Source: an uncultured Candidatus Poseidoniales archaeon
Lineage (GTDB): Archaea > Thermoplasmatota > Poseidoniia > Poseidoniales > Poseidoniaceae
Direction: 5' to 3'
DNA: 64,000 nt
Assembly: GCA_905182185.1 (NCBI GenBank)
Contig: CAJJAP010000003.1
Coordinates: 14,813 to 78,812, forward strand
Positions 1 through 64,000 of the stretch are shown piece by piece; the stretch's first letter is position 1; the number at the start of each line of letters is the position of its first letter. The translations under genes were made by a program, and so were the position numbers. Under the pieces are notes generated by a model, which saw nothing but the letters and a program-made list of their open reading frames with translations, was not told where the DNA came from and did not search any database.

Positions 1-1
1 T

Positions 2-1561
2 CGCCCCGTTCACATGTTTGGTTGTGGGCATCCTATGCTTTTCCCAATGTCTATCGCACTAGGTGCTGATCTGTTTGATTCGGCAGCATACGCATTATTT
101 GCAAAGGATGGAAGACTTCTAACTCCATGGGGTACTGAAAAACTGATCAATCTTGTCGACTGGCCAGTCACTATGCCTTGTATTGCATATACCTCTCCTG
201 AAGAGGTTAGAAATTTGGATCCTGCAGAACAGGTCAAGGTTCTAGCCCGTTATAATTTAGAAGTTACACTTGCTGAATTATCAAGATGTAAGCAAGCGAT
301 TAGAGATGGAACAATATGGAGACTTGCTGAAAGACGCAGCCATCAACATCCAGCATTGCGCGAGGCCTTTTTATGGATTACAACAAGCCCAAATAAAGCA
401 GGGTTGTCAATGATTGACCTCGAAGAATTAGCGATTACAGACCGGGCTGCTGCAAGGGATAGAGATTCTACTAGAGGTTCTTGGGAGCACTCTTGGGATT
501 GGATAATCAGCGCCCAAGAATCCCCTAAAAAGGGAGGCGTATCTTGGGGAGGAGAAGACACATATTTCCGCCCTCACATAATTGAAGCAAGAAGGCAACT
601 AGCCTCTCGTTGGAGAGCCCCTGAGCCAGTAGGAAATGGTTCAGGAGATGTCCTGATTTTACATGGTCGCCCAGGTCCTTGGAGAGAAAGATGCAGTGAC
701 TTAATGACTCGACTGGCTCACCATGCAGAGGGAATGGAAGTAATGATTTTGACCCCTCTTGGACTATTGCCCTACAGTATGGAAGATTTGAATCCATTCT
801 CACATGTAACTGGACCTCAATGGATTTGGCGAAGAAGGCCGGATTTATCTTGGATAAGAAGAGAATTGGAACGATTCGAATTGGGCGACAGAAGGATTAT
901 ACTTTGTGATCTAGAAGGAGATGGAATTCAAACGAGATGCATGGAAACTCTTGTTGAAGCTGGCGTAATAAAATCAATTACCGATGAGGATGCTAGTGAA
1001 ATACCCCTTGAACAAGAAGGGCGAATCATTGCCACCAACAAAGTACGTTGCCGACATGTTAGTGACAAAATGACCGTCCTCCTCAATGTTGAATATGGAC
1101 TCGCTAAAGAATTGATTCAAGATGCAACTTTTGTCATCAATCGACATGGCAGAATAAAAAATGCAATGTCATCTTCTGGAAAACATATCGTAAGCCCGAG
1201 ATTAACCGATGGTGGCATCTCATTGACCGATGATGGTGCTGTAGAGTTGCACAGCCACAGAAGGCGAAAATGCCCTTCTGAGTTTGAGACCACACAATCA
1301 TGGAATTACATCGGAGAGGGCCCTGCATGGGTCGTTGTGAACGATGATGCAGAACCATTTGTTCGAAAGGGAAGGAATGTATTTCATGGATTCGTTTTGG
1401 CAACTGATCCATGGATCGCACCTGGAAGAACTTGTCTTATCGTAAATAAAAAGGGACAATTACTCGGACATGGAATTTCAAATTGCAACTCTGAAGAGTT
1501 TGCAACTTTCAGTAAAGGTATTGCTATAAAGACGCGTGGCGGATTACGTGAAAGCGTTTGA
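2..1561 (+). CDS. tgtA: Archaeosine tRNA-guanine(15) transglycosylase with C-terminal PUA domain (5'-truncated by window edge)
   Basis: Frame is open from base 2 (RPVHMFGCGHP); LGADLFDSAAYALFAKDGR TGT motif; RSHQHPAL; C-terminal PUA-like DAEPFVRKGRNVF...CLIVNKKGQLLGHG. Confidence 0.9.
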   Translation, partial: RPVHMFGCGHPMLFPMSIALGADLFDSAAYALFAKDGRLLTPWGTEKLINLVDWPVTMPCIAYTSPEEVRNLDPAEQVKVLARYNLEVTLAELSRCKQAIRDGTIWRLAERRSHQHPALREAFLWITTSPNKAGLSMIDLEELAITDRAAARDRDSTRGSWEHSWDWIISAQESPKKGGVSWGGEDTYFRPHIIEARRQLASRWRAPEPVGNGSGDVLILHGRPGPWRERCSDLMTRLAHHAEGMEVMILTPLGLLPYSMEDLNPFSHVTGPQWIWRRRPDLSWIRRELERFELGDRRIILCDLEGDGIQTRCMETLVEAGVIKSITDEDASEIPLEQEGRIIATNKVRCRHVSDKMTVLLNVEYGLAKELIQDATFVINRHGRIKNAMSSSGKHIVSPRLTDGGISLTDDGAVELHSHRRRKCPSEFETTQSWNYIGEGPAWVVVNDDAEPFVRKGRNVFHGFVLATDPWIAPGRTCLIVNKKGQLLGHGISNCNSEEFATFSKGIAIKTRGGLRESV

Positions 1562-1653
1562 ATCAAAAGTCTCTATCAGTGCTACGATAAACTACTCTTA
1601 ACGCGCAAGCATTGAAAGGTCGTCTTTAGCCTCACATAATTGAGGGGAACTGT

Positions 1654-2664
1654 TTGGAACCGGAGCGTATCATTCAAACTCAGGATTTATCAAAATTCTA
1701 TGGACCTCATATGGCTCTTGAAAACCTTAATTTGGACATTAAAAAGGGAGCCACGGGCCTTCTAGGACCTAATGGCGCAGGAAAATCAACATTTTTGAAA
1801 ACTATATTGGGCCTAATACAAGCAACTTCTGGTGAAGGAACTGTCCTGGGACACGACATCAGAACTGAAGGGGCCGCTATTCGTTCAAGGATTGGATACA
1901 TGCCAGAATATGATGCTTTGAACCCAGACATGGATGCAATAAATCAAGTGAGATACTCAGGAGAATTACTTGGAATGAATCCAATTGTAGCATTACAAAG
2001 GGCTCATGCATCATTGCAATACGTAGGTCTTGGAGAACAAAGATATAGAGAGATAAAATCATTTTCAACCGGCATGAAACAAGCTACTAAACTGGCATGC
2101 GCAATAATCCATGACCCTGAATTAATCATCGCTGACGAACCCAGCAATGGTCTAGATTCTAGTGCTCGTGAGTTTATGATTGACACCTTGATCAATACTG
2201 TCAAACAAGGTAACCGTTCAGTATTAATGGCATCGCATTTAATGGATGATGTTGAAAGAGTATGCGATGACATCGTACTATTGCACAAAGGTAAACTGGC
2301 AGCACAAGGACGTATAGAGGACTTGAAAGCGATAGATCGTGAAATAGAAATTCACGTTTGGGGTGGAGCATCTAAACTAGAGGCAGCAATGATTCAACGT
2401 GGAATGCGAGTCAGACGTGAGGGGCGAGTAATGAGAATCACCCACGAATCCGAAGAATTGACTAGTGAAATATTGCTCTGTGCATCTCAAGTAGGCGCTC
2501 AAATAAGAAGGATGCATGAGTATGAAGCATCCCTCGAAGATTTATTCTTGGTAATAATGGAAAACTTAGGCTATGATGTCAAAAGTAGTGAAGACTTGTT
2601 CAAGCATCCAATTCATGCAAGAAAAGTAGATGCTCCAGGGCACATGGGTGGTGGTGCTTCATGA
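1654..2664 (+). CDS. ABC transporter ATP-binding protein
   Basis: Walker [10 protein letters not shown], signature FSTGMKQ, Walker B IIADEP, H-loop SH. Confidence 0.95.
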
Positions 2665-3938
2665 GCGAAGATGAAGAGATTACACCTCACCCTCTCCCGT
2701 TGCCTCAACTACCGATTCCATTGACCCCACAACAAGTTCAGCCGGTTCATCCAGTTCAGCCTGTTCAACCAATTCAGCCAGTTCAGCCAGTTCAGCCGGT
2801 TCAGCCGGTTCAGCCTGTTCAACCAATTCAACCAGTTCAGCCAGTTCAACCTGTTCATCCAGTTCAGCCTGTTCAACCAATTCAGCCAGTTCAACCAGTT
2901 CAACAAATGCAACAAGAGGCAACCGAGGAGATACAGATGGCAACGGCGGAAGCACCTGTGACTGGCCAAGCACGAATGGATACTGCCTGGGGTTCAAGTG
3001 AAGGTGATGAAGATATTTCTGAAATGGCATCTATTGGCCAGAATGACACTGGTGAAATCTTTAAACAAAATTATGAACCATGGAGGGGGGAATTAAATCC
3101 CAGATGGATGCGTAATTGGGCAATACTACGGCACCATATTCTTGGTATTTTCAAAAAAGGTCATCGCCCATGGGGTATTCCAACAAGAATTTTCTTAGTC
3201 CTCGTATTCTTTGCATCATTATCGGATGCTGGACTCACTTTACTTGCATCGTTAATTGGAGACTCCGAATTCCATGGCTGGTGGGGTGTAAACAGAGACA
3301 ACCTCTACGGTCACGTACTCGGGTTTTTCCCACGCAATGTGATGTATTACCCGATAGTAGCAGCACTATTGGTAGGCGGAGTCATTTCCGAAGATCGTCT
3401 TCATGGAACTTCTGCACTTTACTTCTCCAGGCCGATTAATCGTTTTGATTATATTGGGATGAAGTATGCCTCTGTCGCATTTATCCAAGCAATAATTATC
3501 ATATTCACTCTCTTTTTGTACTATCTTACTGAGATAATTGCCTTTGGTCGAGGTTGGGCATGGATTGTAGATACATTTCCAATTTTCCTCGGTGCATTGA
3601 TGGGTGGTGTTCTGTTAATTATAACCTATACGAGCATAGGATTGGCTCTTTCCAGCGTATCCAAAGGTAAATTCTTCCCTGGAATTGGATTGCTAGCTAT
3701 TATTTTAGGAACTAAAACATTAGCAATAATTGTAAAGAATTTATTTGAGAGAGAGATACTATATCTTCTATCACCATATGATTGTTTGGCTCATGTTGGC
3801 CAAACATTAGTGAGGACTCAACCCACATATGACCAGTATTCTTGGACTTGGTCACTAGCATCGTTAATTGTAATGAATGCAATCGCACTGTATGTATTGA
3901 GTAGTCGCGTTTCATCTATGGAGGTGACTAGAGAATGA
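2661..3938 (+). CDS. ABC-2 type permease with N-terminal Pro/Val/Gln repeat
   Basis: About 6 hydrophobic segments; [26 protein letters not shown]-2 motif; ATGA overlap with the upstream ATPase. Confidence 0.85.
2742..2903 (+). repeat. Coding tandem repeat, 18 x 9 bp (P-[VI]-[QH]) with 54-bp higher-order period
   Basis: Units such as CCAGTTCAG, CCTGTTCAA, CCAATTCAG; PIQ recurs every sixth unit. Confidence 0.95.
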
Positions 3939-4928
3939 TGCCGGATATTCAACAGGTAGGAGAAGGGGAAACTCAACAGTGGGCGCCAAATGTTACCGCA
4001 CCTGTGGTATTGCTTGAGAATGTCTCCAAATCATATGGAAAAATTCACGCATTATCTGAAATCACTCTGGCATTATCCGGTGGTGTAACAGGAATATTAG
4101 GCTCCTAATGGTGCTGGCAAATCAACCCTATTCAATTTGCTAATGGGTAAATTGAAACCCTCGAGTGGAAGTATCAAACTATTCGGTACAGACCCATGGA
4201 AGAACCCTGCCCCATATGCAAGAGTAGGTTTCGTTCCAGAGCATGAGAAAATGCACGATTGGATGACTGCCCATGGATTTGTATCATTATTTGCTAGATT
4301 GAACGGATTGACAAGAGAAGAAGCGAAATCTGAAGCCGACAGAGTGCTAAACTTTGTTGGTTTAACCGATGTTGCACATAAACAACTTGGGCGTTATTCA
4401 AAAGGAATGCGGCAGAGAGTTAAAATTGCCCATGCACTGGTAAATGACCCGGAGTTAATCGTATTGGATGAACCGTTACAAGGATGTGACCCACTTGCCC
4501 GAACCACGATAATGAATGTCATTAGAGAGTTAGGAAAAATGGGCCGTACCGTTTTGGTCAGCAGCCACATCCTAAATGAAATTGAACGAATCACTGAGCA
4601 AATCGTCATCCTTCACAACGGGCGTTTACTCGCTTTAGGAAACCTTCATGCAATCAGAGAAAAGATGGATAATATACCGCATACAATTAGTATCGGTTGT
4701 GAAAATCCAAAGGAATTAGCCAAGGACATTATCAATAATGCTGCAGTCTATGGCATCAGTTTTCCTAGTGGAGATCGTCTACAAATTCAAACACATAATC
4801 TAAATGCCGTCCATAGGGAATTACCTGCTTTGATTGTGACTAATGGGCACAAAGTCTCGTCGATTGATAATCCGGATGATGATTTGGAATCGATCTTAAA
4901 TCACCTAACTGGAGGTCTAGCCCGATGA
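3935..4928 (+). CDS. Second ABC ATP-binding protein, one frameshift at ~4103
   Basis: ATG 3935 reads MMPDIQ...[14 protein letters not shown]...GVTGILG; after one extra base the other frame continues PNGAGKST; YSKGMRQ and LDEP follow. Confidence 0.9.
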
Positions 4929-6253
4929 TGTCTCCACCGAAAAAAGATAATGTCTTTAGGGCTTTGGACAGGAAACTCGGCGCTGTTGCAGAATTTACTA
5001 TGAGGCAATATCGTACCAAATTATCTACTTGGGTAATATTGGGAGTTGGAGCTATTGCAATATTTATCGTAGTATTATTCTATGTTGATTCAATGCAACA
5101 AGAAATTGAAGCGATTGATAATGATGGCGACTCTATGGATTGGGATGGCGATGGATATCCGACTGGCCAAGAACGAATACATGGAACAGACCCCGATAAC
5201 CCAGAATCTCATCCTGGAACATTCAATCCCCCGATTGCCCCTGACCCACCTGAGAAATGGATCAATGAAGATGATTTCGATTGGGACCTGACTGCGAGTG
5301 GAGACACTACTGCAGGCTACGATGATGATGGAGATTGCCGACTTGCCGATTCAACTCAGAGTCAAAAAGATAATAATCGGAATAATATTGAATGTGATAT
5401 CATCTTAGATTATAATGAAATGAGGGGGGAATGGTCCGAGCCTAATAGTGATAGACTCGTCGATGAAGACCCCGATGAAGAAAAATATGCCAAAGAGGCC
5501 ATCCATCGAGCATTTTTGTTGGCAATCGGTAAAATGGGATTCGTATTCTTGCTAGGTATTTTCCTACCTTTATTCTTAGCAACTGGGCTGATTCGTGAAG
5601 AGATGGACAATTCAACGATACATTTCATGCTTGCAAAACCAATTGCTAGACGTGATATATTCCTTGGCAGGATTGTAGGATATTTAGGGATTGTATGGCC
5701 ATATATCATTGGAATGGGCATAATAGTCGCAATCATTTCCGGTTTTGCTGGACCTGGTGATAGTTTTTTTAGATTTGCAGACCTCGGAATGTGGATGGCT
5801 ATAATATTCGCAACAATGTTAGCAACATTAGTTTATGGCATGTTATTCTGTGCACTTGGAACCCTGTGGAAACGGGGTATTATACTCGCACTTCCATTTG
5901 CTGCATGGGAATTAGGAATGGCGATACTATCCTTCGGGGCCCCTTCTACATCAATACTCAGATTTTCTGTTATTGGTTGGTCACTAAATATTATCGATGC
6001 CGCATCTTTGGTTGTTTGGCCTAATATGGGCCTATTCATCAGCATGGGGATGTGGGGCGGCGGACATGGTGGCGGTGGTATGTGGGATGATTCACTTGAG
6101 GGTGCAAATGCTTTGAGTGCCTTTGCATCTGATACTGGATTAGGAATTAGCCCAATAGCAACAATTGTAGTTTCCACGCTTGTATTATTATTCCAAGCAG
6201 CAGTTCTGTGGCTAGTCGGTTCTGCAATTTTCAAAGGGAAGGAAATTGAATGA
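4925..6253 (+). CDS. ABC-2 type permease with large acidic Ca2+-binding-like (TSP3-type) loop
   Basis: IREEMDNSTIHFMLAKPIARRDIFLGR ABC-2 motif; DNDGD..DWDGDGYPTGQE..GTDPDNPES loop after the first TM helix. Confidence 0.8.
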   Translation: MMSPPKKDNVFRALDRKLGAVAEFTMRQYRTKLSTWVILGVGAIAIFIVVLFYVDSMQQEIEAIDNDGDSMDWDGDGYPTGQERIHGTDPDNPESHPGTFNPPIAPDPPEKWINEDDFDWDLTASGDTTAGYDDDGDCRLADSTQSQKDNNRNNIECDIILDYNEMRGEWSEPNSDRLVDEDPDEEKYAKEAIHRAFLLAIGKMGFVFLLGIFLPLFLATGLIREEMDNSTIHFMLAKPIARRDIFLGRIVGYLGIVWPYIIGMGIIVAIISGFAGPGDSFFRFADLGMWMAIIFATMLATLVYGMLFCALGTLWKRGIILALPFAAWELGMAILSFGAPSTSILRFSVIGWSLNIIDAASLVVWPNMGLFISMGMWGGGHGGGGMWDDSLEGANALSAFASDTGLGISPIATIVVSTLVLLFQAAVLWLVGSAIFKGKEIE

Positions 6254-7458
6254 GCCAAGATATACCCACTTTTAGTGGCGATTTGACGCGGATGTGGAAT
6301 TTACAAGAAAGACCACCATTGCAGCACCTCACTTGGGATTGGTGGTGGTGGCTAGTGATGCTTGATGACCATGAAGGGAATCCAAGCGGTAAACAATTGA
6401 TGGTACTTTGGTCCACAAAGGACAATGCTATCGTTGATGTAAATGGAAGCCCTTGGACTCCAAAAGGCAGACCTGGCTTTGATGATGATGGAGCGATTGC
6501 ATTGGATGGAATGGTCTGTGCATGGTGGTTTGATGGAAAACAAATGCACGAACCTATAATCAAAAGAATCTGTAAAATGATTGCAATACCTGATACTCAC
6601 CCACAATGGCCACTGACCGACGATGCCACTACTGGCCAAGGTGGTGGGGCTGTTATTCCGCTATTAGGCGAAGATCTGTCGATGGGTTTGAAATCAGACC
6701 TTAGTGAATTTTGGATTAATTTGGTAACCGATAAAGAAATGTGTGGAGATAATGTGCCCACTGATTTCAAACTAAAGTTAACCCCATGGAATCAAGCAAT
6801 GTCTACCGCGAGGAGAGCAAGTGCCACTTATGCGGCCAATATGGGATACGATATTCTTCGACTACATGGTACCAAAGTAGCTGGCACATTGGATGATGAA
6901 CAGGTGTCCGGAACTGCATATTTCCAAAAAGTATGCGTTCAGGCCCCATCGGTCCCATGGTATTGGGGAGTATTACACTTGGATGATGGTTCGTATATCG
7001 ATTGGTTCATCCCCCATGCATCCTTAACAGTAAGTGCTAGAGATAACAGACCGTGGAAGAAAAGAGATATTGGGCATATTGCATTGAGCCAAGGTGGTCT
7101 ATTCCATGATGCAAAGAACAAACGTAGTGAGAAGTTTACAAAAGTCACTGTTACAAAGACGGCAGGTGCTAATCTTGAAGGTGACCATGCCCATTACCCC
7201 GGTGCACCATTACCGGTTTTTGAGATTCACATGCATAATGGTAGAACTGATATCAAATTGCAAGTGGAGGCTATTGAAAGAGCTAATTGGACTTTTGACC
7301 AGCCAACTAGAGGGGGAATGCAATCACATTTGACCTATAATGAATACCCCCTCAAATTAAATAAATTAATTATTCAAGATGAAACTGGAACAAGAACTGA
7401 GTCGGAATACAAGTGGGCAAGAGGGAATGCTGAACATTCTTGGGGCCTACTTCACTGA
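6250..7458 (+). CDS. Trp-rich hypothetical protein, possibly tocopherol cyclase/AttH-like beta fold
   Basis: 402-aa ORF coupled by ATGA overlap; WDWWWW, GTAYFQKV, PWYWG motifs. Confidence 0.5.
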   Translation: MSQDIPTFSGDLTRMWNLQERPPLQHLTWDWWWWLVMLDDHEGNPSGKQLMVLWSTKDNAIVDVNGSPWTPKGRPGFDDDGAIALDGMVCAWWFDGKQMHEPIIKRICKMIAIPDTHPQWPLTDDATTGQGGGAVIPLLGEDLSMGLKSDLSEFWINLVTDKEMCGDNVPTDFKLKLTPWNQAMSTARRASATYAANMGYDILRLHGTKVAGTLDDEQVSGTAYFQKVCVQAPSVPWYWGVLHLDDGSYIDWFIPHASLTVSARDNRPWKKRDIGHIALSQGGLFHDAKNKRSEKFTKVTVTKTAGANLEGDHAHYPGAPLPVFEIHMHNGRTDIKLQVEAIERANWTFDQPTRGGMQSHLTYNEYPLKLNKLIIQDETGTRTESEYKWARGNAEHSWGLLH

Positions 7459-7526
7459 TAAAATGGGCAAATATGGCAAAAGGTTCATCAATAACGGCGT
7501 ACCAAACATTACATAGTGGCGTTTCT

Positions 7527-8576
7527 ATGACTCAAGAAGAAGTAACAGAAGAAATAATTGAAGAACTTAATGAAGAGGTCGCAAATACCGACAAAACAAG
7601 TTCTGAAGCAAGCATTGATGCTAAGCAAAAAAAACTTGCTACAAAATTTTTAACTATTCCCGGTGAAGAAATTTTACTTACCAAACAACCTAGTATCTTT
7701 GCCTTCCTTGGAATGTATGTTTTGGGTTTGATCGTTCTTGGCGTTCATTTACTATTTGGCCAAGCGGACTTATTGGGTGATAGTGATTCAAGTGGACTAG
7801 TGAAAGTTATTCTTTGGATAGTAGATATAAGTGGCGGAGAAACTGTACCTTTCGGATTTGTAATGACAATGTTGTTCGTCACATGGTTAAACAGACTGAT
7901 GAACATGTCCACTTCTGGAAGATGGGTTACAACTTGGTTACTAATAGTAACATTTACTCCAATTATTATTCAAATCGATGATGTAATATATTTCATCACA
8001 GATCTTTTCGGAGAACCAATCGGTGGATTTATACCAGATGTCATAAGTTATAATTATACAGTATTTGGATTGATATTTGCATCAATGTTTTGGGGATTGA
8101 CTTATTATTTCCAGAAGAGTTTCCACTATGCAATTACTTCTGATGCAGTAATATTTCAGCATCGATTTTTATTGTCTCATTCAAGAAGAAGAATTCTTTA
8201 CGATAGAATCTCTGAAGTGATTGAAGAAAGAAATCCAATGGGCATGATATTGGGTTATTCAACTCTAACTATTCTAACAGATACCGGAATCGGCCTAGTA
8301 GAAGAAACAATTGGAGTGGGAGCAGGTACCACCTTACCTGGAACCTCAAAGAATGATTCCGATTCTGCTGCTGCATCTGCAGGAAAGACATGGATTCGCA
8401 GTCTTATTGGATTGATGACATATCAAAGAACTGTCACTAGAGTTGTAGCTGATCCTAAGAACTGTTTTTATTCTATTCGTAAATCCAATAAGACTAAATT
8501 ATTAGTCGATGAAATGCACAAAAAGCACTCTTCCTCAAGTTTATTATCTGATTTAAAGGATTCATTAACTCAATGA
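7527..8576 (+). CDS. Membrane protein with bacterial PH (bPH_2-like) domain
   Basis: PGEEIL...P start; TM helices; YAITSDAVIF...ILYDRISEV...MILGYSTLTILT pattern; ATG 7527 preferred over 7440. Confidence 0.65.
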   Translation: MTQEEVTEEIIEELNEEVANTDKTSSEASIDAKQKKLATKFLTIPGEEILLTKQPSIFAFLGMYVLGLIVLGVHLLFGQADLLGDSDSSGLVKVILWIVDISGGETVPFGFVMTMLFVTWLNRLMNMSTSGRWVTTWLLIVTFTPIIIQIDDVIYFITDLFGEPIGGFIPDVISYNYTVFGLIFASMFWGLTYYFQKSFHYAITSDAVIFQHRFLLSHSRRRILYDRISEVIEERNPMGMILGYSTLTILTDTGIGLVEETIGVGAGTTLPGTSKNDSDSAAASAGKTWIRSLIGLMTYQRTVTRVVADPKNCFYSIRKSNKTKLLVDEMHKKHSSSSLLSDLKDSLTQ

Positions 8577-8656
8577 ATCATGATTAATCTACAACTGTTT
8601 AGAGCGAGTCATTGAAGAACCTCTAGCCCTTCACATGTATTGTTGGAGATGACACT

Positions 8657-9175
8657 ATGAGCGAGGAATTATTACAAACAGCCATTGATTTATTCAATCA
8701 AGGAAATATCGATGGCGCTATTGAGCACCTAGAATCTAAGTTACCGGACAATCCAGATAACGCACAAATGCACCACATGTATGCTGAATTTGCAAATATG
8801 AAGAATTCAGAGGCACAAGACGATGTAATTCCTGGCCGCAAAATAATGATGATGTACAAAAAAGCAATGGAACTCGATGAAGAAAACATGGAATATATTG
8901 CTGACTTCGCTGCATTTGCGCTTGAGTGTCGCCGTATACCAGTAGCAGTAAAAGAATTCCAACGCTATGCACGCCGTCTTGAACTTGAGGACATTCCAAT
9001 TGATGAAATTCTTTTCACCGCTAGCCGCAATATTGTTGATGCGATTGAAGTGATGGACCCTAGTAAGAAAAACCCAATGGTTCAACCTTGGCTTCAACAG
9101 GCTCTGATTTGGGCTGTTGGCGGTCTAGGATACAGCAAGGACGAAGCTGTAGAAATGATGAATCGCGAAATTTGA
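8657..9175 (+). CDS. TPR-like helical repeat protein
   Basis: AIDLFNQGNIDGAIEHL..PDNAQ and YKKAMELDEEN TPR patterns; GGAGA upstream. Confidence 0.65.
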   Translation: MSEELLQTAIDLFNQGNIDGAIEHLESKLPDNPDNAQMHHMYAEFANMKNSEAQDDVIPGRKIMMMYKKAMELDEENMEYIADFAAFALECRRIPVAVKEFQRYARRLELEDIPIDEILFTASRNIVDAIEVMDPSKKNPMVQPWLQQALIWAVGGLGYSKDEAVEMMNREI

Positions 9176-9184
9176 GGTGAGGAT

Positions 9185-10099
9185 TTGACAGGCGAGACTG
9201 TGAAGCTCGCCTTTAGAATTGGATACTTGGGCAGTGGATTCCATGGTAGCCAAATCCAACCTGATGTAAAGACAGTTCAAGGAGAATTAGTCCGCGTATT
9301 TCAAAGTCTCAAATGGATTGATGGAAATATCACAGAACATAATTTAGTTCTTTCAAGCCGCACTGATGCAGGGGTCAATGTCAGAGTAAATGGTGGAGCA
9401 GTAACCTTAAAAAAAGGTTTATGGGAGTCTTTAGGTGCCAAAAAAATGATTCGTGCTATCGATGATCGTCTATGTGAAGGAATCTCATTTCTTGATGTAA
9501 TTGAAGTTGCAGATGATTGGAATCCAAGACTGGCACAATATCGTGTATACCGTTATAGAATTGAGGGCATTGAATTCTGGAAATATCCAGGCGATGTATT
9601 TACCGAATATTGTAATCTATTCACAGGGACATATGATGCTTCCAACTTCGCACGGATAGAGGAAGGTAAGGAACCGATGCGAACAATTCTTTCCTGCTCC
9701 CCATGGATAGTAAATAATCGAGTTGTTGGTTTTGAAATCGTTGGTTTGGCTTTCTTATGGAATCAAGTTCGCAGAACTGCAAATGCAATCTTCAAAATGT
9801 CAATAGGTGATTTAACTATTGAACAGGTAAAACAGGCAATTCAGAAACCAGAAGTAACAGTTGATTTTGGTGTAGCACCACCAGAATGGCTAATCTTGTG
9901 GGGCGTAAGTTGGCAACAATTACCGCTACCAGACCCTACTACTGAGCCCCATTTTACATCAGTACCAGAAGGAAGAGTCGCTGAGAGAACAATGCGCAAA
10001 CGCTGGAGATTGGCAGCGGAGCATGAAATGAAATCCTTGCTCTACAATGAATGGGCTGCAATTGGCGAGTTACCAATAACGCACCATCGTAATTCTTGA
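9185..10099 (+). CDS. truA: tRNA pseudouridine(38-40) synthase
   Basis: GYLGSGFHGSQIQPDVKTVQGEL, SRTDAGV, AFLWNQVR. Confidence 0.93.
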   Translation: MTGETVKLAFRIGYLGSGFHGSQIQPDVKTVQGELVRVFQSLKWIDGNITEHNLVLSSRTDAGVNVRVNGGAVTLKKGLWESLGAKKMIRAIDDRLCEGISFLDVIEVADDWNPRLAQYRVYRYRIEGIEFWKYPGDVFTEYCNLFTGTYDASNFARIEEGKEPMRTILSCSPWIVNNRVVGFEIVGLAFLWNQVRRTANAIFKMSIGDLTIEQVKQAIQKPEVTVDFGVAPPEWLILWGVSWQQLPLPDPTTEPHFTSVPEGRVAERTMRKRWRLAAEHEMKSLLYNEWAAIGELPITHHRNS

Positions 10100-10100
10100 A

Positions 10101-11321
10101 TCAAATCAAGTCTAATGTTGGGCCAACTTTTTCAAATAAGCGTAATACTTCATCTAGATCATCTCTTGTCAAACCAGATGACATCTGAGTTCTAATTCTT
10201 GCTTTATCTCGTGCAACCATTGGGAACACGATTGAACCTGCCATTACCCCTTCTTTACCCAAAGCAGCGGTCATGGTTTTTGCAACGCTTGATTCACCGC
10301 ACATCACTGGAATAATTGGAGTTGTTGACACCCCTGTGTCAAAACCAAGTGATTGTAATTCCTTACGGAAATAATGAGTGTTCTCCCACAGCCTAGCATG
10401 ATGTTGAGGCTCACTCATCAGAACTTCAATTGCGGCTTTTTGTGCAGCAGCAACTCCTGGTGGTTGTGAACCTGAAAGAAGCCATGAACGTGAATGATTG
10501 AGTGCATGAGTCCTAGTCATCTCCGTTCCTGCAACGATACCGCCTTGTACACCCAGTGCTTTAGAGAATGAACCGATTTCAAAATCAACTTTACCCTGTA
10601 ATTTGAAGTGGTCTACGATTCCAGCACCTGTATCGCCCAGAACTCCTTCACCATGGCAATCATCGACGTAAATCATCGCATCATATTCCTCTGCCAATGC
10701 ATGAACTTCATCCAGAGGAGCAATATCACCGTCCATTGAAAAGACACCGTCAGTGATAATTAATTTACGAACTGAATCTTGGTGTGATTTCAATACCGCC
10801 TCTAATTCCCCCATGTCATTATGAGCATAAACTCCTCTAGCCGCCTTTGTTAATCGTACACCATCGATAATTGAGCCGTGATTTAATGAATCAGAGATGA
10901 TCACATCATCTGCCCCTGAAACCAGAGTAGGAATCAATCCTACATTTGCTGTATAACCTGCTGAATAAATCAGTGCAGATTCAACACCTTTGAACTGTGC
11001 AACTTTTTGTTCTGCTTCTAAATGAATATCCATTGTTCCGGCAATCGCTCGAACAGAACCGCTCCCTACACCATATTTTATAGTGGCATCAAGCATTGCT
11101 TGGACCACTTTCGGGTGAGTTGTTAAATTCAAATAGTTATTTGCCGAGAGCATAATAGTTGGTTTACCATCTATCTGGCATCTCGGCATATTTGCACCTT
11201 GTAAAGTAGGCGGTTCCCATAATAATGACTTCTCATCTAACTCATCAAAACGGTCTTTCATCCACGACATATCACCTGGCATATGGTTCCCCTCATTCAT
11301 AGGACCTTGGCGGCCCTTCAT
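10101..11321 (-). CDS. kbl: Glycine C-acetyltransferase / AONS family PLP enzyme (class II aminotransferase)
   Basis: LSANNYLNL, DSLNHGSIIDG, ITDGVFSMDGD, VDDCHGEG, GSFSKALG; true start may be a later Met. Confidence 0.8.
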   Translation of the reverse strand: MKGRQGPMNEGNHMPGDMSWMKDRFDELDEKSLLWEPPTLQGANMPRCQIDGKPTIMLSANNYLNLTTHPKVVQAMLDATIKYGVGSGSVRAIAGTMDIHLEAEQKVAQFKGVESALIYSAGYTANVGLIPTLVSGADDVIISDSLNHGSIIDGVRLTKAARGVYAHNDMGELEAVLKSHQDSVRKLIITDGVFSMDGDIAPLDEVHALAEEYDAMIYVDDCHGEGVLGDTGAGIVDHFKLQGKVDFEIGSFSKALGVQGGIVAGTEMTRTHALNHSRSWLLSGSQPPGVAAAQKAAIEVLMSEPQHHARLWENTHYFRKELQSLGFDTGVSTTPIIPVMCGESSVAKTMTAALGKEGVMAGSIVFPMVARDKARIRTQMSSGLTRDDLDEVLRLFEKVGPTLDLI

Positions 11322-11329
11322 GTTCTTTC

Positions 11330-11851
11330 TTGTTGGCCGCTTCGCCCCTCAAACTCAAAAAGGTGATTGGCTTGGCCGTACTAATGCTGCTCACTGGTAC
11401 TGTTAGTAGTGGCCTAGGCCGAGCACACATTTTCATGTCACAGCAGCATTACCAAGAGCAATTCAGAGGATTCCTAGGCCATACTGCTTGGCCTGGGACT
11501 TTGAATATCGCAGTTAAGGGTGATGTGTTAGCAAAATACATCGCATTGAGAAATAAAGCGGGAATTGATACCTTGGATGCTGATGAAGGGGCAATGAAGT
11601 CAGCTATGAAAATAAATGTCAGTACAATTGATTCGACTAGAATTCGCGGATTCTTACGAGATGGTGTTTCATTTGGAGGAGCAACTGCTTTTAATGCAAG
11701 AATATCTCATTCCGACAAAATGGTTAACTGTGCGATTCTAATTCCCGATTTAACCCGCCATATTGATGTGATCGAAGTCATTTCTGGAACATTTTTGCGA
11801 GAGTTCTTCCATATTGAAGATGGAGCAGAAGTTACTATTGAACTGATTTGA
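11330..11851 (+). CDS. ribK: CTP-dependent riboflavin kinase (likely start ~11384)
   Basis: GTVSSGLGRA..F, WPGTLNI, IEVIS..FLR. Confidence 0.85.
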   Translation: MLAASPLKLKKVIGLAVLMLLTGTVSSGLGRAHIFMSQQHYQEQFRGFLGHTAWPGTLNIAVKGDVLAKYIALRNKAGIDTLDADEGAMKSAMKINVSTIDSTRIRGFLRDGVSFGGATAFNARISHSDKMVNCAILIPDLTRHIDVIEVISGTFLREFFHIEDGAEVTIELI

Positions 11852-11854
11852 GTG

Positions 11855-12472
11855 TCACTCTTCTTCAAACTCATCAAATGAGTCTACAACTTCGAGCATT
11901 TCTTTATCTTGCCCGACCATCGATTCAGCATGCTTAGGTTCATCTTCAATATTTGTCATTCCCATGAATGGATCTTTTCCATCTTCTATCATGCATAATA
12001 ATCTCCATCTTGGAGCCCAAGACAAATGAACATACATCGGCCCAGGCAATAATAGTAAGAACCACGAGATCAAAGATGGTATTGCCATCATATCAGTCCG
12101 ATCGATTGTCAATAATGCAAATCCAATAAAAGGCATAGGATAGAGTATTGCACGCGGCGGGGAAACCGGAAATCTTTTGAATACACTAACCAATATAATT
12201 GAAACGAATCCTAATAGCAAACAAGTAGCTACCAATAGCGCGGAATGGAATATCCATCCGCTGACCCATCCAGAACCTGATTGCGCAAATTTGTATGGAA
12301 GAAGAATTGCAATAGATACTAACACACCATAAAAACCACCGATATTAGCTGGATGAGATAGCCACAAAGGTAATTTTGTGAAGCGGCGGGAAAGTGAAGT
12401 TCCGAGAAGAGTGGCCCTTTCACTCATATCAAGCGATTCGAGGCTTTTTTCCCATCCAGAAGAGGCACTCAT
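11855..12472 (-). CDS. Hypothetical membrane protein
   Basis: 205-aa ORF with about 4 TM segments and an acidic C-terminus. Confidence 0.7.
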   Translation of the reverse strand: MSASSGWEKSLESLDMSERATLLGTSLSRRFTKLPLWLSHPANIGGFYGVLVSIAILLPYKFAQSGSGWVSGWIFHSALLVATCLLLGFVSIILVSVFKRFPVSPPRAILYPMPFIGFALLTIDRTDMMAIPSLISWFLLLLPGPMYVHLSWAPRWRLLCMIEDGKDPFMGMTNIEDEPKHAESMVGQDKEMLEVVDSFDEFEEE

Positions 12473-12535
12473 AAATTCAATGGCTTAAGAATAGGTTTTT
12501 GAATATAGAGGTGAGTCAGCAACAAATTATGTGGT

Positions 12536-13228
12536 TTATTCCCTGTTAAGGAATTTGGCCATCGGACCTTCAACTTCAATCTCTTGTTCTTCTTCAAGCC
12601 AAGATCTTTGAAGTAATTCACTTTCTTGCTTCTCTCTTTGCCTTCTTTCACTATCATCTGTGATACTTGATTGTTCAGCATCCTCGTCATTACACAGATT
12701 TGACAATATAATCGCCTGATTTAATAGCGCTAGTGAACGTCTAAGTTGCGCTGTAACCTTTTTATTATTAGTAAAATGACCAATCCTTGTATAATCTTCA
12801 TCATCATAGACCAAGTCTAATCCACCAAATAGAGTGTTAGTGGCCAAACGGACTCTCGCATCTTTCAATAAGACCCACTTCTTATCCGATTGTAACCAAA
12901 CAAAAACTTCAGCCTTACCCACCGGCACATCACTCATTAAAGGATGATTGAAATTTACTGAAAATGGGATATTCTTATCTCTTTTAATGACTAATCTGAT
13001 AGGTACAGTAATAGCAAAAAATAGCAACACGGGCAACGCGATATTGGCTAATTCCAAAGGTCTTGAAATCATAAATAATGAGCATAATATCAGAGTTACA
13101 AATATTGCCAAATTTGGCATTTTTGAATTGTCCGAATGTAATTCTTTGGCCACCATCGTTTCAAAGTAAACTTTAGTTGTTGATGGCGGGTCGTCAAATG
13201 AATTAGAAGCCATCAAACTAACCATCAT
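12536..13228 (-). CDS. Hypothetical membrane protein
   Basis: 230-aa ORF with two N-terminal hydrophobic helices and a charged C-terminus. Confidence 0.65.
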   Translation of the reverse strand: MMVSLMASNSFDDPPSTTKVYFETMVAKELHSDNSKMPNLAIFVTLILCSLFMISRPLELANIALPVLLFFAITVPIRLVIKRDKNIPFSVNFNHPLMSDVPVGKAEVFVWLQSDKKWVLLKDARVRLATNTLFGGLDLVYDDEDYTRIGHFTNNKKVTAQLRRSLALLNQAIILSNLCNDEDAEQSSITDDSERRQREKQESELLQRSWLEEEQEIEVEGPMAKFLNRE

Positions 13229-13382
13229 CCGATTCCATTTGAAGGTTATGAGTAAAAATCAATTTATGCGAAATTATTGGTGGCGATTACCATTGATATC
13301 AAAGAACTTCATTGTAGCACCTGTTTTGTCCGCACCCTTCAATAACGGTAAGTGCGAGTTCACCCCTACGGGGTGTGTTAAA

Positions 13383-15437
13383 ATGGTCGAATTAGCGCAG
13401 GGAGAAGTTGTTGAATCTCGCCGTGGCGGTGCTGACATATTGGCTCGACTAACCAATGACATGGCTAGACTCGGCCGTTCAGGACACATGCGAATTGAAC
13501 GACGAGTCAAAGGAATAATGCCCAGAGTCAGCCAAATTGTTCTAAGAGAAGGAAGACCAATCTTAGCCCTGCATGAATCAGATAAACTACTTACTGGCCT
13601 AGAAGCACTACTTGAAATTGAAAGTGATTGTTCGGCACTAGATGCTACAATTTCACTTCATGTACAAGAGATAGAAGATGTTGATGTTATCGCTAAATTA
13701 TTCCCAGCAGCATATCTGGACCTCGCGGCGGAGAATATTTCTAACCATCGACAAGGAGAAGGGGAGTGGTGGACAAAGTCACGTACTTTGAAATCAACAT
13801 GGAAGCGTGAAGAAAGACTTCCAGAATTAGAACCTTCAGTTGAAACACCAGAATTTATCCGGCAAAAAAGCAAGGCAATGCTTGAACGACATAGCGGCAT
13901 TGTAGAGATGTTAAGCCCTGGCCAAACTCTGATCTACGATAGTGAAGACCCGGCAAAGTTATTCCAATTAGTGAGTAATTTAGCAACTCATGGTAGACCA
14001 ATTCTTGTCATCTCTCGTTACGAAGTAGAACAATTGAATGTCAATTTTGATTTACCGATTGAATCGTGTTCATGGCTAAGCAATGTAGAAACTGATAATT
14101 CACTCGACCCGTCTTTGGAAAGCATTAAAATGAAAATTGATGCTTTTTTGTGGGCCAACTCGAGAGCCGTGGTTGCTTTTGAAGGTTTAGAATATCTAGC
14201 CGGGATCCATGGTGATGACCGAATGATTGGAATGATCCGAGATATTTGCGATGGAGTTAAATTGGAAGATCACTTATTAATTTCCACTGCCGATTTAACT
14301 GCATTTAATCTATCAAAGAGGCAATTATTAACCCGTGAATTGGATGAATTAAAATCTGAAACTCTAGATCATTGGCTACTAGAAGATGATTTATTACTCG
14401 ACCATCCGATTTGCGCGACTCCTGACGAAGACGAAACTCGATGGGTCGAAACTCAATTGAAAAGAGCATTAGGCGATAATTTACAATCTCCGGCAAGTTC
14501 TGTAGATGCTATGCATGGAATGTCTGGTGGCGAAGAGTCATTGGACCCTCTGGAGATTAGCAATGCCACGGGAAACCTATCTGCAATGATGCAAGAATGG
14601 GCTGAAGATTCAGAACTTGTTTCATCATTAGAAATTGAAAACTCCCAACCCATAACCTCTCCTAATGAACAAGGACCAAGCGATGATTGGACACCAACAT
14701 TCCACGGCAGCGAAACTACTGAGATGAAACAATCAAAATCAAGACAGGTACAACAAATCCATCCACAACACAATCTTGATGAAGATAATGTTGATTCTTC
14801 CTTGAATCCTGCAGTTGAGCAACCGACAGTTCAAAGACAAAATTCGTCGAAATCAACTGGCCCGAGAAAGGCCACTATTGTAAAGAGAGCCAAGAAGAGC
14901 ATCAATCTCCCACCTATCACCACTAGAAAGAATACAATGCAAGCAAATGCTGCAATTCAAGTCGCTAGAAATTCTCCAGACCTTCCACAACTGAAAATTA
15001 TTGCACAACCTGAAAAGCACCTATCTCGTTCAATAAAGGAACGTGACATCATCCAAAGAAAAGCACTTGATGACACATTCCAAACAATCTCTCACCAGCA
15101 AGATTTACAACTTCAACAAGCATCTGTTCAATCTGCTGCTAAGCGTATTACAACTCTACCACCAACTAGCGGGGGTCCGAATGTATTGGACGTAATAGCC
15201 GACATCAGGCCAATAGGTACCGAGACAAAACTAACCCCTTCTATGGCTTTAGATTCAATTAATCCTATGAGACAAAATGAGGACGATATGAGAGAATCTG
15301 CAAGACGCTCTCAATCAGCTAAAACGATCGAAGTTGTTGTTGAAGAATGGAAAGCATCGAGTTCAAAAAGAATACTCAACAGTAGCACCCTATATGACAA
15401 AGAAGGGAATGCCATTGAACGATACGGAGGCCAGTGA
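13383..15437 (+). CDS. DUF835 (inactive KaiC-like) protein with N-terminal PATAN/DUF2226-like domain and long low-complexity tail
   Basis: SGHMRIE..IVLREGRPILALHE..LTGLEAL at the N-terminus; LVISR..WLS..SLDPSLE..VVAFEGLEYL..IRDICD DUF835-like core. Confidence 0.65.
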   Translation: MVELAQGEVVESRRGGADILARLTNDMARLGRSGHMRIERRVKGIMPRVSQIVLREGRPILALHESDKLLTGLEALLEIESDCSALDATISLHVQEIEDVDVIAKLFPAAYLDLAAENISNHRQGEGEWWTKSRTLKSTWKREERLPELEPSVETPEFIRQKSKAMLERHSGIVEMLSPGQTLIYDSEDPAKLFQLVSNLATHGRPILVISRYEVEQLNVNFDLPIESCSWLSNVETDNSLDPSLESIKMKIDAFLWANSRAVVAFEGLEYLAGIHGDDRMIGMIRDICDGVKLEDHLLISTADLTAFNLSKRQLLTRELDELKSETLDHWLLEDDLLLDHPICATPDEDETRWVETQLKRALGDNLQSPASSVDAMHGMSGGEESLDPLEISNATGNLSAMMQEWAEDSELVSSLEIENSQPITSPNEQGPSDDWTPTFHGSETTEMKQSKSRQVQQIHPQHNLDEDNVDSSLNPAVEQPTVQRQNSSKSTGPRKATIVKRAKKSINLPPITTRKNTMQANAAIQVARNSPDLPQLKIIAQPEKHLSRSIKERDIIQRKALDDTFQTISHQQDLQLQQASVQSAAKRITTLPPTSGGPNVLDVIADIRPIGTETKLTPSMALDSINPMRQNEDDMRESARRSQSAKTIEVVVEEWKASSSKRILNSSTLYDKEGNAIERYGGQ

Positions 15438-17572
15438 GTATGATTGGCAAGAAAGAACGTCTTGACCTTGCAATACAGAAGGCCAAAAAACAATTAATTC
15501 AAAATGGTGTTGACAGCCTACAGTTCCCACAGGAAAAAACGGTCAAACAAGAAAAAACGAGTTTACCGCTATCAAGAATGAATCGTTTGCTTGGAAAATC
15601 GACAGTTGCTGATACTCGGCATAGTAGCATTTTACAACGCACCGGTGTGGCACAAAGACCAACCTTTGATTTGATCGCTGATTCAAATCTAGGAACTGAA
15701 AGTAGAGGCCACACACCGGTTATCAATCTACAAAACGACGGTGATGATTTTGCTAGCATTGCTGCAAGGCGAATTAAATCCTTAAGAGAAGTTAGCCTAT
15801 TGAAGTCGGAACAAATGGCACTCGATATTGATACAGAAAGTCAATATGTTGGGATAGAAAGTGATTCACGGCCAATTTGGCTAAGCGTCTTAGATGGGCA
15901 GAGGGGAAGAGTCACTAATGCACTGCCTGATGAACTAGCACCGCCCAATGAAGATTCAATACACCATCATAGCCGCTCATTACAAGTTAAAGCCGCATGG
16001 CCTAAACCACTACGAATCGACACTCAACGCACATTCAAACAATGGTTTGTATGCTCTGAAAACTCTCACGCTAGTAGAGCATGTGAATCAATAGTAGATT
16101 CCCCAGCAACTAGCCTCAACCCCCTACTCATCATCGGTAAAAATGGAACCGGTCGCTCACATCTAATTCACGCAACTGCGCAAGGCGTAGCAAGAAGAAT
16201 GGAGGGGTTGGTATTCCTGCTCAGTGCTGTTGATTTGATAGGGATGGAAACACTTCCCAAGGATTGGCAAGAAGCACTAGTTGGAGCAAGTCTATTGGCA
16301 ATTGATGATGCCCATATGATTGCAAATGATGCTGCTTTGGCTAATCAAATTGGAATAATGATAGACCATGCAATAAACTTAGGAGTACATGTAATCCTAA
16401 CCAGTGTAGAATCTCCAGATGAATGGCCTTCTTCCCGTCTTTGGGACATTTGCCGCAATTCTGCTCAAACCCAGATACAGATTCCAACTGCCACAAACCT
16501 AGTAATGTTTACAAGAAGATTAGCTGGTTCAAGAAACTTAATGCTGGATGATGGACAGATGACTGCCATTGTCACTTTCAACCAAATCGGTTGGAGAAGT
16601 ACTATTGCGAATTTTGACAAGGTCGCTCTTGCTATTGAGTCCGGAGATGATATAATCGATGGAGAGGATGTCATTCGCACACTGCGGGATGAAGTAAGGC
16701 CGCAATTTGTAGATCAAGATGAAATCGTCCACCATAACGTAGATGATATTGCGACACGATTGATTTCTAATGCAGTCGATACGGTCTATTCTGTTCACGA
16801 CATTGGGGGAATCGACTTAGTTCGCAATATTCCTGAACTGGGAGAAGATGATTACCAGCCTCCACAATGGGATGCCAATGAAATGTCGTTGGAGGGTGAA
16901 GAAATGCTTGAAAAGTTCGTCCATAAAACCCTTGAGGAATTAACTCCTGAAGCACCTTCAGTTTTGAGCGTTCATGAAAATGAGCAGCATTTGATTACAC
17001 GACCTAATCGCATTGAAGAGCAAGATTATGGTCGGGCTGCAGATATCTTAACCGAATTAGATGACAAAATTGATTCAAAAATAAAAGATGCTGAATTGGA
17101 TGTATTCAATAATTCAATACTTCTTAGTGACCTTGAGGATAAAATGATAGAATTATCACAGAAAGCGGGTAGTGCAGATATTGATGAATTAATCGCCATT
17201 GCGGATGAATTACGCCATCTTGAAGAGAAATTGGTTGCTATCGATCCAACTAGAGATGAACTTCCACCGTTTGAAGAAGACGATAAGCCTCGACGAATCG
17301 CTAAGAGAAGAAAAGGTAAATCAAAGAGAAAGGTTACTCGCCGCACCCCAAAAACAGTTGTTACAAAGAATACTGATAGTTATGAGGCATCATTGGATAG
17401 TTTTGAACCTGAAGGAGAATGGAATATTCAGGCAGAAGACATCGATATGATCGATTTGCTAGATGATAGTACACCAGATAATAAGGAAGTAAAACAACCT
17501 GTTGAGGAAAAAATAGTTAGGGCAATAAAAACTCCAAAAAGAACCACTCCGATAAACAGGACCAAGAATTGA
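15434..17572 (+). CDS. Protein with bacterial DnaA/Hda-type AAA+ domain (degenerate), acidic coiled coil and basic patch; true end possibly 17616
   Basis: TFKQWFVCSENSHA...SLNPLLIIGKNGTGRSHLIHA, LLAIDDAH, VILTS..P match DnaA domain III by eye. Confidence 0.75.
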   Translation: MSMIGKKERLDLAIQKAKKQLIQNGVDSLQFPQEKTVKQEKTSLPLSRMNRLLGKSTVADTRHSSILQRTGVAQRPTFDLIADSNLGTESRGHTPVINLQNDGDDFASIAARRIKSLREVSLLKSEQMALDIDTESQYVGIESDSRPIWLSVLDGQRGRVTNALPDELAPPNEDSIHHHSRSLQVKAAWPKPLRIDTQRTFKQWFVCSENSHASRACESIVDSPATSLNPLLIIGKNGTGRSHLIHATAQGVARRMEGLVFLLSAVDLIGMETLPKDWQEALVGASLLAIDDAHMIANDAALANQIGIMIDHAINLGVHVILTSVESPDEWPSSRLWDICRNSAQTQIQIPTATNLVMFTRRLAGSRNLMLDDGQMTAIVTFNQIGWRSTIANFDKVALAIESGDDIIDGEDVIRTLRDEVRPQFVDQDEIVHHNVDDIATRLISNAVDTVYSVHDIGGIDLVRNIPELGEDDYQPPQWDANEMSLEGEEMLEKFVHKTLEELTPEAPSVLSVHENEQHLITRPNRIEEQDYGRAADILTELDDKIDSKIKDAELDVFNNSILLSDLEDKMIELSQKAGSADIDELIAIADELRHLEEKLVAIDPTRDELPPFEEDDKPRRIAKRRKGKSKRKVTRRTPKTVVTKNTDSYEASLDSFEPEGEWNIQAEDIDMIDLLDDSTPDNKEVKQPVEEKIVRAIKTPKRTTPINRTKN

Positions 17573-17612
17573 ATCTTGCCCCACCAGTGACCCTCATTTC
17601 AGGTGAAGAAGA

Positions 17613-18077
17613 ATGAAGCCATGGTGGATGGACGGAGTTCCGTTCAAGTGTCAAGCGAATTGCGGCAGATGCTGTGATGAACCGGGTGGAATTGTCTATT
17701 TATCTGAAAAAGATGCACTGAGAATCTCTGAACATCATGGGATGGATGTGGAAAGTTGGTTGGAAAGAGATTGTGAACAAACAATTGATGGCCGCTACAT
17801 TCTAAAAAGCAGAGTTGAAGACGAAATCTGTATTAATTTGGACGAAAACAAACAATGCACTATCTACAAAGTAAGGCCACAACAATGTGCAGCATTCCCT
17901 TGGTGGGGTGAAAACCTTGCCACTGAAAGGTCATGGAATCGCGTGGTTGCAGAATGTCCTGGGCTTACTGCTGAAGATGTAATCTTGGTCGATGGTAATA
18001 GCATTAGAATACAAATTTTTTCTGATAGAGACTCTAGTAAAGGTTTTCGCGAGTGGCCGGTGAAGAATAAAAAATAA
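17613..18077 (+). CDS. YkgJ family cysteine cluster (CxxCxxCC) protein
   Basis: FKCQANCGRCC, CINLD..CTIYKVRPQQCAAFPWW, ECPG. Confidence 0.9.
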   Translation: MKPWWMDGVPFKCQANCGRCCDEPGGIVYLSEKDALRISEHHGMDVESWLERDCEQTIDGRYILKSRVEDEICINLDENKQCTIYKVRPQQCAAFPWWGENLATERSWNRVVAECPGLTAEDVILVDGNSIRIQIFSDRDSSKGFREWPVKNKK

Positions 18078-18194
18078 AATAACAATGTTGGTCAAACACA
18101 TTTAGTGTGTTATCAACACCGTACTTTTGAAAGTATTCAAATTAGGACCGTCCTTATATGAGTGCGGCTTTCCCATTGCAATTGAGGGATATTA

Positions 18195-19361
18195 GTGAGC
18201 GACGAAGAAGTTCTTTTGGAAGTGACTAATGGCCATCTAAACACAGGATTACGTGGTGTCCCAGTAGGGACCTGCCGTACATCATTTGTAACCCCTAATG
18301 AAGGAGTTCATTATTGCGGATATCCTATCAAGGAATTAACTAATTTTTCTCCAGAAGACATTGTTTATCTATTATTCAATAAAGAATTGCCTAACCCTCA
18401 ACAATCTGCAGAAATTCGCGCAGACTTATCAAAGAGAGGAGAAATACCTGGAGATTTAGTAGCAGTTTTTAGAACCCTACCAAAGCATGGACACCCGATG
18501 GACTGGCTCAGTGTAGCGATCCACACAATAGGTATGTGGGAGACCACTGGTGATTGGAAAGAGGATGCAATGAATCTAATTGCTCGCATGCCTCGCATCA
18601 TGGGACTAATGTATAGGGTCAGAGAAGGCCGAGATCAAAATATTCCTGCTGATGATACATCAATGAATATGGTTCAAAGATTTGTTTCAACGTTAGACCT
18701 AGATGGAATTGACAATGACATCATGGAGCGAGTAATTGCAACATACCTAGTTTTGCATATGGACCATGGTGGCGGAAACCTCTCAACATTTACCGGCAAG
18801 GCAATCGCATCTAGTAAAGCAACAGTGTATTCGGCTTTGGCTGGAGCAATGAATGCCCTAAGTGGCCCATTACATGGGCGGGCAAATCAATCATGTCTCG
18901 AGTTTGTACTCAAGATTGGTACGAGTGACCCGATAAAAGTTGAGAATTTCGTACGCGGAGAATTGGCTGAAAAGCGACCAATATTCGGTTTCGGTCATGC
19001 CGTCCTTCGTAGCGAAGACCCAAGGGCTACTGCTCAATTTGCTCTCGGAGAAGAAATCTGCCCAGATGATGAGAATTTCAAAATCATTCGCACCCTAAGG
19101 GAAGTTGCACCTAGAGTTCTTGCTGAAAATCCAAAGATTAGTAATCCAAATGCAAATGTTGACATCGCAAGTGGAGCTTTACTTCACTATATTGGTCTTG
19201 AGGACCCAACCTACTACACCACCTTCTTCGGCTGGGCTCGTGTAATGGGAATTGGAGCACAAATTGTAGATGAGCGCACTGTATTCCGCAATGGCAAAGG
19301 TACTCCACTTTACCGTCCTAAGTATTATGCTGAGCAACAAACATTGCGTCACGTTGAGTGA
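18195..19361 (+). CDS. gltA: Citrate synthase family (citrate/2-methylcitrate synthase)
   Basis: TGLRGV, DHGGGNLST, GPLHGRAN, GFGHAV, DPR, NVD motifs; GTG start. Confidence 0.88.
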   Translation: MSDEEVLLEVTNGHLNTGLRGVPVGTCRTSFVTPNEGVHYCGYPIKELTNFSPEDIVYLLFNKELPNPQQSAEIRADLSKRGEIPGDLVAVFRTLPKHGHPMDWLSVAIHTIGMWETTGDWKEDAMNLIARMPRIMGLMYRVREGRDQNIPADDTSMNMVQRFVSTLDLDGIDNDIMERVIATYLVLHMDHGGGNLSTFTGKAIASSKATVYSALAGAMNALSGPLHGRANQSCLEFVLKIGTSDPIKVENFVRGELAEKRPIFGFGHAVLRSEDPRATAQFALGEEICPDDENFKIIRTLREVAPRVLAENPKISNPNANVDIASGALLHYIGLEDPTYYTTFFGWARVMGIGAQIVDERTVFRNGKGTPLYRPKYYAEQQTLRHVE

Positions 19362-20513
19362 TTACTGTCCAATTACAGGACGAGATGTTTTTCCAGAACC
19401 TCTGTGACCGATTAACCGTGGTGCTTGCCATGGTGGCGAAGAACCACTTGCATCTTGTAACAGTTCATCTACAGTTTTTTGCCAATTCCAAGTTTCTTTC
19501 CACATTGAAACTAAATCTTTTCTTCTTGCATCATCACAATTTGCCCAAGTAGGAACTTCAAGTTTGAGTTGTTTCAAGATTTCTAGATGATTTTCTTCTG
19601 TTGCAGAATCTAATAATGATTGTTGTTGCTTATCCAATGGTTGAGTACCTGGATTTGCCCAACGCGCGTGTCCTGTAGGCAACCATGTTAATTCGGGATT
19701 GGCTTTATCGCTCAAACCGGTAAGTCCAGCCTTTAGTATCAAGTTCTCATTGACTGGTTTGGTCGGCCAAACATATGTTGGCATACCTTTGCGTAACCTG
19801 TTCAGAGTGCGTAAATTTTTACCCTTTAAACCAATAGTTTTGCCAAATGGTAACTTGTTGTGTGGAGGAACAAAATACTCTATAGCGCATGGTAACATTG
19901 CACTACCCATTGCATTATGTTGTTTTATCAATGATGAAAATGGTGTTGAAAGATAGATTGGAAGGCTTTGAAGGCGTTGGGTTGTTTTATTTCCATATGG
20001 CGCAATATAAGGGATTAAGGCTGCCCAAGGACGCTGAGTTTTGGCTAATTGAGAACTTTTCTTCATACCTTTGTGAAAGGCGTAATAGATCATGTTTTGA
20101 TGTGGAACATTAAATTCATCGAGGATTTTATCTGCCATTATGATAATATCAGCAACATGCTGATCATGTTTCTTTCGTGAAAAAAATCCTCCCCCCATCG
20201 GCGCATTGGGATGAGGCCGCTTTATCTCAATACATCCCATTTTACCCTTTTCAACCCAATTTTCACGGATGACTGAATCCTCCAGCATCCCTCTAAAAGA
20301 GACAAAACCTTCCGCTTCTAAATCTGCTAAAGTCCATGCTTCAACCCACTTACTCCGACCCTGTAAGCGACTGGGTGAAATAGATACATCTCTATCGTGA
20401 TGAACAATCAGTTGCTTATCTGCAGTCATCCTAATATCAAATTCGATACCGTCGAAAAAGTTAATTCCGTGGCGTAAACTGTTCAATGTATTTTCCGGTT
20501 CTTGGTAATACAT
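19362..20513 (-). CDS. Glycerophosphodiester phosphodiesterase family, apparently circularly permuted
   Basis: PENT, DGIEFDIRMTADKQLIVHHD and IEIK near the N-terminus; IGHRG at the extreme C-terminus. Confidence 0.75.
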   Translation of the reverse strand: MYYQEPENTLNSLRHGINFFDGIEFDIRMTADKQLIVHHDRDVSISPSRLQGRSKWVEAWTLADLEAEGFVSFRGMLEDSVIRENWVEKGKMGCIEIKRPHPNAPMGGGFFSRKKHDQHVADIIIMADKILDEFNVPHQNMIYYAFHKGMKKSSQLAKTQRPWAALIPYIAPYGNKTTQRLQSLPIYLSTPFSSLIKQHNAMGSAMLPCAIEYFVPPHNKLPFGKTIGLKGKNLRTLNRLRKGMPTYVWPTKPVNENLILKAGLTGLSDKANPELTWLPTGHARWANPGTQPLDKQQQSLLDSATEENHLEILKQLKLEVPTWANCDDARRKDLVSMWKETWNWQKTVDELLQDASGSSPPWQAPRLIGHRGSGKTSRPVIGQ

Positions 20514-20829
20514 CTTCGCGCCCCATGCTGTCCAAACGCTGCACCTTGAAAGTATATCTTCCGGTTTAGACAAAAGTATGAGATCCTGCAAACAGTATTT
20601 TACTACATAGGCGAATCTAAAACACTGAGTAAGTCTGAAAAAAAGCCAATAGAAGTGAGGAAAAGAAAAAGGCCATTTTTGGATATGGAATGTTTGATTG
20701 GGCCAAATCTGCTTTCGAAATTAGTATCGTATCCGCAATTCTACCTGCTTGGTTCGCCTATTTGTTTTTAGAAGGAATTAGAGTGGGAAGGAAGAAGATA
20801 TTCAGAACCGCATAACCCAATGAACCTCA

Positions 20830-22365
20830 TTGATTAATGCCAAACTGCCAATTCCGCCCCCGTATACTGTGGCAACTTCTAAAGAGAGGTGGCATTGCCA
20901 TACATCCATGGAACCATATACAATCATGATACTGATGATTGTAATACTTACTCCAATCATTTGCTGGTTGTTTACCCGACACCGTCCAGATATGAGGGTT
21001 CCTTGGCGTCAATGGGCCCGTACTTTTCATGACAAGAGATACTATGTCCACGCACTTGGATATATTGCCATCATCAAATGGAAGAAAATAACTGACACAA
21101 TAAATGAACCCATCAAAATGAAAACTGGGCATTGGACTGAGTTAGTATATTCTATTGAAGGTGATTTTACAAAATGGATTCAAGATGCTTTTCAAAATGA
21201 TGCATTAACAGATTTCCTCAACTTCCATTACCTATTCGTCTATCTATTCTTGATATATGTGACAACTGTTTACTTCGCATTTACTGATGATCGTGACATG
21301 GCGGATAAGGTTGCCTTGAACTATTTACTCATTTACGCTCTTGCAGTACCATACTACTTGTTTTTCAATGTCGAAGTAACTTCTTCTTGGATTCCTAATA
21401 TGGACGCTCTATTGTATCATGACGGCTGGTATAGTTCGTTCTATGCTTTGCATGACCCTCTGGATAATGCCGTGCCGAGTTTACATGTCGCAATTCCATT
21501 TGGTATCCTCTATCTCAATTACTTACATGTAAAAGAAAAGGGAATAAAAATGTCTGAGTGGCGCCACTGGCCGTACCATGTATTCATAGTGATAAACACC
21601 TTAATGTTCATTTTCACAATTCTCTATCTCGGGATTCACTGGTTTGTTGATATCCCACTCGGTATTATCATTGGTGGGATTGGTGCATTATTCATTCATC
21701 ACTTACAACCACGTCTTCGCAATGATTTCGGACCGATGTTCAAGGGAGTTACTAGAAAGAAAGTATGGCGACACGTATTTGCTGAAGGTGTTGCTGCTCT
21801 ATTGTTACTCACTGTAATTTTGATGTCTGTAAACATTCAGTCTGAAACAGTAGACTCAAGGGTTTCATATCAACTTGGAGCCGATGATTCTACATTTGAG
21901 ATTATTCAAGAATTTGAACCAGGCTCTAGCGTCTCGTCAAATCTAACCAATCTTCACGACAGTATTAGATTGGAGGTTGTTGTCCTCATTGTTGAAATGA
22001 GTGAGCCTGCAATGGAAGATGGGTCCATCGATTGGGAAATAATGAAGACTTTAGGAGACTATTATACTGTAGAACCACAATCAACTTTGATGCTTGAAAT
22101 AGATACCCCGAACAATTACCATCTCATCATTATGCACAACCCTGGCAATAGTAACGGCTCGAGCGAAAATGAAATTGTCCAAGTTCGCATCATCAATGAC
22201 TACCACGAAGATATAATGTGGAAAGCAGTATTACTTTCACTACCTTCTCTTTGGATTACAGGATTCGTAATCCACCGACTATACCGTTTGAAGAAATACA
22301 AGCGTAGTTTAATCGATTCAACTCCAAGTCACCTGTGGGAACAGGAGATAATTGAATCTGAGTAA
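20830..22365 (+). CDS. PAP2 superfamily (AUR1/IPC-synthase-like) membrane phosphatase/phosphotransferase
   Basis: NAVPSLHVA and YLGIHWFVD motifs; multiple TM helices; likely start ~20908. Confidence 0.75.
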   Translation: MINAKLPIPPPYTVATSKERWHCHTSMEPYTIMILMIVILTPIICWLFTRHRPDMRVPWRQWARTFHDKRYYVHALGYIAIIKWKKITDTINEPIKMKTGHWTELVYSIEGDFTKWIQDAFQNDALTDFLNFHYLFVYLFLIYVTTVYFAFTDDRDMADKVALNYLLIYALAVPYYLFFNVEVTSSWIPNMDALLYHDGWYSSFYALHDPLDNAVPSLHVAIPFGILYLNYLHVKEKGIKMSEWRHWPYHVFIVINTLMFIFTILYLGIHWFVDIPLGIIIGGIGALFIHHLQPRLRNDFGPMFKGVTRKKVWRHVFAEGVAALLLLTVILMSVNIQSETVDSRVSYQLGADDSTFEIIQEFEPGSSVSSNLTNLHDSIRLEVVVLIVEMSEPAMEDGSIDWEIMKTLGDYYTVEPQSTLMLEIDTPNNYHLIIMHNPGNSNGSSENEIVQVRIINDYHEDIMWKAVLLSLPSLWITGFVIHRLYRLKKYKRSLIDSTPSHLWEQEIIESE

Positions 22366-23171
22366 TGGTGAGATTATGTCAAATAGCGGTGACTTGGTAA
22401 GCGCTGTAGACGATTTGATGGATAGCCCTGGTGGGCTATTACTCAAACAATCAAGAGATTTCTTGAGGTCAAAAATTAAGATTATAGGATTTGTTTTCAT
22501 CCTCGGAATAATAATTGGATTCCCGATTACAAGACAATTGATCACTTGGCTAATAGAGCCGGGTAGATTACCAGATGGTGTAGAAATAATCGTTATTTCA
22601 CCAGTAGAATTCATCATGCTACAACTGCGTATTGCGATGAGTATCGGTATTTTTTTCGTCATTACGACATTGATTTATTTCGGGATATTTGAAGGACTGA
22701 AAGTCACCATCAGTGAAACAAAAGTTAGCAGAGTTAAATTATTCAATACCTAAAACGGCTCCAACCATTTTACTTACAACAATTGCAATTATCTTATTGT
22801 CAATTTCAGGCTTGTATTACTCGTGGGAATTATTGACCCCAATGCTGCTCGAGTACCTAACAACCGATGCACAAAGTGCAGGACTATCCACTGATTGGAG
22901 GTTATCTGGCTATGTTGGTTTCATTGCAAACTTGGCCATAGCATCTATTATTGGTTTCCAGGCACCTGTTGCTACATTGCTAATTTTACGATTTGGAGTT
23001 GTAGATAGAAGTCAAATCAAATTGTATCGACGCCATATTTGGTTTTCTTCCTTCGTGGTGGGGGCATTGTTTTCACCACCCGACCCTCTCAGTTTATTCT
23101 TGGTTGCAGTACCTATAATCCTGCTATTCGAAATAGCACTAATAATCGATACGTTCACCAGAGAACAATAA
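22352..23171 (+). CDS. tatC: Twin-arginine translocase TatC-like subunit, frameshift at ~22702
   Basis: ISPVEFIMLQLRIA in the first part; FQAPV, YRRH, FSPPDPLSLFLVAVPIILLFE in the second. Confidence 0.8.
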
Positions 23172-23174
23172 TGT

Positions 23175-24080
23175 TCAAATTATTTGCTCTGGTAAAGATG
23201 AACTCGGAACAGCCATATGACCTGGCCTCGCTTGGTAACTCGGGCCATGATAATCTGAACCACATGTTACTTTCAATCCTATTTTTTGAGCACCATTTAG
23301 CAATTCCATACGATATTTATCTGGGTGAGAACGATGGAAAGCCTCTACTGCATCAACTCCTACTTCTTTGAGAAAGGAAAGTAAATTACTGCTTTCTATC
23401 CCATAATAAATAGGGTGAGCTAATGAGCAGATTCCACCGGCTGCATGAATAACATTTACCGCTTCAATAATGGTCGGCTTTGTTTTTTCAACATTAGCAG
23501 GGCAACCATCTCCCAACCACTCATCAAATACTTGTTGCATCGAATCAGCATAGCCTTTTTCTATCATTTCCTTGGCTAAATGCGGCCTTCCAACTGCACC
23601 ACTAGAACGTGCCATTACAGCCTCAAAATCAATCTTCATTCCCAATCCATTAACTTTCTCAACCATCCGCTTCATTCTTCCAATCCGACCTTCAGCGAAT
23701 GGTTCTAACCACTTTCCAAAAGCAGTAATCGATTGTGAATTGATGTTGGGGTCATGAGTTGGAAAGTAGGCAAGTAAATGCCATGATGTCGTAGAACGAT
23801 CTCTTCCTTCTTTCTCAAGAATAGTGGATTGGGCAGGTAGACCAGGAATACAAGTAATTTCGACTCCAGGAATGAATCTTATTCCTCTTTGTTTTGCTTC
23901 CTCGCTTGCTTCTTTCCAGCCACTGATGACATCATGATCGGTCAAAGCCCAAACTTTAACCCCTTCTGATTCAATTTTTTGTGCCAGTTGCGACACACTC
24001 AATTCCCCATCGGAATGAGTTGAATGACCATGAAGGTCGTAGTGCTCACTCCATTGCATCATTACCAATCCTCCATTCAA
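23175..24080 (-). CDS. PHP domain metal-dependent phosphoesterase (TrpH/YciV-like)
   Basis: DLHGHSTHSDG, ALTDHD, GVEI, GRPHLA, LAHP, GSDYHG. Confidence 0.9.
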   Translation of the reverse strand: MNGGLVMMQWSEHYDLHGHSTHSDGELSVSQLAQKIESEGVKVWALTDHDVISGWKEASEEAKQRGIRFIPGVEITCIPGLPAQSTILEKEGRDRSTTSWHLLAYFPTHDPNINSQSITAFGKWLEPFAEGRIGRMKRMVEKVNGLGMKIDFEAVMARSSGAVGRPHLAKEMIEKGYADSMQQVFDEWLGDGCPANVEKTKPTIIEAVNVIHAAGGICSLAHPIYYGIESSNLLSFLKEVGVDAVEAFHRSHPDKYRMELLNGAQKIGLKVTCGSDYHGPSYQARPGHMAVPSSSLPEQII

Positions 24081-24100
24081 ACGTTTTTCAAGTTATATCA

Positions 24101-24985
24101 TTAGAATAGATCATCTAAGTCTGGTAATTCGGGAGAAGGAGTGGCAATGACTGTAACTGCTGGTGGTAACTCTTGATGTGATTCTGAAACAATTTCGGGC
24201 AATTCGGGAAGCATTGGTAGTAAGTTTTCTAAATCCGATGTCGGATTTTGTTCAAGGTCACTACTTTCTTCAAATGTTTCATCCAATGGAGGAAGGGTAG
24301 AAAATAGTTCATCCAAATCCGGTAACGGGACATGAGCAATTCCTTCACTGACGAAAACACGGTCTACTTCCAATCCGGGAGCAATCGGGGTGAGTATTTG
24401 CTCTGGATCTTCATGGGGCAATGCGATTCTCTCTACATTCACTCTCGACGGTTGGTTTTCGATAACTTGTGCTAGCTCCATTGTTGCCTCAACTGGTTGT
24501 TGATTGATCTGTTGAGTAGGCGCTTCAACTACCTTCTGAACCGGTGCCAATACTATCGGTTGTGCACTATCTACAATACCCAATACACCTATTGCGTGCT
24601 CAATGTTTTGCTGCTCAGCAGTTTCCGATTGGCCAAGAATAGAATTGATTATGGCAGATGTTTGAGGACTAGAGCCAACTGTCTCAAATCCATATTGGTC
24701 CATTGAGGTTGTTGAAGATGAACGAACTTTTGTTGGCATGTCCTCGAATGATTGGATTTGTTGCTCGGATGTCAACTTTGTATCAAATTGTGGAATTTCT
24801 TTTTCCTTACTGGCCCACCATGCAATTGCTGCCACAGTGATTGCTGCCCCAAGAATAGCGCTTTCCTCAACCTTCCAACCAGCATTGCCAATTAGATTCC
24901 ATTTTAAATTAGCAATTACAACTGCGCCGAGGATGACGGTGATTATTCTAGCAATAATCACAAGACGAGGGGCTCTGTGGTCCAT
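24101..24985 (-). CDS. Hypothetical protein, two N-terminal TM helices and a Pro/acidic disordered tail
   Basis: 294-aa ORF; repeated LPDLD[ED]LF motif. Confidence 0.65.
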   Translation of the reverse strand: MDHRAPRLVIIARIITVILGAVVIANLKWNLIGNAGWKVEESAILGAAITVAAIAWWASKEKEIPQFDTKLTSEQQIQSFEDMPTKVRSSSTTSMDQYGFETVGSSPQTSAIINSILGQSETAEQQNIEHAIGVLGIVDSAQPIVLAPVQKVVEAPTQQINQQPVEATMELAQVIENQPSRVNVERIALPHEDPEQILTPIAPGLEVDRVFVSEGIAHVPLPDLDELFSTLPPLDETFEESSDLEQNPTSDLENLLPMLPELPEIVSESHQELPPAVTVIATPSPELPDLDDLF

Positions 24986-25036
24986 GCTATCAATGCGATA
25001 CGGTAAGACTGAACCTAAGAGGGTTTTCCACCGCTA

Positions 25037-25906
25037 TTAATTCATCTCTGCCGCACGTACAGTATTTTCCATCAACATTGCAATTGTCATTGGTCCAACT
25101 CCGCCTGGGACAGGGGATAACCATGCAGCCTTATTCGCTACACTTGAATCAACATCTCCTGTCAATCTCCAGCCTCTGTCACGTGTTGTATCATCAACGC
25201 GATTAATACCAACATCGACTACGACCGCACCTGCTTTTATCCAATCAGCAGTAACCATTTCGGCTCTACCTACAGCAGCGATTAGAATATCTGCTTTTGA
25301 GCAAACTTCTCTGCTATCAACTGTTCTTGAGTGAGCGATTGTAACAGTGCAATCCACACCTTTGGCTCCAAGTAGCAAAGCCATAGGGTTACCGACGATT
25401 CGCGAGCGACCGAGAACCACTGCATTTTTTCCCGAGGTCTCAATTCCTGCCCACTTCAGCATACGCATTACTCCACTTGGAGTGCAAGGCAACATACCAT
25501 CCATCCGTCCTTGGACCAAGCGTCCAAGGTTTTCTGGATGAAAACCATCAACATCTTTGCTTGGTGAAATTAAATCGGTTAAACCTTCTTCATCCATATG
25601 TTTTGGAAGGGGTGATTGAACCAAAATACCATGTAATGATTTATCGGCATTTAGTTCATTGATGATATCTCTTACTTCGTTTTCAGTACTGTCACTTGGT
25701 AATTCGATATGAGTTGATTTGATTCCCAATCTTTCACAGGCCTTTACTTTGGAGTTGACATATACATGAGACGCTGGATCATTTCCTACTATCAATACTG
25801 CAAGATGCGGATTTACTCCTGCCTGCTTTAGAGTAGAAATACGTACATGGAGTTCTTCCTCAACACTCGCTGCGCAAGCCTTGCCGTCAAGACGCTGTGC
25901 TACCAT
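25037..25906 (-). CDS. folD: Methylenetetrahydrofolate dehydrogenase/cyclohydrolase
   Basis: LDGK, GILVQSPLP, KDVDGFHP, PCTPSG, GRSRIVG, PVPGGVGPMT. Confidence 0.95.
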   Translation of the reverse strand: MVAQRLDGKACAASVEEELHVRISTLKQAGVNPHLAVLIVGNDPASHVYVNSKVKACERLGIKSTHIELPSDSTENEVRDIINELNADKSLHGILVQSPLPKHMDEEGLTDLISPSKDVDGFHPENLGRLVQGRMDGMLPCTPSGVMRMLKWAGIETSGKNAVVLGRSRIVGNPMALLLGAKGVDCTVTIAHSRTVDSREVCSKADILIAAVGRAEMVTADWIKAGAVVVDVGINRVDDTTRDRGWRLTGDVDSSVANKAAWLSPVPGGVGPMTIAMLMENTVRAAEMN

Positions 25907-26036
25907 GTAGGGGGCTGTCGCTACACCTTCTTTGAGGATTCGCTTTACGGTGCTCAATCATCAACAACTGTTCTGTACGAACTGCATGTGTAATCTGTAC
26001 TGAAATCAAAGGCACAATGCTGAGGCTTTGACAGAA

Positions 26037-26062
26037 TGAACAGAATCGTCAAATTCTGTTCA
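26037..26062. terminator. Perfect 10-bp inverted repeat at the end of the 26060-26830 gene
   Basis: TGAACAGAAT-cgtcaa-ATTCTGTTCA; terminator function is only inferred. Confidence 0.35.
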
Positions 26063-26830
26063 AGAACTATCGTCTGAATAGAAAATTGAAACTGATTGCT
26101 GCACAGAAATATAATCCTGCCCATCTTCATAATTGATTCTTAATTCATGGGCGAGATACGTGCTGAAATGAAGAGTGTCCCAAGTCACCGATTCACCATC
26201 ATTCACCTGACTGCTTTTACTCTGACAGACATCGTTGTACTCATCGGCAATGTTCCACGAGATTTCAACAGACCGTCCACCAACCCCAACTCCATCAAGA
26301 AGAGTTGGGTTTTCAATGGTCGAGTTGATGACGACAAACAGTGGTTTCACACCACCATTGGCTGGGTTCGGATTGTACATCAATGTTTGAGGTTCATTTG
26401 TGTTTGATTCAATCCAGTCGATACGCAAATCGATTTGAATGTCAAGTGAAGTGTTGAGTTGCAAGTTTGAAGCATCGACCACATAGGCAGTAATGTTGTA
26501 GATTCCATGTTCAAAGAATTCGATTGAAACGGTCGAACTTGTTGAAGCATCCGTTGTAACAGGGGTGCTCCCATCCATAAGGTCAATACCGAAAGTCATC
26601 AAACTATTCTTGCTCGTTGTCTTTGAGAAATCAAAATCGATGCTCACGTTTGACCAAGACACTTGTTCACCCTCGGAGTACGACTCAACGACAGTCCCCT
26701 TCATTGTGCTTGCTTCGACGATGAGTTCGAACTTCGATTCATCTTCACTTTGGGCCAAGCAGCCAACAAGGCTGGATGAACAGAGTAGAAGAACCAACAC
26801 TGAACTGGCTCTCCACATACCCTTACTCAC
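26060..26830 (-). CDS. Putative lipoprotein with PKD/Ig-like beta domains
   Basis: Signal peptide ending LVGC; FDFSKT and HGIYNITAYVVD beta-rich motifs. Confidence 0.6.
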   Translation of the reverse strand: MSKGMWRASSVLVLLLCSSSLVGCLAQSEDESKFELIVEASTMKGTVVESYSEGEQVSWSNVSIDFDFSKTTSKNSLMTFGIDLMDGSTPVTTDASTSSTVSIEFFEHGIYNITAYVVDASNLQLNTSLDIQIDLRIDWIESNTNEPQTLMYNPNPANGGVKPLFVVINSTIENPTLLDGVGVGGRSVEISWNIADEYNDVCQSKSSQVNDGESVTWDTLHFSTYLAHELRINYEDGQDYISVQQSVSIFYSDDSS

Positions 26831-26999
26831 CTGCAGTTGGTATAAAAAATGGATTCATCCACTGAAGTCAACTATCCCAAGACATCATGTCAGTAATTCA
26901 GTTTGTGCTAAACATGGAACTCGGATGAGAATAAAAAGAAAGCATAAGAATCCGTCAACTTGGAATTCTCGGATTTATCGCTCAACGCGAATGATAAGG

Positions 27000-27072
27000 A
27001 GCCTGCGGAGGGACTCGAACCCCCGGCCTTCGGATTACAAATCCGATGCACTACCAGCTATGCTACACAGGC
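27000..27072 (-). tRNA. tRNA-Thr(UGU)
   Basis: GCCTGTG acceptor stem, TCGGA-TTTGTAA-TCCGA anticodon arm, GGTTCGAGTCC T-loop; no intron. Confidence 0.95.
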
Positions 27073-27237
27073 GACAAGATGGGCGAGTTGCCTCTCCTTC
27101 TTGAATAAAGTGGTTGCAATAGTTGTAAGGAATTGCTGTTGATTGGAAAAGTTATTATCAAAAGTGTCCCTTTTCCCTACTTCCTTAACTACTAACGGAA
27201 GAGGCAACTCAAAGAGGATGTCTGCATTGGGCGGGAT

Positions 27238-28521
27238 ATGGACGAAGATGCAGGAGTTGGATTGCTGAACCCATATGCCCAATCCAAAGTCGGAAACGAT
27301 ACTATTTTTGGTTGGTGGGCTCGTTTCCAAGAAGCGGTTGCTTCAGGTGCTGATGCAGTAAACGGAACTATTGGCGCACTATTGGAAGACGATGGGTCAT
27401 TAGCGATTAATCAAGTCGTAGATGCGGCTGTCCGTCAAGCACCACCGGTTGAGATAGCTGCTTATGCCCCACTCAAAGGATTACCAGCATTTCTAGACCT
27501 AGCCGTTACACTTGCACTCGGGGAAAACCGCACTGAATTAGAAGAGATTGGAATCACCACTACTGCCACTGCTACACCTGGTGGTTCAGGGGCACTATAT
27601 CTTGCAGCAGCAAACTTTGCAAATAGAGGTGATAAGGTTCTGCTAAGGGATAGACATTGGGGACCTTACGAGGGATTCCTCAACGGTTGCGGTTTGTCCT
27701 ACACAAATTATCCACTATTACCATCTACAGGTTCGGATTTGCCGTATGTTGATATTGCAGGTTTCAAATCAGAATTGACAAAGTTATGCCAAGTACAAGA
27801 CAAAGTAATGACTTGGCTAAATGATCCTGCTCACAATCCGACAGGTTTGTCGATGACAGCGGATGGAAGAATGGCCTTCTTAGATGCGTTTATGGAAAGT
27901 GCTAACGCCAATGAGAATGTTGGTCACACACTACTCTTAGATGCTGCATACCATCTCTATGCCGATGAACCTCATGGCTGGGCTGAAACTATTATTGAGG
28001 CTCTTAACAATGGAATGCCATGGCCTGAAAATTTATTGATTACAATTGCAGTATCTCTATCAAAATCACATACAATATATGGTTTGAGAACTGGCGCCCT
28101 TGTCAGTTTACACCCGGACTCTGCTGTCACTGAACGGATTGGTACAGTGATGGGAGTGACTGGTCGACAAACTTGGTCAGCAGCACCCCGTATTGCACAA
28201 TATACCGTTAGCACAATGCATGCAGATGAACAATCTGGTGCAGCATGGGCTAAAGAAAGAGACCGATTGAGAGATCTATTGGTCACTCGCAGAACTGCGC
28301 TAAATGAAGCCTGTTCCAAACTAGGAGTTCCACTCAATCCAACAATGGATGGATTCTTTGCATGGATAGAAAGCGATGACCCTGCTGCACTTGCAGAAGC
28401 ATGTGCAGATCAGGATGTGTACCTAGTTCCACTTACTGGAGGAGTGCGCATTGGCCTATGTGCAGTTCCTCTCTCACAAATACCACGAGTTGCTGAAGCA
28501 TTGGCCAATGCTCTGGCATAG
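27238..28521 (+). CDS. Class I/II PLP aminotransferase (aspartate/aromatic aminotransferase-like)
   Basis: NGTIG, TPGGSGAL, NDPAHNPTG, LDAAY, SLSKSHTIYGLRTG. Confidence 0.88.
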   Translation: MDEDAGVGLLNPYAQSKVGNDTIFGWWARFQEAVASGADAVNGTIGALLEDDGSLAINQVVDAAVRQAPPVEIAAYAPLKGLPAFLDLAVTLALGENRTELEEIGITTTATATPGGSGALYLAAANFANRGDKVLLRDRHWGPYEGFLNGCGLSYTNYPLLPSTGSDLPYVDIAGFKSELTKLCQVQDKVMTWLNDPAHNPTGLSMTADGRMAFLDAFMESANANENVGHTLLLDAAYHLYADEPHGWAETIIEALNNGMPWPENLLITIAVSLSKSHTIYGLRTGALVSLHPDSAVTERIGTVMGVTGRQTWSAAPRIAQYTVSTMHADEQSGAAWAKERDRLRDLLVTRRTALNEACSKLGVPLNPTMDGFFAWIESDDPAALAEACADQDVYLVPLTGGVRIGLCAVPLSQIPRVAEALANALA

Positions 28522-28534
28522 AGGAGGTGAATAG

Positions 28535-28912
28535 ATGCGTAACCCACGTGAAAATTTTATTCTTTCAGGAATTATCTGTATTGTTTTTGGAGCGTTCTTT
28601 TCAGTGGCAGGAATATTTACCCTCGCAGGTACAATCGGTATTAGCGGACTGTTATTATTCATCATTGGAATGAGTACCAAAAGTGATTATAGCATGTCAA
28701 AGAAAGAAATCAGAGAATGGCTTCCCAGCAGTGAAGGAATGCCGGAGGCTGGACGAGTGATGTACAGAGTTGACACTACAATTGATAAGCCTATTACGAC
28801 ATCAATTCTCTGCGGTTCTTGCGCCCATATCGAAGTGGTAAGTGGAAAAAGACCTCAAACATACACATGTGTTTCATGCGAAAGATTCCTTTGGCTAGAT
28901 GAAGAAGAATGA
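28535..28912 (+). CDS. Small membrane protein with C-terminal Zn ribbon
   Basis: Two TM helices, CGSC...CVSC; RBS GGAGGTGA. Confidence 0.75.
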   Translation: MRNPRENFILSGIICIVFGAFFSVAGIFTLAGTIGISGLLLFIIGMSTKSDYSMSKKEIREWLPSSEGMPEAGRVMYRVDTTIDKPITTSILCGSCAHIEVVSGKRPQTYTCVSCERFLWLDEEE

Positions 28913-29012
28913 GTTATAGATTCAATTGAGAACTTTGTAAACATCTGCAATTGGTGCAAAGTGTACTATTAGCAACCGATTAATTGAAGGCGGTGGTTCA
29001 ATTGCAAAAGTC

Positions 29013-30497
29013 ATGGAAGGGCATGCGCTACTCAATACCGAGCGTCGCATGCTAGGCGTCATCCAAGGTGATCCTGCCAAGAAATGGACTCTCGAAGAGA
29101 TATTACAAGCGTGTAATTGGCAGGACCAAGCGATTGCCGTTACTGCTGGACATGGCTTAACCAACAAGAAGTTAGCCAAAACAAAAGAAACTTCTTCAAT
29201 TCAGATTAGATTAGCTAAAGAAGGTTCTAATGCAATCGCAAATGGATTGTTAGAAGCAAGATTATGGAATTGGATTTGTTCAACCGATGAAGCAACGATG
29301 CAAAATTTACAACAATCTTTTGAACGTCATGAAGCAGGTTCTGGTATTGGTTTGTTGAAGAGATTGGGTGTTAGCCTTGAGGCTGGCAAGTTTGTCGTGG
29401 CAGATGCGGATTCAGTTAATGCTGCAATAACCAAGAGAAGCGAATTCATTGCATTACTTCCGGCTTTAGAACAATCTCTTGATAGCGAGTTATTAGAACA
29501 TTTCAAGAGTCGTCGTAATCTGGTTGAAAGTGTAATTACAACTTCAAGAAAGTGGAATGTTACTATCGCTGGCAATGCAGTAAGTCCGCAACAGTTGCAA
29601 GAGAGCGAGATGGTTAGCGAAATTACTACCGAATTATTACAAAGTGAAAATTGGCGTGACGCCGATTACCGTGCCTTCGATGTAACATTACAGTCCTCTA
29701 CACCGGCGAGTGGCCGTAGTCATCCAATGCAGGCATTAATTGAGCGCATCCGTAGCACCTTCTTGGAGATGGGCTTCTCAGAAATTGTAGATGATTATGT
29801 GCAGACTGCAGGGTGGAATATGGATGCATTATTTATTCCTCAAGACCACCCAGCAAGAGAGATGCAAGACACATTTTACTTAGACAATCCAGCAGAGATT
29901 GACATTCCTCAAAATATCCTTGATGCATGGCAGGAAATACATCTCAATGGAGGAGAAACAGGTTCGACCGGTTGGGGAGGAAGTTACTCCAACGAGGTTA
30001 GTAAGCGCGGATTGTTGAGAACTCACACAACGGTTAATACAATTCAGTATCTTTCACGCAATCCAGACAAGGCATGTCGTGTTTTCGCAGTTGACAGAGT
30101 ATTCCGCAAGGAAGCAATAGACAGAACCCACTTACCAGAGTTCCATCAAATAGAAGGGATCATAATGGAAGAAGGGGCTAATTTACAAATGTTAGTCACC
30201 ACTCTCAAAACATTCTATGCCAAGATGGGTTGTCCAGAAGTTAGAGTTCGCCCTGCTTATTTCCCATATACTGAACCAAGCCTAGAAGTCGAGGTAAAGT
30301 GGAAAGGAAATTGGCTCGAATTGGGTGGAGCAGGTATTCTACGCCCTGAAGTAACCGAGCCACTAGGAATCACAACCCCAGTACTAGCTTGGGGAATGGG
30401 ATTAGAACGATTAGCAATGTTGGTTCTAGGACTAGATGATATTCGTCAATTATATATTTCCGATTTGGAATGGCTAAGAAATCAGCCTATTCTTTAA
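29013..30497 (+). CDS. pheS: Phenylalanine--tRNA ligase alpha subunit (archaeal type)
   Basis: N-terminal extension; WNMDALFIPQDHPAREMQDTFY, HLPEFHQIEG, YFPYTEPS, WGMGLERL. Confidence 0.97.
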   Translation: MEGHALLNTERRMLGVIQGDPAKKWTLEEILQACNWQDQAIAVTAGHGLTNKKLAKTKETSSIQIRLAKEGSNAIANGLLEARLWNWICSTDEATMQNLQQSFERHEAGSGIGLLKRLGVSLEAGKFVVADADSVNAAITKRSEFIALLPALEQSLDSELLEHFKSRRNLVESVITTSRKWNVTIAGNAVSPQQLQESEMVSEITTELLQSENWRDADYRAFDVTLQSSTPASGRSHPMQALIERIRSTFLEMGFSEIVDDYVQTAGWNMDALFIPQDHPAREMQDTFYLDNPAEIDIPQNILDAWQEIHLNGGETGSTGWGGSYSNEVSKRGLLRTHTTVNTIQYLSRNPDKACRVFAVDRVFRKEAIDRTHLPEFHQIEGIIMEEGANLQMLVTTLKTFYAKMGCPEVRVRPAYFPYTEPSLEVEVKWKGNWLELGGAGILRPEVTEPLGITTPVLAWGMGLERLAMLVLGLDDIRQLYISDLEWLRNQPIL

Positions 30498-30619
30498 GAT
30501 TACTGGGTCACCTAAAAGTGACACAAAGATGATTTGAAACGAGTAGAATAATCCTTACTGAAAACACCTTATTTTAGCACCATGTAGCAATTAATACTCA
30601 AGCACACATACCATCATAA

Positions 30620-30662
30620 AAAACGCTCACAGTAAGCGCTTTTGTAGTTGTTTCTTTATATA
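30620..30662 (+). promoter_or_regulatory. Putative promoter: TATA box with upstream imperfect inverted repeat
   Basis: TTTATATA at 30655-30662; AAAACGCT...AGCGCTTTT at 30620-30643. Confidence 0.45.
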
Positions 30663-30714
30663 CCATTGAATGCATAAACTTGTGTACAAGAAGGTACAAA
30701 AGGGGAACATAAAT

Positions 30715-31200
30715 ATGGACGATAAAATTAGACAATACGAAGTAAACGGAGACCAGAAATTGACACTACCATTGTTGTCAATACATCAATTAGAGATCGC
30801 GACAGATGATGAAGCGGTTCAATATGTGAAAGAAGTAATTCATGATGAGCATTCATATGGATATCCATTAGTTGAAATGTACAAAAAGAATGGAATAATC
30901 TTACATCCAATCGATGCTACTAATGCGCATGTGTTATTGATAATTAACAAGCGCTCAGTTTTGAATACACTTGCGATTTTCAATCACGTATACAATCGAA
31001 TTGGTTATAATTTGATAATCGATGGATCAACCGTACTTCGTTCGCCATTTCCTAGTGCCTCAGATGACTCAAAGGAGGAGATGTCCGAACAATTACCACC
31101 TCAAGGTGAATCAAGGGATGAAAGTTCAAAAGAGGACTTTACTCAAAGTGTCAATCCTGAACAACTCAAGACCGATGTTGTTGGTATGGAGGTGGCTTGA
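30715..31200 (+). CDS. Hypothetical protein (ORF open from 30670)
   Basis: AGGGGA before ATG 30715; its 3' end carries the GGAGGTG RBS of the next gene. Confidence 0.6.
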   Translation: MDDKIRQYEVNGDQKLTLPLLSIHQLEIATDDEAVQYVKEVIHDEHSYGYPLVEMYKKNGIILHPIDATNAHVLLIINKRSVLNTLAIFNHVYNRIGYNLIIDGSTVLRSPFPSASDDSKEEMSEQLPPQGESRDESSKEDFTQSVNPEQLKTDVVGMEVA

Positions 31201-31527
31201 ATGTGGTTATATGTTTCTGGCGGCTTCTTGTCGATAGTAGCACACCGAGATAGACCTGAATGTTTGCTCGTACGTGCCCGGCATCCTGACCATATCGGTG
31301 AACTCTTTCCTGATGTTGATATGACTATCATGCCGTCTGCAGACTATCCATTCCGTGTTGTTTTGAACCGAATGCTAGTTCAACGCGCAGTTGGACGATA
31401 TATCATGCAAATGGACTATGATAATTTCAAGAGCAGTGTTACCGATGATGACTACCACGATGCATGTATGTCAGTATGGAATACTATGTTCCTATATGGT
31501 GAGAATCATCGACAAGGAGGTCTTTGA
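31201..31527 (+). CDS. Small conserved-looking hypothetical protein of a bacterial/phage-like type
   Basis: MW...GFLSIV.HRD..LLVRAR...ADYPFR...DYDNFKSSV..YH...VW pattern; TGA/ATG abutting with RBS. Confidence 0.75.
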   Translation: MWLYVSGGFLSIVAHRDRPECLLVRARHPDHIGELFPDVDMTIMPSADYPFRVVLNRMLVQRAVGRYIMQMDYDNFKSSVTDDDYHDACMSVWNTMFLYGENHRQGGL

Positions 31528-32085
31528 ATGCGTAATAGCACCTCTCACCCCCTAAAGGTAAATTGGATCCCCATAGAAGGTGATAATGGCAGAATTGGAA
31601 TAACTCTCTGCCCAGGTAAGTATCAGCCAGTGTCATGGACAGGTGGTTGGGACCGGCAACTTTCTATTGATGTTGCAACTCTGGTAGAATTGAAAACTGA
31701 CCGCCTTATTAGTCTAATAACAGATGAAGATATGGAACTGTTACGCGTAACTGAACTTCCTCAAGTGATTACTGAACAAGGTATGGCTTGGGACCATCTG
31801 CCCCTTGAAGATACTACGGTCCCTACTAGAGCATGGTTAGAAGCAGCTAAACCGGTATTCAGTTCACTACTGACAAGTATTCCCGAAGGGGAGAATGTAG
31901 TGGTTCACTGTATGGGTGGATTGAGCCGTGCTGGAACTTTTATTTCGATTTACCTTTGGTTACGAGGTTCATCTATGAAAGATGCCATCTCAAGAGTTCG
32001 TACAGAAAGAGATTCCAGAGCAATTAACCTGGAGCAAGAGGATTTTTTGCATCGTCTTGAGCAAACTGGCTACAGCGTTGAGTAA
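31528..32085 (+). CDS. CDKN3-like / dual-specificity protein phosphatase
   Basis: Catalytic VHCMGGLSRAGT (HCx5R); N-terminal SHPL..GRIGITLCPGK; RBS GGAGG. Confidence 0.88.
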   Translation: MRNSTSHPLKVNWIPIEGDNGRIGITLCPGKYQPVSWTGGWDRQLSIDVATLVELKTDRLISLITDEDMELLRVTELPQVITEQGMAWDHLPLEDTTVPTRAWLEAAKPVFSSLLTSIPEGENVVVHCMGGLSRAGTFISIYLWLRGSSMKDAISRVRTERDSRAINLEQEDFLHRLEQTGYSVE

Positions 32086-32134
32086 TTTAAATAATGTGAC
32101 AAGTTCAATAAACTAAACCGATTTAAGGTTATTT

Positions 32135-33949
32135 ATGCAGACGCATGTTTCTTCTTGGGAAGAGCTTCCTGAAGGGGAATGGCTCGACAATGATGAAGAA
32201 GGAACTAATTGGTATCTTGCCAATGATGGAACTCATTGGCATTCGACAGAGAACGGTTTCACTGTATGGAAAGGGGATGAAACGGAATCTCAAGTTGGCG
32301 CCAAAGCATACGATGACGAAATGTATGATGGCGATGACGAAGACGATGAAGATGAAGAATTCACTCACACGCTTCCATCCCCGCGGATTGGTGTTGGTAC
32401 TGCACTTATTGGAATCGTTATTGCGCTTGCAGTCATTGGCTGGACCACAGGATTTGCAATACCAGCGAACGATGAAAATCTCGTCATGTATGGTGAAAAT
32501 AGTGCTGATTTCGTCAAAGAAAACCAAATTCTAATAGACGGTTTAGAGAACGTTCAAACCCTCAATACCCTAACTATTGTTTTGGCTGGAGGAATGGTGA
32601 TAGTTTCTGCTTTGAGTTTCTTCAGAAAATCACCATGGTGGGGCCTTTCAGTGGCTAATTTATCGCTCGTTACAGTTCTTATTATGGCGACCTACACTGC
32701 TTTTTCTGCGGAAAAAGAGTGGGTGGGAGCATGTAATCCACAAGTGGTGTATTGCTACCTAAGTATTATGCCCTCGCTAAGCGATATGGATGCAATATAT
32801 CCAGCGGTTTTGAGTGCTGTAGGTTTACTGATTATTGTCAACAATTCGTTTAAATCCTGGGCGGATTTTGATCCGGATGAGGAAGAAGAGAGGTTAAGTC
32901 TCTATCTTCTGTTCACCGACAAATCACTAAAACTGGGTTTCTTTCCAGCACTGACAGGTGTTTTGATGGCACTTTCTGTGTTGGCGTGGACCAGCTTTGT
33001 ATCAATACAGAATACTGGTAACACACTTGGTTCAACCGAATATGGAGCCTATTTGCCTGATGCCTTGGTCCCGATTTTGGAATCCATTCAAACGCTCAAT
33101 CAAATGGCTTTAGGTCTAGCCATTATTGTCTTGTTAATTTCTATTCTTACAGCAATCAAAAAAACACCTTGGTGGTTGCTACCTACATCATGTCTTTCTT
33201 TGATTTGTTTGCTTCTATTTACTGCCCAAAAAAGCACCACCTTGGACATGACCAATATCGTCATCCAAGATGCCTTTTATTCTGCTAGTTGCGGCCTCCT
33301 CGCCTTGGTAGTGATTGCAATAAGTACTGGCCGTACTCTAATGGATGCCGATTGGGAGGAATACGCTGATGTCAGTGATTCAATATCCTCTGATTACAGT
33401 ACCGGTAAAGATTTTGATTACTTTGACGATGAAGGAGACGACGAATGGCGCGGTAAAGTGAAAACTGTCGTTCTTTCAAGTATGCTTCTCCTCGCAGGGC
33501 TTGGAATATTTGCAACATATCAATACGCATCAGATGATCTATACAAAGGTCCTGAATTTCAAATCCGTGATGCTGTGGGTAATATTACCAATGAGTCAGA
33601 TGATGTTCTGGTTGTTGTCGACCTAGTGGATAGGTCGACAATGTATAGAATACACTTTCTCAACATTGAGATTCAAATCAATGAAGGAGAGTGGGTTCGA
33701 TGTGGATATGAACAGTTTGCCGATGCGCCCGGCAGTAGGTGCATCTTTGATTTCCTCGAAATCTTCGATGATAACAAGTTGACTGCTCAAGAAAGCATCA
33801 TGATTTCGGAATACGGAAACCTATGCAATGGTGAACCTGACGAGGTATGCAAAGTTACCGTAAAAATGACCTATGCTTACGATGAGCAAGAAGATTACGC
33901 TGGACCTCAGGTTTTGCCAGTTTTAAATGTTAACGCAGTATCTGAGTAG
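32135..33949 (+). CDS. Multi-pass membrane protein with Trp-rich N-terminal motif and internal duplication
   Basis: Two similar blocks (G.....G.......W....I ... Q.LN ... K.PWW); acidic linkers; Cys-containing C-terminal domain. Confidence 0.7.
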   Translation: MQTHVSSWEELPEGEWLDNDEEGTNWYLANDGTHWHSTENGFTVWKGDETESQVGAKAYDDEMYDGDDEDDEDEEFTHTLPSPRIGVGTALIGIVIALAVIGWTTGFAIPANDENLVMYGENSADFVKENQILIDGLENVQTLNTLTIVLAGGMVIVSALSFFRKSPWWGLSVANLSLVTVLIMATYTAFSAEKEWVGACNPQVVYCYLSIMPSLSDMDAIYPAVLSAVGLLIIVNNSFKSWADFDPDEEEERLSLYLLFTDKSLKLGFFPALTGVLMALSVLAWTSFVSIQNTGNTLGSTEYGAYLPDALVPILESIQTLNQMALGLAIIVLLISILTAIKKTPWWLLPTSCLSLICLLLFTAQKSTTLDMTNIVIQDAFYSASCGLLALVVIAISTGRTLMDADWEEYADVSDSISSDYSTGKDFDYFDDEGDDEWRGKVKTVVLSSMLLLAGLGIFATYQYASDDLYKGPEFQIRDAVGNITNESDDVLVVVDLVDRSTMYRIHFLNIEIQINEGEWVRCGYEQFADAPGSRCIFDFLEIFDDNKLTAQESIMISEYGNLCNGEPDEVCKVTVKMTYAYDEQEDYAGPQVLPVLNVNAVSE

Positions 33950-34010
33950 CCGATAAGTGAGTCAAATACCAAGGAAAGGACAATCTTTCTGCACGATATT
34001 TAGCAGGGAA

Positions 34011-34083
34011 TGGACGTTAGGGGATTTGAACCCCTGACATCTTCGTTGCAAACGAAGCACTCTTCCAACTGAGCTAAACGCCC
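34011..34083 (-). tRNA. tRNA-Ala(UGC)
   Basis: GGGCGTT/AACGTCC acceptor stem with G3:U70; CTTCG-TTTGCAA-CGAAG anticodon arm; GGTTCAAATCC. Confidence 0.95.
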
Positions 34084-34172
34084 CTGTAATTCAACCTGTG
34101 AGCGCTTCCCTTTTGAGCCTTCACATTCAACATAGTACTTTTAGCAGCACAATAATTGACAATTGTCAACTA

Positions 34173-35474
34173 TTAGACAAGATCAATGGTTGCATCTCTA
34201 TCCGGACCTACACCAATACTTGTGCAAGGAACTCCCATCAAAGACTCAAGTTTGGAGATATAATTCTGTGCTGCTGCTGGAAGTGCCTTGAACCCAATTC
34301 CATCAGAATTGGCCTTCTTTGCAATCTCCAACCATTCACTCAAAGAATGACCTGGGAATCCCGGCATTGAGATGTAAATCGGTTTGCATCTTGCGATTGC
34401 ACTTGCAGAAGATGGCATTTCTAGAATCTCTTTGCCATCTAATTCGTATGCTACACAGATTTTTATTTCTTCAAGTCCCCCTAAAACATCTAACTTTGTT
34501 AAGGCAATTCCTGTGAAACCATTGATTCGGTTAGCGTGGCGCATTACCACCATGTCAAACCAACCACAGCGTCTCTTTCGCCCTGTAGTTGTACCAAATT
34601 CGTGACCCACTGTACCGAGGTGGTCACCATCTTCATCTTCTAATTCAGTAGGCATTGCACCGTGACCAACTCGAGTGATATAGGCCTTAGTGATTCCAAT
34701 TACCTCGTTGACATGGCCAGGATGAATTCCAGCGCCATGTGAAGCATTTCCTCTTGATGTGACCGAGGAAGTGACAAAGGGATATGTTCCTTGGTCAATA
34801 TCCAATAAACAACCTTGGGCCCCTTCCAGAATAATGTGCTCGCCTAACTTCAGAGCATTGTCGATCATTAGACCAGTATTACCGATTGAACCATCGTAAT
34901 TATCCCAGATCCAGTTAACATCTGCACTCAATGATTCTTCGCTGACCCTCTCTTCGGAACCTGCTGCTTGAAGAGATGCATTCATTCTCGCTACAGTTGA
35001 GGTGATCCATTGAGCATCGTTAATGAGTTCACTGAGGTCTCCAAAACGAATACCGATTCTGTTGATTTTATCTGCATATGTTGGACCAATTCCTCTACCA
35101 GTAGTTCCAATCTTGCTGTCTAGGCTGTCCATGAATCTATGATATGGAAGGATAATGTGAGCCCTTTCACTGACATATAATCTGTCACCTCTTGGGTCTT
35201 CACCTGTCGAGTGTTTCCAATCGGTGAGTTCCTTATCGAGGACCCATGGGTCAACAACCATTCCATCTCCTAGAACAAGATTACACTCTTTTCGCGTAAT
35301 TCCACTTGGTAATAAATGGAACTTTAGCACTTGATCTCCTATGACAACTGTATGGCCTGCGTTATTGCCTCCTTGGAATCTTACAACCCAAGAAGCCTGT
35401 TCGGCAAGGCGGTCAACTAGCTTTCCTTTTCCTTCATCGCCCCATTGGGCACCTAGAATGACTGTTGCTGGCAT
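34173..35474 (-). CDS. purA: Adenylosuccinate synthetase
   Basis: GAQWGDEGKGK, QGGNNAGHT, IGTTGRGIGP, EGAQG, GTTTGRKRRCGW, LTKLDVL. Confidence 0.97.
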   Translation of the reverse strand: MPATVILGAQWGDEGKGKLVDRLAEQASWVVRFQGGNNAGHTVVIGDQVLKFHLLPSGITRKECNLVLGDGMVVDPWVLDKELTDWKHSTGEDPRGDRLYVSERAHIILPYHRFMDSLDSKIGTTGRGIGPTYADKINRIGIRFGDLSELINDAQWITSTVARMNASLQAAGSEERVSEESLSADVNWIWDNYDGSIGNTGLMIDNALKLGEHIILEGAQGCLLDIDQGTYPFVTSSVTSRGNASHGAGIHPGHVNEVIGITKAYITRVGHGAMPTELEDEDGDHLGTVGHEFGTTTGRKRRCGWFDMVVMRHANRINGFTGIALTKLDVLGGLEEIKICVAYELDGKEILEMPSSASAIARCKPIYISMPGFPGHSLSEWLEIAKKANSDGIGFKALPAAAQNYISKLESLMGVPCTSIGVGPDRDATIDLV

Positions 35475-35545
35475 TAGAGTCTCCTCAACTTGCGGGGAAG
35501 GCTGACCGTCTTTGAACTATATCCTTGTAATCTCTAGATTTTTGT

Positions 35546-35730
35546 GCTAAAAGTATCAATTATTTCTTGCTAAAAAAACGATTAATTATTACTGTAAACA
35601 AAAAATATAACCTTAGTTTATTAACTGTAGAACAAAGAAACTATTGTATTCGCTAAAAGTATATTTTAGGCCTAGATGGCTGTAAGCACATCATTATTGT
35701 TTAGAAAATCCAACGAGGAGTTTATATAAG
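35546..35730 (+). promoter_or_regulatory. AT-rich upstream region of tfb with repeated motifs and a TATA box
   Basis: GCTAAAAGTAT at 35546 and 35652; TTATT(A)ACTGTA(G)AACAAA twice; TTTATATAAG at 35721-35730. Confidence 0.55.
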
Positions 35731-35762
35731 GCGGCGTTTACTAGTTAACCAAGAGTTGAGAA

Positions 35763-36773
35763 GTGATGAGTCGAAAGCAAGTAAATATGGAACCTGTAAC
35801 TTCAAAGGGAAATCAATACCGCGAAGGTGCTGACTTAGAAAGTCCTACAAGGCGTACTTTAGAGGGCCATACTAGGCCTTGTGAGGAGTGTTTTGCAGTC
35901 GATTGGAATATGGACGATAACAGAGGCGAAATCGTCTGTAACTCCTGTGGTCTTGTTGCTGCAGAGAACGTGATCGACCCTGGTGCAGAATGGATTAATG
36001 GTGATAGTGGCCAAGACAAATCAAGAGTTGGCGCACCTTTGACCTATACTCTGGCCGATAGAGGATTAAACACGACTATTGATGTAAAAGATTTGAATTC
36101 AGGATCATCTGGAAGACTCAGCATGTCCAATCAAGCAAGACGCGATTGGAGAAGAAGAAGAGTTGTTGATGAAAGAAGTAAAACCAGAAAGAGTCGTGAA
36201 AGAAATTTGGTTAGAGCTAATCAATTTATCAGAGACAAATCCGGTTTACCACGGCCTTTACAAGAAGAAGTTGCCCGTATTTACAGGAAATTATCTACTG
36301 AGGGTTTCGTTACCGGTAGATCGATTGCTGGTGTTTCAGCAGCATGTACATATTTAGTTGCCAGGCAAGAAAACCTACCGAGGCAGATTTCACATATCGC
36401 TGAATCCTTCGACATCACTGAAAAGGAATTATCTCGTTTGATTAGGCAAGTTTCAAGAAAAATGAATATGCATAAAATCACTTCTCCCGACCAATTCTTC
36501 GACAAGTTCATCTCGGACTTACAACTACCCGCCAATATCCATATTCAAGTTAACAACCTTTGGAACATCATCAAGCCTCATGATGACATCTGGCAAGGAA
36601 AGAAACCGATGGGAGTCGCTGCTGCTTTGATCTACAAAGCATCCAATCAATCTATCAATCCAAGAACTCAATCTGAAGTATGTGCTGTTGCGAATATTTC
36701 CGAAGTCACATTACGTGGATTATTGCGCTTATTTGATGGTCTGCTTCAACAACTTGGCCATGAATCATTGTAA
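35763..36773 (+). CDS. tfb: Transcription initiation factor IIB (divergent paralog)
   Basis: Zn ribbon CEEC..GEIVCNSCGLV, IDPGAEW, SRVGAP, ERNL, GRSI, GKKPMGVAAALIY, RTQSEV. Confidence 0.92.
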   Translation: MMSRKQVNMEPVTSKGNQYREGADLESPTRRTLEGHTRPCEECFAVDWNMDDNRGEIVCNSCGLVAAENVIDPGAEWINGDSGQDKSRVGAPLTYTLADRGLNTTIDVKDLNSGSSGRLSMSNQARRDWRRRRVVDERSKTRKSRERNLVRANQFIRDKSGLPRPLQEEVARIYRKLSTEGFVTGRSIAGVSAACTYLVARQENLPRQISHIAESFDITEKELSRLIRQVSRKMNMHKITSPDQFFDKFISDLQLPANIHIQVNNLWNIIKPHDDIWQGKKPMGVAAALIYKASNQSINPRTQSEVCAVANISEVTLRGLLRLFDGLLQQLGHESL

Positions 36774-36828
36774 TAATTGAACATTTTCAGCAACAACCTT
36801 GATGAATCTAGGACTCGGAGACGGTAAT

Positions 36829-37107
36829 ATGGGATTCAAGGCCAATGCACGCAAACATCAGAAAAAATCTGGCGATGGGTCAAAGAAATCATCCTCTGCT
36901 GTAAAGGAAGGAGTTATTCCATGTGGCAAAAAATCTTGTGAAGGATTTGCCGACAAGGATATGGGAGGCCGCTCCCTCTCAATAGATAATGCAATTGAAA
37001 CATGGGGAGATGGTGGCTATACCGAAAGAAAAGGACGGGTACGAGTCTGTAAATCTTGCTACAAGTTATGGAAGAAAGATAACAAGTCTGATAAAGACAC
37101 ATATTGA
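36829..37107 (+). CDS. Small basic Zn-finger-like protein
   Basis: CGKKSC...CKSCYKLWKK; GGAGA upstream of ATG 36829. Confidence 0.65.
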   Translation: MGFKANARKHQKKSGDGSKKSSSAVKEGVIPCGKKSCEGFADKDMGGRSLSIDNAIETWGDGGYTERKGRVRVCKSCYKLWKKDNKSDKDTY

Positions 37108-37799
37108 GATTAATTTCACTTTCACTTTCACCAACAGGGTGGGAGAAAGAAAGTAGTACCTACGCCTTTCATTTCTGTTGTATGAATAATAGAATTGTAC
37201 TACGAAGCCTCGTCACATCCGATGGATGTTTGACAGCAATGGATGATGGGATAATCATCTGGAAACCGACCCTGGGCAGACGCCAACATACAAAGTTGGA
37301 ATCCTTAGCAACGGTCTTGTTGGCCTTCAAAAACATCAATAACAGCCTAGAGAGCATCATCGTAGGTGACAATTGTGGAGGAATTACTCATTTATCGATT
37401 CCTTGTCTTGAAGTGATTAACAAATTTAATCTTGAAGGTGAATCAATCCGTTCAATCTGCTCGGCCAGTGAAAGCACACACCGTTTGTTAGCTGCATGTC
37501 AGAGTGGCTCAATATGGATGGTCGGCGATCAAGTCCCTAGTAGGAAAATACATCTATTTCAGAACGAAGGCCCAATTACAAGTATTAGAGTCAGCCAAAA
37601 TGAAATTCATTTACAAAGTGGATGGCAACGCCGAGTGCTAGATTTCACTGGTCGTGAATTATCTTACCACGACATCTCTGATAAGTTCAAGAAAAAGGAA
37701 GAGATTAGAGCAATTAGAAGAGCCCGTTTATTGGAAGCAAAGAAAAATAATTCAAACTATCCTGCTGCGATAGCCCTAGATATTCCGGCTATTGCTTAA
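37104..37799 (+). CDS. Hypothetical protein, beta-propeller/WD40-like (likely start ~37182)
   Basis: Repeated short beta motifs (IIVGDNCGGI, IRSIC, LLAACQSGSIW, GPITSI). Confidence 0.5.
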   Translation: MRLISLSLSPTGWEKESSTYAFHFCCMNNRIVLRSLVTSDGCLTAMDDGIIIWKPTLGRRQHTKLESLATVLLAFKNINNSLESIIVGDNCGGITHLSIPCLEVINKFNLEGESIRSICSASESTHRLLAACQSGSIWMVGDQVPSRKIHLFQNEGPITSIRVSQNEIHLQSGWQRRVLDFTGRELSYHDISDKFKKKEEIRAIRRARLLEAKKNNSNYPAAIALDIPAIA

Positions 37800-38557
37800 G
37801 CGGACTCTTTTTCTTCCAGTGGCCAAGCAGTTCTCGGTGTCAACCATAATGTTGAACGTGCAGGTCTTGCCCATGTTGAAGGTGGATTCCCCCCCTCATC
37901 AATACAACTTTGATAGAATTCAAGATGGCGTTTTAGAACTTCAGCAACATGCTTCTTGCCTTTTATGGCCGGACCTTGCATGGGCACAATTGCTGAAAGT
38001 TTCATCAACATTATTTTCTTGATAGTATCTCTCAAATTCACTAGGTTTGCACCGGGTAAGTCCCATCTACATGGCCTGTCTGCACGTATCACGATTCCAC
38101 CCGCTACCAGTAGATTTTCTTGTGAAATATAATACGACATTCCATCGCTACTAATTCCATTGGTCAGTACTGCCTCCACTTCACAATCACCTAAAATAAA
38201 TATTTCACCATCGCTAACCGATGAGGTTTCAATCGATGGCATGTCTGATTCATAGCGATTAGCCCAAGTAGTGAAAAAGTCTCCCGTCTGCAATGCTGCT
38301 TGCCCTTCTTCATGAATATGAACGGGTGCATTAGCGAAGTATTGTGAGACATACTTCGACCCTCCTGCAAAAGGATAAAGGCGAGATGTAAGCAATATGC
38401 GATCTAACTTTTCATCGCCTAGGACTCCAATAATTCGCTCAACTTGTAACATTTGATACCATGAAGTTCCTACATCTATTAGGATGTTGCTCGCACTTCC
38501 TTTGACCAATACGATATTCGAATCGTGGTGAATTGCTGGCAGGCGGGTGATTCGCAT
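37796..38557 (-). CDS. MBL-fold protein with degenerate metal-binding motif
   Basis: SNIVLV, ILIDVGT, ILLTSRLYPFAGG (in place of THxHxDH), TNGISSDGMSY, PMQGP. Confidence 0.7.
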   Translation of the reverse strand: MRITRLPAIHHDSNIVLVKGSASNILIDVGTSWYQMLQVERIIGVLGDEKLDRILLTSRLYPFAGGSKYVSQYFANAPVHIHEEGQAALQTGDFFTTWANRYESDMPSIETSSVSDGEIFILGDCEVEAVLTNGISSDGMSYYISQENLLVAGGIVIRADRPCRWDLPGANLVNLRDTIKKIMLMKLSAIVPMQGPAIKGKKHVAEVLKRHLEFYQSCIDEGGNPPSTWARPARSTLWLTPRTAWPLEEKESA

Positions 38558-38698
38558 CAACCGGTGCTCAAGCCTCAAGTGCTTCAATTATGCGCAATCA
38601 AAAAACTCTTTGGCCTCAACAAAAACGAGCAACTCCGTATTGATTGTAAGGTATTACTGCGGGTTTTGATTAAATAGAGGAAGTGGGTCGCCGAATAC

Positions 38699-38848
38699 AT
38701 GGCACGATTCCCTGAAGCAGAAGCTCGCTTGCTTCACCGTAAAATCTGCATGAAGTGTAATGCCCGTAATGCTATGCGTGCAGTACGTTGCAGAAAGTGT
38801 AGTTACAAAGGTCTTCGATTGAAGAACGTTGAGCGCAAAGGTAGCTGA
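38699..38848 (+). CDS. rpl40e: 50S ribosomal protein L40e (missing from the ORF track because it is under 60 aa)
   Basis: Manual translation [49 protein letters not shown]. Confidence 0.95.
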
Positions 38849-38915
38849 TTACCTTTTATCACTGACTATTTTTATCCGACAAAGAGCGCTAGCCTTATCA
38901 AAAGTAATTGGGCTT

Positions 38916-39914
38916 TCAAAGTCCAAGTAGTGGTAAAAATAGTGACATCGGGTCACCGATTAGAGCGAATGGTATTATCGCCGGGAAAAGGAATACCAAA
39001 AGTGGTAATTTGTAACTGACCCAAACCATTTCCACTCCGAGTTCTTGTAATGTTGAAACATGAGCAAGCAATTCTTCATCGCTTGGAGTTCTTGATGGCG
39101 CTCTAGTTCGATGATGCACTGAAGTAGTCCCATCTGGCATTTCGATGACAGATGATAGCAGCCAAACATGAGAACCAACAACTCCCTTGAGTGGCATCAT
39201 AGAGGCATGCCATGCCAATCTTAAATCCGATAATTTCTTGATATTACCGTTTGAAAGATTCTTAGCGAGAAGAATGAATGGTATTAGCAAGAAGATGAAA
39301 CCACCCCACATTAACAATGAAATCGCGGGTGGTAATGAAATGATAGAATCTACTGTTGCAGATGAGTAGGTAAGGGGTAGTGCGGACCAACTTGGGATTA
39401 GTATTGCAACCCACATTAGACACTTAGCATCTGCACCACCATGAATCAATCTAAGCCTCCAGGCCAAATCAATTATCAGAATTGATGCACCTACAGCCAA
39501 GGTTTTCCACCAAAGGGCCCCCAATGTGGTATCGTTGCCGACAAGAACTTCTAATGGCAAAGACTGTTGATACAAAATCGCACCACAAATGACACCTGTA
39601 AGACTCACCATATACCATGATGTGACTATCAGGTCGAGTTTTGAACCGCGTAGAAGGTCGTTCAAACTCGGTCTGCCGATTACCGACATACTAGCATAAG
39701 CAATTACTGCAGAAGCCGTCAAAAGTATTGTCCAATCTGCACCCTGTACCATTAGATCTAGAGCCCAAATAAAAATCGCTGGCTTAATCCAGACAATCCA
39801 GTGCTCATTTTTGACCCTTCTTTCTTTGTGATCCATCCAAGCAGCCCACCCCATTCCAAGCAACAAAACAAGCACTCTGGTCCAGCTAAGAATCACGTCA
39901 TCACTGATGGACAT
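38916..39914 (-). CDS. A24 family prepilin/prearchaellin peptidase (FlaK/PibD-like)
   Basis: AAWMDHKERRV, GGADAK (GxGD-type aspartyl protease), C-terminal VWVSYKLPLLVF. Confidence 0.85.
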   Translation of the reverse strand: MSISDDVILSWTRVLVLLLGMGWAAWMDHKERRVKNEHWIVWIKPAIFIWALDLMVQGADWTILLTASAVIAYASMSVIGRPSLNDLLRGSKLDLIVTSWYMVSLTGVICGAILYQQSLPLEVLVGNDTTLGALWWKTLAVGASILIIDLAWRLRLIHGGADAKCLMWVAILIPSWSALPLTYSSATVDSIISLPPAISLLMWGGFIFLLIPFILLAKNLSNGNIKKLSDLRLAWHASMMPLKGVVGSHVWLLSSVIEMPDGTTSVHHRTRAPSRTPSDEELLAHVSTLQELGVEMVWVSYKLPLLVFLFPAIIPFALIGDPMSLFLPLLGL

Positions 39915-39989
39915 ACTATGCGGATGGTGGCAATCACCTTAAAGACGGCCTTCATGGAGCAACCATTACCCCCCAATGGAGGACCTATC

Positions 39990-40256
39990 ATGGATATCGA
40001 AACAAGACTAACACAAGTGGCTTCGGTCATTAAGCAAATCGACGACCCTAAGGTTCCTCGCAACATCCGCCGACAAGCAAAAGAGACTTGTGATTTGTGG
40101 TTACTCAATAAATCAAAGAAACTTGATGTCCGCATTGCAATGTCACAATCAAAGTTGGAAGAACTTTACGAGGACCCAAATATCCCTCCAGAATTTGGAA
40201 CACTAATTCTAATGATTAATACTGAACTAGAAAAGATTCTAATCGAAGTACTGTGA
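39990..40256 (+). CDS. UPF0147 family protein
   Basis: DPKVPRNIRRQA...LEELYEDPNIP; GGAGG before ATG 39990. Confidence 0.85.
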   Translation: MDIETRLTQVASVIKQIDDPKVPRNIRRQAKETCDLWLLNKSKKLDVRIAMSQSKLEELYEDPNIPPEFGTLILMINTELEKILIEVL

Positions 40257-40258
40257 CA

Positions 40259-41701
40259 TCATTCTTCCTCAACCAGTTCAACGAATAGGTCCAGAATCCC
40301 TCGCGACTCAGCATTGATTTTTCCTTCACTCAATGATTCATTCAGTTCATCATATTGAGCAGAAGTCATGGATTCCTTTGCCCCTTGTAGAATCAAATCT
40401 TTCTGATCTGTTGTAACTCTCCCATAGCGAAGGACATGTTCTGCTGAATATTTAGACGACATCAAAATTATTTGCTTATCGCTCAATCCAAGAGTTGTTT
40501 GTAACTCATTAAGAATTTTAGTCTCATATAATGAAATCTTACCATCTTTGAGGGCGTTTTTCCATGCTTCATCAATTGTGGGAGCTCTCTCCGACAGAAG
40601 TATTGCTATTGGACGAGTTTCCTCAATATTCTCGAGAACTATTTTTATTATTACTGCGAATGGCACTGCTAAAATCATACCTAGAATACCCCATAACCAG
40701 AATGAGAATGCGGTTACTAGCAATAGAACAACAGGAGATAAATCTAGTGCACTTCCAGCCCAACGAGTTTCTATTACATTACCCCACATTTGTTGATTGG
40801 TCAATAATAGGACCATTAGCAGAAGCAAAGTGCTCGGGTCTAGTAAGATTAGCCCAAGAATAATTGGAGGCACTGTTGCAATTAGCGAACCGATATAGGG
40901 GACATAATTTAGCAAGAATGTGATAAGTGCCCAAGTGAACCATAAATCAATTCCGAAAAATGCCATTATGATACCAGCAATAACCGCAGTACCAACTCCA
41001 ACTCCAGTTTTTACAATGATATATGTATTGACACTTGATTCAATTTGATCTCTTATCATCTGTACTTTTTCATTTGCTCCACCTGGCCATGCACGTTCTA
41101 TTCTACCCGGCAATAAACTGGCCTCGAAAATAATAAAAAGTAGAAAGAACATGACTGTTAAACTGGTCGTCAATACACTACCTGTACTAGACATCATTCC
41201 GACTAGAACATCTGAGAACTGCTGATTATCAGATAACAATCCCAACTCAGATAAATCGCTGCCTAAATCAGAATCAGGACTACCTACTGCATCCACTATT
41301 ACTGGACCAATAATCGACATACTCTTGAGATTTAACCACTTTTCATCCAACTGATTATTGTATTTTTGCATCTCTTCCTCATTACCGATCAACTCATCTG
41401 CTTGTTGATATGCAAAAAGTGTAGCACTGCTAACAATCAGTAGAGCCATCATTAGCATTGTAAAGTATGATAGAATAACTGGAAAACCACTCACTGAGAG
41501 TTTATCTGCTCCTGGTTTCAATACAAAATAAATTGCTAGTGCAATGAAAAACGGTTGCAAAACTCCTTGCAAATATATCATTGCAATGGTTAATACCGCT
41601 ATTATGACCAATACATTGGCAGCTGCAGATAAGCGTCTATCGAATAAACCAAAATCAGAAGTGTCAACTGCATGCTCCATGCGTATCCATCCCCTTATCA
41701 T
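40259..41701 (-). CDS. AI-2E (UPF0118/PerM) family transporter
   Basis: LQPFFIAL, FLLNYVPYIGS, LDLSPVVLLL..FWLWGILGMILAVP. Confidence 0.9.
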   Translation of the reverse strand: MIRGWIRMEHAVDTSDFGLFDRRLSAAANVLVIIAVLTIAMIYLQGVLQPFFIALAIYFVLKPGADKLSVSGFPVILSYFTMLMMALLIVSSATLFAYQQADELIGNEEEMQKYNNQLDEKWLNLKSMSIIGPVIVDAVGSPDSDLGSDLSELGLLSDNQQFSDVLVGMMSSTGSVLTTSLTVMFFLLFIIFEASLLPGRIERAWPGGANEKVQMIRDQIESSVNTYIIVKTGVGVGTAVIAGIIMAFFGIDLWFTWALITFLLNYVPYIGSLIATVPPIILGLILLDPSTLLLLMVLLLTNQQMWGNVIETRWAGSALDLSPVVLLLVTAFSFWLWGILGMILAVPFAVIIKIVLENIEETRPIAILLSERAPTIDEAWKNALKDGKISLYETKILNELQTTLGLSDKQIILMSSKYSAEHVLRYGRVTTDQKDLILQGAKESMTSAQYDELNESLSEGKINAESRGILDLFVELVEEE

Positions 41702-41732
41702 TCTTCAAGATGACACCCAATAATGCGTTGAT

Positions 41733-43121
41733 TCACTCTTCTTGAGTGAAATCTGCTTTGCTCGCATCGTATATTTTGGGATCTGATAGTTTTAGCGAAA
41801 GCGCTGCTGAACAGAGCATAATCAAACCGCACAAATGGAAGGCTGTATGGTAGTCCCATGGATATCTTCCATCGGAAGTCAATACCCAGACTAGGCCTCC
41901 TGAAAGTGGCCCTATTATTCTTGCAAATGCTCCAAATGATTCATTTGCCCCCATGACAACTCCCAATTCATATCCTTCTGCTTTTGCAAATTGGGCCAAT
42001 AGAGTTGATGATGACGGTTGGAACAGTCCACTCCCTATTGACAGAATACCCGTAACTGCAAGTATGTGTAACCAAGCATATTCAGATTGCGAATAAGGTA
42101 TCAATACAAGCCCCAGTCCTGTCAACAATGCTGCAACTGTAAGTAATCTTCGCGAACCAAATTTCTTGGTCAACGGGCCTATTAAGAACCCCTGTGTAAT
42201 AATTCCTGTAACTCCAATCATGGCAAATATGCGGCCATTATCCGCCTCACTGAAATTAAGCCCACCATCCATAATTGGCATACCGGTATAGAGGATGAAT
42301 ATTGCGTGCATTATGGTGAAACCAAATGTGAATAACATCGCCACCCAGATAATCACGGCAATCGAACCTTTACCGAGCATTTTCCTAGAATTGCCATACA
42401 TATTCTTCATCTGCTGGCTCCAACTTCTCGATGCGTCAACTTTACGCATATCGGGAGTTAAAGATTCAGGCAAGTTTCGGATTGCTACCAATAATGAAAT
42501 TGTGGATAATACACTGGCTAAGAGACAGGGCAATAAGTAGGGATAGGTTTCAAAGATAGTTCCTTGAAAAGTCTCCCATCGTAATGCAGGAGCCGATAAT
42601 TCACCTCCCAAAAATGGACCGATAGTAAAACCTAAACCGAATGCTGCCCCTATGATACCCATTCTTGTCGCCAATTGCTGGGGGTTGCTAACATCGCCAA
42701 TATATGCTCTAGCAACAGCAATATTACCATTAAAAACACCTGCGAGAAATCTTGTTGCAAGAGCCATCAGCAACGTATTGGAAAGACCAAAGGCGGCGAA
42801 GAAGACTGTGTTTCCAACTAGGCCCACCATCAAAACTGGCCTTCGACCAATGCGGTCACTCAGTGACCCCCAAAATGGAGAGAAAAGAAACTGTGCGGCT
42901 GAATAAGAAGTCATCAGTAACCCGACCCAAAGGCCTATTTCGGTCACTCCTTCTGCTCCAGCAAGGTCTTCTACGAGATAGGTGAGGAATGGAATTACAA
43001 TTCCAAAACCAATCATATCGATCATCGTTACAAGAAATAGAACAACCAGTGCGCCTTTACTCGCATCCTTGACCTTACCCGTGTCAACCATTATTGCACC
43101 CAGTTCAAGGGATAGATTCAC
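41733..43121 (-). CDS. MFS transporter, DHA1/TetA-like
   Basis: IDMIGFGIVIP, GSLSDRIGRRPVL motif A, GLGFTIGPFLGG motif C. Confidence 0.92.
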   Translation of the reverse strand: MNLSLELGAIMVDTGKVKDASKGALVVLFLVTMIDMIGFGIVIPFLTYLVEDLAGAEGVTEIGLWVGLLMTSYSAAQFLFSPFWGSLSDRIGRRPVLMVGLVGNTVFFAAFGLSNTLLMALATRFLAGVFNGNIAVARAYIGDVSNPQQLATRMGIIGAAFGLGFTIGPFLGGELSAPALRWETFQGTIFETYPYLLPCLLASVLSTISLLVAIRNLPESLTPDMRKVDASRSWSQQMKNMYGNSRKMLGKGSIAVIIWVAMLFTFGFTIMHAIFILYTGMPIMDGGLNFSEADNGRIFAMIGVTGIITQGFLIGPLTKKFGSRRLLTVAALLTGLGLVLIPYSQSEYAWLHILAVTGILSIGSGLFQPSSSTLLAQFAKAEGYELGVVMGANESFGAFARIIGPLSGGLVWVLTSDGRYPWDYHTAFHLCGLIMLCSAALSLKLSDPKIYDASKADFTQEE

Positions 43122-43184
43122 CCTTTTGTAATAGAGGGGTAGATATCAGTAATGCCCTGCATTACGATTGAAATGAATGTACAT

Positions 43185-45260
43185 TCAAGCAGGAGAAATT
43201 GATGTATTTGCTGGTGTCAATCTGTCGATAACCGCTTCTAATCGCTCTACTAAACTTGCTTTATCAGAATGCTTAACCAAAGCATGTTGCATAACTTCAT
43301 CCAAAGTATCAACTGCAATGACATCAATAAGATCCTCATACTTGTCATCAAGGAGTACATCTTGCAAATTTGCCCGAGGAATAATCACCGTTTTGATTCC
43401 ACAACGTGCTGCTGCCTCTATTTTCGCAGTTACGCCACCGATAGGAAGTACTTCTCCGCGTACTGATAATGAACCGGTCATGGCTAAATCTTGGCGAATT
43501 GGAATATTCTCCAATGCAGAAATAACCGCTGTTGCGATAGTGATGGATGCTGAATCCCCATCAACACCGTGGGTGTTAACGAATTGAACATGAATATCAT
43601 AATCGGATACATTCTTACCGGTTAGCTTCTTGATTACTGCGCTAACATTTGTCACTGATTCCTTAGCGAGATCAGACAGACCACCAGTGGCATGGATTTT
43701 GCCGCCACCACCTTGACTCGGAGTAACTAATGCTTCGACTGGTAACATGATTCCACTGAAATCGGACAAACCAGAGTTTGCACCTAATACAGCCAAACCA
43801 TTTACTCTACCAACTCTTTCACCAGTGCTGACTATTTGTGAATAATCTAATCTTCTTTCAATCATCCTGTCAGCAACTTGTTGTTCAAGAGGTTTAGCAA
43901 TCTCCCGTGCCTTTAGAACGTGCTCGGCTGTAGTGAGAGGAGCGTTTTCTTCCATTGCCAAATCTCCAGCAATACGGACAAGACCACCTAGTTCACGCAG
44001 GCGTAGTGATAGTTTTCCACGTCGTCCCGCTCTTCTTTGTGCTTCTCTTAGAATTATGCTGACCCCACTCTTATCAAAATGTGGAATCTCGCGAGAGGTG
44101 TCAATATCCCTCAATACTTCTTGAGCGATGAATCTAATCAAGCGACGGCGATTACGTGCGGTATCAGGCATTTCTGAATTGACATAGACTTCATACCCGT
44201 ATCCTCTGATTCTACTTCGCAGTGCTGGATGCATTCCTTGGATTGCATCTAGGTTGCCCGCAGCAATAAGAATAAAATCACATGGAACTGGCTCAGTCTT
44301 GGTTAGTGCACCACTGGAGCGTTCTGAACGGCCCGAGATGGAAAAAGCCCTCTCTTGCATTGCTGTTAGCAGTGCTTGTTGCTCTTCCAAACGAAGTAAA
44401 TTAACTTCATCGATGTAGAGAACTCCTTTGTTAGCCCGATGAATTGCACCAGGTTCAACTCTGTCATGAGCAGAAGTTTCCATTCCTCCAGATTGGAAAG
44501 GGTCGTGTCGCACATCACCTAGCAATGAACCGGCTAATGTTGCTGTGGCATCAATAAATGGCGGCACCTCACCTTGCTCATGCTTAACCAGTAGTTTTGG
44601 AATTCTGCTTTGATCAACCGAACCTAGACGGCTACGGATGAACATGTATCCGAAGGCTAGTAGGAAACCTCCGAAGAGAAGTGTCATGATGTCTCCAGAT
44701 TGTATGGCTGCAATAAATAGTAGAAGGCCAATTAAACCAAATGCAAGTAGTAGAACTTTTTGTGACTTAGCCTTTTGTTGGCGAATTGCTTCTTTTTGGA
44801 CTTTGATAATTCTGTCTCCGCGACCAGCAGGTACAGAACGAACTCTAGGTTCATTCTCATCTTCTTCATTTGGATAAATCAAAATATCTTCAAGAGAATC
44901 CGCCGGTAGTAAATCTGTCATCGACCTTGCTAGCATTGATTTACCAGTACCTGGGTCTCCAATCATTAGCATGTGCCTGCGTTGTTCAGCAGCTTTTTTG
45001 ATAATGAGAGAACCTGCTTCTTGACCAATTACTTGGTCTACTAATCTCTTTGGGATTGGGACATCTTTAGTTGATTCAAAATCAACATCACTAATCCATT
45101 CTTCAACACTAGATTGTAAAATTTCATCCGAACCCTGAGGCTCCGGCGCCCAAACTGTGACTTCAGTTTCATCAACATCAACTGCATCATTCTCTTCGAG
45201 AGCAATAGCGATAGGTCCCTCTTCTACAAGGTCACCTGTGTCATCAGTGTCTTCTGCCAC
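43185..45260 (-). CDS. lonB: Archaeal membrane-bound ATP-dependent protease LonB
   Basis: [17 protein letters not shown] insert, [27 protein letters not shown]. Confidence 0.96.
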
Positions 45261-45349
45261 GATATTCCCTCACGTTGCTCCCCTTTAGGGGTTTAGCCTT
45301 CATAATTATCAGCAACAATGCCTAAACGACTTACTGAGAGCCTGTTGAC

Positions 45350-48300
45350 TCAAAGTTTACCTTCTAGGTATTGTTGTCCGTAATGTTGCCATTGTTCCAT
45401 TGTCCATCCCACTGGTATTCCAGCAGCAGGGATTGGTGGACCCATTACAGGCTCCTGTACAATCACTGGTTGTTGAACTACTGGTTGAGGCATTGGCATT
45501 GGCATTGGCATTGCTGCAACTGGTTGCTGGAACAAATCTTGAGTCCCACCATACATAGAGTTTGCAACTAAATCATCTGCAGGCAATTCGCTGCCCCACT
45601 TGACTTCTTCTTCTGCGGAATTACCTCCACGCATTATCATCAAACCAATCAGTAGTGCTGCAATTATTGCGAATGCAACCGCTCCAATAATGATCATATT
45701 ATTCTCTGATAAGCCACTTGTTTCAGAGTTACTTTGAACTTCTTCAACAGGGCATTCTGCTCGTGGATCTTCACAAGCAGGTCCGATTTGAGTTTCGAGT
45801 TCAACTAATTTCGCATCTAATTCAGTAGTGTCTTCAGTAGATTCACTAATTTGTAAATTCAATTCTTCCTTGCTTGCTAATAGATCTGCTAGGTACTCAC
45901 TAAACATGGTATCATCCATATCCGCAACTGCTGGCATTTCTTCAGTGATGTGCCACTTAACACCGGTCAAGGTCTTGTAATCATCACCACTACTGTCAAC
46001 TCCTTCGAAAGTAACTTGGTAATAATCCATGTAGTTTGAACCTGATTCTCTTGCAAGTTGTCCTTCGACAAATAGTGATGGAATAAGTAATTCTGAGCTC
46101 CAGCCGATATTGGACTTGGACACATCAAGGTCATATTCCCAAAGTCCATCGCAAGTTCCAGTTAAATCATTACATACATTCCATGCTACAGATAGACTGG
46201 TAAAGATTGGTGAATCTTCCGTAAGCGTCATTGCAGCAGTTGGAGTTTGTCCGACATATGTGTCTGTGACATTGACAAACATGTGTCCTGAGCCATCATC
46301 ATCTGTTGAGGTCATAAATGGATATGCATCAAATACTACCACTGAAATCTCGTAAGAGTTTGTATCGTACTTGTCGCTTGCCATTAGAGTGATAGTTTGG
46401 TCCCCATTAACATCGAATAGTAGTGTTAAACTGTTGTCGATCAAGTTGAATCTTGCAGCACCTGGTTCGCTGGAAACAACTGTGACATATGCTCCAGAAG
46501 CATCATCATCAACGTCACTAATCCTTGAACCGAGGTCGATTACCATTTGAGTTCCTCTCTTGATAGTAATTGATTCAATTCCATCCATGTCTACACGAGG
46601 TGCATCATTGATTTCTTGAACCTTGATAATGATTGTTTGGTCGGAGTATTGCTCTCCATCACTGGCCCTTAGAGTAAGTGTGGTTTGACCGTTTACATCA
46701 TCATCAACTGTCTCAAAAGAAAGAATGTTACCATGGATTTCTGCTGTGATTATTTCAGGGTTGCTATTATCAATTACCTGTATAGTTAAGGTACTGATAT
46801 CCAAAGTTTGACCCATGTCGTCTGTATCGGTAACAAGCGATACTAGTGAGAGAATATCGTTACCACCTTCATCCACCATTTGAGTTGGAAGTCCTGCCCA
46901 ACGAGGTTGTCCATTTTCAATGACATTGAATAATAGTGTTCCATATGGTAGTTCACCAGTTTCGCTATAATCTCCTCCATCATCCATTTGGATTTCTATT
47001 CCTTGTTGACCGAGAGGGCAACCTTGAACAGAATCGTATGCAAAATTGACTTCAAGTTCTTGTGTAGTAGGATGCCAAGCGACAAATGAAGAGTCATCCG
47101 AAGTGATTAGTAGGTTTGAAAGATGAGTCTCAGGATCATTGATATGACCTGTCATGTCAACCATTGTTGAAATATCACACATTACTGAAGGTACAGGTTC
47201 TGCAACAATTGTTGGAACGCCGTTTGCGAGTTTGAATCCATCAGTTCCTGTTGAGACCTGCCAATCTCCAGTTTGTCCCTCTAGAGTCAACTGTTCGTGA
47301 ACGGATGTCATACCAGCCGGCAGACATCTCAAGAACTGGTGAAACCACATATTCTCTTCCCTCATTATTTGTTCCTTCATAGACCACTGATTCGCCACCG
47401 CTGACTATTTCAGAAATCCATTGGTTAGCACCAGTTTCAGAAACTTCAATGTCAAACGACATTGTGTGAATGGTATCTACGAAATCATCCGCATCACCCT
47501 TTGCTAGTACTGAGAATTGATCTCCTCTTTCAACGATATTGCTATCTAGTACCGCTGCTTTCTTTGACAAAGGAACCCTGTCATGGTCAATTTGCTGTAG
47601 TACTACGTTATTTGCACTATTTGTTTCATCTACCAAGTTCTTCAAACGAACTCCGAAGGTCGTTTTCCAAGCATTACTAGGAAGAGATGATGTGTCAAAT
47701 GTTGTTTGAACCGATTGTGTTGCACCCATGTTCAAATTGGCTAGTGAAACTGAATCTATTGCAACCTCGTTGATTCCGTTCTTGTAAAAGAATTCAACAT
47801 CTCCACCAGCAGTGTAATCTAAATCACCTACATTACTAATTGTAGATTGCAAGGTTAGAAGATCTCCTGTGACATATCCTGCTGAACTTTCTGGGTTTGT
47901 GATTTGGACTGCGCCTGGAGTTAGATCCATCTTTGGACCCATTGTAGAGTCGATTGCATGGTATACGTGTTCTGAAGTACCACCTGCTGAAACGCTGTTA
48001 CCGGACATCAATACTCCGATAACAATCGCCTTTGATAATCCACCAGGAACTACTGATGTTGGCACTGAAGACCAAGTTTGAGATTGCGAAGTTGCAGTTG
48101 GTGTAACGCTAGCAAAGGAAGTTCCTGTGCCTGCGCTCTTGGATTTGTAAGTATCACTATCGGTTAACCAACCCATCCAGCAGTTGTAGCCATGTGGAAT
48201 TCCACTCGTGTAAGAATAACCTGTACATTCTTCATCAACAAGGGCTGCGTATAGTTTCATATTGCTGCTGGACTTGCAGTACCAGTGTATTTGTATGAAA

Positions 48301-48839
48301 TATCAATGTCATAAGTTCCTCCACTTTGACTGATAGATGCACTCATTCCGTAGTCGTTAGTAGTAGAAGCCATTCCGCCACCGGAAGAAAAGAGAGTGTC
48401 ATATGTGTCATAATTAGCTGAAGCCCCGCCTTGGTTCTTATCTGTGCGGTCACCGAAGTAAGCATCTGGTGCACCTCCGGTTGACCATGCCCAGTTGTAA
48501 GGTGATACTGCTCCAGCACGTGCAGTATCTGTATCGCCATAGGAAGAGGACATGTATGTGATGTAAACATATTCGTCAGGGTGAAGTCCCTTGACTGCGT
48601 GATGTGCATCAGAGCCTCCACCGGTCTTGGAACAGTGACCACAGTTATCTGAAGAGATATATTGTCCAAAGACAACGTGCCCCGGACTTGTTGCCGAGGA
48701 AGCATGCTTAACAATTGGTTCATCCTCAAGGTTTTCATTGATTTCAAGTGCATTTAATTGTGCAGTGAACCCCATGGATAAACTACCCTAAAAAGAGTGC
48801 AACTATAGTTAGGGCAAGTAGACGTGCTGGCATCTTCAT
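45350..48839 (-). CDS. Large secreted, C-terminally anchored protein (CxxC thioredoxin/Omp28-like, CARDB, Ig/cadherin-like repeats), split by 3 frameshifts
   Basis: Signal peptide MKMPARLLALTIVALF from 48839; CGHC; ISNVG..DETNSANN; INDAP; TM then GWTMEQWQHYG; joins at ~48787, ~48265, ~47278. Confidence 0.7.
45489..45512. repeat. (GGCATT)4 coding microsatellite, MPMPMPMP
   Basis: Four exact hexamer copies. Confidence 0.85.
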
Positions 48840-49032
48840 GTCATCCCACCCGTCAGACGGTATTTTAAAGCCTCGTACAGATGTCAATTTTAAATACTTA
48901 AAACATTCTGCAATACAGAATAACACGATGCAGCACCACGATTAGATTATTATTTAATTTAATTCTATTAAAATATCGAGGAATTGAATATTCAATCGGA
49001 ATTGTTGTAACATGGTGCTGTCTCGCAGGCAT

Positions 49033-49822
49033 ATGGATGACAGCAATTGGGTAGTTCTTAGCGAGCCGGAAGGGAAAATCTATGTCATCGAATTATCTGA
49101 AGGCGTCACTAAAATCAAAGGCATTGGAGTCATAGATACAACAGCCACACTCGGTCAATTAGAAATTGGTGATTCAGTTCAATTCGGCAACAAACTGTTC
49201 ACAAGAGTAGTTCCACGCCTAACTGAATTAACCAAGGGAATGAAAAGAAGAGCACAGACTATTTCTGCCAAAGACGCTGGACTTTTTATCGCGAAATTGG
49301 GAATCGGACCAGGCGATCATGTTCTCGAAGCTGGCCTTGGTAGCGCTGGCCTTTCCATGCATATCGCCCGCTCACTAGGAGATTCAGGACTGCATGTCAC
49401 AGTAGAGCCACGTTCTGAACATGCAGAAGTTGGTCTTGAGAATTTGCGCAGAGCAAAGGAGATATGGCCACAATTCCCAACCCACCACCATGTCGAAGGT
49501 TTCATTGAAGAAGTAGTAGATGATATCAAAAAACACAGCGACAAATTTGATGCGATTATCTTGGATTTACCTCAACACGCACCTGCTATTGAAGCAGTTG
49601 CTCCACTACTCTCAATCGGTGGCAGAATCGCTTGCTATTGCCCTGTAACAAGCCAAGTAGAATTAGCTTGGAAGGCTTGTGAAAGTGCAGGATTAATAGT
49701 TGAATGGGCAGGAGAATTAATGGAGCGCAAATGGGGTATGGCCAGCAAAGGCGGTATGCGACCAGTCAACGGCGCATTTGGCCATACAGCGTTCCTTCTA
49801 TTCGCATATAGAAATGCAATGA
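49033..49822 (+). CDS. trmI: tRNA (adenine-N1)-methyltransferase TrmI/Gcd14 family; the ORF-track extension to 50259 is probably a read-through artefact
   Basis: KRRAQTISAKDAG, GPGDHVLEAGLGSAGLS, DAIILDLP, YCP..SQV, RP..GHTAFL. Confidence 0.85.
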
Positions 49823-49832
49823 ATCTAATGAT

Positions 49833-52800
49833 TCAAGCAATTATTCGATCAACTCTGATTTTGTTATCACAGGAAGGACAACTAAATCGGAACGGTACAG
49901 TTGAACCACGTGGCACGCCCAATTTGCTCTCACAATTCGGGCATGAAACTTTGTTATCTTCGCTCATCCTACACTCATTAAAGCCAAGTTCTTCTTCCTC
50001 GGACTCACTCTCACTCTCATCCTCTTTTTCATCTTCAGCGGTTAACTCGTCGCTTGATGAAGATTTCTTCCTCATCGTCCTGACGACTACGAGAAGAATA
50101 ATTGCCGCTAACCAACCACCTGCTAGGATATTGATACTTGCACTATTGCTCAAGGAAAGGCCCAATGGAAGTGAAACACCGGAAGGTGGTAATTGTGGAC
50201 CTTCGATGTCGACTGTAAAGGTTCTTGAATCATCTGAATTAGTACTAGAATCAATTTGACTGATAGCCCTAATAGTCAATTCTGCATGACTTTTGGTGCT
50301 GACTAGAGAATTAAATTGAACTGAAAAATCAGCGGATTGCCCCGGACTTAATGTATATTCAGAAGTAAGTACTTGGTCTGACAATCTGTTCCATTCAATA
50401 GAGAATAATCCATCACCCATTCCTACGACTGACAAGTTACCATTGACAACTGAATTGGCCTGATTTGAAATAGTTAAGATCATACTCGAGCCACCAGCAT
50501 TTGGCACACTTAGTTCATCGGCTCCAATTGTAATGAAAACCGCACCTTGGCTACTCCATATTGGTTCTACTGTGTAGACTTCAGCCACCTCTTCAACGAA
50601 AGTTGTTCTTGCACTGGATGTAACTCTAAAGTTGAAGTAAGAGATTCCAGCTGCTGTATTTTCAGGAATCATACAAGACCAACTAAACGCTTGACTTGAT
50701 GCTCCTGCATCCAAATTTAGTAATTCAGAAATACCACATTCAAAATCAGCAACTGTTGTCAGCAATAAATTATCAGTTCCAGTCCCACTATTAGTCACTA
50801 CAACGCTACCGTGTATTGTTTCACCTGGTTTTGCGCTATCATCATCTGAAATTACTGTAATAGTTGCGCCTGCTTGTAAGGATTCAATGGTGAGATTCAT
50901 AGAATCCGTGACTGTTGTGTCTGTAGGATGAAGATACTATCAAAGTAATTGACATTCCTCCACTAGGTGCTCCAGAAGAGGCTTCTCTAACGCCAAGAGT
51001 GATCGCTGAGGATGCGCCTGCATCCAAACTAACCGATGTTGAAGATAATACGAATTCAAACCATTGCGATGCCCCATTGTCTTCTAAGCCAATATGAAGG
51101 GTATCGGATAGTAGTTCCAAGGTTTGTGACATCAAATGTCATTTCAGCACCAGAGAGGGGACCTGCAACCAATCTTCCGGTTGTTCCTGAAAGTAGAACT
51201 TCCACCTTCTGTGAAATCTGTAAATCAATGGATAGACTGGCTGATGTACCATTTCCACCATAGGAAAATATCAGCATGTGTGAACCTGCTATACCATTTG
51301 AAAGCATGTTGATCGTAAGATTAACTTGCAAACTTTGACCTGCATCTATCTGCGCGCTGGAGTGACTCAATTCCAATTCAGCCCCCGCAGGTAATCCTGA
51401 TAAAGAAGCCACTAGCGAGAGGTCTTGTGGTTCCTGTATTGGCTCAATTGTACGGCAATTGTCGAAGACTGGCCTGGCTTCACTGAGACTCTTCCGTCTA
51501 GTGGGCCGTTCATCTCAAGAGATGCAATCGGTTGAACATCTACGCTAAGGTCAGACGATACTGTAAGTCCGGAATAGGTGATAGAGAATTGTTGTGTTAG
51601 TTGGCCCAGTTGGCCGATGTCAGCATCGGTGGAAACCGTCCATAGTCCAACTTGACCTGATTCCACTAATACTCCAGTGGATGAAGTAATCAAAGTTGTT
51701 AGACCTTCATTATTTGCAACATCTAGATAATATGTCACAGGCTCTGAACCAGAGTTATTTACTCTTACTTCATAGTCAAGAGGTGTTCCAGGATTTACTG
51801 AGATCCCACCATTAGGAATTACAATAGTAAAATTAACTAATTCATCTATTCCGATTGTAAATGAAAATGTTCCCGCTGTTAATGTAAGAGTGTCATCAAT
51901 ATCTGTTTCTGCACTGATTGTCAAATCACAGGAATCTGAAGCGGTTGCATTTTCTCCAACTACGAGTTGTAAACCGATATCTTTGGCTTCTCCAGAATCG
52001 AAATCGTGAGGTGTCATTTCAAGCAATGAAGCAGTACATGGGCCTCCATTAACATTTAGTTGCATAGAATAGTTTTGATGACCATTACCCAGATTTGTTG
52101 CTTGAATGGTCGTATTTGTCGATGTTGCTGGAATGAAATCTTGTTCTTGTGAAAGGAATGCAAAGGAGACTTCGTATTCTTCCGTCACTTCGATGACAAG
52201 TAATGTTGATGAAGAAATATTGCCTTCTGTTGAGGCGATGAAGAGTCTAAATCCATAATAATCTGGTTCTGCATCGACAGGAACTTCAATCTGTAATGTA
52301 GATTGCATTGAATCTCCTGCTGCGATATTATTCAACTCATCAGTTTGCCAAAAGACGTTCCAATTTGTCGGCAGGTTACCACCGAGTCCGTTTGGTTGAA
52401 TGGAGTTGCTACTTGTGCCATTACCAGTTCCGTTGCCGGTTCCGTTGCCTGTAGCATTACCACAACCCACCAATGTATAGAGACAAAGTTGTACTGAATT
52501 AGAATTAATTGTAGTTCCATTGCTTGATAAGACTCCAGTCATGGTAATATTACCAGTAGTTAGTGGTAGCCATGTTGTTGAAAGATTTGCCATGCTGAGT
52601 GTCCCATTTTGGCTATCATTCCACGACCATAGTTGTATTCCCAAATCATTTTCTGCTACAACTTCCAAAAGATAAGATACATTTGATTCAAGTGGACTTA
52701 TTTCAACACTTACATCCATCGCACCGTTGCTTAAATCGTATGAAGTTCCATTTGTAGGCTGGGTGAACATTAGAGTTTCATTCCCGCTTGCCTCATCCCA

Positions 52801-53403
52801 TGGTTCTGCGACTGCAGTTTGATTTTGCCACCAAGTTGCCAAATCGGGTTCGTACTCAACATCTAGAAGGAATGTGTCCTCTACTGAACCATAATTCCAT
52901 GCTGTGAAAGTCAAATTAGTATTTTCTCCCTGCTCGAAGGCGATGCCCCCCTGCCAATTATTTTCTAATGCTGGCTCGTAAGACGGTGCAACTGAAACAA
53001 AAACCGTAGTAGTCGATGAGATATTAGCATCTGGCTCGGTCACGATAATGTCGAATGAGCCACTATCACTAGGAGTCCCTCCCTCACCGAGTCTAACTAT
53101 AATCGTAGTATTTTTTGACCAAGTAGGAAATACATTGTCAACTACATCTTCACTAGCAATGATCTCCCAAACCGAAGATAGTGCTGCTGAATTGATTGTG
53201 ACATTATAGGATTCAATTGAAGTTCCATTGTTGTGAATTGTAAGAGTGACATTACTAGACTGACCATCACTGAGACTAACATGAGTTACATCTGTCGAGA
53301 GATGAATCGCTTCATCTGCAGCGGCTGAAAACGCTAACGGCGTTAAACTTGCAATAAGCAATACAACAACGAGAGCCACTGCACGGGTAGATTGTGAAGA
53401 CAT
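49833..53403 (-). CDS. Large secreted surface protein with NEW3/CARDB-like Ig repeats, C-terminal TM and Zn ribbon; split by about 3 frameshifts
   Basis: Signal peptide MSSQSTRAVALVVVLLIASL; repeated N.G...D/E..L modules; TM, acidic linker, CPNC...CPSC; ORF pieces 51412-53403, 51056-51412, 50884-51135, 49833-50900. Confidence 0.7.
52414..52461 (-). repeat. 4 x 12-bp GN[AG]T coding repeat (clustered N-glycosylation sequons)
   Basis: GNATGNGTGNGTGNGT. Confidence 0.75.
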
Positions 53404-53492
53404 AGGACCAAAACTAGCGGTGTGTCCATCCCACTTGAGAGGTTCGGCCCTAGGGACCGCTAAAACGACTACATTTTGAGTTTCAAACCAAC

Positions 53493-54734
53493 TCAGGATA
53501 GTAATGCTGCGATTTTTTCCGAATCGATTAATTCCCAAGGAAATTCGCCATTAGCCCCTGGAATTCTTCCGAAATGGCCTCCTGCTGCGCATGGAGAATA
53601 AATTGGTCTTAGCAAATTCAAATCCTTTGTAATCGCACCAGGTCTGAAATCGAAAACATTTGAAACCTTTTGAGCAATTTGTCTATCGGTTAGCGAAGAA
53701 GTTCCGAAGGTTTCAACTCTCAAACTTACAGGTTCTGCAACTCCGATAACATATGCTAATTGAATCTCACAAGTATCTGCTAACCCAGCGGCAACAACGT
53801 GTTTTGCAGCCCACCTTGAAGCATATGCTGCTGAGCGGTCAACTTTTGAAGGATCTTTACCAGAGAATGCCCCACCGCCATGACGGCCCATGCCACCATA
53901 GGTATCTACAATGATTTTACGACCAGTCAAACCTGCATCTGCATATGGACCACCTGGGTCGGCAAATCGCCCCGTTCCATTTACTACCAGATTGTAATCG
54001 CCATCGATTAATTGAGCTGGAATTGAATGATTTACGACGTGCTCAGTGATTTGTTCTCGCACATATTCCAATTCTTTTGCTTCATCTCCATCGAATTGGT
54101 CTTTCAGATACTTGTCATGTTGAATAGCAATAATTACTGTATGGACACCCTTAATCTTGCCATCTTCATCATATTCAACTGTCACTTGAGACTTGCCATC
54201 AGGGCGAGCCCAAGGCAAAATCCCTTGTTCTCGTACTGCGCTGAGCCTACGGGTTAACTTTTGTGAAAGTGCTGCAGCTAGCGGGAAATAACGACCCTTT
54301 AATTCGGGATAGGATTCTGTTTCTGTGCAGGCATATCCGAACATTAGTCCTTGGTCACCAGCACCCTGTTGCAATCCATCCTTGTTAACGCCCTGAGCGA
54401 TATTCGCCGCTTGAGTAGTAATGTGGACTTGCACATCACATAACTCATGAGATGTTGCATCCATACCAATCGTCATGACTATTATATCCAATAGAGGCTG
54501 CGTGTTACGAGCGATCGCTTGATAATCCGGTATATCTCCCGAAAGAGAAACTTCTCCAGCAAGAACGATTAGACTTCTGTCTTCTTTTCCCTTTACACAG
54601 GTTTCAACTGCAACCCTTGCATTTGCATCCACCCTTAGACACGCATCGACAATGGCATCAGAAATAGCATCGCATAATTTGTCTGGGTGCCCGCTAGTAA
54701 CGGATTCCGAGGAGAACAGGTCGGCCAACATATA
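53493..54734 (-). CDS. metK: S-adenosylmethionine synthetase, bacterial/eukaryotic type
   Basis: FSSESVTSGHPDK, GAGDQGLMFGYA, RPDGKSQVT, DAGLTGRKIIVDTYGG, GGGAFSGKDPSKVDRSAAY. Confidence 0.96.
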   Translation of the reverse strand, partial: YMLADLFSSESVTSGHPDKLCDAISDAIVDACLRVDANARVAVETCVKGKEDRSLIVLAGEVSLSGDIPDYQAIARNTQPLLDIIVMTIGMDATSHELCDVQVHITTQAANIAQGVNKDGLQQGAGDQGLMFGYACTETESYPELKGRYFPLAAALSQKLTRRLSAVREQGILPWARPDGKSQVTVEYDEDGKIKGVHTVIIAIQHDKYLKDQFDGDEAKELEYVREQITEHVVNHSIPAQLIDGDYNLVVNGTGRFADPGGPYADAGLTGRKIIVDTYGGMGRHGGGAFSGKDPSKVDRSAAYASRWAAKHVVAAGLADTCEIQLAYVIGVAEPVSLRVETFGTSSLTDRQIAQKVSNVFDFRPGAITKDLNLLRPIYSPCAAGGHFGRIPGANGEFPWELIDSEKIAALLS

Positions 54735-54902
54735 CCGCTCCCAAAGCCAATCATTTATGAACAATACGCCTATTTAATACAAATAATATTCTCAAAGATA
54801 ATATTATTGTGATTAATTCATTCAACGAATAATCAAAAAACGCTGAATTATGCTAATTGATGAACCGATGTTTTGATGTGAGGATGACCGCCCCACAGCA
54901 CC

Positions 54903-56309
54903 ATGAGCCACTATGTACCAACCGCATATCGCACCCACACTCTAGGCGAAATTCAGAGCAAGGGCTCCGAACTTGTTGATAGCGAAGTTACTATTGCAGG
55001 TTTTATGGAAGCAAATCGCGGCAAAGGTGCGATTTGTTTTGTTGACCTAAGGGATGGAACTGGCAAAACTCAAGTATTCTTGAAGCAAGATAATATCGGC
55101 GAAGAAGCACTGGATTTAGTTCAGAGAATGACTCGTGAATCCACTCTACAGTTTACCGGGATTGTTTCTGAGAAGCGCCCACCTAAGGCTAAGGAAGGAG
55201 TTCCGACTCCACCGCCAGCATACGAGGTCGTAGCAACTTCTGTTAATCTAATCGCACGTGCTGAAGCACCACTTCCATTGGGGGTAACTGATACAGTCCA
55301 TGTAGCACTTGATACAAGACTTGACAATCGATTCTTAGATCTTCGCCGAACACATGTTAATGCAATGTTCCGCCTCCGTGGAAAGGTTTTGCAGTATGGC
55401 CGAGACAAATTGAATAGTGAAGGGTTTATTGAAACTCATACTCCGAAAATAGTGGCAACCGCTACCGAAGGTGGCACTGATTTGTTCCCTATGACCTATT
55501 TTGAGACACCCGCTTACCTAAATCAATCTCCACAATTATTCAAACAATTATGTATGTCTGGCGGCCTTGAGCGTATTTACGAGATCGGTCCAGCATTTAG
55601 AGCAGAAAAGCATGATACATATCGCCACTTGAATGAATTTATTTCATTTGATATTGAATGTTCTTGGGCTAATGATGAAGATGTGATGGGAATTTTGGAA
55701 AGAATGATCCATCACATTTGGAAATCAATTTCAGAGGATGAAGAATGTCTAGCCCATATTGCTACAATCAATCAATTCAGAGCAACTCAAGATGAAGAAC
55801 CAATAGAATTAATCGTGCCTGAACTACCATTCCCACGTGTATCATATTGTGATGCTATTAAAATTATCAAAGAGAAAGGTGGAAAGATAGAATGGGGCGA
55901 TGACATCGATGCAGAAAATTCAGATTTACTCGCTGTTGATTTACCTCAATTCTATTTCCTGCCTCAATGGCCGATGGAACTAAAACCGTTTTACATTCAT
56001 CATATCGAAGGTGAAATGGGTAGCACTGACCGCCAGTTAAGCCGAGGATTCGACCTAAACTTTGGAAGGGATGAATTAACTTCTGGAGGTCAGCGTGAAC
56101 ATCGTATTGATGTTCTTATCGAGAACCTAAAGGATATGGATTTAGACCCTGAAGAATTTGAATTTTATGTTGCTGGATTCCGCCACGGCGTACCACCACA
56201 CGCTGGTTGGGGACTTGGTGTTGAAAGGATTCTAATGAAATTGACAGGAGCAGCGAATGTTCGTGAAACTGTTCTGTTCCCTCGTGACAGAAAGCGAATT
56301 TGTCCTTGA
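54903..56309 (+). CDS. aspS: Aspartate--tRNA ligase (archaeal type)
   Basis: RTH, FVDLRD, TRLDNRFLDLR, LNQSPQLFKQ, FRAE..RHLNEF, SGGQREHR, PPHAGWGLGVER, LFPRD. Confidence 0.95.
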   Translation: MSHYVPTAYRTHTLGEIQSKGSELVDSEVTIAGFMEANRGKGAICFVDLRDGTGKTQVFLKQDNIGEEALDLVQRMTRESTLQFTGIVSEKRPPKAKEGVPTPPPAYEVVATSVNLIARAEAPLPLGVTDTVHVALDTRLDNRFLDLRRTHVNAMFRLRGKVLQYGRDKLNSEGFIETHTPKIVATATEGGTDLFPMTYFETPAYLNQSPQLFKQLCMSGGLERIYEIGPAFRAEKHDTYRHLNEFISFDIECSWANDEDVMGILERMIHHIWKSISEDEECLAHIATINQFRATQDEEPIELIVPELPFPRVSYCDAIKIIKEKGGKIEWGDDIDAENSDLLAVDLPQFYFLPQWPMELKPFYIHHIEGEMGSTDRQLSRGFDLNFGRDELTSGGQREHRIDVLIENLKDMDLDPEEFEFYVAGFRHGVPPHAGWGLGVERILMKLTGAANVRETVLFPRDRKRICP

Positions 56310-56362
56310 TTTCATAACAAGTAACCGAAAACAACGGGCTATCTAAAGCCCCTCGCATTAAC

Positions 56363-57110
56363 ATGGCCTGTGATAGAATGCAATGGGGTGCGGAACCATG
56401 GCAATACGCTGATTTGTATATGCCCGATGATGAATCGCCATACCAAAAAGGAGGGAATATTCCGTGCGTGATGCTCATTCATGGTGGTTTTTGGAAAGAG
56501 CAATACACTTCTGAATTGATGAGACCTATCGCAGAAGACCTCGCAGAAGCGGGTATTGCGGCCTGGAATATTGAGTTCAAACGCTGGAAAGAAGGCGATG
56601 AAGGCGTTTGGATGGATACTTTATCAGACGTTCATGCGAGCATGGGGCCAACTTGCCCTATTACCGAATATAGATGTCCAGAGGTCGATGATCATGGGTC
56701 ATTCCGCTGGTGGGCATCTCGCTCTATTATTGGCGGCAAAGGCTGAACGTAAACCTTGGTTGGCCATTGCTCAAGCACCAATTGCAGACCTAATAGCAGC
56801 AGACCAAAGTGAACTATCGGACGAGGGGGATGCTGTAAGAAAATGGATTGGATGCTCCCCTCAAGAGAATCCAACTCTTTGGAATCAATTAAATCCGCTC
56901 ACAAACCCTGCTGATTGCCCGATTCTTCTAATCCATGGTGCCGAAGATAGCGAAGTGCCACTCAGCCAATCTGAGGCTTATGCTAAAATGATGAAGGAAA
57001 GAGATGATGAAGTCAATGAATTATGGTTACCGGGAGACCACTTCTCAATTATTGATATTGCAAGTGATGATTGGCTTGTGCAACTTAATGCTATTACCGA
57101 TTGGCTCTAA
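56363..57110 (+). CDS. Alpha/beta hydrolase, frameshift at ~56634
   Basis: LIHGGFW in the first frame; GHSAGG, IHGAEDSEVP, GDHF catalytic triad motifs in the second. Confidence 0.85.
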
Positions 57111-57171
57111 GTCGCTTTTGAAAATATTCTCTAAGGAAATGCCTATCATGCAATGCCGCGTGGCATGACGC

Positions 57172-57987
57172 ATGGACCTTCTAGGCGATGATTACCCGTA
57201 CTCCAGTACTGCCCTTAGAGGAAAACATGCTCTAGTGTGCGGAGCAAGCAAAGGAATTGGTGCTGCTACTGCAAAAATTTTGGCAAAAGCAGGGGCTAGT
57301 GTAACGGTCTGTGCTCGAAACACAGAGGCTTTGAATGAATTATGTATTGAACTTTCAACATTAGGAAATGGTTCCCATTCCTCACTCCCACTCGACCTTG
57401 AAAATACAGAAGCGATTAAGCCTGCAGTTGAAGACTTAATCTCTACAAAAGGGGCTATTCACATCCTAATCAATAATGCAGCCGGTCCCAAGGGTGGGCC
57501 TCTTATTGGAGTTGATTTGGCTGATTTAGAAGGACCTTTCAAACGCCATCTTCATGCATCACACACAATGGTTCAAGCAGTGGTTGCTGGAATGGAAGCT
57601 GAAGGTTACGGAAGAATTATTCAAATAATTTCTACTTCGGTAAAAGAGCCAATTCCAAATCTAGGATTGTCTAATACCTTACGAGGTGCAATGGCTTCGT
57701 GGTCCAAAACACTGTCAAGAGAATTACCTGCTTGCATCACAATCAACAATGTTTTACCGGGATTCACAGATACGGAAAGACTTGGTTCTCTCGCAGCATC
57801 AATTAACGAAAAAACTGGTAAGAGTGTTGAAGCAATTCAAGAAGGTTGGATGGTCCAAGTACCGATTGGACGTTTGATAGATCCTCTGGAAACTGCATCT
57901 GCAATCGCATTCCTAGCAATGCCTGCTTCTGGCGGCATACGTGGAGTCTCTTTGGCTGTCGATGGCGGAAGATTGCGTTCAATCTGA
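57172..57987 (+). CDS. SDR family oxidoreductase
   Basis: CGASKGIG, ILINNAAGP, SNTLRGA (atypical active site), NNVLPG..T.R, VDGG. Confidence 0.9.
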   Translation: MDLLGDDYPYSSTALRGKHALVCGASKGIGAATAKILAKAGASVTVCARNTEALNELCIELSTLGNGSHSSLPLDLENTEAIKPAVEDLISTKGAIHILINNAAGPKGGPLIGVDLADLEGPFKRHLHASHTMVQAVVAGMEAEGYGRIIQIISTSVKEPIPNLGLSNTLRGAMASWSKTLSRELPACITINNVLPGFTDTERLGSLAASINEKTGKSVEAIQEGWMVQVPIGRLIDPLETASAIAFLAMPASGGIRGVSLAVDGGRLRSI

Positions 57988-58025
57988 TGCACGACTTCAA
58001 AAACAAGAGCGAATGAGGTGAACAC

Positions 58026-58865
58026 ATGGAAAGTTCAGTCAGTCCTGAAAGAGCCAAGATGATTCTTGATATGCTCACATCTGGTGGTGCGATGAGTGAT
58101 ATTAACACTCCATTGGCACTTCGGTTAATACCTCTCGCAATAGAACTTGAAGATAATGAATTGGCTCAAAAACTACTTGCCCATGCTGCTGAAGTAGCCG
58201 CAAATGAAGTTGAATCGGGATGGACAAAATTCGAGTCACTAAAGCACACCAATGCCTCAGTAGACGCTTTCTATCAACTGGCTGTTGAATCTGAAAAGAT
58301 AACAGAAGCACAAAAATTAGCAGCAGCAGTTCTTCATCATGTATCATTATTACAACTCGCTGGAGATCAACTTGATGAAGCAAAAGCGAGTGCATCACGA
58401 TCGCTTCGTATTAGAGAAAAAATAGAAGATTCTAATGGAATTGTATATGGTCTCGCAGTATTGGAAGCGATTGCGAAGAAACAACAGGATTCTGACAGCG
58501 CAATCGCCCTAGGGACAAGAAGAGTTGAGATATTGATGCGAGATAACGATGAGGATGGACAAATTGAAGCAATGTCGGATTTAGCTCATAGCCAAGCAAC
58601 AATCGGACATTTTGATTCAGCCCGAGATTTGTACACTGAATCATTAGAAATAGCAAAACGATTGGGAGATTTGTCGGGTCAATTAGTTGCATATTGGGGA
58701 TTAGCAGACCTTTGTGAAATCAATGAAGATTATGAATCTGCAATGATACATCTTTCTGATTGCTTGCACGCTTTCCTACAACAAAATCTACCTACACCAG
58801 CTCAAGTTAGAGTTAGAATAAATGCATTGGCAGATATTCAAGCAAATCCAGAGGCTAAGAAGTAA
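58026..58865 (+). CDS. TPR repeat protein
   Basis: SLRIREKIED, ARDLYTESLEIAKRLGD TPR patterns; RBS GAGGTGA. Confidence 0.8.
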   Translation: MESSVSPERAKMILDMLTSGGAMSDINTPLALRLIPLAIELEDNELAQKLLAHAAEVAANEVESGWTKFESLKHTNASVDAFYQLAVESEKITEAQKLAAAVLHHVSLLQLAGDQLDEAKASASRSLRIREKIEDSNGIVYGLAVLEAIAKKQQDSDSAIALGTRRVEILMRDNDEDGQIEAMSDLAHSQATIGHFDSARDLYTESLEIAKRLGDLSGQLVAYWGLADLCEINEDYESAMIHLSDCLHAFLQQNLPTPAQVRVRINALADIQANPEAKK

Positions 58866-58874
58866 TAGAGCGAT

Positions 58875-60317
58875 TTAACGTTTAACACAGACATTGGTCA
58901 TCTCTGAAAAGAATGACAATGACCAACGGCCACCCTCTCTACCGACTCCAGAGTTCTTAACGCCGCCAAATGGAGTGCGTAAATCTCTGTGCATCCATGT
59001 ATTGACCCAGATAATACCGCTATCGACTCGCATGGCCAAATGTCTACCTCTTTCAGCATCTTCAGTCCAGATAGAACCTGCTAATCCGTATTCAGTACAG
59101 TTGGCCATCTCAATCGCCTCATCGTCTGTTGCGAAGGAATGAAGGGTTACAACAGGACCAAATATTTCCTCTGTAGAAGTTCTTGACAGATGACTAAGGC
59201 CCCCAATTACGGTTGGTCTGAGATATGCACCTGCTGGATTTGGTCCTACTTGTCCAGTCATAGCACGGCTTCCACCACTGAGGACTTGCCCACCTTCTTC
59301 GATGGCTAAATCAATGTATGATTCTATTTTCAGTAGGTGCTCCATTGAGATAACTGAACCCATTTGTGTTGATTCATCACTTGGATCACCTACCACCATC
59401 GCATCGACTTGTTCAACAAATTGTTTACAAAAGTCGTCATATATTGATTGGTGAATTAAGATTCTTGAACCGCATAAGCAAACTTGTCCAGAATTGGTAA
59501 ATGCTGCTCTAACCACCTCTGGAACCACAGTTTCAAGATTGGCATCATCAAGAATAATGGTTGCATTTTTACCCCCTAATTCCAATGATAACTTTTTGAA
59601 TAAAGGAGCAGCAGTTCTCGCAACAATTCGCCCAGTAGATGTGCCTCCGGTGAAGGAAATACCGCCGATATCTGGATGCTCAAGAATGGCTTGCCCAACC
59701 TCTGGACCTAAGCCATGAACTAGATTGAAAACGCCATCTGGAAGTTGCAATCTTTGCATTGTCCGGGCCAGTAAATTGGCTGTAAGTGGCGTGATTTCAG
59801 ATGGTTTTGCAATTATGCAATTACCCATAAGTAATGCCGGTGCAACCTTCCATGTTAGCAGGTATAGTGGAAGATTCCAAGGGGTTATCAATCCAACGAT
59901 TCCGAGCGGTGAAGTGTCAACATAATTTGTCGCATCTGACATTTCAAACACTAGCGGTTGCTGGCTTCTTGCAAATTCTGCGAAGAAACGAAAATTGCTT
60001 ATTGAACGAGTGGCATCTGTTGAGCGGGCAAGTGAAATTGGTTTACCTGTATCAAGTGATTCGGTTTGTGCTATCTCTTCCTTTATGTCCTCTAATGCAT
60101 CTGCAATTTTATCTAACCAATCCGCTCTTTCAAGGATGGTTAATGCAGACCATTGTGGTAGTGCTTTCTTTGCAGATAGTACCGCAGCATCAACATCAGA
60201 CGCCGATGCTCTAGGAATAGTAGCAATATGAGTTCCATCGGCTGGATTGAAATTATCCATCATACGCTCTTCGATAGGTGCGGTGAATTTACCATCAATG
60301 AAATTATTGATTATCAT
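58875..60317 (-). CDS. Aldehyde dehydrogenase, 2-amino/2-hydroxymuconate semialdehyde dehydrogenase (ALDH8A1)-like
   Basis: ITPWNLPLYLLTWKVAPAL, FTGGT, LELGGKN, NSGQVCLCGSR, EEIFGPV, RDLRTPFGG. Confidence 0.85.
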   Translation of the reverse strand: MIINNFIDGKFTAPIEERMMDNFNPADGTHIATIPRASASDVDAAVLSAKKALPQWSALTILERADWLDKIADALEDIKEEIAQTESLDTGKPISLARSTDATRSISNFRFFAEFARSQQPLVFEMSDATNYVDTSPLGIVGLITPWNLPLYLLTWKVAPALLMGNCIIAKPSEITPLTANLLARTMQRLQLPDGVFNLVHGLGPEVGQAILEHPDIGGISFTGGTSTGRIVARTAAPLFKKLSLELGGKNATIILDDANLETVVPEVVRAAFTNSGQVCLCGSRILIHQSIYDDFCKQFVEQVDAMVVGDPSDESTQMGSVISMEHLLKIESYIDLAIEEGGQVLSGGSRAMTGQVGPNPAGAYLRPTVIGGLSHLSRTSTEEIFGPVVTLHSFATDDEAIEMANCTEYGLAGSIWTEDAERGRHLAMRVDSGIIWVNTWMHRDLRTPFGGVKNSGVGREGGRWSLSFFSEMTNVCVKR

Positions 60318-60319
60318 TT

Positions 60320-61444
60320 TCAGACCTCCACATCGTATAACCAACGGTCACCATCCGGATCCCATTCATCCCAAGTTGGAAGTGAACTCAAAATTTCTAA
60401 ATATTTTTCTGGAACGATACCTGGAACGACGAATGCTTTCTGGCGGTGTAATGGATATGGGTTTCTCAAATCAATTCCTAATACTCCCAATACTGCCCTT
60501 GCAATATACCATGTTGCTTGTGAATTCCAGCCATGAGCGATTTTGATAACAATACCGAGGCCTTTCGGATAATCTGGATGTTCAATCGCCAAACCGAGCA
60601 ATCCATCTGCACCTTCTTTAGCGATTACCTTTCCCGCTCCTGCCTTCAATACAGTTGAATCCAAACGATTGAATCCTCCAACTAAATCCGGGTGTCTAAT
60701 CATTGCTTCCCAAATCCAATCTTTATCTTTATCACGAACAAGACCTGCGTAAATCTGTGCTAATTCAGCGACAGTGTTGGAAACTGTGGGCAAGCCACAG
60801 CCATCCTTTGCAATGCGAAGTGGTTTCCAATCTTGACCTAGATATTTTCTTAATTCAGCCATATAGGCAGTGAATACTTCATGTCCTGGAAGAGTATATC
60901 CTGCTCTATTCCATCCTTTCTTACGGCAACCGTGCAATATCGCAGAATGCTCACCCGAACATGTGTGAAACCAACGGCGTGGCCTACGAACTTGACGACC
61001 GAATTGGATTAGAGGTACGTCTAATGGGGTTAGCATCAATGGCCATTCTGATTCATTAAGTAACGACTGAGCGGCAGCGACATGTTCTGTATCACCATTG
61101 TGTGAAGCAACTGCTATCGCCTTTTGTTCCCAACTACAATCCTCCAATTCCTCTGTGAATGCCTTGAGCATAAATGGCTTCATCATCGAGCGTCCATAAC
61201 ATAGCACATTGCCACCGAAGGAATGGATCACTTCATCACCATGCGCCCATGCAACCGCACCGTGTATGGTAGTTTCAGAAACACCGTTTCTGCGGTAATC
61301 AACAAGTGGCTCCCATGCAACTTCTCGGCCGGTTGGAATACCTTCAATCGATTCTCCAAGTGGAGATGATGGAAACATTGCGGACCCAGGATTACCGGGC
61401 TTTACCGCAGAGTGTTCATCATGACGGATTTCCATAATCGTCAC
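60320..61444 (-). CDS. L-asparaginase II (class 3, Rhizobium AnsA-type) family
   Basis: RSMMKPF, ASHNG, CSGEH, DGCGLP, AKEGADG, KIAHG. Confidence 0.75.
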   Translation of the reverse strand: MTIMEIRHDEHSAVKPGNPGSAMFPSSPLGESIEGIPTGREVAWEPLVDYRRNGVSETTIHGAVAWAHGDEVIHSFGGNVLCYGRSMMKPFMLKAFTEELEDCSWEQKAIAVASHNGDTEHVAAAQSLLNESEWPLMLTPLDVPLIQFGRQVRRPRRWFHTCSGEHSAILHGCRKKGWNRAGYTLPGHEVFTAYMAELRKYLGQDWKPLRIAKDGCGLPTVSNTVAELAQIYAGLVRDKDKDWIWEAMIRHPDLVGGFNRLDSTVLKAGAGKVIAKEGADGLLGLAIEHPDYPKGLGIVIKIAHGWNSQATWYIARAVLGVLGIDLRNPYPLHRQKAFVVPGIVPEKYLEILSSLPTWDEWDPDGDRWLYDVEV

Positions 61445-62697
61445 TCCAACAATTTCTCGACCAATGGTACAACCTGCTCCATATATGCAGTCATATTACG
61501 GCAGACTCTATCACTATCGTGATTGAAGAAATCAAACCAAGCCATGACTCTATCTTGCGGGTGGAAACGCTCAACCATTTGTTTTGCGATATCTTGGGGA
61601 TTGCCAATAAGCGCGTTATTTGAAGCATTTGTTACTTTAGAAGGGTCAATCGTGCCTTCCAATGCCTTCCAATATGCACCTAGTGCAGAGTTTGCTTCTT
61701 GCTGCGCTGCTTTTGTCTGTTGCTCTGCAGTCAGTCCTTGCTCTGCATTAATAAAAACGAAACTAGTTCTAGGCATATCACTACGCTTCCATTGCCCACC
61801 ATCAGGGTGGTATAATTTAGACATCTTTTGGTGAGTAGCATCAATGATTTCATCCTTGGTAATAGACAGATTGAACACCTTTACTGGAAGAATTGTGTTA
61901 ACGAATTGTTGTGCTTTAGGATCGTGTGTCCCAGCAACTAATTGTAATAATTCACGGCGGAAGTTTTGTGGAATGATTTTCAAATCTTCAAAGACATAAC
62001 GCTTAGGAATTTCAATTTCTTCAGGAACGGAGTCAAGTCCTTCAAACTCAACTGCTGCTTCTTGAACTGCTTGCCAATCTTCATCACTACGGAAATTGGC
62101 TCTGGTCAATATGGTCTTGTAAGTCTGAGTTGAATTGATCGTATCGCCCCTTAACAACCTCAAGAAGATATCACTTGCTTCCATGAAGATTTGTCCTCTC
62201 AGTGCTGGCCATGCTGCCTCTTCTACCGAATTACGAGGAACTATGCCATAGGGCCTTGCCATAAATTCAAAGCGTCCTGCTGCAAATCCTACGTGTAATC
62301 TACGCTTTTCATTCGCATCAAGTCCGAGTAGATTGAGGGTGTTAGCAACTCTTTCTGCTTGTGCTATAGGTCCTCCAGATGCAAGTATTGAGAGAACTGC
62401 ACTGCCGATTTCAATATTCTTAGTTCTTCTAAAAGAATCCATAGCCAACTGTGGGAAATCGGTACACAATCCAACCTCTCCAATCCAATGTGGAACAACT
62501 GGTCGCGAGTTACTCTTTTGTGTTTCAGTTGAGAGATGTGCTTGGGCTAACCAACCGACTGCGAAGCCTAAATCATCAGCGCATTGCAATTGCTGATAGT
62601 AATTAGCGAACATTTCTTGCTCACTAGGAACATATCCATCAGCATTTGGAGTTTGACTGATTGAGAAGAAAATATCGTGCTCCATAGTCTGTCCCAC
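61441..62697 (-). CDS. LLM class flavin-dependent oxidoreductase (luciferase-like)
   Basis: ADDLGFAVGWLAQAH, TKNIEIGSAV, P...AE, LHVGFAAG, LIGNPQDI. Confidence 0.8.
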   Translation of the reverse strand: MGQTMEHDIFFSISQTPNADGYVPSEQEMFANYYQQLQCADDLGFAVGWLAQAHLSTETQKSNSRPVVPHWIGEVGLCTDFPQLAMDSFRRTKNIEIGSAVLSILASGGPIAQAERVANTLNLLGLDANEKRRLHVGFAAGRFEFMARPYGIVPRNSVEEAAWPALRGQIFMEASDIFLRLLRGDTINSTQTYKTILTRANFRSDEDWQAVQEAAVEFEGLDSVPEEIEIPKRYVFEDLKIIPQNFRRELLQLVAGTHDPKAQQFVNTILPVKVFNLSITKDEIIDATHQKMSKLYHPDGGQWKRSDMPRTSFVFINAEQGLTAEQQTKAAQQEANSALGAYWKALEGTIDPSKVTNASNNALIGNPQDIAKQMVERFHPQDRVMAWFDFFNHDSDRVCRNMTAYMEQVVPLVEKLLE

Positions 62698-62796
62698 ACC
62701 TAGCCAATAAGTGACCGGTCATAACAAATGTGGCAGCGCTAATTAGAAAATGATATCCGGCGATTGATTGAAAACTACTTGGCGCTTGGCAGTGTT

Positions 62797-63618
62797 ATGT
62801 CCATTCATGGCCAAGCGAGGAAGGTAACTACAAACACCTTGCAAGAAATGAAGAGTGCGGGTGAAAAAATCACCATGCTGACAGCCTATGACTTCTCATT
62901 GGCTAAACTGGTTGACAAAGCCGGAGTTGATATTATTCTCGTAGGAGATTCAGCATCGAATGTCATGGCCGGTCATGCAACAACTGTCCCAATCACATTG
63001 GACCATATGATCTACCACGCTCAATGTGTTGAAAGAGCAGTTGACAGAGCATTGATAGTTGTCGATATGCCATTTGGTTCATACCAAGGAAATTCTACAG
63101 TCGCCCTAGAATCTGCAGTGCGCATAATGAAAGAATCAAATGGACATTCAGTAAAACTTGAAGGCGGTTCAGAAGTAGTTGAATCCGTAAAAAGAATTCT
63201 GACCGCAGGAATTCCAGTAATGGGTCACCTCGGACTTACTCCTCAGTCTATTTACAAATTTGGAACCTATACTGTTAGAGCAAAAGAAGATGAAGAAGCT
63301 GCTAAACTAATCTCGGATGCTAAACTTTTGGAAGATGCTGGATGCTTTGCAATTGTCTTGGAAAAGATACCTCGCGAACTGGCCAAGAAGGTTAGTGAAT
63401 CTATTTCCATCCCAACCATTGGTATTGGCGCTGGACCTGATTGTGATGGACAAGTACTCGTCCTCCACGACTTACTGGGAATCACCATGGATTTCTCACC
63501 ACGATTCTTACGTCGTTATTTGAATCTATCAACCGACATTAACAATGCAATTACACAATATTGTGATGATGTTCGTTCTGGAGACTTTCCTAGTGAAGAT
63601 GAATCATATTCAGAATGA
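62797..63618 (+). CDS. panB: 3-methyl-2-oxobutanoate hydroxymethyltransferase
   Basis: [48 protein letters not shown]. Confidence 0.97.
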
Positions 63619-63625
63619 TTTATTG

Positions 63626-63961
63626 TCACAGATAGATATAGGCCAGAATCCCTCCACCTAATGCTCCAATATCTATTCCAATCGCATGCCAAATCCCATA
63701 ACGGAATGAAGGTAACTCATATTGCCACCATGTAGTGTTGATCCAGACCCAAATCATTATTGAAAGATATCCACCACAAAATATTGCATTCCCATCTGTA
63801 AACCAAATTAATGAATAAGCAAACCCAAGAATGCCCAGACCCATGGCGTATTCTTTCAAGTCACCATTGTTATTGGGTAGTAGATATTTGTACATTAGAG
63901 GTGAAAATAGTAGCGCTAAAATGAATGCACCTTGAACTGGCGATGGATAACTATAGGCCAT
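63626..63961 (-). CDS. Small hypothetical membrane protein
   Basis: 111-aa ORF, mostly hydrophobic. Confidence 0.6.
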   Translation of the reverse strand: MAYSYPSPVQGAFILALLFSPLMYKYLLPNNNGDLKEYAMGLGILGFAYSLIWFTDGNAIFCGGYLSIMIWVWINTTWWQYELPSFRYGIWHAIGIDIGALGGGILAYIYL

Positions 63962-64000
63962 ATTTGGAAGTACGATTGCCTCCCAAAATGCTCCAAACAG

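What the first reader, a model, noticed from the sequence alone, without database searches (positions are those of the whole stretch)
13383..18077. Candidate undescribed system: PATAN/DUF2226-DUF835 protein + DnaA-like pseudo-ATPase + YkgJ operon
Seen: three co-oriented genes. Genes 1 and 2 overlap by GTGA at 15434-15437. An alternative frame at the end of gene 2 (DKQDQELNLAPPVTLISGEEE*) stops at 17616 and overlaps the YkgJ ATG, so gene 3 is probably coupled too. Gene 1 has a PATAN/DUF2226/DUF4388-like N-terminus, a DUF835-like core and ~280 aa of low complexity. Gene 2 has a DnaA-type AAA+ module between low-complexity and coiled-coil regions. Known: DUF835 is an inactivated KaiC-like domain proposed to act in archaeal signalling; PATAN-type domains occur in bacterial localisation/polarity proteins. 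Inference: two catalytically degenerate P-loop modules plus scaffold regions could form a nucleotide-sensing signalling, positioning or cell-cycle complex. I know of no description of this combination in archaea.
Basis: partly seen in the sequence, partly recalled or inferred. Interest (0 to 1): 0.8.

Follow-up and report, generated by a model that had tools for sequence, protein, structure and literature searches.

The report
Split DnaA-like ATPase / inactive-KaiC pair
Two overlapping genes of a marine Group II archaeon encode the separated and catalytically degenerate halves of a protein that other archaea of the phylum make in one piece: a bacterial-type DnaA ATPase module joined to an inactive KaiC-like domain, of unknown function but probably regulatory.

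Summary
The three genes, the GTGA overlap and the alternative frame are real. Pfam recovers DUF835, Bac_DnaA and CxxCxxCC above its cut-offs. The PATAN/DUF2226-like N-terminus is only a weak lead.

New here: in other Thermoplasmatota (Methanomassiliicoccales, Thermoplasmata) one polypeptide carries gene 1's N-domain, a fully canonical DnaA-type AAA+ module and DUF835. That is Rosetta-stone evidence that genes 1 and 2 act together.

In Poseidoniales the pair is always adjacent and co-oriented, usually with overlapping stop and start. Both genes and YkgJ were found in the same genera and in none of seven small-genome Thalassarchaeaceae genera, where the block is cleanly missing.

The presence pattern matches that of strong KaiC-like ATPases in 21 of 22 genera, but archaellin in only 16 of 22.

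Gene 2 has lost the box VII arginine, the sensor I aspartate and part of the initiator-specific motif. In the window's clade it has also lost the Walker A lysine. Gene 1's RecA-like domain has no P-loop.

YkgJ is operon-coupled only in Poseidoniaceae, is inverted in Thalassarchaeaceae, and is not linked outside the order.

The window's gene 2 carries a 1-base deletion that removes a conserved ...GEEE C-terminus.

Best reading: a non-hydrolysing nucleotide-binding regulatory scaffold tied to the archaeal KaiC-like network. Its function is untested.

The parts
13383..15437 (+). Gene 1 (684 aa): N-domain, linker, DUF835 (inactive KaiC-like) domain and disordered tail
   Evidence: ORF. The start is supported by orthologs. 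Pfam finds DUF835. AF2 model has mean pLDDT 78.
13383..13712 (+). Gene 1 N-domain (residues 1-110): alpha/beta domain with no assigned family, shared with the fused Thermoplasmatota proteins
   Evidence: pLDDT 81-90 with topology b-a-b-b-b-b-a-b-a. The profile A3 finds it at the N-terminus of fused proteins. No PDB sequence match at E<=10. DUF2226/PatA_N are weak leads only.
13713..13907 (+). Gene 1 linker (residues 111-175), low model confidence, with invariant WW (W129, W130). It sits at the position where fused relatives carry the AAA+ module.
   Evidence: pLDDT under 50 at residues 115-173. Invariant columns. Domain order of the fusions.
13908..14402 (+). Gene 1 DUF835 domain (residues 176-340): RecA/KaiC/FlaH-like fold without a P-loop
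   Evidence: Pfam match at residues 191-320. VIA-align Z 13.8 to FlaH 4yds (rmsd 3.2, 150 aligned), followed by KaiC-family chains. Foldseek finds RecA, FlaH and KaiC. The loop after strand 182-186 reads DSEDPAKL, with no GK[ST].
14403..15437 (+). Gene 1 tail (residues 341-684): poorly conserved, polar, with small conserved islands (a basic PRxA..xRxK patch and RExAxRxQ)
   Evidence: Conservation is 0.24-0.43 here against 0.5-0.75 in the domains; 76% polar or small residues.
15434..15437 (+). GTGA overlap of gene 1's stop with gene 2's start
   Evidence: Among orthologs the overlap is 4 nt in 10 of 18 and 1 nt in 4 of 18; starts were chosen heuristically.
15434..17572 (+). Gene 2 as it reads in the window (712 aa): disordered N-region, DnaA-type AAA+ domain III with lid, helical region, basic and acidic tail. 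The 3' end is truncated by a 1-base deletion.
15989..16723 (+). Gene 2 AAA+ module (residues 186-430). Walker A is GKNGTGRS (R241 in place of Lys). Walker B is DD (291-292). The box VII Arg and sensor I Asp are lost. The initiator-specific motif is 6-8 residues shorter.
   Evidence: Bac_DnaA 43.4 bits. Profile A2 matches B. subtilis DnaA 8btg at E 1.2e-22. Foldseek to 8bv3 domain III gives TM(target) 0.84, rmsd 2.4. Residues mapped on E. coli DnaA.
17551..17616 (+). Alternative frame giving the ancestral C-terminus ...LISGEEE*, which overlaps gene 3's ATG. It is reached if one base is added after 17548.
17613..18077 (+). Gene 3 (154 aa): YkgJ-type CxxCxxCC metal-binding protein. It is co-transcribed in Poseidoniaceae only.
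   Evidence: Pfam 42.6 bits. Orientation counts. Same genus pattern as genes 1 and 2. Not found beside distant relatives.

Best explanation
Genes 1 and 2 encode the two halves of one conserved three-domain module of the phylum Thermoplasmatota. The module consists of an unassigned alpha/beta N-domain, a DnaA-type AAA+ ATPase (domain III only) and an inactive KaiC-like domain (DUF835).

In Poseidoniales the module is split. Gene 1 keeps the N-domain and DUF835. Gene 2 keeps the AAA+ part. The two are made together from overlapping reading frames.

Both nucleotide sites have decayed. DUF835 has no P-loop. The AAA+ part lacks the box VII arginine and the sensor I aspartate, and in this clade also the Walker A lysine. 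The pair therefore most likely works as a nucleotide-binding but poorly or non-hydrolysing adaptor or scaffold. Its long disordered tails carry conserved short motifs that could recruit partners.

I infer that it plugs into the archaeal KaiC-like ATPase regulatory network rather than initiating replication.

Shown: domain identities, the fusion in relatives, linkage, co-distribution and motif loss. Inferred: physical complex, nucleotide binding without hydrolysis, and the link to KaiC-like ATPases.

YkgJ is a lineage-specific passenger or accessory, co-expressed in Poseidoniaceae.
For: **Fusion in relatives.** Single ORFs of 611-1018 aa in other Thermoplasmatota carry N-domain + Bac_DnaA (192-203 bits) + DUF835 (76-93 bits).
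- 107 of the 120 listed relatives of one such protein carry both PF00308 and PF05763.
- Among the 150 best cluster representatives found with the gene 1 profile, 34 are N-AAA-DUF and 49 are N-DUF.

**Linkage in the order.**
- Gene 1 lies upstream of gene 2 and is co-oriented in 18 of 18 loci and in 74 of 80; the other 6 are cut by contig ends.
- The stop/start overlap is 4 nt in 10 of 18.

**Co-distribution over 151 genomes at least 85% complete.**
- Gene 2 is found in 102 and gene 1 in 103, with the same genus pattern apart from one weak hit.
- In 5 of 5 genomes lacking them, the flanking genes remain and the block is gone.

**KaiC link.**
- Strong PF06745 matches (best E 1e-45 to 1e-59) occur in all 102 genomes that have gene 2, plus one more.
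- The other 48 genomes have only weak matches, E 1e-9 to 1e-16.
- In distant loci a KaiC-like gene of 233-263 aa sits beside the AAA+/DUF835 genes in L149, L243 and L248. A RadB/Rad51-like gene follows the fused gene in L148 and L150.
- DUF835 serves as an output domain of archaeal response regulators and is called an inactivated KaiC (passages of PMC5847659).

**Motif decay.**, with residue roles taken from passages of PMC3401641.

**Not the replication initiator.** There is no domain IV or domain I. Two Orc1/Cdc6 genes lie elsewhere in the genome.
Against: - No experiment and no structure of a complex exists.
- The whole neighbourhood (aminotransferase, ORF205, genes 1-3, citrate synthase) is syntenic across the order, so adjacency within the order is weak evidence on its own.
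- The genera lacking the block are small-genome lineages that have lost many genes and may be one clade. Co-loss with each other and with KaiC-like ATPases could therefore be one event or general genome reduction.
- Genus g20 keeps strong KaiC-like genes without gene 2.
- KaiC-like or RadB-like neighbours occur in only 5 of 37 distant loci.
- In the split form the domain order is permuted relative to the fusions, so a simple fission does not explain it.
- A profile comparison found no DUF835 remnant in gene 2.
- An arginine in place of the Walker A lysine, and a retained sensor II arginine, do not exclude residual ATP binding or hydrolysis.
Confidence: 0.55

Rival explanations
1. A DNA-associated factor. 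The DnaA-type AAA+ module oligomerises on single- or double-stranded DNA, with the RecA-like DUF835 domain as partner. It would act in replication control, recombination or repair, or nucleoid organisation, by analogy with DnaA, DnaC-DnaB or Hda.
For: - Sequence and fold are closest to DnaA domain III and Hda.
- Distant fused relatives keep every DnaA catalytic and ssDNA-contact region.
- Both tails carry conserved basic patches.
- A RadB/Rad51-like gene lies directly downstream of the fused gene in L148 and L150.
- DnaB-DnaC (6kza) is among the structural neighbours of the DUF835 domain, at Z 10.9.
Against: - In Poseidoniales the initiator-specific motif is shortened and the box VII arginine is lost. 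That arginine is needed for an active DnaA nucleoprotein complex.
- There is no DNA-binding domain IV.
- The genome has two Orc1/Cdc6 genes.
- Some genomes hold up to 6-7 paralogues, which fits signalling families better than core DNA transactions.
- The block is dispensable in seven genera.
Confidence: 0.2
2. A regulator of the archaellum or a type IV filament motor. DUF835 would mimic FlaH/ArlH, and the N-domain would be a PATAN-like domain that docks on the motor ATPase.
For: - FlaH is the best structural match of the DUF835 domain: Z 13.8 and the only PDB sequence hit, E 0.13.
- The Atlas gives a lead to PatA_N.
- One relative fuses Bac_DnaA to a T2SSE (PilB/ArlI-type) ATPase, L140:8832-11294.
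- That PATAN domains bind the pilus motor is recalled, not checked here.
Against: - Archaellin (PF01917) and genes 1-2 disagree in 6 of 22 genera. g3, g4 and g19 have the pair but no archaellin was found. g10, g22 and g20 have archaellin but not gene 2.
- The PATAN/DUF2226 call is sub-threshold.
- The locus holds no filament genes.
Confidence: 0.07
3. Functionally unrelated neighbours. The three genes merely share a stable housekeeping region and were deleted together by chance in reduced genomes.
For: The neighbourhood is conserved order-wide, including metabolic genes. The gene 3 pattern equals that of genes 1-2 although it is inverted in one family. That shows a block deletion can mimic co-evolution.
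Against: The domains of genes 1 and 2 are covalently fused in many other lineages. Stop/start overlaps are kept across families.
Confidence: 0.08
4. An anti-virus defence or mobile-element module built on an AAA+ sensor.
For: Paralogue expansions and variable N-terminal parts (HEAT, Zn ribbons) occur in large Thermoplasmatota genomes.
Against: - PADLOC gives no match for the three window proteins, and only E 1e-4 to 4e-6 fragments for three relatives.
- The chromosomal position is fixed across an order.
- GC content is even, 0.39-0.44, across the region.
- No integrase or transposase was seen among the ORFs and neighbouring genes I examined.
Confidence: 0.05

Closest known systems
Fused 'DnaA/Hda family protein' / 'DUF835 domain-containing protein' of Methanomassiliicoccales and Thermoplasmata (database entries only, e.g. 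P0121, P0123, P0128)
   Same: They hold the same three domains: the N-domain (profile A3), a DnaA-type AAA+ and DUF835. They belong to the same phylum.
   Different: They are one polypeptide in the order N / AAA+ / DUF835. Their AAA+ is fully canonical (Bac_DnaA 190-234 bits; K178, D235 and R285 equivalents kept). They lack the long tails and the GEEE end. The window's form is split, permuted and degenerate.
Bacterial DnaA domain III and Hda
   Same: Best sequence and fold match. The characteristic N-terminal signature of domain III (tF..w..g..N..A ... NPL.i.G) is present.
   Different: - No domain I, II or IV.
- No box VII arginine and no sensor I aspartate.
- A shortened initiator-specific motif.
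- Scores are far under the NCBIfam equivalog cut-offs: DnaA 59.8 against 343.9, Hda 41.1 against 194.8.
- The host is an archaeon with Orc1/Cdc6.
DUF835 / iKaiC output domains of archaeal response regulators (REC-DUF835; Galperin et al. 2018, PMC5847659, passages seen; Makarova et al. 2017, not held, cited there)
   Same: The same Pfam family, regarded as an inactivated KaiC-like ATPase domain of the proposed archaeal KaiC signalling network.
   Different: Here the partner is not a receiver domain but an unassigned N-domain plus a DnaA-type AAA+ encoded downstream. In the passages I saw, the domain table of that paper lists no DnaA combination.
FlaH/ArlH (4yds, 4wia) and single-domain KaiC-like ATPases (2w0m, 2dr3)
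   Same: Closest solved folds to gene 1's C-domain, Z 12.9-13.8.
   Different: Those proteins bind ATP through a Walker A loop, which gene 1 lacks. The phyletic pattern does not follow the archaellum.
DnaC-DnaB, an initiator-clade AAA+ working on a RecA-fold ring (analogy only)
   Same: It pairs a DnaA-like AAA+ with a RecA-superfamily domain.
   Different: There is no helicase motif, no active site in DUF835 and no N-terminal helicase-binding domain of the DnaC type. Membership was not tested.

Membership tests
Bac_DnaA (PF00308), the DnaA/Hda AAA+ family | Profile match above the curated cut-off | tested here: met
   43.4 bits against a cut-off of 23, residues 196-330. Alignment profile against PDB DnaA gives E 1.2e-22.
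Bac_DnaA (PF00308), the DnaA/Hda AAA+ family | Fold of DnaA domain III (AAA+ base plus lid) | tested here: met
   Foldseek to 8bv3_A: E 3.6e-14, TM(target) 0.84, rmsd 2.4 over 240 columns. Hda (3bos) TM 0.74.
Bac_DnaA (PF00308), the DnaA/Hda AAA+ family | Walker A lysine (E. coli K178) | tested here: not met
   Arg in the window and in 4 of 7 sampled Poseidoniales. Lys in 3 of 7 and in 7 of 7 distant relatives.
Bac_DnaA (PF00308), the DnaA/Hda AAA+ family | Box VII arginine finger (E. coli R285) | tested here: not met
   Ile, Leu or Ala in 7 of 7 Poseidoniales. Arg in 7 of 7 distant relatives. Role taken from passages of PMC3401641.
Bac_DnaA (PF00308), the DnaA/Hda AAA+ family | Sensor I aspartate (E. 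coli D269; role recalled) and sensor II arginine (R334) | tested here: inconclusive
   The D269 equivalent is lost in 7 of 7. The R334 equivalent is kept in 5 of 7, including the window.
Replication initiator DnaA (TIGR00362 equivalog) | Full-length architecture with DNA-binding domain IV and a score over the equivalog cut-off | tested here: not met
   59.8 bits against a cut-off of 343.9. The match covers profile positions 99-339 only. No Bac_DnaA_C or DnaA_N hit.
DUF835 (PF05763), inactivated KaiC-like domain | Profile match above the cut-off, with a RecA/KaiC-like fold | tested here: met
   52.6 bits against a cut-off of 33.1. Z 13.8 to FlaH and Z 12.4 to KaiC.
DUF835 (PF05763), inactivated KaiC-like domain | Absence of a Walker A P-loop | tested here: met
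   The loop after strand 1 reads DSEDPAKL. No GK[ST] is conserved in the 18 orthologs.
PATAN / DUF2226 (PF09987) / PatA_N (PF14332, formerly DUF4388) | Profile match of the N-terminal domain | tested here: not met
   - The window protein has no hit at E<=10.
- 4 of 17 orthologs hit sub-threshold, best E 0.0075.
- No genome of 151 Thermoplasmatota has a DUF2226 match over the cut-off.
- The weak DUF2226 hits there lie in ORFs without our domains.
PATAN / DUF2226 (PF09987) / PatA_N (PF14332, formerly DUF4388) | Fold similarity | tested here: inconclusive
   Both fold searches of the two-domain model were filled by RecA-like hits on residues 172-336, so the N-domain was barely tested. Atlas cosine scores of 0.77-0.79 are leads only.
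YkgJ / CxxCxxCC (PF03692) | Profile match above the cut-off, with a cysteine cluster | tested here: met
   42.6 bits against a cut-off of 23. The sequence has C13-x3-C17-x2-CC.
   Genes 1-2: yes. Gene 3 is on the same strand in 56 loci, on the opposite strand in 18 and not covered in 6, of 80. It is absent beside 16 distant relatives at E<=10.

The most novel reading that the evidence does not exclude
Archaea of the phylum Thermoplasmatota captured a bacterial DnaA ATPase module and wired it to KaiC-like regulators, as a nucleotide-gated switch that couples cell state to the chromosome (replication licensing or recombination control). The abundant marine Group II archaea would keep a split pseudo-enzyme version whose disordered tails and conserved GEEE terminus recruit the active partners.
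Probability: 0.15. Interest if true: 0.85.

Novelty: new variant of a known kind. Interest (0 to 1): 0.55.

Why it matters
DnaA is the hallmark bacterial replication initiator, and archaea are not expected to use it. This work shows three things.

- A bona fide DnaA-type AAA+ module is widespread in Thermoplasmatota, always without its DNA-box-reading domain.
- It is repeatedly joined to an inactive KaiC-like domain.
- Automatic annotation calls these proteins 'chromosomal replication initiator protein DnaA', which is misleading.

In Poseidoniales, among the most abundant planktonic archaea, the module is a conserved split pair with decayed active sites. Its distribution follows that of KaiC-like ATPases. 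That gives the proposed, largely untested archaeal KaiC signalling network a concrete new component, and a tractable pair of proteins for binding and nucleotide assays. It also offers a natural comparison between active fused forms and degenerate split forms.

Tried and rejected
1. **Complex prediction.** Gene 2 residues 189-429 (A2 50-290) were folded with gene 1 residues 170-345. The tool returned 'no answer', score 0.00 against a mark of 0.32. This is no evidence either way.
2. **Archaellum link.** Rejected on phyletic discordance in 6 of 22 genera.
3. **A DUF835 remnant inside gene 2**, which would support tandem duplication with complementary loss. hhalign of A2 against A1 gave probability 0.18. 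Not supported.
4. **DUF2226 membership of the N-domain.**
   - Sub-threshold only.
   - A phylum search found no DUF2226 over the cut-off, and the weak hits are unrelated ORFs.
   - A PDB sequence search with A3 found nothing at E<=10.
5. **Defence system.** PADLOC gave nothing of note.
6. **Neighbour census of the fused family through metagenome contigs**.
   - The scan was swamped by AAA+-only matches (residues about 313-544, 43-53% identity), presumably bacterial DnaA.
   - Only 1 of 80 loci (L157) was a full-length fusion.
   - I used 20 more genome regions instead.
7. **YkgJ beside distant relatives.** No hit at E<=10 in 16 loci.
8. **Co-transcription.**
   - All four runs laid are assembled contigs of RNA libraries from 3 studies.
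   - One contig bridges the gene 1/2 junction by more than 31 nt on each side at 95-99% likeness (X2 record 13), and one more diverged contig does so too (X4 record 27).
   - X4 record 31 reaches only 11 nt into gene 3.
   - Contigs cannot show a single transcript, and DNA carry-over is not excluded.
9. **Literature.** Makarova et al. 2017 (PMC5717392) is not held. Its domain catalogue and supplements may already list AAA+-DUF835 combinations. A look into PMC7203096 for DnaA found nothing in the held part. PMC4158269 mentions only virus-associated 'DnaA-like' ATPases.
10. **/data/genome.fa** was laid but not used in any script.


Full report
**What is there.**
The window comes from a Candidatus Poseidoniaceae (marine Group II) genome. 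Source names of close homologues say so. The region holds three co-oriented ORFs.
- Gene 1 runs 13383-15437. Its ATG is supported because all 18 ortholog alignments begin at residue 1-2.
- Gene 2 runs 15434-17572. Its GTG start overlaps gene 1's TGA as GTGA.
- Gene 3 runs 17613-18077.

Pfam recovers DUF835 in gene 1 (52.6 bits, cut-off 33.1), Bac_DnaA in gene 2 (43.4, cut-off 23) and CxxCxxCC in gene 3 (42.6, cut-off 23). NCBIfam gives only far sub-threshold DnaA and Hda matches over the AAA+ part. The flanks are housekeeping genes: a class I/II aminotransferase, a CTP-dependent riboflavin kinase, citrate synthase, a GDPD protein and a PAP2 protein.

**The 3' end of gene 2.**
- Window 17551-17616 reads DKQDQELNLAPPVTLISGEEE* and stops on the ATGA of gene 3.
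- All 13 same-genus orthologs end in GEEE and overlap gene 3 by 4 nt.
- More distant orthologs end in PDEEE, DESEE, LLPEE or TPDE.
- Contigs from two RNA libraries carry one extra base after 17548.

The window therefore has a 1-base deletion. It may be an assembly error or a strain variant. It removes a conserved acidic C-terminus.

**Domain anatomy of gene 1.**
An AlphaFold2 model of residues 1-345 (18-sequence alignment, mean pLDDT 78) shows three parts:
- a confident alpha/beta N-domain (residues 1-110);
- a low-confidence linker (115-173), which nevertheless holds an invariant WW;
- a confident C-domain (176-340).

The C-domain matches FlaH (Z 13.8), single-domain KaiC-like ATPases and KaiC (Z 12.4-12.9). 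Foldseek finds RecA, FlaH and KaiC. The loop after the first strand has no GK[ST]. This fits the published view of DUF835 as an inactivated KaiC (passages of PMC5847659).

The N-domain has no Pfam family.
- The window protein gives no hit at E<=10.
- 4 of 17 orthologs give sub-threshold DUF2226 hits.
- The Atlas offers DUF2226 (0.79) and PatA_N (0.77) as leads only.
- No PDB sequence matches.

**Domain anatomy of gene 2.**
A model of residues 140-480 (pLDDT 78) matches B. subtilis DnaA domain III with TM(target) 0.84 and rmsd 2.4, and then Hda. The ortholog profile hits DnaA chains at E 1e-22.

**State of the active sites.**
I aligned the sequences to E. coli DnaA. The roles of R285 and R334 come from passages of PMC3401641. 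The roles of K178, D235 and D269 are recalled. Seven Poseidoniales and seven distant Thermoplasmatota AAA+ modules were compared.

| E. coli residue | Poseidoniales (of 7) | Distant relatives (of 7) |
|---|---|---|
| K178 (Walker A) | Arg in 4, including the window; Lys in 3 | Lys in 7 |
| D235/D236 (Walker B) | kept | kept |
| D269 (sensor I) | lost in 7 | kept in 6 |
| R285 (box VII arginine) | lost in 7 | kept in 7 |
| R281 | kept in 5 | kept in 6 |
| R334 (sensor II) | kept in 5 | kept in 6 |

The initiator-specific motif region is 6-8 residues shorter in Poseidoniales. 'Pseudo-ATPase' is therefore a fair description for the whole order.

**Linkage within the order.**
- Gene 1 lies directly upstream of gene 2 and is co-oriented in 18 of 18 loci with an upstream flank.
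- The same holds in 74 of 80 Poseidoniales loci from species representatives. The other 6 are cut by contig ends.
- The overlap is 4 nt in 10 of 18 and 1 nt in 4 of 18, with starts chosen heuristically.
- Gene 3 is always the next gene. It is on the same strand in 56 loci, on the opposite strand in 18 (Thalassarchaeaceae-type loci) and not covered in 6, of 80.
- The whole neighbourhood is syntenic, so adjacency alone says little.

**Distribution.**
I searched 151 genomes of the order that are at least 85% complete.
- Gene 2 was found in 102, gene 1 in 103 and gene 3 in 103.
- All 86 genomes of the window's family have them, but only 14-15 of 63 in the second large family.
- The genus patterns are the same apart from two weak single hits, in g20 for gene 1 and g6 for gene 3.
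- Seven genera with genomes of 1.2-1.7 Mb have none of the three.
- In 5 such genomes the aminotransferase and citrate synthase remain next to each other and the three-gene block is gone.
- These lineages may share one loss, so this is weak evidence.

**The decisive evidence: fusions.**
A phylum-wide search with the gene 2 profile found matches at E 1e-16 to 1e-27 in many other Thermoplasmatota families.
- In those loci, single ORFs of 611-1018 aa carry gene 1's N-domain, then Bac_DnaA at 192-203 bits, then DUF835 at 76-93 bits.
- 107 of the 120 listed relatives of one such protein carry both PF00308 and PF05763. Their sources name them 'DnaA/Hda family protein', 'chromosomal replication initiator protein DnaA' or 'DUF835 domain-containing protein', from Methanomassiliicoccales and Thermoplasmata.
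- A search of 1.84 billion cluster representatives with the gene 1 profile gave 2927 hits at E<=0.001. Of the best 150, 49 are N-DUF, 34 N-AAA-DUF, 2 AAA-DUF, 58 DUF835 only and 7 N only, by my local profiles.
- Of 39 AAA+-bearing ORFs in 37 distant loci, 17 also hold DUF835. Others have a separate DUF835 gene beside them.

The domains of genes 1 and 2 thus belong together over a wide evolutionary range. The gene 1 linker sits where the fusions carry the AAA+ module.

**Clues to function.**
- The pair does not replace the archaeal initiator. The genome has two Orc1/Cdc6 genes on other contigs, and gene 2 lacks DnaA domains I and IV.
- It does not follow the archaellum. Archaellin and the pair disagree in 6 of 22 genera.
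- It does follow KaiC-like ATPases. All 102 genomes with gene 2, plus one more, have PF06745 matches at E 1e-45 to 1e-59 (3-8 matches each). The other 48 have only weak matches, at 1e-9 to 1e-16.
- In distant loci a KaiC-like gene sits between or beside the AAA+ and DUF835 genes (L149, L243, L248). A RadB/Rad51-like gene follows the fused gene in L148 and L150.
- Some large genomes hold up to 6-7 paralogues with varied N-terminal parts: HEAT repeats, zinc ribbons and a T2SSE ATPase. That is typical of modular regulatory proteins.
- PADLOC gives nothing of note.

**Reading.**
The best-supported explanation is a two-subunit, catalytically decayed version of a Thermoplasmatota N-domain / DnaA-AAA+ / inactive-KaiC module. 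It would act as a nucleotide-binding adaptor linked to the KaiC-like network.
- Shown: domains, fusion, coupling, distribution and motif loss.
- Inferred: a physical complex, binding without hydrolysis, KaiC partners, and a tethering role for the conserved tail motifs (EGEWNID..DLL and GEEE-COOH).

A DNA-directed role remains a real rival, because all characterised relatives of this AAA+ clade work on DNA.

**Expression.**
Fourteen rows on record as RNA hold part of the stretch. Contigs of four marine metatranscriptomes from three studies were laid on it. Two of them cover all 30 bins, and one contig bridges the gene 1/2 junction. Contigs show presence in RNA libraries, not a single transcript, and DNA carry-over is not excluded.

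**Novelty.**
The domain families are known. The fused architecture sits in public databases under automatic and partly misleading names. Four literature searches (DUF835; PF05763; DnaA-like + archaea + AAA+ + Thermoplasmat; DnaA + Methanomassiliicocc) found no description of the DnaA-DUF835 combination or of the split Poseidoniales pair. The key paper on KaiC-like hubs (Makarova et al. 2017) is not held, so prior mention there cannot be excluded.

Noticed in passing
window 17546-17575: Gene 2 of this assembly has a 1-base deletion after 17548 relative to relatives and to contigs of two RNA libraries. It truncates the protein 13 residues early relative to the closest ortholog and removes the conserved GEEE end. 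It may be an assembly error or a strain variant.
   Followed up: yes
e.g. G041:C1:1265714-1266157, G016:C2:108814-109173 (not in the window): Most Poseidoniales genomes that have the pair also hold a second, stand-alone DUF835 ORF of about 290-440 aa elsewhere. It was not found in the reduced genera. G000 is 63% complete and shows only gene 1.
   Followed up: no
L140:8832-11294 (+): An 821-aa ORF in another Thermoplasmatota genome fuses a canonical Bac_DnaA module (234 bits) to a T2SSE (PilB/ArlI-type) secretion ATPase (124 bits).
   Followed up: no
L135:4921-8490, L137:6106-9864, L145:6191-9946, L254, L255, L256: ORFs of about 1180-1410 aa carry the same N-domain, a long middle part and a DnaA-type AAA+. 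Pfam shows C-terminal zinc ribbons in L137, the only one scanned. None has DUF835. Family f18 had a gene 2-profile match in 15 of 15 genomes, often together with a coiled-coil + Bac_DnaA protein of about 420-440 aa (L136, L138, L147).
   Followed up: partly
L148:3575-4267 (-), L150:6347-7030 (-): A RadB/Rad51-like gene of 227-230 aa lies directly downstream of the fused DnaA-DUF835 gene in two different families, overlapping it by 4 nt in L148.
   Followed up: partly
L089, L105: Two records titled as bacteria (a Yoonia sp. MAG and a Deltaproteobacteria single-cell assembly) carry the complete Poseidoniales syntenic block: aminotransferase, ORF205, genes 1-3 and citrate synthase. They are probably mis-binned or mislabelled contigs.
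   Followed up: partly
window 11855-12472 (-) and 12536-13228 (-): Two ORFs upstream of gene 1 on the opposite strand have no Pfam family. ORF205 is conserved across the order and was found in three of the five reduced genomes examined. ORF230, the divergent neighbour of gene 1, was matched only within the genus, at 34-43% identity apart from one close relative at 82%.
   Followed up: no
L158-L236 (metagenome contigs): The AAA+ core of the archaeal fused proteins is 43-53% identical to AAA+-only matches on many metagenome contigs, presumably bacterial DnaA. This suggests a comparatively recent or strongly constrained bacterial origin of the module.
   Followed up: no
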